A DNA stretch of 63,614 nt, filler included, from Perkinsus chesapeaki ATCC PRA-425 (lineage: Eukaryota; Protista; Perkinsozoa): assembly GCA_013115145.1 (NCBI GenBank). It is 10 parts of 10 records of this genome, joined end to end, with 100 filler letters (N's around TTAATTAATTAA, not from the genome) between each part and the next. Parts side by side here need not be neighbours in the genome. Positions count along the whole stretch, not along the records: positions 47,585 to 59,622 come from JAAPAO010000828.1; 9 more parts are not named here. The stretch is one strand, 5' to 3'. Below the pieces are notes generated by a model. It saw only the letters and a list, made by a program, of their open reading frames with translations. It searched no databases and was not told where the DNA came from. Of the stretch, positions 1-63,614 are shown piece after piece. Every line of letters begins with the position of its first letter. The stretch's first letter is position 1. Made by a program: the position numbers and the translations under genes.

Positions 1-847
1 TTCTAATATTAATCCTAAGCCGGTAGCATGCAGCAGGACTGCGAGCTGCGAATAGTCAATAGTGTTTGCATATGCGTGATAAACTGTCGGATGCCATGTT
101 TAGTTCGAAGTCTGGTTGGGGCAGGGCTTTGCCAAGAGGTAATGCTAGCTGACACGACCGAAACCATTGATTGAGTAACCAACTCAGCGACTTGATTTGG
201 AACGATCTTGTGGAATACGTTATCGCTTGTTCGAATACTCAACAAGAAGCAAGAACGAACATCCAGGTGACTATGCGCACAGCAGATGCTGTTAGCAGCA
301 TCGTTGACCCTATACATCAAAACCAAGTTCCGAAGATGGTCTCAAATACCAGGGCAACGCTGAAAGACTCCTCTTCCGGAGGGAATAAATACAACACACA
401 AAGTAATTCTTGTAAATACATTTAGTTATTCTAATTATCCCTTAGTTCTAATTATCAGAGCTACTTACTGTGACTAAAGTTAACACATCTCAAGACACCC
501 GACTCCGGGGAAGTAGCGAATAGGCGGATGCACGAATGAGAGTGCACGGGTTTCAATACCACAGCGAAGAAGAATCACTTACAAAGTTAAGCTAATTGAC
601 CTTCTCATCCCTTGTTAACACAGGCTATTCTTTTACCTTTTTCTGGGTGGTGAGCCTACGCGAGTGTTGAGAATTAGCGCGCGCAATTGTTCAACCTTGT
701 GTTGTCTTCTGGGATCGATGTTGTGGGTGCTTCAAATTTTTGTGCAAATTCTTGAAGAATTGTTTCTTTAATGTAAGAAATATGCTGCAATTAGCGTGAA
801 TGAATTTTATGAGCATATTTAGGTCTTCATAAGATTTCTCTTTCCCG

Positions 848-1570
848 ATGCGTTTAATCCTCGTCGTATCTGCTGTTACCACAGTCTTCGGCTTCGGTGA
901 CTCCGCAGGGGCAACTGTAACGTGCGCAGATGGAAGCTTTGATGTATGTGATCTATCCTGCAGCCAGACCGTTGGTTGTGATCAGTCATACTGCAAAAGT
1001 AATGGTGTTTGTTTTGGCCTCTATCACAAGGATAATGTCTTCTGCTATCAGCCTGGAGGGGCTGCGAACTGTGACGATACTATTCTTGAGGCAGTCAAGT
1101 GTACCGACTATCCCTTGACTACATGCCAGAGTGTTTGTGATGGGCTTGTTGGTTGCAAAGACTCTGCCTGGGGTTCATACTGCAAATCTTGGCAAGATCC
1201 TCCGGTCTGCTTTGGCATCTTCAAGCGGTATGACGGTAGCTTGTGCCATCAGTCTGAATCCGGGTGCGAGGGTGAGCCCTACGAGTGTCATTTTGCCAAC
1301 GGCCCGGTCCAACCAACTTTGCCTAGCAGTCCTACTACCAGCCCCTATGGCAACCACAACAAGACTACATCAAAACCTGCCACTGGATACCCTGGAGCCG
1401 ACAAGCCCACAACTGCTGGCGTTCCCAAGTGGACGACCGTTAAGGTTGAGAGTCCTAGCGTGAAGGTTCCTATGCCCAGCACCGCTCCTGTGGGCGCTAT
1501 GCCGACAACTATCTCAGTTAATGCGACCGAGGCACCTAGTAGTGGTTTTTTCAGCTGGTTCGGATTCTGA
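848..1570 (+). CDS. Secreted Cys-rich protein: two tandem Cys-rich modules and a Pro/Thr/Ser-rich mucin-like stalk
   Basis: 240-aa ATG ORF with hydrophobic signal peptide (MRLILVVSAVTTVFG). Repeated motif C..C...GC....SYCK....CFG (QSYCKSNGVCFGL; GSYCKSWQDPPVCFGI), P/T/S-rich C-terminal half, ends GFFSWFGF. A paralog lies at 42344-42989. Confidence 0.75.
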   Translation: MRLILVVSAVTTVFGFGDSAGATVTCADGSFDVCDLSCSQTVGCDQSYCKSNGVCFGLYHKDNVFCYQPGGAANCDDTILEAVKCTDYPLTTCQSVCDGLVGCKDSAWGSYCKSWQDPPVCFGIFKRYDGSLCHQSESGCEGEPYECHFANGPVQPTLPSSPTTSPYGNHNKTTSKPATGYPGADKPTTAGVPKWTTVKVESPSVKVPMPSTAPVGAMPTTISVNATEAPSSGFFSWFGF

Positions 1571-1832
1571 TAGAATGATCTTTCTCAAAAGTTGATACGG
1601 ATGTATTAGTATCTTTTATTCAATCTCAATTGTGCTAAGGGAAGCACCCTTTTGTGTTGTGTGCTCTGAACTCACAGTTACTGTTAGATAATTGTTGTGT
1701 AATTGCGTAGTCTCAACTCAATTAGGCGAGCCCTTTAAATGAGTTGTGGGTTTCTCATGCAGAACAATGCAGCAAGTTGAAGCCTTTACTAGTCGAACAC
1801 TACAGCTTCAGTATTGAAAAACCTTTAGCATA

Positions 1833-4342
1833 TCAATGATTTATAAAATTATCTCGCTTGTCGGAAACCGGTGTGAACACTCCTTCTAGCGCTTCGCATG
1901 CTTGTAGCGCGGCCTGGAGTGTAACCGTCACCATGCGAACTTCCGGTGTGGGCCGTCGAGTGCCGAGGGGAGTGGGGTTGACCGCTACACAGGGAATCTG
2001 AGCTCCCCTTGGCAGTGTTGTGACCGTGACGTGTAACTCACCAGGGTCTATCTCACGTTCTCCGTCTACGAGACTATGGTCGCTAACATCAGCTACTATA
2101 CACAAGTCGTGTTTCATACCGCCCCTTCCACTGTGTTTGGGGCGGGTAATGCCCAGCACGCTGAGAACTGTCTGACCTCTGACCCCAGGCATCTGCACGA
2201 GGTAGAGCAAGATGGCTATTGCCTTCCTAGGCCTACTGTTGGAGCGTCCACCAAGGTTGACCTCTTCGCTGGCTGGCTGACCGCGGTCACTCGACGCTGA
2301 AGCGGCATGAGCTCTACTATAGGAGCGAATGACGGCGACATCTCGTATATGGACACCTGACCATTGTGGCTCCAAACGCATGTGCGATAAGAGACTCACA
2401 AAGTCTTCCTCATCGCTCGAGTACCATACAGTGAGAGCACAATCATCCATGGAAAGGTGCGAGCAGGGAAGGTTGACTCCGCCGATGTTGGACGCTGAAA
2501 AAGTCGTAACGATGACGTCCTCTTCAGAGGTTCATAACACCTAGAATGCTATTCGGTCGGCGCACATCGAAGACGGTCGCGCTGGCTGCTGCGGTGCCAA
2601 CGACGACCACATGCCCTCGTTGAGCGATGGTTCGAGGCATCGGAACCGATGCTAGTCCTCCAATCGCCATCGACATTCCTGAACGGTAGCGTGAGGCGCA
2701 GGTTCGAATCCCAGAGACGACACCTCCCATTCTGGCGTCCCAAGCGTTGACTGCCGAGTCGCCGGTTGAGCCTACGATCCAGGATGGGTTTATGACACGA
2801 TCAAGCGCCACGAGACCTCCTCTATCCAAAGGCATGTCCCACGATGACACTAACTGGAGACACGACACAAAAATCGGCACGCATGCACACGAAAGATGAC
2901 TCACCGCTTGCGTCTCGAGATCGAAGACATCGATGCTGCCTCTACAGTGGGGGTGGTAGCCTGGCAGACACGTGCTCCTGCCGACGACTACCTCCCGATT
3001 GGGGATGTCCATGGACAGACCGGCCAACCACGGAGATGAACTTGTCTGGCATTCAAATAGACTTGATCGCAGTAGTGGCCTCCCCTACCCTGGAACTCGT
3101 CCCTCGACCCAGATGAGTTCGACCAAGCACGGTCAAAGTTGGATCGTGGAGGTCTCGCCAGTAGAGTACACCATCGCCTACACAGGTGTGATGAGGCTAC
3201 GAGGAGGCAACGTACCAGCGTGGAGGAGGATGTCCTGTGATGACGATGAGTCCATTGGCGGGATATCTAGGAGCTCACACTGACGCTTGCAAGGTCGGGA
3301 TGTCGAGGCGGCACGCTTGCCTGATGAAGGCCATTCTGGTGATGCGCATCTACTCTAGAATCTAGAGTCTAAATAAGCCATGGAGAGTATCATCAATGAT
3401 AAGTTACTATACAATTACCATGTAACTTGATGATGACTCCGTTGATGAACAACAACAATAAGAGCAAGTAGAGATCTTCTCTCACGACGCTCTATAATGA
3501 TCGAAGTACGAAGAGTCATAGCGAATGGAAAGTAGGCATTCTTTCTTCGGCGGCTTCCTCAACTGAGCCCTAACTATTACTCATCGAACTGCCATAACAA
3601 ATGGACTCGTGCTAGGCCACCTACCCGCCTTCGGAAATCTACCACAATTCAGCAGAACTCTCGTCAGCATATACAGCCAACTGGACGCATACAGACGAGC
3701 AATATTGGTAATAATAAATGTGCAAGTTTATATCGCATATCAATGAACCCCTTTCCTTCTCGATACCTCCATCAATCTGGAAGAGATGTATCTCCGAGTT
3801 ACCAACTGTGCAGGCTACAATAGATCCACTATGACGTATACATCCGATGCCTTCACTAAGCGGACTAAGAAAACTCAAACAGCAAGTTGGTTCTTCATCA
3901 CACCTATCAGCACTAGAGCCACTTGTTGCCAGAGTCACCATGAGCGTCCTAGTGGGTTTAGGTTGCTCATTCCCAGCAACTGCAATAAAACCCTCGCTCG
4001 ACCACCGGCCGCATCGGAGACTCTCCTGCCTCACAAGGAGCGGTGCATCAACTTCTGCGGTGTGTAAGTCGTTTTGTGGAGGAACTGAAAAGGACTCCGC
4101 ATATCAGTCGAGAACATCCGAGTAGTTTACCTCGCGTTTTGCCAGCAGTTTTCCTGTTGTCTGTAACTGCATCGATCGCCACGCCGTAGGCATGGACTGT
4201 CGCCTTGGTAAAATGACAAAACTGAACAAACAATTAACGCGCACTGACTGCTCGTTGCAGAGCCGTTACTCGCTTGAGGTGCCACTGGATAGATTCTCTT
4301 TGCTCGTCGGTGCTCTCGGAAGCCTCTTCGGGTACTCCCCAA
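1833..4342 (-). CDS. Multi-exon WD40/beta-propeller-like protein (bounds approximate)
   Basis: Minus-strand ORFs 4127-4342, 3639-4034, 2524-3027 and 1833-2450 with WD-like segments (GSTGDSAVNAWDAR, ATVFDVRR, IVACTVGNSEIHLFQI). Splice structure not fully resolved. Confidence 0.4.
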
Positions 4343-4878
4343 AATGTATCGATCATAGTGCTCAACACTCGCCGGTCTAATATACCTGTGCGGGTCGACA
4401 GTTCAAAAACACTTGAGAAATATTTATCAAATTTTGCGCAAAAATTTCGGTGAAACCGCCGCCCAGTTGGCCCGCAGTATCCATGCTACTCTGCGAAATA
4501 GGGCTCGAGGAAAGGGGCCGTAAAATAAACCGAGTTCTAAGTTCAGAATCGATTCCAGAACTGCTTTACTATCTGATGCTTGAATCCATTCTGAACCCCA
4601 GAATTGATTTAATGAACATGGGATCTCAACTTCGCTTCATAAAAGCTGCAGAAATCTGAAGGTGAGCTGAAAATGGATAAAACGGAAAAGCAGTCCGATG
4701 CAAATTATTGCAAAATAAGATCCATACATGGGTTACATGATATGGAGCTCCCAAAGAGTAAAGTCTGGTTTGAAATGGAGTAAACAGCTGATTTATGTGT
4801 ACGATATAATCAACATCAATTTAGTAATGAAGCGTCCAATATGATCTTCAGCAGCGGTTGAGATCGATTTCCCGCCCT

Positions 4879-6314
4879 CTAACAGCTCACCTGTCGCAGG
4901 TGACCGACTGCTAGTATACTGAACCATCTTCTGAGCGCCACTGTATCTGATATACACTCTAACTCATACTGAGGTAGGATTGTATCGGACCTAGAGCTCG
5001 CCAGGGCCAGTGATGCGTGGAACACCTCTATTGGAGAGAGGAATGTCATTATTGTTATCCACGTATCGGGGCACATCGCTGCCATAGCACACTCGAGGGT
5101 GGTTGCTACTTGGGAAACAGAGTCCGTGATACCACATGATGGAGAGGACACCGATGCTGCCGGGTGATGAGCTGCAAAGGAGAAGAAGAAGCCATCTAGG
5201 GATAACGACCGGCTTGGCAGATGCACACTGATGAGTGTTCTCCGCAACTGCCCGAAGAACTCGGCAAGGCCCGCTTACTTCCGTTAAAATCTTCCTGTAT
5301 TCGCTTCTTACTCTCATCAGTTTTACGTGCGCGACGGGCATCTCGACGGGTTGAAAACAATCGTATAAAGTGCTCCCAGAGCGCCGCGCTGGACTCGCCT
5401 GATGGCACCGACTGCTTCATGCAACCATGCAAGTCGTTACCCCCATCACGAGCCCATACGATTTTCTTGTCGTATTCAACAAAGCTAATCCATGACAGTT
5501 CTTTGATATTAAAATATTGCCAAGCCGGATGCCTGAGCGTCGGAGTTGGGAAGCCGAAGATTCAGCGATGACGGGTGATGACCTGTCGAGCGCCGTCATC
5601 GATCCACCACTCTTCGGCAACACCGACATATCTCCGAGAATCTTCAAACGCAGATTGGAGTGTTCGTACCTTCGTTGCGTAAAACTGAGAAGCCTCGATC
5701 TTCCTACTTGCAACGGGACCCGAAAATGCAAGGCTTTCCCCATGTACAAAACCAACATAACTTTTTTCGCCGCGCGTTGTCTACTAGAACCTGCCAAGCT
5801 AGTAGCCTATCAGTGAAGCGGGCAGACTGCTCCTAACTGTGAAGTGAGTGTAACCCCCTCCTCCCCGTTGAGTGCTGGAGTGACTCTCCTCTGGAGCGAA
5901 GGAGGTTTCGTCCGCATCAAGGTCGTATTGAATTCTGTTGAGTACGTCACCGATGATCACGTTCCCGCCAGCGAGATCACGCAAATCTCTTTTGGTCGGT
6001 TGACTGGCGTAATGTTTTGTATCGTGAAGGGCCATGCAAAGGCACTTGCACTTGTGGGTAGGAACTAGCAAATAAGGTCAGGGATAACTCAATGGTAGCG
6101 GAGGGGCCTGGTTGAAAAGTCGTACGCATGCACATGAGTCGCGCACGCATGTACAAGTGTGGTGGGCCGGTGAAGACGATCGTCTACAGTAATTGATGAG
6201 CCTGATTTCCCAACACTCTGTCCTCAACGAATCGTGGTCTGGATTATAGCAAGCGGAAGACTGGGCAGCGTCGCTCAGGCGTTTTTGGGTTGGACTCTGT
6301 AGACTCCTACGCAC
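4879..6314 (-). CDS. Multi-exon hypothetical gene(s); the 4879-5140 part has a weak F-box-like start
   Basis: Protein-like ORF segments (RDLRDLAGGNVIIGDVLNRIQYDLD; AALWEHFIRLFSTRRD; CPDTWITIMTFLSPIEVFHAS). Exons not resolved. Confidence 0.25.
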
Positions 6315-6450
6315 TAGCGAGAAGTCCGAAGGTGTAAGACATCACTCCTGCGGAGTTTAGATCGCCTTTTGAAAACACATAAAGGACCTCCTCCACTGTG
6401 AAGCTCCTAGTGGCTAAACCAACCTTAAACTCAATGATACATCGGATGCT

Positions 6451-8116
6451 TCACAGAAGCCGCTGACTCATCCCAACATGCGTTATTTTAGCATTATCAG
6501 ACCTCGCTCGACGGCTCACTCCAGGATATCGAATCACAGGCCTTCTGCTGCCGCTGGCGCCTCTTTCCTCCCACAGGATGCCTTGCCCAGGCCGATGGAC
6601 GCTATAGCGATCAAACGAACGATCGGTGTTCCGGCCACAACGCTGGGCCGGAACTCCTTTTACGCGCAGCGTGGAGCTCTTGGAACGGAGTTCATTGGCT
6701 TCGTCATTTGAGCCTCCGGTAGTCTCGGCCTTTGACCCGTTCTTTTTAATGCGCTTGGATCCCTCATATAAATGTTTCCTAGTTGCATGTCTCGCTTCAC
6801 TGTTCACCACTTCGCTCTTCGCGGGCTCGGAGACCTTGCTTTCTGCGACTTGCTGCCTCGCCAACTCCGGAGTAGTTGCTCGGCGAATCTCCGAAGTGAC
6901 ATTGCTGTCCTCTAGGTACTCAGGGCGAGGTTGCCGCAATGGCAAGTCCCCTGATCAGAGGTGAACCGCTAAACGACCAAACGTTCTCAGGTCACCGCTC
7001 AGTAACTGCGGAGCTCTGCGGTCCACCAAAGCTCGTTCCTCTCGTGTCAGTGTGGCCCTTTGTCCTTCTGTGGCCGCCTGAGTTGTCAATAATGAATAGA
7101 CTTCACTAACAGTGTTAACTTGGTAGATTAAGAGACATGACAATATCGATGAGACCGACTTGTTTCAAAAGGATCTCTAACTTTCCGATGAGCCTTCGCT
7201 GCCGCCGATTCAGCTCTTGAACGTACCTAAGTATCACTTCGGACTGTACAACAATTTCTACTAACTTAGTTCGGAGTTCACTCCTTGCTTGATGTCGGCC
7301 ATATGCAGCAAGATGCCCTGAACGTATCAGATCTCTGTGTAGTGGTTCGTCGCTGAAGGGGCACATTGTTGGTTGCACCACGGAGGTGAGGTAAACTATC
7401 GTCTCACTTGTTCGCCAGTCCATCCAACCATTCTTGTCTCTCATGCTCGGCTGCCAGGGCTGAAGCTCTGGCTGCCTGTAATAGAGCGATCCATCCAGTT
7501 CCAAATGTGATGCGAGATAGGATATCCAAGAATAGGACGACGTGAAGGATTCCTCTATTTACAATCTTGTGCGATCGAATGAAGCAAGTGAGCCGGTTAG
7601 CTCTTAATCTGTGACTCAGGCCGCGCGTAAGGCAAAGCTTACCTGTTCGTTCAGTTCTCTGACGGCCATAGTCTCTCTAATCAGCCTGCTAAGCCGATGT
7701 AGCCGTTGATGGTGAAGCCGTACTCGCGGCTCAGGCTCATTAATTGATACTGTCACCCTCTCCCGAGCTTCATCCTTCTCCACCTAACTGCGGTGCGTCG
7801 GTTTCGTATCTATCAATCGTCCCACATTCTTCAGCTGACCAGCTGGGATCTCCAAGTCTGTAAGGTTCCCTGTGTCGCTGGTATCCTCTTCTTCACCCTT
7901 CGTTCCCGGAGCTCCATGGGCGGTGCCAGTGTCATCGATGCATATATCAATGCGCTGGTGCTCTCGATCAATGTCCAACGCGCTCAGGCGTTGTAGTGCC
8001 TCGGTGAGCCTCAGGTCCTGGTCTCTCAAGTGACTTCTGACTAAAGCTAGCTCCAGCCGTAGTGCAAAGTTCTCTTGGGTGAGCGTCGATATTTCCAGTT
8101 GTGTTCGTCGAGACAT
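6451..8116 (-). CDS. Multi-exon coiled-coil protein
   Basis: ATG at 8116 and heptad-rich N-terminus (EISTLTQENFALRLELALVRSHL). Further exons at about 7140-7500 and 6451-7110 with coiled-coil and low-complexity segments. Confidence 0.45.
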
Positions 8117-8508
8117 TGCAAAAGTATCAAATAATGCATGCCCGCCAATCTAATCGGTTGCTGGTTACAGACCCGCATTAGATTTCGCAATGGCGAGTAG
8201 CAGATGCGATGGATATTGTGTATATTATAATTCATAGTCTATATAGATCTATTGTGTCCAATGGACACTGACAATGTGTTATCGACGGACCAGCCCCAGT
8301 GATGAGCCACAAGATTGAGACTGGAAGCTTGCCATCGAGGCCTACTCCAGACTTAAACGTCATTCGTTTCATGCTAGCTTTGCTGTGTATTCGATTTCAT
8401 TAGCTGTACTTTAAACCCTCGAATGAGCTCTGGACTTCTGTCTGTTACTGAGTTGGTTTTCCCACTAAAACTAAGTTCAACTTAACACTGGAGCTTCAAG
8501 AAACAAAG

Positions 8509-10026
8509 TCACACGAAATCATCCCTAATTCGTGCCATCCTCTCCCACACAACCCTGAGCTCTTCCTCACAGTCACTAGGAATCAACGGACCATCGCCAT
8601 CAACAGGGTGATAGAAATTATGCCCGAGCCACTCGCGAACAAGTGCCGTAGCAAAACAGCCTGGTGGTAGCGAGAACGTCAACACAAGAGAATCTTTTTG
8701 TGGTCGGTGCCACTGAAGGTTGATTGGTCTTATGAGCAATTCTCGGGCTTCTTTGGCAGGACCGTAGCCTCCGTTCATCGAAGAGACCTTAAGTTCGTCG
8801 AGAACGTTGTCAATAAATTTCCCGGCCTTGTTCTTCGGCTTCAAGCTGCCGGTAATCGGTAATGGCAAGCAAACGTGGCGTCCACTGACGTCTGTCTTTC
8901 CGCCATCCCAAACGTGAGGAGGGAAGTGGTGGACAGATCCACCGGGACCATTGATGACCAAATCACCAGCAATAGGGTTAACGCCGAGCTCAGATACTCG
9001 AAATTGAGCCACGTAATTCCAAAGAAGGCTATGCCAGGAATGCACGTACGTCGACCGCTGCGATTGACTGATAGCCTTCTTCCAGTCGACATCTTTGCTC
9101 GATTGTTTCTCAGCAGCCGTCAGCAACAAACGCATATAGTGGGCCTCGAGTCCACTACCGAGAGAATCGTAGACAGCTCTGATGGCACCATCTTTCAGCT
9201 TCAAACGAGTCCAGTCGCGACCCTTGGGACAGAGGCCAATGAGCATACACACCACGGCCTCAAGAGGGTCACCCTGATCCAAGTACCGACCAACAATAGG
9301 CGAATTGAACCTTGGTGAGCCGAACCGTTGAAGGCCGAAAAAGTTGACAAAACCGTTATCTCGTATCCTCTTGAGAGCCTCGTCATGCTTGGCATGGCCG
9401 ATGATCCGTGGATCACCCACGAAAGTGAGCTGAAACCAGTTACCCTCCAGAGCTCCCCAAGTAAGGGGCGCATGAGCGCCTGTAGGGTCGCCAAGCTCAA
9501 AGGGAAGGGTCTCTCCACGCCTCGATGCGAAAAACAAGTTCTGGAATTGCACTTGAGGAATCGTTATATACTGCATAGTGTCAGCGCCCTTGTCCTTTCG
9601 ACCAGCATATGTTATCAATGCCGGATCGCACTTTGCCGTTTCAGCCATATGTCTGACGCAGGTATCGGTCTCCATCTTTGTTTTATGTAAAGTCAATCTT
9701 ACGTAGGGCGAAGTGTTAACATCGTGACCGAGGCTGTGGGGTAGAAGATACTCGCAAAGATTAGTTTTGAATCCAACCGGTGCTCCCTCATTGCCAAGAG
9801 GAATCTCGCGAACCACGAAATGCTCAGGCGCCAGTGTAAGGTCGGCTTTGAGGTCGGTTTGGAGCTCTGTGCCATGGCGCGTCCATAGAAGATTCCCTTC
9901 AAATGGACGGTCCCAATCAGCCAGAACCGTTTCGGTGTTCATACCAAGTAGCTTGTGTAGTTCTCGAGACCCAATGACCCTTTGGGGGACAGCATTCAGA
10001 CGTTTCACACAGTGGACGCGTAACAT
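8509..10026 (-). CDS. PUS7: TruD/PUS7-family pseudouridine synthase, intronless
   Basis: 505-aa ORF with TruD motifs: FVVREI, YAGRKDKGADTMQYIT (catalytic Asp), LEGNWF, GFVNFFGLQRFG, FSLPPGCFATALVREW. Confidence 0.92.
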   Translation of the reverse strand: MLRVHCVKRLNAVPQRVIGSRELHKLLGMNTETVLADWDRPFEGNLLWTRHGTELQTDLKADLTLAPEHFVVREIPLGNEGAPVGFKTNLCEYLLPHSLGHDVNTSPYVRLTLHKTKMETDTCVRHMAETAKCDPALITYAGRKDKGADTMQYITIPQVQFQNLFFASRRGETLPFELGDPTGAHAPLTWGALEGNWFQLTFVGDPRIIGHAKHDEALKRIRDNGFVNFFGLQRFGSPRFNSPIVGRYLDQGDPLEAVVCMLIGLCPKGRDWTRLKLKDGAIRAVYDSLGSGLEAHYMRLLLTAAEKQSSKDVDWKKAISQSQRSTYVHSWHSLLWNYVAQFRVSELGVNPIAGDLVINGPGGSVHHFPPHVWDGGKTDVSGRHVCLPLPITGSLKPKNKAGKFIDNVLDELKVSSMNGGYGPAKEARELLIRPINLQWHRPQKDSLVLTFSLPPGCFATALVREWLGHNFYHPVDGDGPLIPSDCEEELRVVWERMARIRDDFV

Positions 10027-10308
10027 TTATGATCAACCTCAACAACTGACTCCGCGACAAGCTTGCTATACGATAGGGTAGATACACACAGGCTTCCAGC
10101 AAGTAATACACAGGAACTTCTTTTGTGCTCGAAAGGAACACAATAATTGTCCCGTAAATTATTAACGAAATTTTTATAATCTTTCATGGATCAATTAAGA
10201 GTGAACGAACTCGTTACAGATTACCATATCAACTATCGTGCCAAATTCGATTCAGTTCACCGTACATGACAATGCGACTGTTGGCCCAAATACCGACCCT
10301 ACTGTGCA

Positions 10309-11926
10309 TTAGTCATATTCAAGTCCGTATTCTCTCGAATCTATCGGGTAGTTAAAGCGAGGGGGTGAGAGACCACTAATAACGCAACACCGTTGAGGAA
10401 GATGCGTCGGTGCCACAGGGGTCTTAATCGACGACTTAATGGTCCTCAATCGATCCATGCTTGAAGGGTAACTCACCGTATGGCAGCAGCGAGATCTAAT
10501 TAGCGGGACAAAGGATAGTTCAGTAGTATAAAGCAGCTGCTGTAGCTGATGTCTCGGATTCAAGTGAAGTGCTTGTAATGTACGCGACGACAATGGTACA
10601 GAGACATTCTTATAGTTACCAATCAACCGCCGACCTCAGGTTGCCGAGGCAGAAGCTATAGCGATCAAGGCATCAGTGGCCTCCAAACGGAAAGCACATA
10701 AACATTCTCGACTGTTGAAATCGGTGATGAATATATCAGTTTGACGACCTTTTACGAAAGCCAGCTTGGGGAAGAGATGTTTAACAATCCACATGCTGAA
10801 TAAGTCAATACATAAATCAATCACTTGAGCACCAGTAACCGGGTGAGTGTATCTGATGTAGCAGTCAGGTGATCTTAATCCTTACAAACCGCTACATACA
10901 AAATTGGACATTTGTTTGGAAATCCGATAAAGAATCAGAGGCACTTTTGTCGACTCATCTGTAAATTTTATTCGATATAAATTTCACCAGAGCAATGACG
11001 AAATTCAATCGCCGAATGCCGTGAAAATCGTGGCATAGTCGCACCGAGGATCGAACCCGAGACCTTTTCTTGCGCACAAAATCAGGACTCCGCATACAAG
11101 GACGCGCTAATGATGCTATCTGCTTACCTTCGCATCGAGCACGCCGCCTCTCCGAACGCTTTTCGGATCGCCTCGGCGTCCTTGGGGCCTTTGACCGGTA
11201 AATGCTTCAAAGCCGCTCCTGCCGGCTGCAAAATAAATGCCAAGTTATCATCAAGTAGCTGAACAAGATCTGAAGTGTTTGGCTGCGGTCCAGCTCGACG
11301 TAGAAGTGAGTGCATAGCATTAATATCGTTGAACTTATGCAGGGTGCTTATCTGTTAATGACATCCTATAAGGCATGCTCCGCACCAGGACTCACCTCGA
11401 TGCTCCCACACGTTAAAGAGAATACCAGATATCCGGAATCTCTACTAGTCTGGGGAACCATCTCTGGAAAGCGCTGTGACAACAGGCCGCCTTTTGCCGA
11501 TGAAAATGGCTGTACCGGGGATCGAACCACCGATCCCATCTGAAAGGCTTATACAGATGACAGGCCTGTCGCATGTGCCTCACCACAGTAGTCAACAATG
11601 TTGCACCTTCTCCCATTTCTTTTCCATGACGCCCTTCACTAACACTAACAGCTTGGACGTAGTCGACCATGTAAGGGACGTTATAGGGCGGACGGTCGCT
11701 CACCGGCGAGGCCTCTGATTTAGGGGAGCTCAAATCTGCATTAATCGACGAGCCAGGGAACGAGCCGAACGTTGCCGGGCGAAGCGTGAAGGGGAGCGGC
11801 GATCTCACCAGAGGCGGTCAGCGTGTCGATGTCTCCGTAGGGCTTCGCATAAGCAGCAGAAGCGCTGTTATCATCGGAACGTCGGGTGAAGAGTCCAAGT
11901 ACCATGATTGAAAGAAAAGCTTCCAC
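10309..11926 (-). CDS. Multi-exon hypothetical protein
   Basis: Exon-like ORFs at 11741-11926, about 11585-11720, 11395-11462, 11124-11315, 10636-10855 and 10309-10500, with GTGAG/GTAAG donors (e.g. AAG|GTAAGC near 11127). No family recognised. Confidence 0.4.
11035..11124 (-). other. Degenerate tRNA-like sequence (A-box-like and B-box/T-arm) inside an intron
   Basis: Reverse strand TAGCATCATTAGCGCG ... AAGGTCTCGGGTTCGATCCTCGG. The T-arm pairs, but no matching acceptor stem is found. Confidence 0.35.
11500..11545 (-). other. tRNA 3'-half-like relic (B-box plus T-run) inside an intron
   Basis: Reverse strand GGTGGTTCGATCCCCGGTACAGCCA followed by TTTT. Confidence 0.35.
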
Positions 11927-12229
11927 AAGTTACAAGGGCATACTATTATTGCTGTTCGTGTTGGCGAGACTTGAGCAATTTTACAACATCTTCCTAGCAG
12001 GTTAGCATCAATACAACTATCTGAAGTAATAGACTATGTGATGAAGTGGCAGAAGTTACGGCTGTAGCATTCTCCGGTCACCAGAAGAATCAACCATCAC
12101 GATGACTGTTAAAATGAGCGATTGATCTAGCGCCCGCCCGAATAATCGATGAGATTCGTCAGCGGTTGGTTCACTACTCTTATAAATGATAATTGGTTGG
12201 GAAAAACGAACCATTCCTCTCCGCAATGA

Positions 12230-13215
12230 TTAGTAGCATAACATATTTATCGACATGACAACTGAATATTGGACAGTGTCAAACGGTGTGGCTTGTCGGA
12301 ACGGCTGGAGCTGCCGAGAGTGCAAAGGGCCTATTGTAAAGGGAAAGCCTCTAGTCTGCCGGGATGGTCGGAAACTGCGGTTTATGTAATCATGAGCTGC
12401 TCACTCACTGAGATGGAGATGCTAACAGGTATCACCCACACTGCTTCAGCGGCTTTTCAGACGTACGCACACAACCCGCCAATATACGGTAGAAAGCAAG
12501 TTGCACGTGTTCGTCAATGACACTTAGTGTTTAGGGAAATACAGCGGAAGTATCCCCATTTGAGCTGCGAGGCTCCAAAAGTTAAAGGGCATGGAAAGTG
12601 GTCCACCTCATGTGGTTACTCAGGTTGAATGAATCATCTTCTTTTGAGTTGACAGTGCTACGTAAGGGAAACCTCACCATAGAATTTTGCCTACAAGAAA
12701 TCGCAAACGCACTTCTTCCAAACGGAGTAGGATCTCTTAACATCAGTTACATTCTTCTGGATGGACCATAGAGCGGCAAAAACAGTTAAAGGATTAAACT
12801 CTCCCGGTAGTTTGCACATATAATGGATGATCTAACTAAGCCATTGATTGGCGTTGGACTATAAACTCACACCCACACACCAAACGGATACATCGGTAAT
12901 CGTTGAGATGAATGCTGTAAGTCTTTCTAAAGGTGGCAAGGTCGCCAGGCATACCTTGCCATATCGTGCCCGGATGCTCTCAATCTGCCGTCTATGGCAT
13001 TCTTTGTGAAGGGATTGAGAGGCGAAAGAGTTCCCCTTGTAATTCTCGCTTCCAGTTTGGTATTGATGAGTCAAGGAGATGTTTGCTATATACGTATTTG
13101 GTTTAATGACGACGACGAGCTCACTCTAGGGGCAATCGCTTTTATGGGGAATTATTTCCATTTCGATCCTGAGAATAATAAGCTTGGTTTGGTCAGTGTA
13201 AGGCGATATCAGTAG
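12230..13215 (+). pseudogene. Decayed paralog of the pepsin-like aspartic protease at 15551
   Basis: 12955-13215 reads YLAISCPDALNLPSMAFFVKGLRGERVPLVILASSLV...VCYIRIWF...LGAIAFMGNYFHFDPENNKLG, collinear with the C-terminus of 15551-16633. About 12265-12385 reads YWTVSNGVACRNGWSCRECKGP, resembling WYENSHEDCKEFLFGCYECNPP. Many stops lie between. Confidence 0.6.
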
Positions 13216-15550
13216 TTGTCAGTGGGTCAGTGCCTCATATTGCCTGCCGTAGGCAACAGCAGACGGGAATCACTAAGTTCTGTGCAAGAAAAGGCAGTCT
13301 ACTATGTATGATAACAAACACAATTATTACTTTCCCTACTTAACACAACAAAATTGTCCCTAACTATTATTCTAGCTTGTTATAAAGCTTAGTAGTTGTA
13401 CATTTACTAAAGTATGTGGTTAGAAGGAGTTAAACTATTGTTGTTTATTCAAGGTTTTATTCCTATTCGTATAATCACTCCTGTGTAATGTCCAATAATT
13501 CAATATTCAGCGATACCATTCCGAAGCGAAAAGGTGGAGTCGAGTTGGCTAATTCTAGGACAGGTCTGTTGTTCGTTTTCGCGATGCTATGGTCGGCCCA
13601 AATGCTCTATTGCAAAACCTCTTCTCGAAGATGCCCGGGGCTGATCTGGCCTTGCAAGCCAGTTGGCAGGTGGGGTACCCCCTTAAATGACAGCGAGTTG
13701 AGAAAAGATCGATATGAGTTTTCAGAACAATAAGCTCCTCGTTCATCCAGAGCTAGCATTCGTGCCATCAAAGAAGGCAGTTGCAGGCGAGGCGGCTGTA
13801 GGCGCTGCTAAAGTGAGAGGGGGAACATTAACCGTGTCGGTGTTACCGACTTCCTCTCCCAAATCCTTCCTGTTCTGCAGCCAGCCTCCTGTTCTGGGCC
13901 ATGCCAGAGTCCGAGACCTCGCGTAGTTAGCTGAAATCGACTGCTTTGTAGCTGCGGCCCGACTGCCAGTTGTCTAGACTTTCCTCGAAATATACCACCC
14001 TCTTGGGAACAAGCCTCCTCTGCCAAATGACCTTGGGTAAATGTTCTAAATCGGCCTTTTTCGGAGAGCATAAAATTGCCTGACGTGTGCGATGGATGAC
14101 ATTTGCCCGAAGAGCCCAATGCGCGCTTCTTATATGGTTGATCGTACACTTCACAGGAGGTAAGAAAATCAGCCAAAATAATAATTGAAGAAAAATGAGT
14201 TCTCAAGCTCCCATGAAGCTCTTTGGAGGAACCCCCACTAGCCGCATACGTTGGTTAACATTGAGGCTCCATCTTTCTTAAGATGATCAGTGGCCGGCGG
14301 CCATTGGCCGCGGTCGAGCAGCGGACCATGGTTGCCCTGTCATTGTTGGGTAGTGGTACTCCTTCTAGAGCAACCTCGCGTAAGACACACGACTCGTGTT
14401 ACATGAGGGCTCTATCAGAAGTTTCTATGTGACATGCCAAGCCTCTTCCACTGGACGTATGTTTGCTTTGGAAACAATACTTTGGGTCTTTTGCCGCTAT
14501 TAACACCCGATGTAATACCTAAAGTGTATGAGAGCAGGCCACGAGGTGGCTGGATGCGCGCCAGTAAAACCGTTTGGACTTAGTCCAACTCTGCGGCCAA
14601 CAGGCATCCGCGGAGCTGCCCAAAATGGTTCTTGCCAGTGTGCTTCCATACGAATTCCGGCTGAAGCGCACGACGGACGAGTGTTTTCAAAGTGTTGTTT
14701 TGCTCTCAATTAATCTGTGTACGAGGCAGGTTACTCCTACTAGGTACGCTGCGGGTCTCTGCTGGGGATTCTGTCAGAGCCGCTGGCGATAATTACTAGG
14801 CAATTCCGCTTGTACATGAAATAGGAAGGACATGCTTAGAAATCCTGTGCAAAAAGTACGGTTTATACAACCTTGTTAATGGGTATTCTGGATGGGTCAG
14901 TGGCGGGCTAAGAAACAAGCAAGGCCCAGCTAAATCACTGACACTATTACTCGCAATAAGATTCCCACCAGGGAGCGTGACACCGAATCCGGTGCGCCTG
15001 CATTCTTAAACGACATGTGGACCAGTCTGGATTTCACTTCGTAAGTTTTGACCTGTTTCGAATCGAATCGCTTGGCGAAAAATACAACCGATATTACAAA
15101 TTTGATCATATAGTCACTACATTACCGAACACTGTTCGAGATTCATTACCTCACTATTGGTGCCGGGCGCTTTTGCGCTCCATGAAAAGGATGAAGGATC
15201 ACTGGATAACGAGTCTTGTGAAGGCAAGATAAATGCGAAATGCAGGTGTATATTGTATGGCTATTCAATGGAGTTATTATGCCCCAATATCAGCTGATTT
15301 TCCAGTTACTTCTGGTCTCCATGAAAAGGTTTCTGTTAACCAACAAATCAAAATGCTACCACGCTATTGCTCCCCCCTTTCATTTCTCGCGCCGTATGTC
15401 TGAACCACGGCCACAGCATTTCAGTATGGGCTACACATTTTGTTTGTTGATTTCCCACTTCCCGAGCGTGTTTCCGTGAGCGAGAAATCAACCTTGCCGC
15501 AAATGATTCTGTTAGCCAGGCTAGCCTAGCCTTTACGTACTTCTTCTCCC

Positions 15551-16633
15551 ATGTCCCGGCTTATAGATTTAATTCTGGTTCACATACTGGTGCTGGCGAG
15601 CATAGCTGACAAACTGGTTAGAATGGATGTGTCATTCAAAATGACTGGTGTAAACACGGTGTACCCTCAACCGGTGGTCAACTTCAAGGCTGATGGCCAA
15701 AGTACATATGCACTAGTTGATACTGGAGCTCCATATGTGTTCTTAGTTTGGAAGCAATGGTATGAGAATAGCCATGAGGATTGTAAGGAGTTCCTTTTCG
15801 GATGCTACGAGTGCAACCCGCCTTGCAAGCAAGGCCCAACCAAGACTGTCGATTTTGTGGGCGGCGCAAGAATTCAACTTTTCCCACACACTGGCAAGCT
15901 CGATTTTAACGATGGAGTATCTACCTCCCTAGACTTCGGCTTGGTGGCAGCCTTCAATCGAGAGCTGACAAGCATCTGGGCCTCGCTTGGTTTAGCTCCA
16001 TCTGATACGGAGACTGCGCCATACAGGTCTGTTCCTGAACAACTACTCCTCAAAAAGGTGATTACCGAGAGCTCTTACGCTATCTACTTCAACGCTGGAG
16101 CCAACCCCTCCGGAGAGCTAATACTTGGCGGTGATGACCCATCGAAGCGCGCTGGCGCTTTGAACTACCTCAAAATCGTGGACGCAGAATCCCATTTCGT
16201 TCGAGTTCTTGGGCTGGCGATTGGAAGTGACCCGAAGAATACTATTCTTATAGGAATGCCTGCCGTCCTTGATACCGGTGCCTCCCACATCATCATGGAT
16301 GAAAAGTTCAAGAGGCAAGTGATTGCCTTCTTGCAGACCGCCGGCGCGAAGAAAGTGCAGATCGAAGAGAAAGGTGTCAACTTTGTCATATCGTGCGCTG
16401 ATGCTCCGAATCTACCATCTATGACATTCCTCATGGAGGGGTTGAAAGGCGAGAAAATCCCCCTCCTAATCAACGCTGCTAGTCTAGTACAGAAGGTTCG
16501 ACGAAATGTTTGCTACATGCGTATTGCTTTTAAGGACTATGAAGATGCCATCTTTCTGGGAGCAAGCGCTTTCCTTGGGCGCTACTTGTATTTCGACCTT
16601 GGTAATACCAAAATTGGTTTTGCTAATGTATAG
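15551..16633 (+). CDS. Secreted pepsin-like (A1) aspartic protease, intronless
   Basis: 360 aa with signal peptide, two intact catalytic motifs (LVDTGAP, VLDTGAS), GELILGG, FLG..F and FD....IGFA motifs. Confidence 0.92.
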   Translation: MSRLIDLILVHILVLASIADKLVRMDVSFKMTGVNTVYPQPVVNFKADGQSTYALVDTGAPYVFLVWKQWYENSHEDCKEFLFGCYECNPPCKQGPTKTVDFVGGARIQLFPHTGKLDFNDGVSTSLDFGLVAAFNRELTSIWASLGLAPSDTETAPYRSVPEQLLLKKVITESSYAIYFNAGANPSGELILGGDDPSKRAGALNYLKIVDAESHFVRVLGLAIGSDPKNTILIGMPAVLDTGASHIIMDEKFKRQVIAFLQTAGAKKVQIEEKGVNFVISCADAPNLPSMTFLMEGLKGEKIPLLINAASLVQKVRRNVCYMRIAFKDYEDAIFLGASAFLGRYLYFDLGNTKIGFANV

Positions 16634-17874
16634 TTCTCACTGAAAACTTCCCAGCTGGTCGGTGCTCCATTGCCCATAACGAGATACTCGTAGTATGTCT
16701 TATGTAGCGGAAGATAGAACACATGTTTAAATTATAATTATAGTCGTTTATAGTCCTTTATAGTCGTTCACATCGTTTAGAGTTATAGCCTTCAAGACCG
16801 AGTCTTGCACTAATAAGACTTGGATTTTATATGGCTAGTGTTAATGTACTAATTCTACGTAGCCTGGTACTTAGGTTATCGCTAGCTCTATCTCGGTTCA
16901 GTCCGACTGAATCAGTCGCCGAGTTCTATAGTAACTTTCTGTTAGTAAGAGAGCATTGGTTTCCTCCGCCACTCGAGGAGATCATCTACGGCATATTCCG
17001 TTACATTCGGTTTCCTTCACATAGGGCATCGATAGTAGAGGCCTAAATGCCTTCGAAGGATAGAATTGTGTTACGTGTTACTTTAACCGTCTAAGTTAGA
17101 CGTGCGTGATAGAATAACTCACTGGGACAGGATGCACAGCGTTAATGGAACGTTGCGTGGGAGCCTATGCGTTGAGATCATCGCTATCATCAAATGAGCT
17201 TGATAATTGTGCTTCTCCTTTATGGAATACGCAGTCTGCTAGGGGCTTCTAACCCCGGGCTATCCTCGACGAGATTGCCTGTCAGGCAATTCTGCGGTCT
17301 ATCAGGTCTGACGCGGCGTCAGTGACGCGCCGCCTCGTACTTTCACAATCGCTTTGTGGGTTGAATGTTCAGTCGTTGAGGTTGAATGTCCGATCGTCAG
17401 GTCCCTATGTTCTTCACGCTAGTTCGAGATTCTCTCGAAATAAACCTGAAACATGAACCGCTTAGAGCCACAGTCGGCAAACAAGGAATAGTGGTCACTT
17501 CAAAATTTGAAGTTCAAATAGACGTCGGACACAAACATCGCACACTTTCTTAGAGAAGAAATTGATCCGCTTGATATCGAACCTCCCGGCTTAAATCAAA
17601 GCCTATGTCGATCGATGAGTGCTGCCAACAGGTCAAGCCCTAATCCGGACGTTGTGCGAGTAAGTACATTAGTAAGTACAGGGCATTGCGGGTTAAGAAG
17701 CATTAGTTTTGGTTCATGTTTTGCAGCAACACTTTTGCTGAATGTCGGTTTCCGAGTAAAGCCCTTCCAATGTTGACACCGTGCGCCGCGGAAATAGTGC
17801 CTTGAAATCTTCAGCTTATTCCAAACTCTACATCAAAAGTAGCCGCGGCCAGTGCAAAGTTGCGCCATGACGAA

Positions 17875-17905
17875 TGATCGGAATGTCGAACCCCAGACCT
17901 TGTGG
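17875..17905 (-). other. Short tRNA-like B-box relic
   Basis: Reverse strand AAGGTCTGGGGTTCGAC, similar to AAGGTCTCGGGTTCGAT in the 11035-11124 relic. Confidence 0.25.
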
Positions 17906-18160
17906 GAGAGCAATAAATCAATTAACGATTACATGTAGAGTTGCTTCAACAACACTTCTGTCAGGTTTTTAAAAGCACTGACTGGACGGCGTTATATGAC
18001 TAAACAGCGAGTTCATAGGCTTTAGTCGCCTCCTTCAGTATGATCGCTATCGCTTGAGTTGCTCTTCTCATAATCCGACATATTCAGCCGAGCTGTAAGA
18101 CAAGGATCGGAGCTTGTAGGAGATGATAATGCCTGAACAAAAATACGTGAAATACGAATT

Positions 18161-18358
18161 CTACTCGGCAGCAGAACTCGGGACAGAAAGTTCCACGAGG
18201 AGACAGCAAGTATCGCCGAGGGAGCTCACAAGCTTTGCTTCCTGGGCAGCGTTGATCTCCTTCAATTGCATATTAACTTGCTGCTTCTTCAGTTGCTTGT
18301 AGTGCTCATTTTGACTGGACTCAGATTCTTCCCACTCATAATATCTAATAAGTGACAA
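18161..18358 (-). CDS. 3' exon fragment of a hypothetical gene truncated by a gap
   Basis: Short coiled-coil-like ORF (EHYKQLKKQQVNMQLKEINAAQEAK) near the contig end. Confidence 0.25.
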   Translation of the reverse strand: MSLIRYYEWEESESSQNEHYKQLKKQQVNMQLKEINAAQEAKLVSSLGDTCCLLVELSVPSSAAE

Positions 18359-18641
18359 ATCGACATACGTTCACAAGTCATTCACTCACGCGTTGAGTCC
18401 CGGGTCAACAGAGACGCCTGCATAGACAGATTCATGATACAGCCCTCCAAATCAACTTAGAATATCACGTTTTTGTGACCATTCTCTGCCAGATTTGCGA
18501 CTGTGTGCCCCTAACTCAGAGAGTCTCGTTCTAACATGGCCTTCAATATACCACCGAAGTTTCAGCGCCTAACACTCACTGGTTATTGAGAACTGAGNNN
18601 NNNNNNNNNNNNNNNNNNNNNNNNNNNNNNNNNNNNNNNNN

Positions 18642-18653
18642 TTAATTAATTAA
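18642..18653. other. Artificial six-frame-stop spacer TTAATTAATTAA in a 100-nt N linker; also at 26205, 40283, 42193, 45925, 47529, 59667, 61299 and 62541
   Basis: Identical 12-mer centred in 44 N + 12 + 44 N at nine sites; a scaffolding artefact. Confidence 0.97.
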
Positions 18654-18697
18654 NNNNNNNNNNNNNNNNNNNNNNNNNNNNNNNNNNNNNNNNNNNN

Positions 18698-19246
18698 ACC
18701 CTCCTCAATCTTGCACCGGATCCCAGAGAGTTGCTCCAGATTCGGAAGCTCCGAGTCTTCCACATCACCGAACTTCAGGCGAAAGTTCGCAACCAGCGCA
18801 TCGAAAGACTGAGAAGAAATGACCGGGAACGTAGAATCATCGACAGAGTCAATGAACAGGCTCATCTTAACCTTCTTCCGGGGCATATCAGACTCCGTAT
18901 CTTCCGAAGAAGACGGTTCCACCTCACCCTCACGTCTCGGCGGAGGCAACGGCTCGACGCACGTATTCATTAGAACGTTTGGCAGACCACAGGCCGAACG
19001 ACACAACTCGAACAGAAGGGCTGCACGCGAACGATCGCGAGACGTCTCCAGAGAACTAAGAGAGTCTGAGATATCCTCCGGATGCATGAAACCAAGGTCG
19101 GCAACACTTGACAGACCGTCCTCCTCACCGGACAGGACATCACACATCTTGGCCCACAGGTCATCGCCGACTTGTGCCTTCCCACGCAGCGCAGAAATAT
19201 CAACCTGCGCAGCATCTATACGCTCGGAAAGACCGGGGGAAGCCAT
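18698..19246 (-). mobile_element. Putative ORF1 (Gag-like) of a DIRS-like/tyrosine-recombinase retrotransposon, truncated by a gap
   Basis: Intronless ATG ORF with SSVADLGFMHPED and ELPNLEQLSGIRCKIEEG segments, reminiscent of dinoflagellate DIRS-like ORF1s (from memory). No RT or YR domain is visible. Confidence 0.4.
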
Positions 19247-19277
19247 GAGGAAAAAAAAATCAGCAGAGATGCCTCAA

Positions 19278-19293
19278 CTTGAGCCAAGACTAC
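19278..19293 (-). promoter_or_regulatory. Spliced-leader-like motif (GTAG-TCTTGGCTCAAG) 31 nt upstream of an ATG
   Basis: The last 12 nt match the Perkinsus SL ACCGTAGCCATCTTGGCTCAAG exactly and are preceded by GTAG. No GT donor follows, so this is not an SL RNA gene. Confidence 0.5.
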
Positions 19294-19603
19294 ATGATAA
19301 CGAGCAAATACAGCAAAGTGAACTGCCTCCACGCTACAGTTGAAGCACTCACTCACTAGCTAGATTGGCTTGCACTAGCACTGTGTGACTATAACACAAT
19401 GGGACAGGACAAGGAACCGACTCCGGCTCGAACTGTACCTCCAAGCACCAGTGCTTTCCAAGTCATATTGCCGGATGTGAAGTGTTTATGGACACTGCAT
19501 CGGTCTAACACGTCCCTCCAGGCGAGACTACATGAGAGACTATATACCGACCTCATGTACTCAACTAGAAAACAACACACTTAGACAATACGTGCGAAAC
19601 TAT

Positions 19604-20560
19604 TTATTCGGCATATTTGAACACCTTCAGGAAATCGCCATCGGCATCGACAATTCTGACGTAACTGTCATCATTCAACTGCAACATCATCCCTCCCGCC
19701 GGAGTTGAAACCAAAGCTGGGGGTTCCCTAATTTCCACCGCATCATCAACTTTCAGCTTGCCAACTTTTGTATAATCTGTTGCCCTTAGCCGCAGCTTCT
19801 TGGCTGCTACCAACTGTTTTCCATCATTCGGATCACAAGACAAATTCTTAGCAATTTCCACGGTCTGCTCATCACAAACCTCGTCCGCCACGAAATCCCG
19901 CCATCGATCTACGAGAGATTTCTTCGCTATCGTTAACTTCGAACCGCGCTTCCTCGGTGTATACCTCAACTGAGTAATACGATGAGAACATATAACATTG
20001 AGGGAAGCCAAGCCAAAGACATGCGCGGAAAACCGGAGAATTAGCCCGTGTATAATCTCTCGGGTAGAAATTCTTCCATCTGTTAGCTTGGCTAACTTTT
20101 TGATAGGCTTCTCAAGCTCCCTAAGTGATTCCGTGTAGCAGCTCATTACTGTAGCGGGGCAAGCTATAACGTGGACCAATGCCTCCTTCTGGTAAACTAG
20201 GTAGCACATCCCAAGCAGAACGACCTCGGAACCGTCCGACCGTTCCAAAACCGGCCGCAGTTGTCCTCCTCTAAGCTTGCAAGAGCAATCCACTATGCCG
20301 CAACCAATGAGATCTTGGCAAATCGTTTCGTCTTCTAGATTGCACACGAAATGCTTCCAGTCAAAGTTACGAACTCCGCCATCCTCGCACGCAATAGGAA
20401 ACTTGGGGAACTTCCCTGACTTGCCCGCAGGCTGCAGTGCTCCATTTATCCAGGCATGTGGGTTCTTTACAAGGTCAGTTTTCTTTCGGAGCTTCCGAAG
20501 GTGGTTCGGACCAAAAACCTCGCCTCGCTTCGCCGACGAATACGACGGTGGCACTGGCAT
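19604..20560 (-). CDS. Intronless hypothetical protein (about 318 aa from the first ATG)
   Basis: Long uninterrupted ORF with globular composition; no family recognised. Confidence 0.6.
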   Translation of the reverse strand: MPVPPSYSSAKRGEVFGPNHLRKLRKKTDLVKNPHAWINGALQPAGKSGKFPKFPIACEDGGVRNFDWKHFVCNLEDETICQDLIGCGIVDCSCKLRGGQLRPVLERSDGSEVVLLGMCYLVYQKEALVHVIACPATVMSCYTESLRELEKPIKKLAKLTDGRISTREIIHGLILRFSAHVFGLASLNVICSHRITQLRYTPRKRGSKLTIAKKSLVDRWRDFVADEVCDEQTVEIAKNLSCDPNDGKQLVAAKKLRLRATDYTKVGKLKVDDAVEIREPPALVSTPAGGMMLQLNDDSYVRIVDADGDFLKVFKYAE

Positions 20561-20868
20561 ACGAAAGGGAAGAGTTGCTAAGGCAGGGAGGAACAAACTC
20601 GTCTCATGTAAAGAGACACAAGTCCAACTTCCTCGATATGATATTACAGTGCAATTAAAAAATGCTAGTCGTGAGACGGATTCTACACTGTCGATCCACG
20701 TTGAGCAGGATTATTATGGTAAGAAGTAGGTATAGTACGTAAATAAGAGAGGTATACGGCTGAGCCACGCTATCGAACGAGCGAGCGTAATGCACCAGTT
20801 GGGCTGCGATCGTCAGTGGACGCATACGCTATTAAAGAAATCTCTGCAGTGGTCGTCATATCGTGATA

Positions 20869-22468
20869 TCATATCATAGGATGCAACGCAGACTCGTCCG
20901 CACTTGAGGCCTCTCCATAGGGATCATCTCCGTCGACGCTGGAACTTTGAATTGGATGTTCCACATTAAGCTCCTCGTTTTGAGTCAGCCCATCATGTAG
21001 GCCGGAGAAGCCAACATTGGGGGGCGGCGAGCCGACAGATGCTTGCACATTAGGGTGCTGGCTACCTTGGGAACTCCCCATAGGGGAGCCGTTTAGAGAG
21101 TTACCGGACAATGCTTGTCTCAAATCCGGACCTCCTCCCACCGCCAGGGCCTCGTTAACGGGAGACCCTGACGTATTGGACTGCCACGTACTCGGTGGAT
21201 GGTGCTGTGGCTGTCCACGGCCATCAAACTTCATTTCAGGAATAGTGGGGAGAGTAAAGGGTGGAGGTGAGCTAGTTGCACCAGATTCGCCGGCACCTAC
21301 CATCGTTTGCCTGAGAAAAGCAAGGATGATCTGCAGGTTCACAAGTAACATCACTGTAGGAAGTCGAGAAGACTTGAACTGTTTCCCTGCGGTTGGCTTG
21401 CTTGAGCTGATTCTGAACGAAGATACCACAACTGCGACGCAATTCAGATGAGCCATCTCACGCACCTCCGAAGTTGTCCTGACGTAGAACAGGGAACAGG
21501 CTCTGTGTCGGTCCAGAGAAGGATCGCATCTGTGAAGGGGACAGTGTCGTCGAGGGATGTCCGCCAGCGGACGCAAGCTGTTGCAGAAGCGAAGCCGCGA
21601 TAGGCCCCCCTCTAAGGAGGCTGGCGAGGCCCTGTTGCTGTTGCTGTTGCTGCTGGTTGATGACCTGCTTCAGTATACTCAGAATACCGGAGTGAGATAG
21701 AGCTTACCTTCTGCTGTTTCAGTTGGTCAAGCTGATGCACGTACATTCTGCATTGTGCTACGGCCTGTTGCAAAGCACCGTTGAGTTTTTGATTTTCAGC
21801 TTGAAGACGGGTAACATCTCCAGCTTGCTGAGTAGCTATTGCTTTCAGTTGAAGATACCTGTTCCGATTCGCATTAAAGACAACCAGACCATAATGTAAC
21901 CCACATGTTCTGGAGAGTGACTAACCCCCTTTGAGCTTCACTTTCGGCTACCTGCTGCGCTGTAGGACCATCTCCTCGCTGTGGCGCCTTTCCTCGCGTC
22001 TCAACCCTGAAGACCAAACTTAAGAGCCTTATGATAACCGACAGTGGCAATAGAGCCATCTCCTGCTTACTTCAGATCGGGGTGAAATTCAGGTTTGAGC
22101 CTCTTGAGCTCCACTCCAGACTTATGGGCTGCTAGCACTGCCTCTTTGAGCGCACCGGTTAATGGTATGATCCTAGGTTTAGTGGGATTAGGCCCATCCT
22201 CTTCCACGGAAGACCCTCTCTGAGAAAAAGCGTATCGTTGTGAACGAATAATTGAAAATGAACATGTTACCTCCTTTTTACTCCTGTTGCGCGGGCTGCT
22301 TATAGTGCTGTCCTGACTAGCTCTACGACTTCTTTTGTTCTTTTTCATTGGTGAACTATCCCCGTTAACCTTCATGATCTCCTGCTGCTGCAGTGGTACT
22401 TCGGAAACGATGCCGCTTGCAGATGCCGTATCCCGGGCGGATCGGGACGCACTTCTGCGACGTACCAT
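20869..22468 (-). CDS. Multi-exon coiled-coil, poly-Q, low-complexity protein
   Basis: ATG at 22468 (MVRRRSAS). Exon YLQLKAIATQQAGDVTRLQAENQKLNGALQQ, a CAG/CAA tract at about 21628-21660, and a Pro/Gly/Ser-rich C-terminus. Confidence 0.5.
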
Positions 22469-22843
22469 AGCTCGAGCTACACGTAATGATAAGCTGCAAT
22501 TGAGCCCATAACCTGCTGCATCGCTAAATCGAGAGTAACGCAGCAGAGTTGCCGAACTCAACACAGAGCTATCCCACACACCAAGTAGGAATGCATGTGG
22601 TTTAATCATCATCGTCATCATCACCGTCAGCTCCGCTTTTACCCTTTCGGTTGGCAGGGTCGAGTGCTGCTATTTGCTCATCGATAGCAGCAGCGTGCTC
22701 CCTTATTGCCTGCATGGCATGACCTAGGAGAGACTCATGTGTAGATTAGTCGACCCATACAGTTGCCCGTAAGCAAGTCTAATGCTGGTATGTCAGTGAT
22801 CCACAAGAGGCTACTTGTGCTTCACTGTAGCACTAGGACACAC

Positions 22844-25539
22844 TCACTTTCTTCTGAACTCCCCATGTGTGAGGCAAGAACTTCCGCTACCGTCATCAAT
22901 TTCTGGACTGCACGGTGGGCGAAATTGCTGATCGGTGAGTGACTTCTGTAAAGGTATCAATGAATAAACCCACCGTATATCTGTGATCCGCTGCCGGTTT
23001 CTACGGTAATACTTCTCATGCAAATCACGAAAGTACCTGAACTTGTCTAAACCAGAAGTCCCGCCCAATTTGGGTTGGCTCACGAATGCGACCAACCCGA
23101 TATCTGAGCCTGCATTTCATCGTCTCGATTTTGGATTATAGTTACATGATGCTCGTTGAGATTGGCGCCTATGAAACCCCATATAGCGATTCTTCCAGGC
23201 GAAGCACAAAGACAACCCACATGCCGTCATCAGGTCCTCTTTGTTTGACAAGGCAGCAATCCTGGCGCTATCGGTCACTAAGTCCATACCCGGAACAGTG
23301 ACAGAGATTCTTCGACTCTAAGGCGGCCAATAAGCCGTCCGAGACTCCTCTATGGCTCACCGCGGTGCCCTCTCTGGGTGAGTTCCCTGCCTTATAAGGT
23401 TCTTCTTCACCTGTCCAATAACAGCTACATCTTTCTAGCCACGTGTAATAGAATAGCACCAAGAGATTCCGACGCTAATAAGGGGTGCGTTCCAGCGGCG
23501 AAAGACTCCAACTCTGAGCAGGCGGCTTCTAGCAAGTCTTGATAAAAATTCTGCGAACACCAAATGAAGTTGGTAGTTTCAATCAACCAACCTTCTCAAG
23601 CTCCTCCAGTGCTCTATAGAAATCAGAGCCTTTATCACTGATTGCTCGTATGCTGTCTTGAACTGCTACCTCAAAGTAATCGATAGCTTCTTGCATCGAC
23701 TCCTGTGTGACATTAGGGTCAGGTAGTCTCGGCGAAGACGTTCGTCACTTGCAGGCTGATTTCCAGTAACATGAGTTTCTTAGTAAGCGCCTCAAGTTCG
23801 GTGGTTCCTGAGCCGCATTTACTCCAGCTCAAACTCCAGGAAGGCTCGAAGCCCACCAAGATCAACCAGATGCTTCTCGCACATTTGTAGCTGTTCCACG
23901 TCTTCTACTCTCTCGCTTTCTTCTAACGCTGAGTTGAGCGCTGCAAACACAAACGTCGTTCGCGATCCAAGCAGCTGCCAACCTGCAGAGTATTCCTTTA
24001 GCAATTTGTTTGCTTCTCCCTCGGACTCTCCAAGCCCTTCCGAGGCAGCTCGATGAAAGTGGTGCGTCATGTTAGTTCTAATGCTATTCTTCTCCAAGAC
24101 TTCCTATACATACACGCGGCTCGAGAAGCGGCGATCGTGCAGTATTCATGGGCGACCTTTCTCAGGGTCTTGATGAGCTCCGCCACTTTATCCTTGAAAT
24201 CTTCCTTCAAAACCGAATATCCGTGCAAAACGCGTACCTGCCCCTCCGACCGATTTTAGCGCCCCTATCAACATCTTACACAGAACGCCTCTGTCTCTTC
24301 CTCTCCTGTAAACATTTCGTCCAGCAACTGTGCAGTGGAGTCAAGGAAGCTATCCTTCAGGATATCCATCTGCTCCTTCTGGAATAATATCAATGTGAAT
24401 ATACTTGCGCTCACCAGCCTATCTTTCACCTTTCGTTGGTCCTCCTCCACTTTACGATTGAACCCTGCCTCCTTTTCTCGTAGTTCGGATAGCTCATCCA
24501 CCTGTTACCACTTTCAGTATGGCCACGAAAGTTGGCTATCACTACATGGTACGTTTCTAGCGCAGTCTGAGCTGTACTTCGATCGATGAGTACGTAGTCC
24601 AAGTACTTGAGTTGGCCTGTTTGGCCGAGGTACCTGAATACCGCTGGGAACTACTGAGCAGAGAAGCCTACGTGTAGACGTGTTGCTGGTAGTTAATGGA
24701 CTCGCACATGGGGTTGCCAGTTAAGCAAAGACATCTGAGGTTCCTGAATCTCCTCAGGTACTCGATGTGGCGTAGTTCTTTAATACGGTTACGTCCCAGA
24801 GAGAGAACCTTAACAGCTAAGTCACCATCAAAGGACTACAAGAGTCGCAAAGCTCCTCGCTCTTACAGTGAGCTCGGGGCAATTGTCCAATCCGTTGATT
24901 TCCGTAATAAGATTATTATACAGGGAGAGGTCTTTAAGCTTCGGTAGCTGAAGCGATAAGTACCAAACTGTGCAGAGCGCTTGATTTCCACCTTGTCAAG
25001 ACCTTCGATCTTAGAGATTTGATTGAAAGAAAGGTCAAGCCACAATAAATTGGGGAGATACTCAAGATTAGAAATCTTGTCAATGAAGTTGTTGTCGAGG
25101 TACAGAACCTTAGCATTGGGCGTGTTCCACCAAATACGAGCACGGTATCACTTCCAAATTCTGCAGGTTCACCAGATTTGAAATCCGCGATATACCACAG
25201 AAGCTTAGTCTCATCTTCGTCACCCGAGGAAAGACCTCAGTCGTTACTCTCGGAGGACCCGAATGTCTGGATGGGGGTGCTTCTGCAGCATCTGTGTCAT
25301 CACCTGTTTGGGCGAGCAAGACAATTGGAGAGCATCGCTGTCCGTACCAACCATATACAACGGCCCTTCCTTGATCACAGAGGCGTCCTACTAAAGAGTT
25401 CCAGATAGACTCCTCCTTGACGTACCTCGCGTTGATGCACAGCGCTGATGATATCGTCATCCTCAATACCAGCTAAGAGTAGATCTTCATCTATCACCCG
25501 AGGCTCGATAGGATGAGCCTTTCTTTTTCGTTCATCCAT
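22844..25539 (-). CDS. DRC3: Dynein regulatory complex subunit 3 (LRRC48), multi-exon
   Basis: [10 protein letters not shown]; [17 protein letters not shown]; [33 protein letters not shown]; [10 protein letters not shown]; LMLLEISLQ; [10 protein letters not shown]. These are collinear with DRC3/LRRC48 as recalled. Confidence 0.8.
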
Positions 25540-25602
25540 CTGAAAGACTAGGCTGCGGTACACCGAACATTCATCGATGTTCTCGCAAAAAATGATGATA
25601 AC

Positions 25603-28600
25603 CTAACAAGACTTTACTACCGCTATCTTAGCGACTCGGGTTTTCCCAAACTTGGACGCGGGTGATGCTGGAGGCAGATCTGGATGAGAAGGGAAATCGG
25701 GCTCCTCCTCTTTCTCCTCCTCTTTCTCCTCTTCCTCCTCCTCTTCCGCCTCCTCTTTCTCCTGTTCTTCTTCCTGTGCATTCTCTTCAACTGCTGGTTC
25801 GACTAGAGCCGGGGTTTCATCCGCCTTGTCTGCTTCCGTGTCTGCCTCTTCGACGAGCTCCGCAGGACTGTCTTCGACCAGCTCGGGCGGAGGTGGCGGT
25901 GCCTCTTCCGGAGGTGGCGCGGTGTCTTCGACGTCCACGGAAGGCGGACACATCAATGTACCACACTTAAATGACTCTGCTACCCAATGGGACCTCATTG
26001 AGTTACTAACTCAGGGAATGGTATTCAAATGGTAGGAAACGTGTGTCGAAGTTAGACATTGACTGGGAGAGGGGTTATCTACTCCTTGGTCTTCCGGGCC
26101 TTCTCAGGCGGAGGCTGCGAATACATCTCCTCTCGCTCTCGCTTCCGCTGCTCAGAAACCNNNNNNNNNNNNNNNNNNNNNNNNNNNNNNNNNNNNNNNN
26201 NNNNTTAATTAATTAANNNNNNNNNNNNNNNNNNNNNNNNNNNNNNNNNNNNNNNNNNNNGTGATATGTCGCTAAGATACTTAAGCGCGCTACTGTATCA
26301 TACTAGCACCTTTACTTAAATTTATAAGTTAGTCACAACTTCATTAACCACAACCACTATAGTTGTGTTCTTAATATTGGCACACCAGCACTCTACGAGG
26401 AACGCAACACTAGGTTGAATACTAGTAGCCAACTACTCCAAACGAGGCAATGATTGACCCAGTCTCGTTTAGAAACCTTGTGAAGTTGTAGGCACGTTCA
26501 CGTTATATAGATCATGATCATATGGACTCATCCGGCAGAGACTTTTCGTTCATTAGTTCGAACCAGACTTCTTTCAGGTAGTTTTTTATGAGGTTTTGGA
26601 AGGTCGAATCGAACATTTCGAGGTCGGTACTGGCTGCTGGTGTTTTGTTGGGCGTACAATCCCTAAGTTGAGAAGCAACATTACTTTTCAAGGAGTTCTT
26701 TCTTAGTAGTAAAATCGACCGTGAAGCCACTGCAAACCTCGGGGTAGCCCCACCTATCTTGGGAGAGCCTGGACAGGTTCGTTAACGATCCCAAATCAGG
26801 ATGTTCGATTGCCGAGATAACACCCCCCAAGTGGCGTTCGCTTGGGGTAACCTGAACGAAAGTAGAACTGCTGACTTCAATATCTGACGACCTGCTCCGT
26901 GATAGATGGCTAGATGGAGCTCGGCTCACCGAGCGATGGTCGCTTCGTGATCCATTAGAAAAAGATCAACAACGTACCTCTTCTCCATCCAGATTATTGA
27001 GCTGTGGTACGCATGATACCACGGCGGCACGATAAGTTTCCCGCGCCTCGTCGTTGTTACACTGGATATCGAGCAGGTCGTTATTTCCTTCTTCGTGGTG
27101 AATGACCAGAGTATCCAGTTTGGGGCAAACTTGCGCCAGAAGGCGCAGGAGTTCCCAAAACTGCATAAGACGTTCTCGATCGATCTTGTTTAGACGATTG
27201 TGTGACAAGTGGATAGATGTCAATGCACCAAACTGAGAGCAAAAGGGAGAAGCCGCAACTTCAGAAGCACTTCTGTGAAATATAACCGAAGGGAGTTCAG
27301 AAACTCGACGAATTAGATTCGATTCCCAAGCGGAGATATATCGACCTTGTTAGCATATAAGGCTAGACTGGGCAGTTTAGAAGTGTGGCTACATAGTGCC
27401 ACTCCGACAGTAATTAGGACAGAGCTTACGGGGATGAAGGCTCCACATAGATTGTGATATAATAATAATGTTTTACCTCGGCCAGATTTCGCTTGAACTT
27501 ATCATCCACAAGTAAATGCTCAAGGGTAATGTAGTTGAGGCTTAATGACACCACGTTTTGCTTGTACTCTTTCCTATCTAAAGCATCCAAACCTCTACCG
27601 TATATTCTTAACTCCCATGATTCCTCACGCTTCACATACCCATACCTAGACAGGCCCGTGGCCAAACGTCGCTTGGCGCCTGGAAGATAGACTCGGATGT
27701 CAACTCACTTCAGGTGCGGGAGTCTCTCTTCTTCAAGTGCTCGCTGCCACTCGGTCACAACCTCGTTCATGACCTACAAACCCGACTGTTACTCAGCTGC
27801 ATGCCAAAGATCTGTCTCCATCGAGAGGATAGTCTGGTGTGTTGTAGTGTAAGCCAGATTCCGGAAGTTGTATTCTACTAAAAGGCATATCCNNNNNNNN
27901 NNNNNNNNNNNNNNNNNNNNNNNNNNNNNNNNNNNNNNNNNNNNNNNNNNNNNNNNNNNNNNNNNNNNNNNNNNNNNNNNNNNNNNNNNGCCATCGAGAG
28001 GATAGTCTGGTGTGTTGTAGTGTAAGCCAGATTCCGGAAGTTGTATTCTACTAAAAGGCATATCCAAGAGGAACTTTCCCAGTAGTGTGTGTTCAAACGA
28101 TTCCACTGAGTTTCCAGTCGCTTAGCAGTTTGCACTTGTATTCACGCTCAGTGTGATTCAACGTGTAGCTTTCCAATCCCCGCTGAGATGCTGCTTTAGC
28201 GCCATATATCTATTGCGTACGCTACGAAACTCGTCTCACTTGCTCTCGATCAAGGTTTTGCGTCTTGGTCTGATACCCCGTGGATGGCTGTCGTATATCC
28301 GAGGCCGCATCGTCCTGAGGTCACACCACAGAATATTCTCAGTAGTAACAGTTTGCTTGTTAGTGTTTAATATTTAGCCTAGACAAGGGAAGCTAGTTGT
28401 TCGGCAATGGCCTCTCACCTTGGCAACTTGACTACTTTCAAGAGTTAGGTCCGTTTGTTCCTGTTGCATCATTGAGGTCAGTGCGTATGAGTTACTCAGA
28501 GGATTGAGTGATAGGTTAACTGGGAGAGTAGATATGTTCAGGAACTAGTAAATCAACAAGCAAAGCCTCAGAAGAAAAATCCTGATTCTGTACTGCCGAG

Positions 28601-29186
28601 ACAATCGTCGTCTTCACTCAACCGCCGAACCTTGCGACTCTCTGCTATCTGAAAATCACCGCCGATACGTCTCTTGTATAGCAGGTCAGATGCGACATAA
28701 AGTGGAGTAGCAGGGATATGTTTCGCTTACAGGAACGCCTTCTAGGCCATCCTCGTCCAGTTCGGTAATCTTGGTTTTCTTAGCTCTTCGTATAGGGCAA
28801 TCATTTGCACTTTTCTTTGATCGCTTCTCTTGACGATCACCCAACCTGTTCAGAAATATCCACAGACCGCTAACCGGCGTCGGCCGAATAATAGTGAAAG
28901 TGCACACGCTGTTATGAGACCCCAGAATGGCGCCCTTCACACGCGAGCTATCACTAGAAAGAATCCATTTCTGGCCCCAGGACGCTACACTATGATAGCA
29001 GTGACTGCTAAGCAGTCTCGACCTACCCATTCCGTTTCTGACTCTGCCGCCGTGCATTTCTGGTTCGTAGCTGCTGTAGCTGTTCCCGCTTCCACTGCAT
29101 TTCGTGCAGCTTCGCTTGGAGTTTTCTCGTGTATTCTGCCTGCTCAGTTCTCCTATCATCGACCGCCGATAGGATAAATCCGACAA
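25603..29186 (-). CDS. Multi-exon LRR protein, LRRC49-like, with an acidic/Pro-rich C-terminus (bounds approximate, spans gaps)
   Basis: LRIYGRGLDALD..VVSLSLNYITLEHL resembles the LRRC49 C-terminal region. LRR-cap-like YRAAVVSCVPQLNNLDGEEV, and an E-rich tail at 25603-25970. Confidence 0.45.
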
Positions 29187-29925
29187 TGCGTTCCACCCGC
29201 TCCTGAGTAAAACATGGCTCCTGGTGGTGGTGTTACCAATTCCATGTTAAATTAGCATTAACCACAGCCCCCTCCAGTCCCAGCGAGTCACATGCACTGT
29301 GTTCATCGCGAATGTGATGAAGAAATATCAACAGTACCCCATGACAATACAACCCTACACGACACACCTTGATGTTAGTAGTGCACTGTCCCATCACACA
29401 ATTGTCGGATGACTACGCAACTAGAGCCTCCATCTTCATAACTGTCCTTCTATCCTGTGCATTTCTCCCTTTGTTTAGTGTTAACTTTGCTTTTGCGGAT
29501 TCAGTGCATTAGTTTCATGAAAGCTACTCATTCTATAGCTGTAGAAGCACGTGCCGGCGGCGGCGGTCTCAAAAATAGTCTTTCCAAGCGGAGCGATGCG
29601 AATATTATCAAGTATGGTTATCAGGTTAATGTGTTGCCCTCACCTTATCATCATTAAGTGCTGCATGCCTAATTGCTTGCAATAGGCCCTGACCGGCCTT
29701 GTGTGCTTTAGCCATCGCTAGCATGTAGTCTCCAGATGATTCGACAAATGCTTCAGCGGTCTAATGAAAACGAGTTCCGATAAAGAAGCGCCATCTCAAA
29801 GTAATGAAACTGTTCTTAAGAACACCACTAATGAAGCAGTAGCCATCGACTGTGTCGAAATTGAGCTTACTCTCGTGACCCTTACTTGTTTCCATGCCTC
29901 CTGCACAATTCTTTGGCAGTCCAGC

Positions 29926-30720
29926 TTATCGATTAACTTCGCTGCCCCAGCGGCTCTGTCGATGTTCCTCGAAATAGTGCGGGACATCTCTTCCGCCTGC
30001 AGCAGCGTAACCGTCAAACCCTATTGCCTGTGAAGTTGCCCAAACTTCTCTTTCTCTGGAGAATGCCGAGCTAGGTTCCCTGGTAGTGCTCACGAACAGT
30101 AACGAAAACACCCGAGGCCAGTTAGCCGACCGGCTGAGTAGTCGAGCCCGGGTGGCGGTCGAATGACCACACCAGGCCGAAACAAAAGAATAGGCCGTGA
30201 TGAACAAGACGAAATTGAGTATATTCAACAACTTGACAATGACAAGCCAATTGGCACCATCACATGATGAACTCTGCAACCAAATAAATTTTCACGTGAG
30301 AATTTATGGGCTAACCTAGTCAAAGTCCCTCACTGGCAAGTTGGATGAGTTGAATTGTCACTTGACCGATCTATACATTGGCCAGTGTGACAGCCTACCT
30401 TAGTCTCATCCCGAGCACGCTCTCGTTCGCTTTTAGCATTTTCACAAGCTACTCGATCAAGCTCTTCAAGGAGCTGCCGCTTCCGCCTTTCCGCTTCCTG
30501 CAAGCTCTTCAATAGACTCTAAAAATAGTGCGAAATTTTTTAAAAGACAAATGATCGAATACACAGGGCTGCCATCGTAGCCTCCAGATTTGCCCAGTTT
30601 TGGCCGGTGACCGACCAGGAGCATTACGAATAAATATATCACAGTGATATTATCACTCACTTTCTTCTCCGATTTCACCAGCTTCATCTTGGCATATGCT
30701 TCGAGAGCTGCTTGCCGCAG
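29926..30720 (-). CDS. Multi-exon coiled-coil protein with a C-terminal hydrophobic segment
   Basis: Spliced exons ELRQAALEAYAKMKLVKSEKK | LQEAERRKRQLLEELDRVACENAK | NWLVIVKLLNILNFVLFITAYSFVSAW. Confidence 0.35.
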
Positions 30721-31882
30721 CTCCCCTTCATCATCTGATCAGCACCTCCGTGATCAATAGCTATTTTGTATGTACCTTGGCTGGCTGCGATGGTGGATGC
30801 AGGGGTGTTCGGATGGCCGAAAGTGATATAGAAACTGAAAGTACGTTGAGTTAAGCGTGGCAAGCTATTAGTTTTGTTAGATGACTCATTTAGTGACGAC
30901 TATGGACTATGGTGGCCTTGGAAGTCAGCACCGGAAATTGTTAAATAATAAGCGCAGAGGCGCATTTAACCTGGCTAGGGCAATCCCAGAACTGCAGTAT
31001 AAACTTAATCACACTAACCGGGGAGAGCCGGGAGGATGTCGCAGAAGCCGGTCTGTAGCGATCTGCTTACCTCAGGTAGTCTGCCTCGACATCCTCGATA
31101 GGTTTGTTGCATTTGGGGCATCGGTCGTTCACAGATGATGCGCATCTTGCATGGAAAAGATGCCCACAGCGGAGCCCTGACATACTATATACCAATCAGT
31201 GCTCACATGACATCAGCGCTCGGGCAGCCGAATCTCTCATAGAGCCAAGAGTTTTGTGATTGCAGCCTTTTATAAGTGTTTTAAGAGCCGCTCAGGAAAG
31301 CTGTCACCTGTTATGTTGCTCTTTAATTGCCCTTTGCATTTGCTGCATACAATGACTGCTGAAGCAGCCGTGCTGTTGGTAGATTCTCGTGTCTTCTGCA
31401 TTCCCTCATCCGAGGTCAAATCGATTGTCATTTAATGAGAGTGTTTAAATCGTACTATGTAACAAGCTTATCATAATAACAACTGGCAACAAGCAGTCTC
31501 AGTACAGCGCGGATAACTTACTAATTCAGTCCTACTAGATATACGCACACTTTTGAAACCAAACGGAATTACTCGAAGTCCGACTTGATATCCTCGGAAA
31601 ATAAATGAGAAGTAAAATGATAAGAATAAGCCATTCGCTCGGTCCGAAGCCTGATTGTCGGGTGAGTCACTCGGAGTGATGTAAGCTTTTCATTTTTTCA
31701 ATTGCAATCCCTTAATTTGACTATCAAATTCATATCAAAGTTTGATATCAAGGTAATAAAGCTGCCACTTGCTTGGTTAGGGAAGAGCAAGCTGACAAGA
31801 CAATGCAAGGCCTAAGGTCTACACTGACTAACTAACTGACTGACTAACTCATCACTATCGAAAACCGTTATTGGAATGGAAT

Positions 31883-31955
31883 GAGTTTCAGCTCAATACG
31901 TTAAGCATGTCAGTCATCACTCGAACGACCCTGGTTCGAATGCCGCAAGAAACCT
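31883..31955 (+). other. Degenerate tRNA-like sequence (73 nt)
   Basis: GAGTTTC-AGCTCAA...AAGC...CTGGTTCGAATGCCG..GAAACCT followed by TTTT. A-box- and B-box-like elements and a partly pairing acceptor stem are present; the anticodon stem does not pair. Confidence 0.35.
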
Positions 31956-33390
31956 TTTTCGGGTTTTTCCTCGACATCCTTATCTGGCGAGCTCCGCCCC
32001 TTCACCCTGAAGATCTAGTTATTATAATGATATTGACAGAACTTTATTATTTTCATACTAATAATTCTCAACGGAACATTAACAGTAGTATTCAGATATT
32101 ATCATCTGAATACTAAAAACGCTTCGGCTTTGGAGCTCAACCACAGAGCTCCAGGGCATGGAGCCGATCCTTGGTGACCATACAGAATACGATCGGGATA
32201 AGTGAAGTGATAAGCTCAATGGTGAGCCGATCTACCCTCTCACGGTATACCACTATCTTAGTGGCTATATTCGTCGGATATTTCACACGACCGAATCGGA
32301 TAAATGCGTGCTGGTCGGAAATAATTGTGATCAAACCCGCAAGTTCCTGCCCACGAAGCTTAGAGTTGTTTAGTCGATTCGGATCACGATAATCCTATCT
32401 CAGCTTAAGTAGAAAGACATCGTGATAATATTCGCGAATAAGTCAGAACCGTGTTTAGCGGTTTTCGAGGTGCTCCGCTGCTTCTTATGCGGTTCTCGTG
32501 ACGCGCAGAAACACGTCACCGAGCACCAAACAGTTACTATACCGCGGGTATACGCAATATACTCCACCTCCAGTTCTACCGGGGAGACGCACTCGCGGCA
32601 TAGTATTGCCGCAATAGTAACAGCTAACAGAAAAGAGGGTCCGTTGGGTGTGTGACTCACACAGTGTGAGTGGGACCTTCGCCCCACCCTTGTGCATGCG
32701 TGCAAACTATTCCGAGCACGTCGCTGGCATCCATAGAACGGAATATGAATGCTAACTAAGGGGATACTAGTTTATGAACTTCTGCTGACCTTGATCATGA
32801 TGAGTTGTCGCCATGCTCACTATAACAGGCCAACAAAGAGAACCCAGCTCAACTAACAAACCAGTCCTGGAAAGTCTCTCGTGACGCTCGACCTCTACCT
32901 TATTCTGTACGCAGAGTAGCCGATGCTGCATAGATTGCAATGGTGTATCCTCTGCTTCTATCGGGGATATCGGAAATGTAGCTTCTCTAGTAGAGCGGCT
33001 CTAGGGAGAGTTATTGCCGATAACCTTATCCCCCCTTCATTATGTGCGCCTGTTTTATACTTTGCTGGGCCCTGCCGAGTCGGCAGTGCCGACGACGCCG
33101 TTGTGTATGCGTGCAGACTATCTCGAGCATGAGATATGTCTCACATTCTGTGTCAAGGGCAATTGCCACAAAGGCTCAATACACGGCCCCCTTTCCGATA
33201 ATTCCGGTCCCTCACGTGGCACCCATAACTGCGGCCCCCCGACCTAGCCTGCATGTTTTAAGAGCTGCCTACTTGCCGAAACGATGCCCTCAAAGAGCAA
33301 AGTTTCGGCAAGTACCAAGAGGCTGGCTCATTGGGAAGTACGGCTGAACTGTATCTTGCGAACGTCAATTGTTTGTGATGACGCTTTTTC

Positions 33391-34890
33391 ATGGCAAGTT
33401 TTCCGTCTCATATGTCTTCTGCCCTCCCTCTGCTACGACAAAATAAGAAGGCGAAAAGCGCCTCTCAATCGAAGCGGGGACTGAGAGGTTTCTCCCTGGC
33501 TTCTCTAATGTGTCGTCCGTCTCTCATCCGTGGCCCTGAGGATAATGCTGCTGCCCATAAGATGTCAGCTCCAGTCGACTCCCTTGATATTTTCGTCAGC
33601 CATGCTTGGTCTGATAATGGGCTGTGGAAGCAGATTGCCCTTTTTTTCTGCTGTAGTCCACCTATCGCATATAAAGCTACAATCTTGTTATCTACTCTGG
33701 AAGCCTGGTTTCTGTGGGATCCAAGATGGTTTTATCCGTCTAGAGCATACACAGCTGCCGTCATTTCACTTGGTTTTGCAACATTTGTATTATGTACCAT
33801 TCTATTTACAGTATATAGGCATCGCGACACTATGGTATTTTTTGACAAGTGTTGTATAAATCAAACAGATCCCGCAGCAAAGGCTCGAGATATCTCAAGG
33901 ATACCCGATTACCTTCAAAACTCCAACAAGCTCATCATTCTCTGGACCCCCGATTATCTGAACCGTCTATGGTGTGTTTACGAGTTAGCCGTGTTCATGC
34001 GAACCCATGAGACCAAAGACGTCATTGTGGTGAATCTCGGTCATATCAGGCTATGTATGTATGTAATGGCAGTTCAACTACTCGGTATGGTTTCCAAATG
34101 GTCTCTACTGCAGCTCAGCAACACCCATGAGTCTCGTATTTCCCTGTTTTATAATGCCTGCCAAGTCATTGTCAGCTGTATACTGGTGACCCGTGGAGCT
34201 CAACACTGTTCCGAGGAGTGGACTACCTTTAGAGCGCGGTTGAAGTCGTTTGATGTTAGCCTAGCCCAGTGTACATTACGCGACGACTACGATAGACTGA
34301 CGCAGCTAATCCGCGAAATGTATGGTTCCGAGGTCAACTTCGCTGCATCAGTGAGGCATCTCCATTTTAGAGAGGAGCAAGATGAGCGAGCACCAATGTG
34401 GTTTCTATCCCAAACATCATGGAGAATCATGTCTGCCCCGTTTGTGCCTGCTATAGCGGAAGCTGCCATCTCAGTATTCTTGATTGTCTTCACGGTGGAG
34501 TCGAAGCCATTGATGAAGATTGTCCCATACGCATCTGCTTTAGAACTGCCAAGCACTGTGACGACACTTGCATGGGCGATTCGCACACGGCTCCTACCTG
34601 TACTATTACAATCTTTCCAAGTTCCCTTGATGTTGTCCTTAGCCAATAAACTGGCGGGACAGCGGCTGGTTCTCGCAGGTATCCAGTATACTCTTGCATT
34701 CATGTTATTCACATGGTTGTCCAGAGCCTCTTGTGGGTTGGGCATTTTTCATATCCCGGTATCCGAAGGCACGGTGCAAGGACCCTTTCATGAAGCTTCG
34801 TGGCTTCTAGTCGGGTTGTCAACGTTATGGGTTATCTGGTCGATCTCAAAGTGGTCTTATTCCTCAAGGCTGCCTAATATCATATCTTGA
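33391..34890 (+). CDS. Multi-pass membrane protein with a TIR-like domain interrupted by transmembrane helices, intronless
   Basis: 499 aa: DIFVSHAWSD, two TM helices, then VFFDKCCINQTD, LIILWTPDYLNRLWCVYELAVF, and several further hydrophobic helices. Confidence 0.7.
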   Translation: MASFPSHMSSALPLLRQNKKAKSASQSKRGLRGFSLASLMCRPSLIRGPEDNAAAHKMSAPVDSLDIFVSHAWSDNGLWKQIALFFCCSPPIAYKATILLSTLEAWFLWDPRWFYPSRAYTAAVISLGFATFVLCTILFTVYRHRDTMVFFDKCCINQTDPAAKARDISRIPDYLQNSNKLIILWTPDYLNRLWCVYELAVFMRTHETKDVIVVNLGHIRLCMYVMAVQLLGMVSKWSLLQLSNTHESRISLFYNACQVIVSCILVTRGAQHCSEEWTTFRARLKSFDVSLAQCTLRDDYDRLTQLIREMYGSEVNFAASVRHLHFREEQDERAPMWFLSQTSWRIMSAPFVPAIAEAAISVFLIVFTVESKPLMKIVPYASALELPSTVTTLAWAIRTRLLPVLLQSFQVPLMLSLANKLAGQRLVLAGIQYTLAFMLFTWLSRASCGLGIFHIPVSEGTVQGPFHEASWLLVGLSTLWVIWSISKWSYSSRLPNIIS

Positions 34891-35417
34891 CCTTGCCAGT
34901 TTTTGGGATGCTTGTTACACGCTTCGAGCATTCCTTGATATATAAGTTCATTGGGAGCGGGAGCGTGCTTAAGCACGATAGAACTGGGAGATTATCTTAG
35001 TCACTTTGGTATGTGTCTCATACAATGTGTCAGTACTCTTTCGTTGAAGCATTCCTATTATAGGAGACCCATATATCCGTCATCAGCCTTATCGTGCAGG
35101 TCACATTGGATTCTTGTCGTCGACAATGATCACTCATGATTGGTGAGCTGTGAAGTGGCGATAGGTTAGGGTCGAACTTTGTTTGGAGTGTCACGTTGTT
35201 GCGTTGAAGGCAAGTTGAACTGGTAACCAATGAGGACTGAGGGTTGGGTATATTTGCTAGTATGTTACCAGTACTGCGGGTCCAGTAGCCTATCCCGAAC
35301 CCAGAGGGCGTCCCGGAACAGTATCCTCGAGGCATGTATGCGGCAGACGATATGGCCGATAAATCTGTGGACATACTGGGAGCAGATGATCCTCCCGTTG
35401 GATGGCTACAAATGCGC

Positions 35418-35471
35418 TCTTTGTGCCTGTACTTAATCTCAGGCGCCTGAGATTAAGTACAGGCACAAAGA
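35418..35471. repeat. Perfect 54-bp palindrome with no loop
   Basis: TCTTTGTGCCTGTACTTAATCTCAGGC|GCCTGAGATTAAGTACAGGCACAAAGA. Confidence 0.92.
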
Positions 35472-35478
35472 TTCACAG

Positions 35479-35810
35479 ATATTCTCTTCCTCCTGAGATC
35501 TCCCCTTGCCGCGCTACATTTGCCAGTTCTACAACAACTCGAACGTAACAGCATATCGCCAATCACGAGGAAGGATTTCTCAACATATCGAACATATTCT
35601 CTTCCTCCTGAGATCTCCCCTTGCCGCGCTACATTTGCCAGTTCTACAACAACTCGAACGTAACAGCNNNNNNNNNNNNNNNNNNNNNNNNNNNNNNNNN
35701 NNNNNNNNNNNNNNNNNNNNNNNNNNNNNNNNNNNNNNNNNNNNNNNNNNNNNNNNNNNNTAACAGCATATCGCCAATCACGAGGAAGGATTTCTCAACA
35801 TATCGAACAT
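35479..35810 (+). repeat. 115-bp tandem duplication around an N gap, probably assembly stutter
   Basis: Copies start at 35479 and 35594, the second runs into the gap, and the unit resumes at 35761. Confidence 0.8.
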
Positions 35811-35963
35811 TTCACTTCATTCCGAAATATGATAGGTAGCTTTCCGCGCTATGTAGGCGACTAGCTCGCAGTACGATGTAACTCCTTTTGGCTGCACTAA
35901 TTGATATCATAACTTGAGTGAATCTTTCGGCATCACCGGAGTCGTAACCGACATCTCGGTGAA

Positions 35964-38668
35964 TTGATCGAACTCATCGTTTCGTCTTCGAGGCCCCTTT
36001 TTTCTTTTTCCCACTCTTTTTGCCGATTTTTCGTTTGCTCTTCACTGCGGTCCCTGGTGGTGGCAGATTCGGGTCCGAAAGAAGCCGGGGCATCTGAGAA
36101 GGCCAGGAGCATCTTCCCGTATCACGTGCCACATGTTAGATTCAGTTCGTTACAAATTCGCTCATTTCAACTCGGTGCATTATCCTTCTGTGCAAGCTTC
36201 ACAGAGATTGCGAAATTATACAACTTACTTCAGGAAAGTCGGCACTATTAATCTGCCTAACTCGCGCTGCACACTGTATTCAAATGAGGTATGAACAGAC
36301 CCTTACAACTTACAGAAGGAAAACTTGCTGTATCCCTCAGTTTTTGTTCTGGTGGAAGGAGTGCGCGTTCAAGCAACTCAGCATCAATAATAGTCCCGAG
36401 CTCCCTTAGTCGATTTGCCATCACCGCAATATCGGCAATTTGCTCCCTTCGCCGTTCCCTCATTCGCAGCAGTAATTCACATCTATCTGCTGCCTTGCCA
36501 ATCGACGTGTTGTCGTTTGTTGTAGTTCGCTCCCTCATCAAAGCTGCTTTTTTCGTACGCGTATTATATCGTCCCCCCAAAAGCCAATTCCAGTTGAGAA
36601 TCTTTCGTGCAGCAAGACTTCGGGGAACATCAGGCATTTCCACTTCAACGGGCAAGGGATGGTTCTGAGTGAAGTCAGGTCCCTTCACTCCGTGATTTCG
36701 TGAGCCCCGAGCGGCATCAAGACTCCAGAGTCTATATGCACATGGATGTTTGTGAGATGAGTTGTACGCTTATGCGTGCTCGATGTAATTAATGACCGAA
36801 AAATTGAAAAAAATAATGTCGGAAATTGTCAAGGTCGGAATCCGAACCATAGTTTGCAAATTCTCTGAAGAAATGCAACAAATAGAGTCGTTGTGAGACT
36901 GCAACAGTTTTCATTCAACAGTCTGACTGTTGAATGGAACGTGCATAACTTCGACTTACTGAATAACCCCGAACACGCAACCACACTTCATTGATCATTC
37001 TATCGATTTATTTCACTTAACATCCTATCAATATATTTATCAATCATTTTATAAATATATTTTACCAAACAGTTTATTAATATATTTTATAAACTCACTT
37101 CATTAGGTCCTAATGAAATGATTTTATAAAATATTCCTAACGATTAGGATTATTAAAATAAAATCATTAATTACTTGATCATATTATTAATATCATAATA
37201 TTAGATCATATTCATTAACTATTATCATTTATTCCACTAACTGCGTAACCGCCGCCATTGAACAGTTCAATTTGAACTATGCCCTTACCCTCTCAGCATT
37301 TCGTGCTATCTCAGTTTCCAGCTTGCCAATCTCCCATTCCCATTTCTCCATCGCTTCATTCAGCTCCTTTCTATCCTTCCATTTCCTCATCTCCGCTGAG
37401 GCCCGGGAAGNNNNNNNNNNNNNNNNNNNNNNNNNNNNNNNNNNNNNNNNNNNNNNNNNNNNNNNNNNNNNNNNNNNNNNNNNNNNNNNNNNNNNNNNNN
37501 NNNNNNAAGCTGGTGGTGGTACCGCTGGAGGAAGTGTTCCTGCCAAATCAGACCGAGGATCCATCATTTTTAACATTCTGTGCGCCATTCAATACATGCC
37601 GCATCTAGGGTAACTCTACGAAATACATTCTCGAGCTCCCTACAGCCTACAGAATATATCGGTATACTTTCTACCCGTGTCGCAGTATTCGGGAATAATA
37701 CGCATTCTACAACTCCCCTGTTTGCTCATAATTCAAAGTGTACATGTGTTGTGCAAGTACACAATTCGAGTATCCCCTAGCGCTAGTAGCACTCATTGAC
37801 GTGTATATGTTGATAGTTAAGGTTCTATGAATCCACCAGTGCCGGGTTCTGGTGATTACAGTACACAGAAGGTGAAGCTGCAATTCATACGTATAAAAGT
37901 GTACCACTTCATTTTATAACTATTTTGGTTCTCTGTGGAGGGTTGTAAGCAAAGCAACTCTCTTACCGTCTCCAACCCTTTCTCTCGCCTCTTTCGCCAT
38001 CAGCAGCGATCCGGTGCTCGGAAATGCGCTGGTCGGGCGACTCAGATCTCGGCTAGAGAAGCTTACAAAAGTTGCGCTCGATGAGGCAGATGTTAGTGGA
38101 CGAGTGAAACGGTTACGGACGACCGGTCCCTGAGAAAGTGAACTCGTAATAGCACAGCATGCCTCCTCCGGAAACGCCGCCGTCATTGAAAACTCGCCGA
38201 GTTCAGCTCGATCCGCAGTTTCACAGACCCAGGCCGAAGTATTGAGAGTGGGAAGTTCCCACAGATTTTTGCGTTAGAGAGAATGATGGAGAACGGCGCT
38301 GCCCAACCCACAGGCCTCTCCTTGATGCTTGCCAAAGCTGCACTTCTAGGTCTCCTTAGCTCCTGGGCGTCTCTGGACTTCCGGTAATACATCGCGGATT
38401 GAGGCCGAGAATTTGCAGCCTTGTTGCCACTTGATGGTTCGAACCGCAAACTTGTCGCGCTGCCACTGTACGTGGAGGCCGTTCGCGGTCGACGGAGCTC
38501 GGTATCACTCCGGGACTGCATGTTGATCATTTTCTTTGCTTTGCTGTTGGCATCTTCATCCTCGAGATGAGCGTTGTCAGGCGGGTCCAGTGGGAATGCC
38601 TTCTTAGAAGGACGTGCGTTGTCGAGATGAGGCTCACCAGTTACCTTCACGAACCACCTACACACCAT
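35964..38668 (-). CDS. Multi-exon hypothetical gene(s) with coiled-coil segments
   Basis: ORFs 38183-38668, 37277-37588 (across a gap) and 36257-36688. The number of genes is unresolved. Confidence 0.35.
36985..37240. repeat. AT-rich island with several short inverted repeats
   Basis: Abruptly about 80% AT by eye; TTCATTAGG-T-CCTAATGAA (37099-37117), ATTTTATAAAAT and TCCTAA-CGA-TTAGGA. Confidence 0.6.
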
Positions 38669-38947
38669 TATACACTCCTCCCCATGAAACTCATATTATC
38701 GTTATATATTCATACTATGAATGTTCACTTATTGACATAGGGCTCTGAGAGCCTGCTGTGGAATACATACGACTGGCCACCACCAACTACTAGCTAGAAT
38801 GTTAGCATGTTAAAACACACAGCTGAACCGCTTGACTGTATCATGTCATCTAATGACGTGTTAAAAGTCTCAAGGCATTTCGGAAGTGAAATATCCCCAT
38901 TGGAGCTTCGGATACTTCAAGGTAGCTTTCACCAGGCACACATCGTC

Positions 38948-39514
38948 CTACTCGTAAGATTCATCCAGGACCCTCAGAGGAGTTCCCAGGTCGCTCCCCC
39001 CCGTTCGCGAAATGCCCATCCTGGTTCTGGCAGTGTCCACCTTATCAAGAAATATCTGAGCTTCCAGTATGCTGGATTCGATCAGCTGGTGGAGTTGACG
39101 ACAGACGAAGGAACCTAACAAGTGATCGAGTGATAGAAATTCCAAATCGATTACAGCGATTTTCAGTACTCCAGTGACAACACATATTTCAGTTGACGCT
39201 GGCAGCTTCGGAAGTGTTCGAACGAGAACTGTTGCCAACAAGCTGTTGGCAACGTCACACAAATCGCCCCTCGTGTATATGTTCATTATTGACAAGTTCG
39301 TCGATGCGTCACAAGACACAGTCGCCGTTACGCCGTATTCTGCCATTCCACCGGGGAGATACACACTCCCCCACTGCCCGTGACCAGCAATCCCAACATG
39401 GTAGACTAGGATTGGGGCAAGGCTGCATGGGTGAGAGGACACCCTCTGTTCGTTGGCCTTCCTGAGCTCATATTTACGTTGTTCGGTAGAGTTAGATCTA
39501 ATCCACTTCATCAT
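38948..39514 (-). CDS. Multi-exon hypothetical protein
   Basis: 188-aa ORF including probable introns; no family recognised. Confidence 0.3.
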   Translation of the reverse strand: MMKWIRSNSTEQRKYELRKANEQRVSSHPCSLAPILVYHVGIAGHGQWGSVYLPGGMAEYGVTATVSCDASTNLSIMNIYTRGDLCDVANSLLATVLVRTLPKLPASTEICVVTGVLKIAVIDLEFLSLDHLLGSFVCRQLHQLIESSILEAQIFLDKVDTARTRMGISRTGGSDLGTPLRVLDESYE

Positions 39515-40339
39515 TTGCTGATACTTAGCCGATTCACGTATAGCGTGTGGAACCCTCTGAAAAGAACCGTTCTTAATGATCCTAAATGAGAGCTAAGGAG
39601 CTCAGTGGGAATATGCTTCAGACACCCTTACTCACGCCAGACTAAAGCCAACAGCAAAAATTTAGCTATAAACGCCATAAATGTATTTTTCTGTAACGTA
39701 CATGTTTATCGTGCACTACTCTGCTAACAACTGAGACCTACCGGAAATGTATACAGGGTGTTCAAATCCGATTATCGGATTCCGATAAGCAAAATGCAAT
39801 CTCTGAATACACTTAATCAGAGTACTGTAGAATAATAGAAACCACTGTAATCAGAAAACATTCTCACCTATCTTTTTGAAAGACGACGTTGTAATGATTG
39901 AAGTATAAATAAATCGTGTAAAACGATCGATATGTTGCAGCGAGTATCAGGCCGAGGGGAGGGAAGGTTACATCTGTACAATGGTTGTAAGGTTACCTCG
40001 TCCTTGATCTCCAGTGAGGGACACGGACTAACTCTCGGTCTCCGGATAGATATATCTAAATAGGGCTGCCTAGGGGAATGTGTGTCATTGGTGGGCACGC
40101 AATCGAATCCCACCCTCAGGGAGGCAACTCTTCATTGACAAGAAAGCTTATGCAACAGCACATGTACAATTAGCCGCGCCCAGAAAACATACACGTGAGA
40201 CGGACGGTCACAGCGAAATAAATCTAAATGGGCCTCGGNNNNNNNNNNNNNNNNNNNNNNNNNNNNNNNNNNNNNNNNNNNNTTAATTAATTAANNNNNN
40301 NNNNNNNNNNNNNNNNNNNNNNNNNNNNNNNNNNNNNNC

Positions 40340-41300
40340 GAGACACTAAAGGCGGATGCTTCTGACCATTTACGTAGGCAGGCTCTCTCTTGCGCAGAGC
40401 GCACTTTCATTAAGGAGTCATTGACCCAGAGTGGAGCCTCTGCCAACCTACCTTCGCCCGACTCCAATGCGAACACATTTCCTCTTTGGCATTTCCTCTC
40501 GACGATACCGCATATCCAGCAGCCGTTGCATGATGTACCGGCCAAGAACTGGCGTTGTTTGTCATCACAACTGAACAGCAAGTGGAACCTCTGCTCGAGC
40601 GGTTTCAGCTCATGAACGATCTGCTCTACTACCACCAAAGTCCATCCCAACCACGAGTCTCTGTAAACCTTCTGTGCTGCTGGAGCTGCCAGAGTTGCTG
40701 GAGGATGGGAGCTCGAGGTGCTTGCAAACGAAGTTGAGTATATCCTTGGGGACCACATAGTGATCTCGCAGAACGAAATTCAGCTTATAGTCTGACGAGG
40801 ACGACTGTATGGAATAACTTACTTACCCCTGGAAAAACAGAGCCCTTAGAGTCTCCATTGACACTACCAGCAAGCTTCTCGAGCTTACGCTGGAAGAGGT
40901 CTAAAGCGGATACATACGACTTAACCCGAGACATAGGAACCGTAGCAGATGGGTTGGCTTGCCAATCTAGATATCTGGCGGCAAGCTAACGGGATCCGGA
41001 CTTGTTTTATGCTGGCCGCCTCCTTTCCTGTGCATCCTCCGCCTTCCCCGTATTAGACGGGGGGTTCTTCAAAGCATAAGCACGATTCGTGCCGAACGAA
41101 GCCTCTCGGCACGTACTTCTCCATGCAAGCTAAACCCTTTTAAAGGCCGATATTGCATGTCGGGCACAGTCCCCAGTCTTCGAAGGATGTAGGCGAAATG
41201 CCGATTTCATCTCTTATGACGTTTGCCGAGGCAGCTGCTGGGCGGTAGGTGGTGGCCGCACGGCCGCAGACTTAACATGTATGTGATCGAACATTAAGTG
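40340..41300 (-). mobile_element. Decayed Chapaev/Transib/RAG1-related DDE transposase core
   Basis: LVVGMDFGG (40657-40631), then in another frame LLFSCDDKQRQFLAGTSCNGCWIC (about 40580-40510). Stops and frameshifts lie upstream. Confidence 0.5.
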
Positions 41301-41829
41301 TACGTTTTATGTGTACTAATTGTGCAAGTATTCAATACCATATACCATATATTCAACGCGAACACTGCTGAGACATATGAATTCCTGTGGGTTTAGCATC
41401 TTTTACGGGTAACCGAATTGAAACTCAGAATTATGTGGAAACTTCAATTACTTGCCCCACCGGACAAACAATGGTAAATCGTTTGTATTTGGTGGAGGTT
41501 CCAGGCGAGTATGTGTGGTCAGGGAATGCTTTCCTGAAAAAAACGCGTACTCGTAGATTATGGAAGTGGTAGATTGAGATTTCAAAACGAATGGATGAAT
41601 CTACCTTAAGCTAACTGAGTTTCTACTAGTTCGTAAAGGGTTACGTTTAATTCGCAATAATAAGTAATATTATTTTGATGCATTTACCAGCCTGTGGGGG
41701 AAAATCCGGTTACGGAGACCCTTGGGGTGTGAACCTCACAACGATACTGTGGGGCTCGCAAAGCCTACCCACTAAAACCCCCAGGGGCTAGGCTCATAAG
41801 GCAGAACGTCTAATGGATCCAAGCCTCTG

Positions 41830-42110
41830 CTAGTCACCTCTCACAGAGGATGAAGACTGCGCACCACACCTTTCCATGTGTTTAGCCAAATTGCAAGCCC
41901 TAAAATATTTCTTACCATAGTGCGCACAACGTGAGCAAGTAAATAATTTCGGCGCTCTGGGCACTGTGGGGATAGAAGCTCCAGATAACTCTTTACCCAC
42001 CACAAATGCTTCAGCAAGCGACTTACAAGGCCCGAACAGGTTAGCATCGGCTTTCAGACTGGTCTGCCACGCAGCAGGCGGCCTCCCGCGTCTTTTAATA
42101 AGCTTCAACC
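41830..42110 (-). CDS. Exon with an AT-hook and a C2HC/C2H2-type zinc finger, possibly a transposase N-terminus
   Basis: KRRGRPP, then FTCSRCAHYGKKYFRACNLAKHMERC; a preceding AG acceptor. Confidence 0.45.
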
Positions 42111-42343
42111 TACAGGATTTTTCTACTAAGCCACCAATGACTCTCGTANNNNNNNNNNNNNNNNNNNNNNNNNNNNNNNNNNNNNNNNNNNNTTAATTAA
42201 TTAANNNNNNNNNNNNNNNNNNNNNNNNNNNNNNNNNNNNNNNNNNNNATTTTAAAGGCGCGTGACCATTTACGAGCGCTACCTGAGGCGCGCCGGCCAA
42301 AATTCCTGGCAAAAACCCTGAGAGTTTACATTGTGAGGTAACA

Positions 42344-42989
42344 CTATTTATCGAACAACTGCGGGGATTCTAGTCGAGTAACATCTAGTAGCTGTAGACT
42401 ACAGCCTGTAGTACTGAAGACATTCACAAGCTCAACGTAAGCACCCTCATCGGTGTAGATGGCGTAAAGGCTTGAATCTAACTGTTCCAACAAGGTAGCC
42501 AAGTTCTCATCAGGATTAGTGAACACGACTTCATAACCATCAAGACAAAACTTGACAGTGGAAGTCTCACCGGCAGCGTAAACCGTGATCTTACCAGATA
42601 CTTCCGTTGTTACTTTAATGGGACCAAGAGGAGTCTCACCACACCAATCACCAGTCAAGTCCTCGTTAGTAGGAAGATTAGTGGGAGAGGCAGTAGTCTC
42701 AGGCAAGTTGCTTGGGGACGCACTAGTCTCAGGCAAGTTGGTTGGGGGAGCAGTTACCATTTCGCAAGCATAGGGTTCTCCAACATATTCCTCATCGGTT
42801 GGATCAAAGTATAGGCTTCCATCTTCCTTTATGATGATACCAAAGCAGACGGGAGGATCCTGCCACGTCTTGCAATAAGTACCACACTTCGAATCCTTGC
42901 AACCAGTTATACCATTTACAGACCTCCTCGCAGCTTGTCATCGGATATTCAGCACATTGGACTGGCTCGAGAATAGCATCATCACAAAC
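42344..42989 (-). pseudogene. 5'-truncated, frameshifted paralog of the Cys-rich secreted protein at 848
   Basis: VCDDAILEPVQCAEYPMTSCEEVC[+1 at 42915-42917]GITGCKDSKCGTYCKTWQDPPVCFGII aligns with CDDTILEAVKCTDYPLTTCQSVCDGLVGCKDSAWGSYCKSWQDPPVCFGIF. A 30-bp PTNLPET tandem repeat and a different C-terminal domain follow. Confidence 0.75.
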
Positions 42990-43059
42990 GGAAGCATGGA
43001 CAGCGTATTTGGCTCTCTTTTAATGGTGGTTAACGACTCGTGATATCACTTGCCGTGTT

Positions 43060-43430
43060 TTCAAACTATGGGAGAACTCAACGCAAATATGTGTTGTTGC
43101 AACAACACATACATGCGTTAAATGCCGGCTCTTCTCGTTCCATCTAACTGAATCCTTCTAAGCAGGAGCGAAATCTGCCAATTGTCTAGTACAGGAGCTG
43201 CAGAGAACCTTAGGTAGGGTGAGCTTCGTGAGCTCACGGAGAAAGTCAATTTGGTAGTACTCCTTCGCGCGTTGGCATACAAGGTCACTAGGAGCTCGGC
43301 CTGTCGTCCTCTGGTCCTTAGCTGGGAGCCTCAGAAAGCATAGCCGGCATATGCAGTAAAGCTTGTCAATATGATAGCTGTCCGCGGTTGCCGCGATAGC
43401 AGACGGTATTTTCATGAGATGGCTTGTCAT
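43060..43430 (-). mobile_element. Chapaev/RAG1-N-terminal-like zinc-binding domain (transposase remnant)
   Basis: H-x7-CRLC ... YYQID ... LPKVLCSSC, a premature TAG at 43158-43160, then RW...RH...CVV. Confidence 0.55.
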
Positions 43431-44516
43431 TTCTGGCTTGGAGAAGTGACCAACTAACTGCGATGGAAAGCTCTGAATCAGAGCCTTTGATACGGTTGCT
43501 ACGGAGGCTCTTTATAGAAAACAGAGAGCGTCTCATGCGTACCTCATGCTTATGTCTTGAACTTTGCTGGGTGCTAGCTTGGGATGAAGACGGGAGGTGG
43601 TTCAAGGAATGAACACGGTGGTTCACTAGCGGTACTAACGTAGCACCGTGGAAGGGCACGTGGTTCGTACATGAGGTCATCGCGAGGAATCGTTTCAAGC
43701 TTACTATGCGTGTGTATTCAAGTGTATTGGGCGTCTCTCCACTGCTACTGATGATCGTTTTCAGTCAGGGCCCATGTAATTACCCAGCTTGTCACGTTAG
43801 CGCGTTGCACGTTAGCTGTAATTTAGCGTACGCGTCGAACTAGACAAAATCAATGATATGTTCTGAGTCTGTGTGATTTACTCTATAAGACTGTCGAAAA
43901 AATAAAGTCTGGGTCTTTGTCCCACTATTTCGCACAAATTCACCACCCGTGGTTGCTTTCTCGCCCCTAACTGAACGCATGGCGGTTGAGGTTTGAAACG
44001 AAGACTAACAGAATAGATACCACTCTGCATATCTATTTAGGGCCTTATTACAACCCGTTCACTTCTGACCATGAAAAAATCAAAGTGAGCAAAAACACGC
44101 GTGTGGTCCAGACGAGCAAGGGCGCGCGTGCGCCCCGACAATACGCACTCACACAAAATGCGAGTACGATTATATCTGAGACTACATGAATCTGTTCCAA
44201 GCAAACAAGATCGTCCATACCTACAGCTCCTTACTCGGGAGGGCACCAACAGCATGTTTGCTTACTAAAAATTCAATGAATGAAAACCGGCGGGGATAAC
44301 TCCGGCTCAAATGAACCGAACCATAGAGGTAATGAGGCGAAGCTACTGGAATACGCGCTCATGTAAGCCTCTGTATAATCGGAACTACCGGAATCGTCAT
44401 AAAAGGTGGGGAATAAAGATAATATAAATTTGTGCTTCCATCATCAATCAAGTAGAATTGCATGTGAGCCTCATATTAGAAAGATATATCAACCATCGAT
44501 GTGTCCCACTCTTGCC

Positions 44517-45617
44517 TCACTGATGTCTTGCTAACTCAATTGCTCGTTTAACAGCGAGATCAGGCCGGAGGACGCCATACAGCATTTCCACTCCCTTCTT
44601 TGTTTTCACTTTACATACAGTAACATTCAATAATATTTCTTTCATCACATCTGGTGTGAATTTCTTGAAGCTTCGCATTAGAGCTGCTATACCACCAACA
44701 ATTGCAGTAGCAGAAGATGAGCCTTCTACTTCCACATATTTCCACTTTCTACTTTTATCCCTTTTCGTTGCTACTATGACTTGTGTACCAGGCACACCAA
44801 AGCTAGCCAAGAGAGAAGCCTCACTCATCAACACCGTAGGGCTGGCTGTTAATGTCGCAGCAACGCACACTACACCACGCATAGAGTTTGCCATTGAACA
44901 GGGTAACAAAACCTCCTCCGGCCCAGTCGCTTGGTCCGAGTTTGAGGCTGCAACGACGACGAAGTTACCTTTCTTGACGGCCTCCGTGATCACATTCTTG
45001 TACATCACGGACCTCTCTTTTTCAAATGGCCCAGCTGTAGCATAAACTATAACATCAGAATCATCGAACTTGTTAGCTTCAACCCACGCTCTTTCACTTT
45101 CCTCGTCTGTAGCCGCTCCGCTAGGAGACGCAGTTGCCCTTATCGGTCGTACCTTAATTCTGTCAGCTACTCCAGCGATGCCGGTACCATTGTTGATACC
45201 CGCAGCGATAACACTGGTCACCTCCGTACCATGGCCTTCCATGTCTTCGACTGATGGCACTAGAGAACCAGAAGCGTCCTGCCCTTTCAACAGTTGGCCC
45301 ACGAGGTCAGGTTGCTTAGTAGCGACACCCGTGTCGATGACAGTGACTATGACATCTCTACGGGGTAGCCCGGACTTTCGGATGGCCTCCCAGGTCTCTT
45401 GGATATGTAATGTCTCGAATAGGTCTCTCTGACGCGAGAATTCGGGGTCGTTGGGCGGGTATGGTAGTTGACCAAAGGCTTTGCCGGCCCGAAACCCTCC
45501 GAAGGACCATACTAGACAGCAGTGTAATATATACCCCGATAGTCTCGAAAGTGTCATCATATCAGCGAAGACCGTCATGGGAATTCTGTAGAACTGTTGA
45601 ACGTGATCGATGCGCAT
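44517..45617 (-). CDS. Secreted subtilisin-like (S8) serine protease, intronless
   Basis: Catalytic triad motifs VIDTGV, GHGTEV and EGSSSA; oxyanion AASN; PNDPEF at the start of the mature domain; hydrophobic leader. Confidence 0.9.
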   Translation of the reverse strand: MRIDHVQQFYRIPMTVFADMMTLSRLSGYILHCCLVWSFGGFRAGKAFGQLPYPPNDPEFSRQRDLFETLHIQETWEAIRKSGLPRRDVIVTVIDTGVATKQPDLVGQLLKGQDASGSLVPSVEDMEGHGTEVTSVIAAGINNGTGIAGVADRIKVRPIRATASPSGAATDEESERAWVEANKFDDSDVIVYATAGPFEKERSVMYKNVITEAVKKGNFVVVAASNSDQATGPEEVLLPCSMANSMRGVVCVAATLTASPTVLMSEASLLASFGVPGTQVIVATKRDKSRKWKYVEVEGSSSATAIVGGIAALMRSFKKFTPDVMKEILLNVTVCKVKTKKGVEMLYGVLRPDLAVKRAIELARHQ

Positions 45618-45980
45618 GCGAAGGGTTTACACAGTAAATTTCTCGAGGCCATCTTCCAGGAAATTTCCGGATAGGAATTCGAGAAGTGGGGAATTCGTAC
45701 AAAACTCTTGGGAGCTGGGGAGTTGCAACCATTTCTCGACCGAAAACCTCCTTCTCGTGATTCTAGTGGAATGAGCCCAACCTGTCTGGCTGACAGAAGG
45801 GCGTTGTTTCTAAGTTAAATACGAAGGATTCTACGGGGGTAAAACCTCTTGCGTGGGGACATCCTTTGTGTGCGGTCGTTNNNNNNNNNNNNNNNNNNNN
45901 NNNNNNNNNNNNNNNNNNNNNNNNTTAATTAATTAANNNNNNNNNNNNNNNNNNNNNNNNNNNNNNNNNNNNNNNNNNNN

Positions 45981-47484
45981 ACAGTATATTTATATTATAA
46001 GTAATGTTATATTTATATATTTAGATCTATAATATAATATGTTATAATATTATCTATTTATAGTTTATTTATTATAGATATCCAGTATTAGACATATTAT
46101 TATATTAACTATATTAATAATATATAATTAGGTATATATATGGTATTATAAACTATAAGATAACCTAATATTATGATATAAATTATAATAAATAAGATAA
46201 ATGTATATTTAAATATATAATAATATGCTAGGGTATATCTAGTCTTATAATAGTGTATAATGTTAATATTTATTATATGTTATAAATCTATCTATTGGTT
46301 ATATATGTAATAATAGTATAATATATCTTTAATTAGTATATAAAGTATTAATTTAATAGATATAATAATATAATAATGTAATAATAATATAAATTAGATT
46401 AATCTATAATCAATATAAATATAGATAATATTATCCCCTAAAGATCATAATATTGATAATTAATAAAGGGCATCATGTATTAATAGGAATAATAAATCTA
46501 ATAAATAGATATTCTTACTTATAAATACCATATTATAATATAATTTATAATAGTAAATATAACAATAAAGTGTTGGTTATAAATAAAGATATAAATATTA
46601 AGATTATAGATATTATCGTAATAAATATACATTGATATATAATATAATATAGTTTCAGTAATAACGGATATACTAATAATAAATATCTAATTGATAATAA
46701 TATAATAAAGTATAATAAATAAATATAAATATCATGTATAATAATTACCTATCGTTATAATATATTAATAACCCAATATATAAATATTCTATTAATTTAA
46801 TATATAATAATTATATCTATCTAATAGTGTATATATCTTATATTAACTATTATTAGTATTATAATCATAATTATATATCTAGAATTAATACTGTATATCT
46901 AGATAATAGATAGGTTTATATTATATCCATATTCTATGAATTAGTTTATTGTATATAGTATTATTATTAATTAGGATATATTTATATAATTTATAAATTA
47001 TTAATATTAAGGAATTAGATATATATATAAGTCTATCACTAGTAATATATAATATGTTAATATTTATGATATTCCTAGATCTATAATTACCAGTATTATA
47101 TAATATTAGTATAGATTATAAAGATATAAATAAATTAATAGATAATAAATAATAATATAAAATAATATATAGTGATATAATATAATAGATAACATTAAAT
47201 ATACATATATTCCTAATACAAGTTATAGTAAATATTAATCTTATATTAGACAATTATATATCAATACAAACTATAATATAGATAATTAATAATAGTGAAA
47301 TATATATAATTGATAATAATAATATTTTATAAATAAACCCTCATCTTATTCATATATTAGAAATAAATCTATTAGAATATAATATAAGTTATAAGATATT
47401 AAATATTACTATACATTATGGTAAATACAACATATTAAATATTATATTAAGATATACCCCCTTTAATTATAGTTACCAGTGTGC
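45981..47484. other. Extremely AT-rich contig, probably non-coding mitochondrial DNA or a NUMT
   Basis: About 85-90% AT by eye against about 50% in the flanks, bounded by artificial spacers on both sides. No convincing cox1, cox3 or cob reading found by eye. Confidence 0.55.
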
Positions 47485-47822
47485 NNNNNNNNNNNNNNNN
47501 NNNNNNNNNNNNNNNNNNNNNNNNNNNNTTAATTAATTAANNNNNNNNNNNNNNNNNNNNNNNNNNNNNNNNNNNNNNNNNNNNTCAAACAGTGGTGGAT
47601 GGTGTGGACAAGTATTTGGTAGAGCAAGGTTATAGAAGCTATCGTAAGGCCATTCGACGTGGTGCTTCTATTCGTTCGGATCTCGTCAAGCGTTTTCTGT
47701 CTATTGAATCCCGTCGCGTATTGGTTGACCGATGGGAGAATCAAGCGTGAATTACAGAATTATGCTGGGACATCAAGCGTGAAGGCTTTGATCAATTTTT
47801 CCTTCGGTTTGATTACACTAGA

Positions 47823-50800
47823 ATGGCTCTGGATGCTCAACGAGGTGCGCCGTTTACTAAAGAAGACGTTGCTGACCGTTTATTTAATAGCTTTCCTGAT
47901 GATCTTTGTGAAGACATACTACGTCGTTTCCGTAATTCTCCATCTTTGGAGGAATTGAAAGAAGCAGCTGAGCGCCATAATGCAGTATTACAACGTCGTG
48001 CTGTCCATGGTCGACAATCTAGACAATCTGCTGTTGATGTTATTAATGAAAATACTGCCTTGACAATGCCTGTTGACTCGGAGACGACTACTGGTGAGGC
48101 TACGGCGCAAACCAACTGCCGTCTTTTTATGAGCAATTTACGGTATGATGTTAGTGAAAAACAAGTGTTAGAAGCTCTTAGAAGTATCTTGAAACTGTCT
48201 GGTGTATCTCCTACTTCGGTCCGTCTTTTCCGTGACCGGAATTCTCCAGGTCGAAATCGTGGTATTGGTATAATCGAGTTTCGTGACCCTACTAGCGCCA
48301 CTAATGCCCTGTCATCTATCGATGGTAAAGCTGTTTTAGGACGTACATTACGTGTTCGCCGTGACAGTCCTGCTGCTAAACGTCGCCATACTGAAGAATC
48401 TGCCCAACCTACAACACCCATAGTTGCTGAAACTATTATTTCCTCTGGTGCTCCTGATACTCCAATGCCTGCTGCATCGACCCCCTCTCCACAAGCCCAA
48501 GCTGGTGGTCAACAAGATTCGACTGTCTCCCCAACAAGTGTGTGCTTGACGAATGAGAACCCTAGTTTGGTAGCTTCTTTAACGGAATCATTCTCTTTAA
48601 TGTCCAATGATGATGCTGTCCCTGTGGAAGTCCATTTGGACAAACTAATGAGATCTAGTCAGGTTGGACGGCATTCTACTGGTACGCTTACTGATATTTC
48701 AGCAGCTGTTCAATTAGCTGATGGCTCGTCGCATACTGTGCAATGGTTACTTGATAGCGGTGCGGCAGAGCATTTGGTTTCAGCTACAGTTGGTAACTTG
48801 TTGGTGGACTCACCATCTGTAAATCTCGCTCGCCCGGTGACACTCCTTTTCGCTAATGGCCAACAACAGAAGGTTGATGTAGCGCGCAGGGTGACTCTTC
48901 GTATTGGAAATGACTGTTATAATACTACAGTTCTTGTTGTTGATGGTTTAACACTTCCTGGAGTCTTGAGCCTTCATAAATTGGCTAAGGATGCGGGTTC
49001 TTTATCGTGGTTTATGTGTCCAGATGGTAGCGAATTATTGCAATTGGGACTTTCGAATGTGTTGAAACTTACTTCCCAAAATATCGCTTTGAATGCGAGC
49101 TGCCCCGTTTTTGTTGCCTTGTCTGATAGTGATGATAGCGATGATGTCAAATCTTTAAGAATGGCACTATCACCAATCGAACGTTGTGGAGAACATCATA
49201 ATGTTATACTGGCTAAGAATAAGGACAGTGATGATAATGAAGATGAAGAGAAGGCTGAGATCAAATTGGATTATGTTGTTGGCGATGACGGTAGTAAACG
49301 AGCCCGCGTTTCTTTGCCATGGCTGTCCTCAGCGAGGCCATCACCTACTGATAGAGGCTTGGGTAGGAATGCTTCTATCGCTAGGGATGTAGCCAACTGC
49401 CGACGCCTTCGTGAAATGGGTAGTACTTGGTTCGATGACTTTGAGAAGGAGTTGTTAGATATGCAAGATAAAGGTTATATTCGCCCACTAACGGCGGCAG
49501 AAGTGGCAGAAAACTTACCTGTGGCTAGTGTTGTCTTGGCATTACGTCCTGGACATAAGACCCAACCGGTGCGTATTACGATTGATGCGCGAGGAGTCAA
49601 TGCTCATTTGGACTCAGGCGATGTTAGTCTGCTCCGGAAGGCTCTTAAGACTATTCTTCTTCGTTGTCGACTTTCTCCACTGGCAGCATTCGAGGATGTG
49701 GCGCGGGCGTTCCCCCAACTGGTCCTGCATTTGCCTGATACCGTCAGCCTCAATTTTAGATGTAGTAATCGCTATTGGCGATGTATGCGATTACCCTTCG
49801 GCCTAACCTGCTCACCGGCATGTTTATGTATTGCTCTGCAGGATATCCGGTCTATCCTAATCTGTAACTATGGATCTACTACTGAAGCCTATTTTCCATA
49901 TATGGACGATTTACTATATACGGGTTGGTCCAGGTCGGTTCTTTCACAACGGCGTGAACGTGGAAGGAGTCTGCTACTTTCTCAGGCCAGCATGCATTGC
50001 CAGCCAGCCAAAAGCATTGAGTTTTCCGACCCAACCCTTAGGGAAGAGCCAGATTTCTCACATGTGAGTACGCAAGGTAGCTCTGTAGCACCTGATAGCT
50101 TGGTTGTTGATTCTCAGAAGCCTACTTCTACTGTACAACTTGGTTATGTTTGGTCTATTTCGGAGGATACTGTTACTGTGCAAAGGCCAGAAGCCAGTAA
50201 AGCTCCGACCACTCGTCGTGTTGCTTTTAAGCAGCTGTCCAAACTGTATGATCCTTTAGGCTTGTATATAGAGGTAGTGGCAAAGCAACGACTGTTACTG
50301 AGCCTTGCATCTAGTAATACCCAGTCTTGGGATACGACTGATATTGGGGAGGAACTTTCTCAGGCTATATGCAATTTTATACCGTCATCGTTACCACCAG
50401 TACCTCGATTTTGCGATCTGCGTCAAGGTCTTGTTATCTTTTGCGACGCAGCCGGTAATGGTTGTATCTGTTGTGATGCTCGTGGTGTAGCAGATGGACG
50501 CAGACTTACTGCTTATCAGGCTACTCTTAATCCAAAATGGTCGGTAGCAAGGCTGGAATTATGTGCATTGGTTGCTGGTAGCAAAATGTTACAAGAAGTT
50601 CTTCAACAGCGAGATGTAGTACTGGACAGCGGCACTAATATCCCTGACGTGTGGATTTGTACCGATTCTCAGTTAAATGCTTGGAGAATTAGGCGAAATT
50701 CCCGCTTTGATGAAAAATATCTCCCATTATTCGAGCGTCGACGAGTTCATTTACTTCGAACTTCCTTGTCAGCATTGGCTTCTGAGACTTCTATTCCTAT

Positions 50801-51803
50801 CCACTTAGCTCATATCCCAGGGCGGGAGAATCCTGCGGATAGGGGTACCAGACCATCTATTGACATGAATAGTGAGGTGATGAGTATGAATGGTGATGAT
50901 ATGCGATCTGTTCTTCAGAAAGTATCTGTGGTATCGACATATTCATCAACCAGCGAAGAAGATGACTGTTTCGATGAGTTTGATGCCGGCGACACTACTG
51001 AAGAAGAGCTATGTGTCTCATTCGTGGGAGCCATATCTACTCTCAAGAAAAGCATTTGTGACATTGTGCTGGATGACGAGTTGCTCAATTCTGTTCGCAT
51101 AGCTCAGGAGTTTTCCCCGCAAATTAATGAGCTACGTCAGAAAACTTCTTTGGATTTTCTTGGTTATGTGGTACAAGACGGTTTACTTCGTCGAGTTGGT
51201 AGTGTTGCACTAGACGATTCGAATCGTGGTAGCTGTGTCATTTCTCAGATTGTAGTCCCTGATGATAGAAGGGACTTGCAAATGGAGATTGTCAAGTATT
51301 TCCATGATTGGCATGGTGGACATCCCGGACGAACTGCTCTTATCCGCTGGATCTGGCGTCATTTTTATTGGAAGCAGTTAGACCAACGAGTTAGATCCTT
51401 TAATCGTAACTGCCTTGGTTGTCAAGCTAGGCAACAAGCAGCGACAAGAAGACGCGTCATGTCGTCTAGACCCCCTGCGTGTCCGGTTCGTTTTGGTCCA
51501 TTTGGTATCGTATATTTTGATAGTAGCGGTCCTTACCAATTCGTTTGTTCTGACGACGGTCACAGCAAATCTGGGAAACACTATGTATTCTCTGTGGTCT
51601 GCCAAGCTACTCGATTTATTCGCGTAGTAGCTTCTCCGGATAAGTCGGCTAAAGGAGCCGCACAGGCATTGTATCAACTACTTACTGAAGAAGGCCGACC
51701 AAATTTGGTAGTGGTTGACCAAGCTTTATGTACACCTGTCGTTGCAGCTGTGGTCAAGGATTTTGGTGGGTTACTCCTTCCCGCTCCACCTCGTGGCGAA
51801 TAA
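47823..51803 (+). CDS. Gag(RRM)-PR-RT-RNaseH-IN(partial) polyprotein, 1326 aa
   Basis: Uninterrupted ATG ORF ending at a TAA just before the integrase catalytic Glu. Confidence 0.85.
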   Translation: MALDAQRGAPFTKEDVADRLFNSFPDDLCEDILRRFRNSPSLEELKEAAERHNAVLQRRAVHGRQSRQSAVDVINENTALTMPVDSETTTGEATAQTNCRLFMSNLRYDVSEKQVLEALRSILKLSGVSPTSVRLFRDRNSPGRNRGIGIIEFRDPTSATNALSSIDGKAVLGRTLRVRRDSPAAKRRHTEESAQPTTPIVAETIISSGAPDTPMPAASTPSPQAQAGGQQDSTVSPTSVCLTNENPSLVASLTESFSLMSNDDAVPVEVHLDKLMRSSQVGRHSTGTLTDISAAVQLADGSSHTVQWLLDSGAAEHLVSATVGNLLVDSPSVNLARPVTLLFANGQQQKVDVARRVTLRIGNDCYNTTVLVVDGLTLPGVLSLHKLAKDAGSLSWFMCPDGSELLQLGLSNVLKLTSQNIALNASCPVFVALSDSDDSDDVKSLRMALSPIERCGEHHNVILAKNKDSDDNEDEEKAEIKLDYVVGDDGSKRARVSLPWLSSARPSPTDRGLGRNASIARDVANCRRLREMGSTWFDDFEKELLDMQDKGYIRPLTAAEVAENLPVASVVLALRPGHKTQPVRITIDARGVNAHLDSGDVSLLRKALKTILLRCRLSPLAAFEDVARAFPQLVLHLPDTVSLNFRCSNRYWRCMRLPFGLTCSPACLCIALQDIRSILICNYGSTTEAYFPYMDDLLYTGWSRSVLSQRRERGRSLLLSQASMHCQPAKSIEFSDPTLREEPDFSHVSTQGSSVAPDSLVVDSQKPTSTVQLGYVWSISEDTVTVQRPEASKAPTTRRVAFKQLSKLYDPLGLYIEVVAKQRLLLSLASSNTQSWDTTDIGEELSQAICNFIPSSLPPVPRFCDLRQGLVIFCDAAGNGCICCDARGVADGRRLTAYQATLNPKWSVARLELCALVAGSKMLQEVLQQRDVVLDSGTNIPDVWICTDSQLNAWRIRRNSRFDEKYLPLFERRRVHLLRTSLSALASETSIPIHLAHIPGRENPADRGTRPSIDMNSEVMSMNGDDMRSVLQKVSVVSTYSSTSEEDDCFDEFDAGDTTEEELCVSFVGAISTLKKSICDIVLDDELLNSVRIAQEFSPQINELRQKTSLDFLGYVVQDGLLRRVGSVALDDSNRGSCVISQIVVPDDRRDLQMEIVKYFHDWHGGHPGRTALIRWIWRHFYWKQLDQRVRSFNRNCLGCQARQQAATRRRVMSSRPPACPVRFGPFGIVYFDSSGPYQFVCSDDGHSKSGKHYVFSVVCQATRFIRVVASPDKSAKGAAQALYQLLTEEGRPNLVVVDQALCTPVVAAVVKDFGGLLLPAPPRGE

Positions 51804-52451
51804 TTACGTGGTTGGGGCGAACGCCCACACAAGGACTTGCACGCCATCTTGCGAGGAGCGTTATATGATTTTAGGACTCAGAACAAGCTGCCTACTGAGA
51901 CTGAATTCTTGCGCCTATTGTATCGTGCTGCTATGGTGGTTAATATGACTCCATTCGTAGATAACAGCCCGTTGTGTCCATTTATTCTCTGCAGGGGTCA
52001 TGATCGTCTTCTGGGTGATCCCAATGCAGCTGGTGATGCTGAATCTGTCAGACAAGCAGTGTATGATGGGTAACAACCTCCAGTCTGGTGGTCTGAACTT
52101 GATGCAGATGACTATGCGACTAAGTTAGCAGAAGGGCGCACTATCGCTCTTAGCGAGATGTCTGATATATGGTGGTTGAAGCGTAGAGCTGTGCGTGAGA
52201 AGTTGTTAGGCCGCGCATTGAGGAGAGCTGGTCGAGATCTACGCGAAGGCGCATGTGGTTTCCGATGGAGACCACAACTTGGCCCTTTCGGCAAATTGAA
52301 CACTGGCTGGGAACCAGTGACTCTGATCAAGAAGAAGAGTGATAGCGTCTGGCGTGTCAAGTTAGGAGATGGCAAAGAAGCTGATTAAGCTGTACTCAAT
52401 CTTCGTATTGTTGACTGACCATTTATGCAATCAACGGCGTCCCGCCGGGAG

Positions 52452-52588
52452 TGTGCCGGATACGGCAAAGTTTTGTGTAATGTCATCTTAACACAGTATC
52501 TTTTTTAGCTCTGTCTCCGGACGCTAGAATACCAAGTCTGGACACCATAATCTTAGTGTGTTTTTCTTATCACTACTTGGTAATTACA
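52452..52588 (+). repeat. Putative 3' LTR (TGT...ACA, about 137 bp)
   Basis: Follows the ORF end and a purine-rich CCGGGAG tract. The 5' LTR is not available for confirmation. Confidence 0.45.
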
Positions 52589-52611
52589 GTGTTACTCAAT
52601 TACCATCACAA

Positions 52612-53635
52612 CCTCTACCTCACCCCTCCCACTTCCCTCTAGGTCGGCCATCGCCACACACAGTTCGGCCTGACACCTCAGCCTCACAGAGTCACCCCTC
52701 CGCACAGACCAGAACAAGAGAAGTCATAGGCGGGATCTAGACAGCTTCACTCTCGGACTGAACGGCAAGCTAATCCGGGTCCCTCAGGACATGCCCAAGC
52801 CCGAATTGACCCTCTACCTCACCCTGCACTTCCCTCTAGGTCGGCCATCGCCACACACAGTTCGGTCTGACACCTCTAGCCCCACAGCTCAGTTGCTTGG
52901 CGCGATGCGGTGATCTGGAATCATAGGCGAAAGCAAATTCCCAGTTTGCGAAGGCAACCGCAAAGCGGAGTGACTGGGATCACTCAGAACAGGACTCGAT
53001 ATCTTAGCACGAATACGTCTCGAGGAACGCTTCCTAACCTTGGTTATTCTCTCACTCGAGATGATACGATTCGGTAAGTCTATATCCTTATTGGAACTCT
53101 TGCCGCTACGTGTCAACACCATAGTTACTAGTGAACACAATGCCTAACTCTATAGACAATTGCCGTAACCAGACCTTCAACTACGTTACTAGCGTACGAA
53201 GTATAACCACTAGCGGCTAGTAAACCTCAACACAGTCTACTAACTTAAGCTGTAGCCTAAGTCCCAGGCTAGTAAGAACCAGAAGCTCAACTCACTCCTG
53301 TCCTTAATCTAACCTAATGTGGCACGAGGCAAGCGCCTGCGCGGGGGCCTTAGCACGCATGCACAAATATGTGACGCCATCAGTGTCACGGCGCACAATA
53401 CAATAGCAGTAATAACAGAGTAATACCGTCGAGTATAAACACCGAAAAATCGTACAATGGTTCACGAGTCTCCGTACACTGCGCTGGAGCGCACATCTTG
53501 CAGGGCTAGGGAGCTAATCCGGGTCCTTCAGGACATGTCCAAGCCCGAATGGAACCTCCACCTAATCCTTCACTTACCTCTAGGTCGGCCATTGCCACTC
53601 ACAGTTCGGTCTACCCTGCCTGCAGGGCTAGGGAG
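52612..53635 (+). repeat. Three copies of a roughly 70-110-bp repeat (52612-52679, 52770-52870, 53514-53620)
   Basis: Shared core CTCTAGGTCGGCCATyGCCACwCACAGTTCGG. The third copy is flanked by a 15-bp direct repeat TGCAGGGCTAGGGAG (53499-53513 and 53621-53635). Confidence 0.8.
52889..53122 (-). CDS. Short basic ORF starting MVLTRSGK, possibly a TE Gag-like N-terminal remnant
   Basis: ATG at 53122, Arg/Ser-rich; sits among repeats. Confidence 0.2.
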   Translation of the reverse strand: MVLTRSGKSSNKDIDLPNRIISSERITKVRKRSSRRIRAKISSPVLSDPSHSALRLPSQTGNLLSPMIPDHRIAPSN

Positions 53636-53696
53636 AGCTTTGGGGGCGCGAGAAAAAAACTGCCCAATGCAAGAAAAAAGTTGACGCGCGCATGAA

Positions 53697-53723
53697 AATA
53701 TGCTTGCCTTCGGCAAGCATATT
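53697..53723. promoter_or_regulatory. 12-bp-stem hairpin upstream of the SPFH gene
   Basis: AATATGCTTGCC-TTC-GGCAAGCATATT, about 160 nt 5' of the ATG at 53881. Confidence 0.35.
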
Positions 53724-53880
53724 CCAGCCTCCCTTGAGAACTTACAGTTTCCTTATTGGTTTCGTGCCCGGTAGATCGCGCTCGCCCAAATAGGGAACCC
53801 GAAGGATGACCCGAATCCGGTCTCCTCCTCCTTCTCTTGGTGCTGTAACTCCCTTCAGTACTCTAACATCCCTTTACCCT

Positions 53881-55850
53881 ATGGGTTGCGTCCAAACCGT
53901 TCCCAACGATCGTGTTGCCGTAATCACTCGGTAGGCCTGGCCTGTAAAATTCACGCGCCACACAATTGTCATTCCAGGTTCGGAAAGTTTGACAGGCTCG
54001 CTCACCCCGGTCTCCTATGCCTCCCTATTCCTTGTATATGCGTTAGAGCTGGGGATGTGTCGGTGAGAATTCAGGAAACATCGATGACTTGCGAAACGAA
54101 AACTAAAGACAATGTTTTCGTCAGTATACAAGTGATGCCTCGATCGCAGATGGCTCCAAGTTGAGCTCAAGATACTTTTAGGTTGCAGTTCAATACGAAG
54201 TTATCAAGTCTAAGATTTACGAAGCCTTTTATCGCCTTCATAACCCTACGGTCCAGATCAACTCCTATGTCTTCGATGTTGTGAGGTCCACCGTTCCCTG
54301 CATGCTGCTGGATGACGTATTCGAGTCCAAGGATGAGGTCAGTCTCTCAGCGAGTCCTTTGAAATGCCAGAGTTAAAAAGCGAACCTTGTTGAATTCATA
54401 CCCGGTTGTAGTTCTCCTTCCTTATCAATTCTTCGATAGAATGAATTTGCGGGGGTCTCCATGATAGACCACCTTCAAGGCTTATCAAAAGGCGTAGCCC
54501 CGAGGTGTTCAATAATAACCGCTCCGAGCCCGACGGTTTCATCCGAGTTCGTTGTCCGACTGTTCATAAACCTTCCCCATAGTGTTTTCTTCCAGGTCGC
54601 CAAGCAAGTGAAGGACCAGCTGCAGAAAATTATGAGTGAATTCGGGTTCCAAATCAATCAAGCTCTTGTGACCGATATCTCCCCGAATCGTAAAGTCAGA
54701 GATGCCATGAACGAGATTAACGCCAATCGCAGGCTAAGGTACGTTCGAATAGCAGCCTCTCAGTTTGTGAATGAAGGGCTTTAGAGTTGCTGCCACTGAG
54801 AAGGCTGAGGCTGAGAAAGTGGTGATTGTTAAGCAAGCTGAAGCAGAAGCCGAGTCCAAGTACCTTCAGGGTCAAGGTAGGAGAGAATCCAGCGGTCGAC
54901 CATACTTTGCGGGTGTCTTTAATTTCGATGATTGGTCCGACTTGTACTACTCTGACGGCATACTACTATTTCCATGACGCAAGCTCGTCTGCCCGTGGTG
55001 GTCATCATCAAGAGTTTCACTAACTGCTTCTAAAAGACCAACATTATTATTGATGTGAATTAATTATTAGCCTGGTAAAATGTGGCCCCCCTCTGGTGAA
55101 GAGCGTCTTCTTGAATTCACTCATATTTGGCGTGTGTACTATTTGAAAATTCGATTAAAAGTCAAGAAAGTGCTTTCATACGATAAGATCTTCTAGGTGT
55201 GGCTCGTCAGCGTAAGGCTATTGTAGATGGTTTAAGGGAGTCAGTGGGGGATTTTCAAGAGGCTATTCATGAGATGTCTGCTAAGGACGTATTGGAATTG
55301 GTAATACGAACGGGACGAGGAAGTATGTATCTTGTGACGATAGTAACACCCAAGAGCTTAGAGTTGCTTGCGCGGCTTTTGCATTTAAATGGGGGATGCT
55401 GTATGAGACTGATACGTTTCAGTGTCCAGGAGGAGCAAAACCGATGTGGTGGCATTCTTTGTCTTGACTAGGATCGCCAAGCATGATATATTCGATATCC
55501 TTGGTGGAGAGGCAAAGGAGTCTGAAAAGACTATCACCTAAAAGCTTGGAATTTGTTATTCACAATGCCGCCTAACTAGTCTTTTTTGGCCTCGGAAAAG
55601 TGTAAAACTATCGCTCGCGCAGATTGGCTGGGCCGTTTGTTTGCATATTCGCCGAAACAGTTTTCTGACTTTTTCGAGTGTCTGTTTGTATTTGTTTATT
55701 CAGGTTCTTGTTACTCAGTACTTTGATACTTTGAAGGAGGTCGGAAGTTCCTCAAAGGCGAATACAGTGTTTGTGAGCACTTCACAAAAGGGTGTCACCG
55801 ATGAGATCAAGATGGGGGTGATGCAAGCTAGAGCTGGTTCTGGTCTGTAG
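53881..55850 (+). CDS. SPFH/band-7 protein, hypersensitive-induced-reaction (HIR)-like, 7 exons
   Basis: Spliced translation MGCVQTVPNDRVAVITR|FGKFDRLAHPGL...ETKTKDNVFVSIQ|VAVQYEV...YVFDVVRSTVP...FESKDE|...VTDISPN..VRDAMNEINANRRLR|VAATEKAEAEK...AEAESKYLQGQG|VARQRKAIVDGLRESV...|VLVTQYFDTLKEVG; all introns GT-AG. Confidence 0.92.
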
Positions 55851-57234
55851 GGTGTCTGCGCAGTATGGAAGATACGCAGCACACTTAAACGTGGAATGTC
55901 TTTCACAGTACGAGTAGTAGTTGTCATTGTAAACGCAGCATTGGTATCACGACGATGACGTCTGCTGAAGAAAAATTGAATCAGCTTTTTTAATTGGCTA
56001 AGTGCTTTGTGTTACGCTAGTTACAGAAGGAAAGAAAAAGACAAGGAATGCGCTTAATGTGTCTACACCTATTACATCTCACAAGTCCATCATTATCTCC
56101 ATGTACTGTCGGAAAGAGCAACAGGGAACGAGATACTTTATGAACTATGATATATCTGACACCTACGAGCCGTATCCTATATACTGATATCCTCATCACG
56201 GTAATGGTGTCGTTGTAATAAATTCTACATCGCTCGGTAGAAGGTTCAGGTTAGGTGACGTCACACATATTCCTTGGAGATACTTTGTGTCCCTCCGTTA
56301 CTTACTGAATACGATATAGCTTTTCTCGTGCTTTTTCTCAGCTGACCAACTCCTCCGAGAAATTATATTATCATTCTCTTCGAGCTTCTCCTCCTCGTTC
56401 ATTAAATGCTGACAAGTCGATGGCTTCTTACAGCGCGGAGGATACCGGCGGCAGCATTCTTCGGGAACTTGACTCACAGTAGGAAATTTGACGGTTTAAC
56501 TCTGACCGGGAGGACTGCCAGACTTGACATTCGCGCTGTTATGGTACGCTTGAGCCTGAATGTGTTATTTGCGATTCTCTTCATCATCATCAGCCTGCTC
56601 TGGAAGAAGGTTTTGATGGTGGAGTGAACGTGGCGAAGGAAGGGAAAATTAAATGGACGTTCACCGAGAATAACTCCAATGAGAGTAAGAAGATGACATT
56701 GGTTTGTAGCCGCATATCTGGATGTTTGCAACCGTCATGGTTTACATTATTGGCCGCTCTGGAACCGCGCGGTAATCTACTGTGTTCCTGCTTTATCTAG
56801 ACGGAAACCCTTATGAGGGAAATTTGTGTGCTGCTGATGTCCCTTGAAACAAGGGATGAATTGAAGTAAAATTCACTAAACTACTCACCCGTTAAATTCT
56901 GAATTTAGTGCGTACCCAAACATCCACTTAGTGAATGTTCAGCTCACTGTTGCCGCGTTAGTGACCCAAACAGTGTTTGGCACACATCAAGGGCCTCGAG
57001 GTCAATAACGTCGTATCGACAATGTTGTTGTCTTAATCGGCTTACTGTGTATCTTTCTGTCACACATTGCTTGTCTTCTATCGTATCCCAGGGCGGAGGA
57101 TTCTTCCCATCGCAGGTTTGATTAATCTTCCATATACATGCATTAACCATCTCTATACATAGTAGCTACACCCTTCTATGATATAAGCTCTCAGGTATAA
57201 CAGTTACCCTTCCACCAGCGACAATTGGGTCACT

Positions 57235-57836
57235 AATGCAGGCAACAACTTCAACAAAGCTATCTCTGGGTACGAAAGCAGCCGGACCTCCGAAGCATAT
57301 TCGTGGAGAGTTATCTCAGACTCGGTATTTCTATTAGGCACCTACTGGAAGATGCCGGAATACGCCCATCCGAATCTGCCAGCGAAGATCGAGATCGAGC
57401 CGTCTCTAGAGGAGAACACAGTTTTAATTTCAATCAGTCAGACTGCAGGCGCGGAGGTGAGTAGGTGTGGAAACTCACTTGCTGCTAATTGTGCTGCTTT
57501 CAGATGGACCATCACGAGGCTAAACGAATATCGGTCGAAGTGGGTCCCGGAGATCTCAAAGGAATTCAAATAGTTATGCAATCGGTAAACAGAACCGTCA
57601 GTTATACCGAAACACAGCTGCGAAAAACCTTTGAAGCGGTCGACAGTTTTTACCCTAAAGACTCGGCTTTCGTTTCGGCACCTCGCCGTCTAAGTGCCTC
57701 GTATTCGAGCACGTTCACCGGGGAGGGAATTCTGACAGAGATCCAGTGGTTGTTCTTAATAACCGTCCAGTGTTTGAGTCTCTTAGATGCTTCCTTATCT
57801 TTACGGATGGACGCTCATTCCCGTCGATGTCGGTGA
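57235..57836 (+). CDS. Hypothetical gene with at least two exons
   Basis: An exon ending QTAGAE|GTGAGT, spliced at TTTCAG|ATGGAC to ORF 57502-57836. Confidence 0.35.
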
Positions 57837-58971
57837 GAAGTGGGGAGAGACCAAGCAAAGGGGATACAGCGTAAAAAGTACCTCGCGTTTGGAGAATCGA
57901 GTTCTATTCAGGTCGGTCAGCGTCCGACGAGTCCTTCCCAATCTGGTGGTCCGAGCGCTGATGACTTCTTCGACTGAATGTTCATCGAAATGTGGTTGTC
58001 TTATTCATCGAGTTCCGGGAAGTTTCGACCACCTTGCAGCTTTCTTCGATGTTGAGTTTTTGCATCCTCGAATATCTTATCCGGTAGACTGTAACTACCG
58101 CTGGTGTTTGCCGCATGTGAGGTGAAACTCTCCTGTTGGAGGTGTCCCATCTATTAACCCGACTCGAACAACTAACAATTCCCGACCTCGCCGGTACCTC
58201 ACCCGGTCCAGACCTTCACTGATTTGTTTGATGACTTATCAAACGTTCCTCTATTCGACCGCTTAGAGACTCCAAGTTGGCGTATCCCTTCAGAAACGTA
58301 GATTAGATGGAATGACGGCCGAGCAGACACAGCCGATCAGCGATCGCCCTCGATGGCCTTCGTAAGGGGGGTCGGAGGTCTCTCGACCGCTAAATGGTCC
58401 GATCTTATCACACTTCGAGCAGAGCTTTCGAACCCCTCATCGTTAATCCGGTAACCCGGAGGGCGAGACCTTACACCACCATAACGTGAACTCAACAGCT
58501 GGTTCATGTATAATATGAAGCGAGACTGAAAACCTTGCTAATGCTCGTTACAGATATGAGCGCGCCACGCAGCAACTTATGAGGAGTACACCGCGATGAA
58601 TCAAGACTTATAATTAACATGGTACTTCACTAGCAGCAATCAATGCAGTTAGCCTTGCATCTTAGAAAGTGAAGGAAGCAGGGGGGTAATGCCAGCCCTC
58701 CATTGCCACAGGCTCTACAGAAACCGCAGTCACTTTTTTGTCGAGCTGCCTGATTCTGCTAGGGTTGCTATCAGACAATGTCGTGTAGCATAAACAAAGT
58801 AGTAAGTAGTAGAGTATGGTATGTTTGAGTAGGCTTGGTGACATACTGAAATTGTTACTAACAAATGAAAGATGAATACTAGGTAAACAAGAGATGATAA
58901 AACCTTCCGGAAATGTGGGAAGACTTACCAATCTCTATGCAGCTACCCTCATAGCTCATAGCTACATGTGT

Positions 58972-58993
58972 GGGAGTAGCTATAGCTACTCCC
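58972..58993. repeat. Perfect 22-bp palindrome
   Basis: GGGAGTAGCTA|TAGCTACTCCC. Confidence 0.8.
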
Positions 58994-59724
58994 GCATGGT
59001 ATGGCTCCAGCGTTCTCTCTAGCATGCTTTCTGCAGATGGCCGTCTGCCATCATCACCATAAGCTGTACTACTGCTTCTACAGCTGCAGAGCCATAGTCT
59101 AAGTCAGCCATGAATCAATGTACCATTGCCATTGGAATCGGTTTAACTGAATACCATCGCGGGAAGTGAGGTTTCCTCAACTCCCTCCCTCGCGCGTGCG
59201 TGTTGAACACGCCGTTCGTGAAGAGCTGAATCGGTTATATTGTTAAGAAGTGCATAACGTCTGTAATATATAGTCTATTTATTGGCATAGGCCACGATAT
59301 TCCATGCCATGGAATCCATGGGCAATAGTTCGATATCACCTCAGGTACTTTACCTGTGCTAGGATTCCAGTATAGCTTAGTCAGTGTACAGTGCGAACCA
59401 AACCGTTATGCAAATTCGTCTTCTTGGTATAACTTTTTTAATCTTACGACTTAGAACATGAAACTTGGAAGATAGCATGATGGTAACAGTTAAGAATAAA
59501 TTTTATAATATCATGCCCGTTTCTGGCTTTCAATTGCATCTGGGGGAGAGATGTGCGTCTGCGTGCAGATGTACGCATACACAAACACCATAGATTAAGG
59601 ATCATCTCAACCCTTACTGTTGNNNNNNNNNNNNNNNNNNNNNNNNNNNNNNNNNNNNNNNNNNNNTTAATTAATTAANNNNNNNNNNNNNNNNNNNNNN
59701 NNNNNNNNNNNNNNNNNNNNNNGC

Positions 59725-61254
59725 TTAGTCAGTTTTGGGTTTCTTATTGGGATGTTGGGGAGGGGAGGACGAGGTAGTAGAGCCAGTAGACTTGTCAGTG
59801 GAAGATGCGGATTTCGACCAGCGTGGAGGATACCAAGAGTTTTGAGGACGAGTCCAAGAATACCATGAGTCAGAACGATCGGAACGTTTACGACTCGAGA
59901 AATGAGCAGTGCCAGAGGAAGTCGAAGAGCTGGCAAGGGCAGCGTTACCAGCAATGTTAGAATTAGAATGGCTCATAAAGGATGAAAGCTCGGAAGTAGA
60001 GGACGACGACGAAATGAGCGAGAGAGCCTCAGCGAGCATTAAATGGTGATACTTCTCAGCAACTAACGAAGTAGCAACCTTACCATGAAGGGAAGTGCCG
60101 ACAATTGCCAGAGTGGAGTCACAGTGCGATAACAGAGCGCCGAGGCTGAAATCGCAAGCCAAGTGAACGGTACAAGACCAACGTAATAGGGCATGCTGGA
60201 GCAAGTTGAGCTTGAGGCCCCCGTCGGGATAAGTATTGTTCTTGTCACCGTCATCCAGGAAATGGCGAAGAGTGTAAGAGAAGGCTAAACGAAGGCGATC
60301 AACGCCATCAGTCGCCAGAAGATCGGAGATGAGTAGGGGAGGAGGCTGCAAGCCAGGAGATAAGAAGGTTAACGTGGAACGATCACCAAGCAGGGTGGAG
60401 AGAGCCACAGGAAGTTTCTTGCTCTTAGAGGGGGCATCGGTAGCCAGCTTAGATATGATAGAAGGGAGGTCGAATTGCGCAGCGGCCCAGGGAACGGCGT
60501 CAGTAGTAGAGGAAGAAGTACCGGAAGTAGCATGGTCAGACAAAGAACGGCAAGCCGTCACCGTCGTCGACCATAGCTTGTGGGCCGCGAGTTTAACGGG
60601 AGGAGGGCAATCAGAAGTAGTGGTGTTGAACATGCGAAAGACGATGTCCTCGCCAAGGATGTAGAGGTCGTGCAAAGTAGAAGCTGTAGAAGCCACACAG
60701 GCGCCAAGGAGGAAGTTGAGGGTCTCATCGTCGGCACAGAGCGGCTGAAGGGCGTCTTGAATTGATGAGGAAGGACCGAAGGAGGTCATGAAGGGAGAAT
60801 GTAACGTAAAAGCTAGTAAGAAAGAAACGCGATCGACCACGGAAGAGCGGCAGGCCTACCCGGAGAGGAGGACAGGCAGGTGTGAAAGAGAAAGCTCTGG
60901 AAGAGCCAAGGGTGAACGCATGACACCAAGGACTGGGCCGGGGTCATAGCGACACAAGCACGGGATAAACGGGAAGAAGGGAGCAACCCGTGGCGGAAAA
61001 GGCCCAAGAGGGGGCGTGAAGGAGCAAACGCCAGAGAGAGGCGGAGAAGAGATAGGCGGAGAAATACTAGAACTAGTCCGTGAGTGAACTAAGTCCGCCG
61101 CACTTGTCTTATACATCACAATGAGTACAACGACCCACAGGACTCAGCTGTCCTTTTACGACCGTCGCGTTCCAGACCAACTTTTGATTCAATCATTGCT
61201 TCGCTCCGCTAAGCTCGCGCTCGCGCTCGCCAAGCTTCGCGCACTGATTGACAA
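59725..61254 (-). mobile_element. Putative DIRS-like element 5' end: Gag-like ORF (ATG 60789 to 59725) and upstream non-coding terminus
   Basis: Intronless ORF of about 354 aa, Ser-rich basic C-terminus, overlapped by a second frame (59954 into the gap). Both sides end in spacers; no RT is visible. Confidence 0.4.
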
Positions 61255-62168
61255 NNNNNNNNNNNNNNNNNNNNNNNNNNNNNNNNNNNNNNNNNNNNTT
61301 AATTAATTAANNNNNNNNNNNNNNNNNNNNNNNNNNNNNNNNNNNNNNNNNNNNCTACACAATACGGAGTAAACTCTGTATATAGACTTCCCGTCGTCGA
61401 TAGAAATGACGAATCCGAAATTCGGATTCCGAATTTGAGAAGAAACTGCATCGTCCTTGTAATGTCAGGTTACCGATCTAGTCTCCTCCAAGCTGCCGGT
61501 CGAAGAGTCCACGCGCTTCTTCTTGTTTGTCGCACCGAATCGTCGGGGTGGACGTCTAGCGAATTTTCCGGCCGATGTGGTTAATCGCTACTTGGATGGA
61601 GTAGTGCTTGCAGAATTTGATGGTAAGGGACTGTTTGGGTTTCTCAAATTGGGAACCTCTATATCTGCGAAATTCACAAGAAGGAAATCGCGCATCATGG
61701 TTGTCATTGCTTAGGTGCTGAGTCTTTAACGTTGGATGACTTCTTGCATTCATACTACTGTTACTATCTAGTGACTGCTAGTGAGTGTGGAACAGCGAAT
61801 ACCAGGGTGTCCTGCACGTGCAAGGAAAGTAGAGACTGGGGCCTGTGCATGCACGGCTACTGCGCAGAGATCGCCGTGGGAAGCCAACTCAGGTAAAAAC
61901 GATAGTACAGAAGTGTCACTTCCGAAGTGAGGAACTCAGTCAGTTGTACTTCTTAAAGTTCACGTTTTGTAGCACATTGAGTTGCTGCGACTATCATCAT
62001 GGTACCATAAGTTTTAAATATCGATACTATTGATTCGTTGGTACATCTAAATGTAGACTCGTTAGCCTCCTGATCATCGTACAGTATTACTAATATTGTA
62101 CTAGTAAAGTATTGGAATATGTTGAGTGAAATACTTTTGAGCTCAGGTTCGCTCCTGGGCAACATCGG

Positions 62169-62496
62169 ATGCCTACAATACGCCGTGGTCGTCGGTCCAC
62201 GCGCAGGCCGGGCCCCTTGGAGCGGACATATTCCGGTGTCTCAGCGGCGCCTAGAGCTCGTAGTTCGAACAGTGATTTGGAAGAGCTCCCTGAAGAGGGG
62301 CATCAGCGCAGCAGTGATGAAGCAGAACTGAGCGAAGCCACTGGGAGTACAGTGCGACTGGCTGGATCCGAACAAACAAATAGCGATTGGGAAGGTTTAA
62401 GCGACCTTGAATCCGATAATAGAACGGAGTCCGCTGAACCGCCTTCGGGAAGCACCGATTGGGGGAGTCCGAGTCTCTCTAGCTCGGAGCCTGGCT
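62169..62496 (+). CDS. Low-complexity Arg/Ser/Glu-rich N-terminus truncated by a gap, possibly TE Gag-like
   Basis: ATG ORF MPTIRRGRRSTRR... open to the gap. Confidence 0.3.
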
Positions 62497-62596
62497 NNNN
62501 NNNNNNNNNNNNNNNNNNNNNNNNNNNNNNNNNNNNNNNNTTAATTAATTAANNNNNNNNNNNNNNNNNNNNNNNNNNNNNNNNNNNNNNNNNNNN

Positions 62597-63614
62597 TGGT
62601 GGGGGTGAGGAACCTGAGGAACACTGTCTAACTGAGAGGAAGGAGCTAGGCTGTCGCTCACCCCGAAGGTGGCATTTGACGAGAGGGCGTCCAGAGTATG
62701 CTTGGGAACAGGCAACTGAAATGACAACACCAATATAACCGTTGAATGATTTTCGATCTAAAGAAATATTTACCACAGCGATGTAGTCAGAGCAGCTGTC
62801 GAGCGCCAATAGACCCGAACAGATGTTAGAAACAGGATACTCACATTGCCGGCAACTCTGGAGGCGAAAAGTACGCGTTGCTTGTTGACAGCTTTGATGA
62901 CGTCTTCTAACAGCGCCAGCTTACGCTCTATCGGGTCCACAATTTCGTTTATATTATCCGCATCTGACAAGCGTGGGTGTACAAAAGATGCAACATGATT
63001 GGAGTAGCACTTGCTGAGCCACCAGTCGTAGCGATGTCCAATCGCTTTCTCAGCTGGGCGTTCTCGGCTTCTAACTGACAATAATATCATTCCTACATCC
63101 TATAGGGATACCATAAGATCACGTCAATGAGAGATTATGACCCATCGTCATCAATAGTATCGGTTGTATCCATTCCGCTCAACGCTAGCAGGAAGTACCC
63201 ATCTCTTAGCATTTTCCATTCGACCTTACATGCCGCGCAGTCTCCTTAGCCACTGCCAGTTCCGCCATAACTTTGGCCTTTTCACGCTTTTCTTTAGTTA
63301 TCTCGCGTACCATATTTGCACCTGGATTATATCACGTACCTCTTCCTTACAAATGGGTTATGTACTATTCTGGGATATCATCGCGACTCTATCCCGTATG
63401 TCTGTCATAAACTGGTCGGTCTCCACGGCTATGCTGGTCACCAACGATCCGATATCTTGAACCTTACCGCCGGACAGAACGAGATGGCTCTCGGAGTCAT
63501 GGGCGCACTCACCGCCGATGCCATCTGTATCTTCACACTCTGTGACCTTCCGAATAGGGGATGCAAAAAATCTTCCGTGTCAGCAGCGAAATGCTTGTGG
63601 TAATAAAGAAACAT
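62597..63614 (-). CDS. Multi-exon hypothetical gene, partial
   Basis: Exon DNINEIVDPIERKLALLEDVIKAVNKQRVLFASRVAG with GT-AG boundaries; further exon-like sequence toward the window end. Confidence 0.3.

Follow-up and report, generated by a model that had tools for sequence, protein, structure and literature searches.

An RNA-recognition motif at the nucleocapsid position of Gag in a BEL/Pao-like retrotransposon family of Perkinsus

Introduction

In retroviruses and LTR retrotransposons, the nucleocapsid usually consists of an array of CCHC zinc knuckles and, rarely, of a plain basic region. RNA-recognition motifs (RRMs) occur in the ORF1 proteins of non-LTR elements, LINE-1 and others (Khazina and Weichenrieder 2009, cited in PMC5563155; also PMC4120745). 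Among LTR retroelements, the metaviruses of vertebrates (Gypsy-12_DR, for example) and the domesticated PNMA proteins have an RBD-capsid-NC architecture (PMC10516033/PMC11011659; PMC10945824). BEL/Pao elements have been described as metazoan-only (PMC3118150), and new protein domains are considered to become fixed in LTR elements only rarely (PMC9289625). Here, we describe a Perkinsus-specific family of BEL/Pao-like elements that carries an RRM between Gag and protease. Our reading, to which we assign a probability of roughly 0.7, is that this RRM and the basic tail behind it, standing at the knuckle position, form a nucleic-acid-binding module that replaces the nucleocapsid.

Results

The window (the whole stretch of DNA that was analyzed, 63,614 nucleotides, along which all positions are counted) includes a 12-kb contig of Perkinsus chesapeaki holding one copy of the element, truncated on its 5' side at the contig edge. 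A single reading frame (47586-52388; natural stop, 52386-52388) leads from Gag through the RRM to PR-RT-RNase H-IN. The initial annotation had spoken of a 1326-aa ORF, which is indeed listed as 47823-51803; the true frame is the longer one, and its whole-frame translation contains in-frame stops at 47748, 51801 and 52071. The window copy is mutationally dead. Two frameshifts at the integrase end were considered and ruled out, the same translation showing in-frame stops only. Database searches were made with uninterrupted stretches of sequence; for local sequence comparisons, reading continued through the 47748 stop, which was given as X. The features of the copy outside the RRM region are as follows.

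47586..48110, + strand: C-terminal part of Gag (65-88% amino acid identity to Gag of other family copies)
47739..47756, + strand: 18-nt in-frame insertion with a TGA stop (47748-47750), missing in L001 and L003 (tblastn alignments)
~47787-48008, + strand: four-helix, capsid-CTD-like bundle (AlphaFold2 helices 13-86, pLDDT 71-86)
48396..48677, + strand: variable acidic linker between RRM and protease, Ser/Thr/Pro-rich, pI 4.2 (14-39% amino acid identity between copies, dN/dS 0.36-0.79)
48678..49025, + strand: aspartic protease (weak Pfam Asp_protease_2 match, ORF residues 304-382)
49263..50210, + strand: reverse transcriptase, Y-M-D-D at 49899-49910 (Pfam RVT_1, weak here; copy alignments)
50211..50621, + strand: Pao-specific signature Peptidase_A17 (PF05380) at the RT/RNase H connection (36.4 bits; cut-off, 22.3)
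50427..50855, + strand: RNase H-like region, from motif order only (D/E/D-containing conserved blocks in alignments), without a Pfam match of its own
51270..51434, + strand: Integrase H2C2 zinc-binding domain (PF17921; 43.6 bits; cut-off, 25.5)
51435..52388, + strand: integrase core and C-terminus, collinear with the ORF of the intact P. olseni element, with stops at 51801-51803 and 52071-52073 (frame translation)
52447..52451, + strand: polypurine-tract-like GGGAG directly 5' of the 3' LTR, the same pentamer preceding the 3' LTR of L004
52452..52610, + strand: 3' LTR, 159 nt, TG...CA, 88% identical to L003 532-693; the 5' LTR lies past the contig edge

In L003, the matching segment sits upstream of Gag, with a conserved PBS-like 12-mer behind it; the tRNA-Arg(ACG) genes adjoining L005 show no complementarity to this 12-mer. 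The D-S-G motif of the protease (48753-48761) is conserved in all copies. The assignment to BEL/Pao, made initially from the sequence, was supported to the extent of a BEL/Pao-like element by the Peptidase_A17 and Integrase_H2C2 matches, the PR-RT-RH-IN order and the LTR. PF05380 was likewise found in all of the nearest homologues, in the family proteins P0160 and P0162 and in the scanned relatives outside the clade. The Pfam domains that the initial annotation expected were largely recovered, with RRM_1, Peptidase_A17 and Integrase_H2C2 above cut-off and the reverse transcriptase (RVT_1) weak in the window copy, compared with E 7.8e-6 in an intact copy. The Pao Gag and protease models DUF1759 and DUF1758 had no match in the Pfam scan of the element, and pol identity to the closest elements beyond the clade is only 23-31%.

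A Gag model of the intact copy was searched with Foldseek; the top matches were retroviral and retrotransposon CA-CTDs (MOAP1, PEG10, HIV, Ty3, Ty1 and Arc), and nearly all matches were to capsid C-terminal domains, at non-significant E-values (0.3-2) and with a model of low confidence (mean pLDDT 50). The helical bundle upstream of the RRM may accordingly be read as a capsid C-terminal domain, an assignment that is suggestive only. From the piece edge to the protease, which includes four Cys, neither a C-x2-C-x3-5-H-x3-6-C knuckle nor any looser Cys/His pattern was present, and no other candidate nucleocapsid module was seen in the Gag-to-protease stretch of the window. CCHC knuckles were also absent from residues 1-650 of the intact L004 ORF, which hold a complete Gag, and from each of the seven family loci that hold the junction. 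BLASTP with Gag picked up no similarity to a Pao-like element of P. marinus that carries CCHC knuckles. Translation and the pattern scan agree with the initial description, in which an in-frame RRM, with no knuckle, separates Gag from the DSG protease. By domain order, the RRM lies between the capsid-CTD-like region (the suggestive assignment above) and the protease, which is the nucleocapsid position.

The RRM had been annotated as complete, with both RNP motifs and a closing LGRTLRVRRD, and all of these were recovered exactly where they had been placed, in the frame beginning at 47586.

48120..48365, + strand: RRM domain (Pfam RRM_1, AlphaFold2 topology, Foldseek, PDB profile search)
48123-48140, + strand: RNP2, LFMSNL, within the RRM
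48258-48281, + strand: RNP1, RGIGIIEF, within the RRM
48336-48365, + strand: LGRTLRVRRD, end of the RRM
48366..48395, + strand: basic tail after the RRM (family alignment; charge/pI)

The excised segment matched Pfam RRM_1 (PF00076) with 42.6 bits (E 5.5e-11; gathering cut-off, 20.7) at ORF residues 101-177, covering the whole model (1-70 of 70), and RRM_1 also exceeded the gathering score in P0160 and P0162. AlphaFold2 gave 48120-48362 (model residues 124-204) the order strand-helix-strand-strand-helix-strand (beta1-alpha1-beta2-beta3-alpha2-beta4; pLDDT 60-80). With E<=0.001 as the limit, Foldseek against the PDB returned at least 500 matches, all of them RRMs among the matches listed, headed by hnRNP A18/CIRBP (TM 0.75) and with TM up to 0.75-0.85 among RRM matches. 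A profile search of PDB sequences gave 188 matches, of which 60 out of 60 among the matches listed were RRM proteins. The best sequence and fold matches were of the CIRBP (5tbx, with E 1.6e-12 and TM 0.75), Hu, PABP and nucleolin types. The initial annotation had named hnRNP-M/Gbp-like proteins as typical host carriers of RRMs; in the PDB profile search and Foldseek, the RRM is generic and nearest to the CIRBP, Hu and PABP types, not specifically of the hnRNP-M/Gbp kind.

In RRMs, positions 3 and 5 of RNP1 are usually aromatic and stack on RNA bases, and an aromatic at RNP2 position 2 is likewise exposed. In the family alignment, every copy has an aliphatic residue (Ile, Leu or Val) at both of these RNP1 positions; canonical RNA binding by the beta-sheet may therefore be weakened. 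The RNP2 Phe is kept across copies except L008 (Leu), and the RNP1 Arg-Gly is kept in most. The tail has a K-R-R patch at 48378-48389 (KRRR in other copies; K90, R91 and R92 invariant), and RRM plus tail have a pI of 11.6-11.8 with 16-21 Lys+Arg per ~92 aa (six copies; window copy pI, 11.6).

The aliphatic RNP1 positions, together with the invariant KRR(R) patch (a possible nuclear localization signal or the true RNA-binding element), are what a rather improbable alternative would draw on. On that account, the RRM is under selection as a protein-interaction or host-mimicry (UHM-like) domain, recruiting, for example, host RNA-processing, export or nuclear-import factors, and not as an RNA-packaging module; nucleic acid would be bound by the flanking basic patch only. 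Ty1 Gag, which lacks knuckles, offers a parallel for binding by a basic patch. An RRM-like Gag domain of unidentified function also lies outside the capsid in metaviruses and PNMA (PMC10516033, section 10; PMC10945824). Against this, an aliphatic RNP1 position 3 is also found in some RNA-binding RRMs of the PDB alignments, most copies retain the RNP2 aromatic and the RNP1 Arg, and the RRMs of CIRBP, Hu, PABP and nucleolin, which match best, are genuine RNA binders. The domain, moreover, sits exactly at the nucleocapsid site, for which no other candidate was found, and a nucleic-acid-binding module remains our preferred reading.

The initial annotation had contrasted its proposal with an RRM inserted into one copy, knuckles in other copies or a published description of such elements; all three were examined, and none was found. 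Word-index searches with the whole ORF, and with Gag-RRM scored against long proteins, had suggested a singleton, returning the element's own protein and pol relatives of 21-23% identity only, a reading overturned by a short Gag+RRM query and by opening the clusters from an exhaustive pol search. The RRM occupies the same Gag/protease junction in 7/7 independent loci that hold it, in P. chesapeaki, P. marinus and P. olseni and including the intact element; these loci (the window copy and six further) are a sample of the genomes. The Gag-RRM-PR arrangement was found in P. marinus at L001, L002 (as an RRM remnant) and L005 and in P. olseni at L004, L006/L007 and L008. A metagenome scan with the Gag+RRM profile gave no match.

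BEL/Pao target-site duplications are short (4-6 bp). L004 (P. olseni) has an uninterrupted 1841-aa ORF and LTRs that are 100% identical with TG..CA ends, and it is flanked on both ends by GGAG, a probable 4-bp target duplication that overlaps the PPT-like GGGAG. Taken together, L004 and L005 have LTR pairs of 99-100% identity, with the RRM inside the pair in both. At least one RRM-bearing element looks recently active, to judge from its sequence.

Public gene models of these loci are unreliable: splicing in P0001 skirts stop codons, P0006 amounts to a 208-aa "RRM protein" and P0162 bears the name "cold-inducible RNA binding protein". Such models could suggest that the RRM is a host gene and its fusion an artifact of nested insertion, assembly chimerism or gene-model read-through. 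That reading is already refuted, and we give it practically no credence. The Gag-RRM-PR-RT-RH-IN frame is continuous in the window and on independent contigs that come from several assemblies and three species, the whole of it lies within the LTR pairs of L004 and L005, and RRM identity follows element identity across copies. These observations support the RRM as a feature of the lineage and not a nested insertion in one copy.

In an RT-RH tree, built with Pao-like sequences only, the RRM-bearing copies form one clade (SH-aLRT 100), for which a single change of state suffices; the RRM was gained once, on the clade stem. Outside the clade, most full-length pol relatives (~60 of them, other Perkinsus Pao-like families included) have one to three CCHC knuckles upstream of pol, in agreement with the initial statement that BEL/Pao Gag normally carries them.

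Amino acid identity between the window copy and L001 (P. marinus) was 0.90 in the RRM, 0.81 in PR, 0.69 in Gag and 0.39 in the linker; between the window copy and L005, it was 0.71 in the RRM and 0.48 in RT-RH. The RRM had a dN of 0.075 against L001 with dS saturated (pS ~0.7), placing it among the best-conserved segments; owing to this synonymous saturation, dN/dS values are rough, and weight was put on relative dN and amino acid identity between segments. Judged by these measures, the RRM is kept under strong purifying selection. Such selection, and the annotation of some copies as stand-alone genes, would also be expected of a Gag-RRM domesticated as a host gene in the manner of PNMA or Arc. 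We consider domestication very unlikely, given that the family is multicopy, with several diverged subfamilies per genome and pol attached in every copy, and that the LTRs of L004 and L005 are 99-100% identical; the many decayed or internally deleted copies (L002, L003 and the window copy) are the pattern of a mobile family.

Discussion

We infer from sequence and position that the RRM could serve as an RNA-packaging/nucleocapsid module. The RRM and its tail, a predicted nucleic-acid-binding module of the element, would bind the genomic RNA that is to be packaged into Gag particles, assist primer annealing and strand transfer as a chaperone, or do both. The RRM would thereby stand in for the nucleocapsid knuckles, convergently with the RRM of LINE ORF1 proteins.

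Capture of the RRM from a host gene is plausible. A metagenome scan with the RRM profile matched only two cellular genes, L010 and L011, each a DEAD-box helicase with an RRM. They show 30-35% identity and a canonical RNP1; they do not belong to the family, and neither is convincing as a donor.

The initial annotation called the architecture unusual for an LTR element. This holds for an RRM in the place of the knuckles but needs qualifying, as RRM-like Gag domains are known N-terminally in metaviruses and PNMA (PMC10516033). The literature search, which left most subscription journals and Repbase Reports outside its range, found no LTR element described with an RRM at its nucleocapsid position and no account of these Perkinsus elements. 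We regard it as an even bet that this is the first recognized LTR-retroelement clade in which a canonical RRM fully replaces the zinc-knuckle nucleocapsid, convergent on LINE ORF1p, still mobile in P. olseni, BEL/Pao-like and in a non-metazoan host.

A swap of knuckles for an RRM that selection has kept in three species offers a natural experiment on the modularity of RNA packaging and chaperoning in capsid-forming retroelements, and it parallels the alternation of RRMs and knuckles among LINE ORF1 proteins. The family adds to the evidence for a diversity of BEL/Pao-like elements in an alveolate, beyond the metazoan range given in the literature.

Copies of the family are labeled "cold-inducible RNA binding protein" (a P. 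marinus copy), "RRM domain-containing protein" or "hypothetical protein", with artifactual introns. Mislabeling of this kind makes the host RNA-binding proteome of Perkinsus look larger than it is.

With BEL/Pao elements (Belpaoviridae), the Perkinsus family shares a single Gag-Pol frame, the PR-RT-RNase H-IN order, PF05380, an H2C2 integrase and short TG..CA LTRs. It differs in having an RRM in the place of CCHC knuckles and in its hosts, the alveolate protists P. chesapeaki, P. marinus and P. olseni.

With LINE ORF1 proteins, the family shares an RNA-binding/chaperone protein of its own based on an RRM, which in some LINE lineages likewise takes the place of CCHC; the analogy that we propose is functional, and nothing points to a common descent of the RRMs. 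LINE ORF1 proteins come without a capsid domain, LTRs, protease or integrase, and L1 ORF1p combines a coiled coil, RRM and CTD, an arrangement not seen in the Perkinsus element.

Cellular single-RRM proteins (CIRBP/glycine-rich RBP, Hu, PABP) are the best sequence and fold matches. The element RRM differs from them in its identity of ~25-30%, the aliphatic residues at the RNP1 aromatic positions, a small insertion in the helix1-strand2 loop and its location inside a polyprotein.

With metaviruses and PNMA, finally, the family shares an LTR-retroelement Gag with an RRM-like fold kept under selection. Their domain is N-terminal to the capsid, recognizable by structure only, situated on the capsid exterior and accompanied by a zinc-knuckle NC and a Ty3/mdg4 pol, whereas the Perkinsus RRM is recognizable by Pfam and lies C-terminal to the capsid-like region, in an element with no knuckles and a Pao-like pol.

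The piece at 47585-59622 is one complete Perkinsus chesapeaki contig (12,038 bp), whose annotated product ("hypothetical protein FOL47_010565, partial") is 100% identical. The BEL/Pao-like LTR retrotransposon it carries at 47586-52610 is a dead copy, with in-frame stops, and a truncated one: the contig ends before reaching its 5' LTR and the N-terminus of Gag. Translation showed that the actual reading frame extends from 47586, at the piece edge, as far as its natural stop (52386-52388); three in-frame stops (47748, 51801, and 52071) interrupt it, and the whole frame is free of frameshifts. The stop at 47748 sits within an 18-nt in-frame insertion that is missing from two other copies (tblastn). 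All pol domains downstream of the RNA-recognition motif (RRM) share its reading frame.

Features of the window element and its downstream flank
47823-51803, +, the one long open reading frame listed (1326 aa, ORF listing)
48120-48365, +, RRM
directly after the RRM, +, basic tail, same frame
after the basic tail, +, variable acidic linker (pI 4.2)
48753-48761, +, aspartic protease, D-S-G motif
49899-49910, +, reverse transcriptase (RT), Y-M-D-D motif
between RT and RNase H-like region, +, Pao-specific signature PF05380 (36.4 bits; cut-off, 22.3)
after the PF05380 signature, +, RNase H-like region, same frame
after the RNase H-like region, +, H2C2 integrase domain (43.6 bits versus 25.5)
after the H2C2 domain, +, integrase core and C-terminus, same frame
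52452-52610, +, 3' LTR (159 nt, TG...CA), preceded by a GGGAG purine run
54461-54784, +, host gene fragment, SPFH/Band 7 domain (Pfam PF01145, 33.4 bits; cut-off, 23.6)

The public gene model of this copy (P0001, 1493 aa) bypasses the stops by introns that look artefactual. Public models of the family (P0001 for the window copy, P0160 for L004, P0006 for L001, P0007 for L002, and P0162 for L005) were unreliable; stop codons were skipped by intron placement, 113 aa of an uninterrupted open reading frame were removed by splicing, some models were truncated, and one copy carries the name cold-inducible RNA-binding protein. An antisense open reading frame of 194 aa (47837-48421, -) opposite the Gag/RRM coding region is probably just a side effect of codon composition.

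The initial annotation had read an RRM between Gag and protease, with RNP2 as LFMSNL (48123-48140) and RNP1 as RGIGIIEF (48258-48281), and frame translation reproduced its coordinates and residues exactly. The Pfam RRM_1 match spans the full model (42.6 bits, E 5.5e-11 for the excised segment; gathering score, 20.7). AlphaFold2 (four-sequence family alignment) predicted a helical bundle, a disordered linker of ~35 residues, and a strand-helix-strand-strand-helix-strand domain (48120-48362, pLDDT 60-80), for which Foldseek returned at least 500 PDB matches at E<=0.001, RRMs throughout among the matches listed, the first being hnRNP A18/CIRBP (TM 0.75). Out of 188 matches of the family profile to PDB sequences, the best 60 were RRM proteins, headed by PABP, nucleolin, HuC/HuD, and CIRBP. 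By these matches, the domain is a generic single RRM, nearer to the CIRBP, Hu, and PABP types than to hnRNP M in particular. From the piece edge to the protease, a pattern search found no CCHC-type or looser Cys/His pattern, and only four cysteines occur there. Pfam, the frame, and this pattern search support the proposed architecture of a Gag with an RRM and without zinc knuckles.

Gag plus RRM as a short query retrieved P. marinus and P. chesapeaki fragments, and more Perkinsus copies came from an exhaustive HMMER search that used the pol part as query and from opening its top clusters. RRM_1 and PF05380 occur together in two of these further copies, a 1728-aa P. olseni protein labelled "RRM domain-containing protein" and a 1117-aa P. 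marinus protein labelled "cold-inducible RNA binding protein, putative". Contigs of the family loci were compared by tblastn. The RRM occupied the identical position, the Gag/protease junction, in every locus retaining that junction (window; P. marinus L001, L002, and L005; P. olseni L004, L006, and L008) and, recurring in three Perkinsus species, is not a one-off insertion. In L002 it lacks ~27 internal residues; L006 and L007 are one element in two assemblies, and L009 begins downstream of the junction. A second P. chesapeaki copy (L003 1387-2422, 88-91% amino acid identity) has an in-frame stop of its own in Gag and an internal deletion that starts shortly upstream of the RRM and ends midway through RT-RNase H, removing the RRM region; it is a deleted derivative, uninformative on the RRM. 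The L004 element looks recently mobile, because a single uninterrupted open reading frame (1841 aa) lies between two 100% identical LTRs; a pattern search of its complete Gag (~400 residues) found no knuckle. The LTRs of L005 are 99% identical. Frames that run on continuously between paired LTRs, and a family that is multi-copy and partly decayed, contradict both an artefactual fusion of RRM and retrotransposon and domestication of a Gag-RRM gene.

The window 3' LTR shares 88% identity with L003 532-693, a stretch 5' of Gag in that contig; a conserved primer-binding-site-like 12-mer comes after it. All loci with a 5' end, the most divergent subfamily included, have this 12-mer, TTCTACCGGGAT, in exact form after the 5' LTR (L003 694-705, L004 726-737, L005 6625-6636, L006 2156-2167, L007 1547-1558, L008 5150-5161); the window copy, missing its 5' end, has no such site. 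The 12-mer does not start with TGG and is therefore not complementary to a tRNA 3' CCA end. The L005 element (LTRs 6446-6627 and 13676-13857) adjoins a tandem tRNA-Arg(ACG) gene array, and an array-unit fragment also lies on its 5' side (array sequences at L005 5690-5829 and 16183-18904), which might reflect insertion into the array or next to it. The 12-mer TTCTACCGGGAT also failed to match these neighbouring tRNA-Arg genes.

Beginning 20 nt past the window 3' LTR, direct repeats of 50-101 nt with 80-98% identity are spaced 197 and 744 nt apart (52630-52679, 52827-52876, and 53571-53620; 52768-52868 and 53512-53612); G+C is higher here (about 0.50). The SPFH/Band 7 gene downstream of the element probably has more exons, to about 55900.

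A maximum-likelihood RT-RNase H tree (32 rows: window, five family loci, and 26 outside relatives) united the RRM-bearing copies in one clade (SH-aLRT 100), on a long stem amid Pao-like relatives with CCHC knuckles. One change of state is enough for the knuckle/RRM distribution, its direction resting on knuckle prevalence outside the clade because the root was not inferred. Among the best 150 pol representatives, about 60 full-length proteins had one to three knuckles upstream of pol, and no match to the family RRM occurred outside the family; Pfam found no RRM in the neighbouring clade of pol-only open reading frames. The closest outside relatives are knuckle-bearing Perkinsus elements (e.g., P0003 and P0018). 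In Nei-Gojobori comparisons, whose dN/dS ratios are rough because synonymous sites are saturated (pS about 0.7), the RRM was the best-conserved segment in two of three: window versus L001 (RRM amino acid identity 0.90, dN 0.075; Gag 0.69, protease 0.81, linker 0.39), versus L005 (RRM 0.71, RT-RNase H 0.48), and versus L004 (RRM 0.53, RT 0.52). Judged from these sequences, the RRM was gained one time and then kept by selection. It may have been captured from a host, as first proposed; a word search among 143-453-aa proteins found no close cellular relative, and two metagenomic RRM-profile matches were ordinary helicase-RRM genes (30-35% identity).

The P. olseni proteins P0016, P0018, and P0168, with their cluster members, belong to another Perkinsus Pao-like family, which bears CCHC knuckles and of which many copies are publicly named "Casein kinase I isoform delta"; Pfam found no kinase domain in P0018, and a single fused gene model is probably the source from which this annotation error spread. 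About 2 kb downstream of the decayed P. marinus family copy, L002 14978-15507 is part of a different Pao-like RT, 33% identical to the window RT.

A K-R-R(-R) patch immediately after the RRM is invariant among aligned copies, and the pI of RRM plus tail is 11.6-11.8 across six copies. Because of this position and charge, and with no other candidate, the RRM and basic tail are most likely the element's nucleic-acid-binding module and nucleocapsid substitute, which would capture genomic RNA and act as chaperone in strand transfer and primer annealing. Against this stands chiefly RNP1, where every copy has Ile, Leu, or Val at positions 3 and 5 in place of the usual aromatic residues; most copies retain the RNP2 Phe and RNP1 Arg. 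The domain might bind RNA in a non-canonical way, or serve protein interaction while the basic patch binds RNA; we consider this rather unlikely. Upstream of the proposed nucleocapsid substitute, the adjoining helical bundle (pLDDT 71-86, AlphaFold2) is suggestive of a capsid C-terminal domain; top Foldseek matches of the L004 Gag model were nearly all such domains (MOAP1, PEG10, HIV-1, Ty3, Ty1, and Arc), at E-values of only 0.3-2 from a poor model, which keeps the assignment tentative.

On the pol side, the family's sequence appears to agree with the definition of BEL/Pao, whereas the CCHC knuckles usually listed for BEL/Pao Gag are absent and the host is Perkinsus rather than the usually listed metazoan. 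Molluscs, which Perkinsus parasitises, are rich in BEL/Pao-like elements. RRMs are well known in non-LTR ORF1 (PMC4120745; references in PMC5563155 and PMC5348765). Full-text searches that did not extend to subscription journals or Repbase Reports found no description of these Perkinsus elements or of an RRM at the nucleocapsid position of any LTR element; family proteins already bear RRM labels assigned automatically in public databases. Among LTR-element Gag proteins, the closest precedent found for an RRM-type fold comes from some vertebrate metaviruses and the PNMA genes derived from them, with their "RBD-capsid-NC" architecture; the domain there has no known function and, unlike the Perkinsus domain, is N-terminal, recognised by structure only, and found alongside knuckles (PMC10516033 section 10; PMC10945824). 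De la Chaux and Wagner state that BEL/Pao elements occur in metazoan genomes only (PMC3118150); several distinct BEL/Pao-like families, all with PF05380, nevertheless exist in the alveolate Perkinsus (window 47586-52610 and L001-L009; P0003, P0016-P0018, and P0024-P0026).
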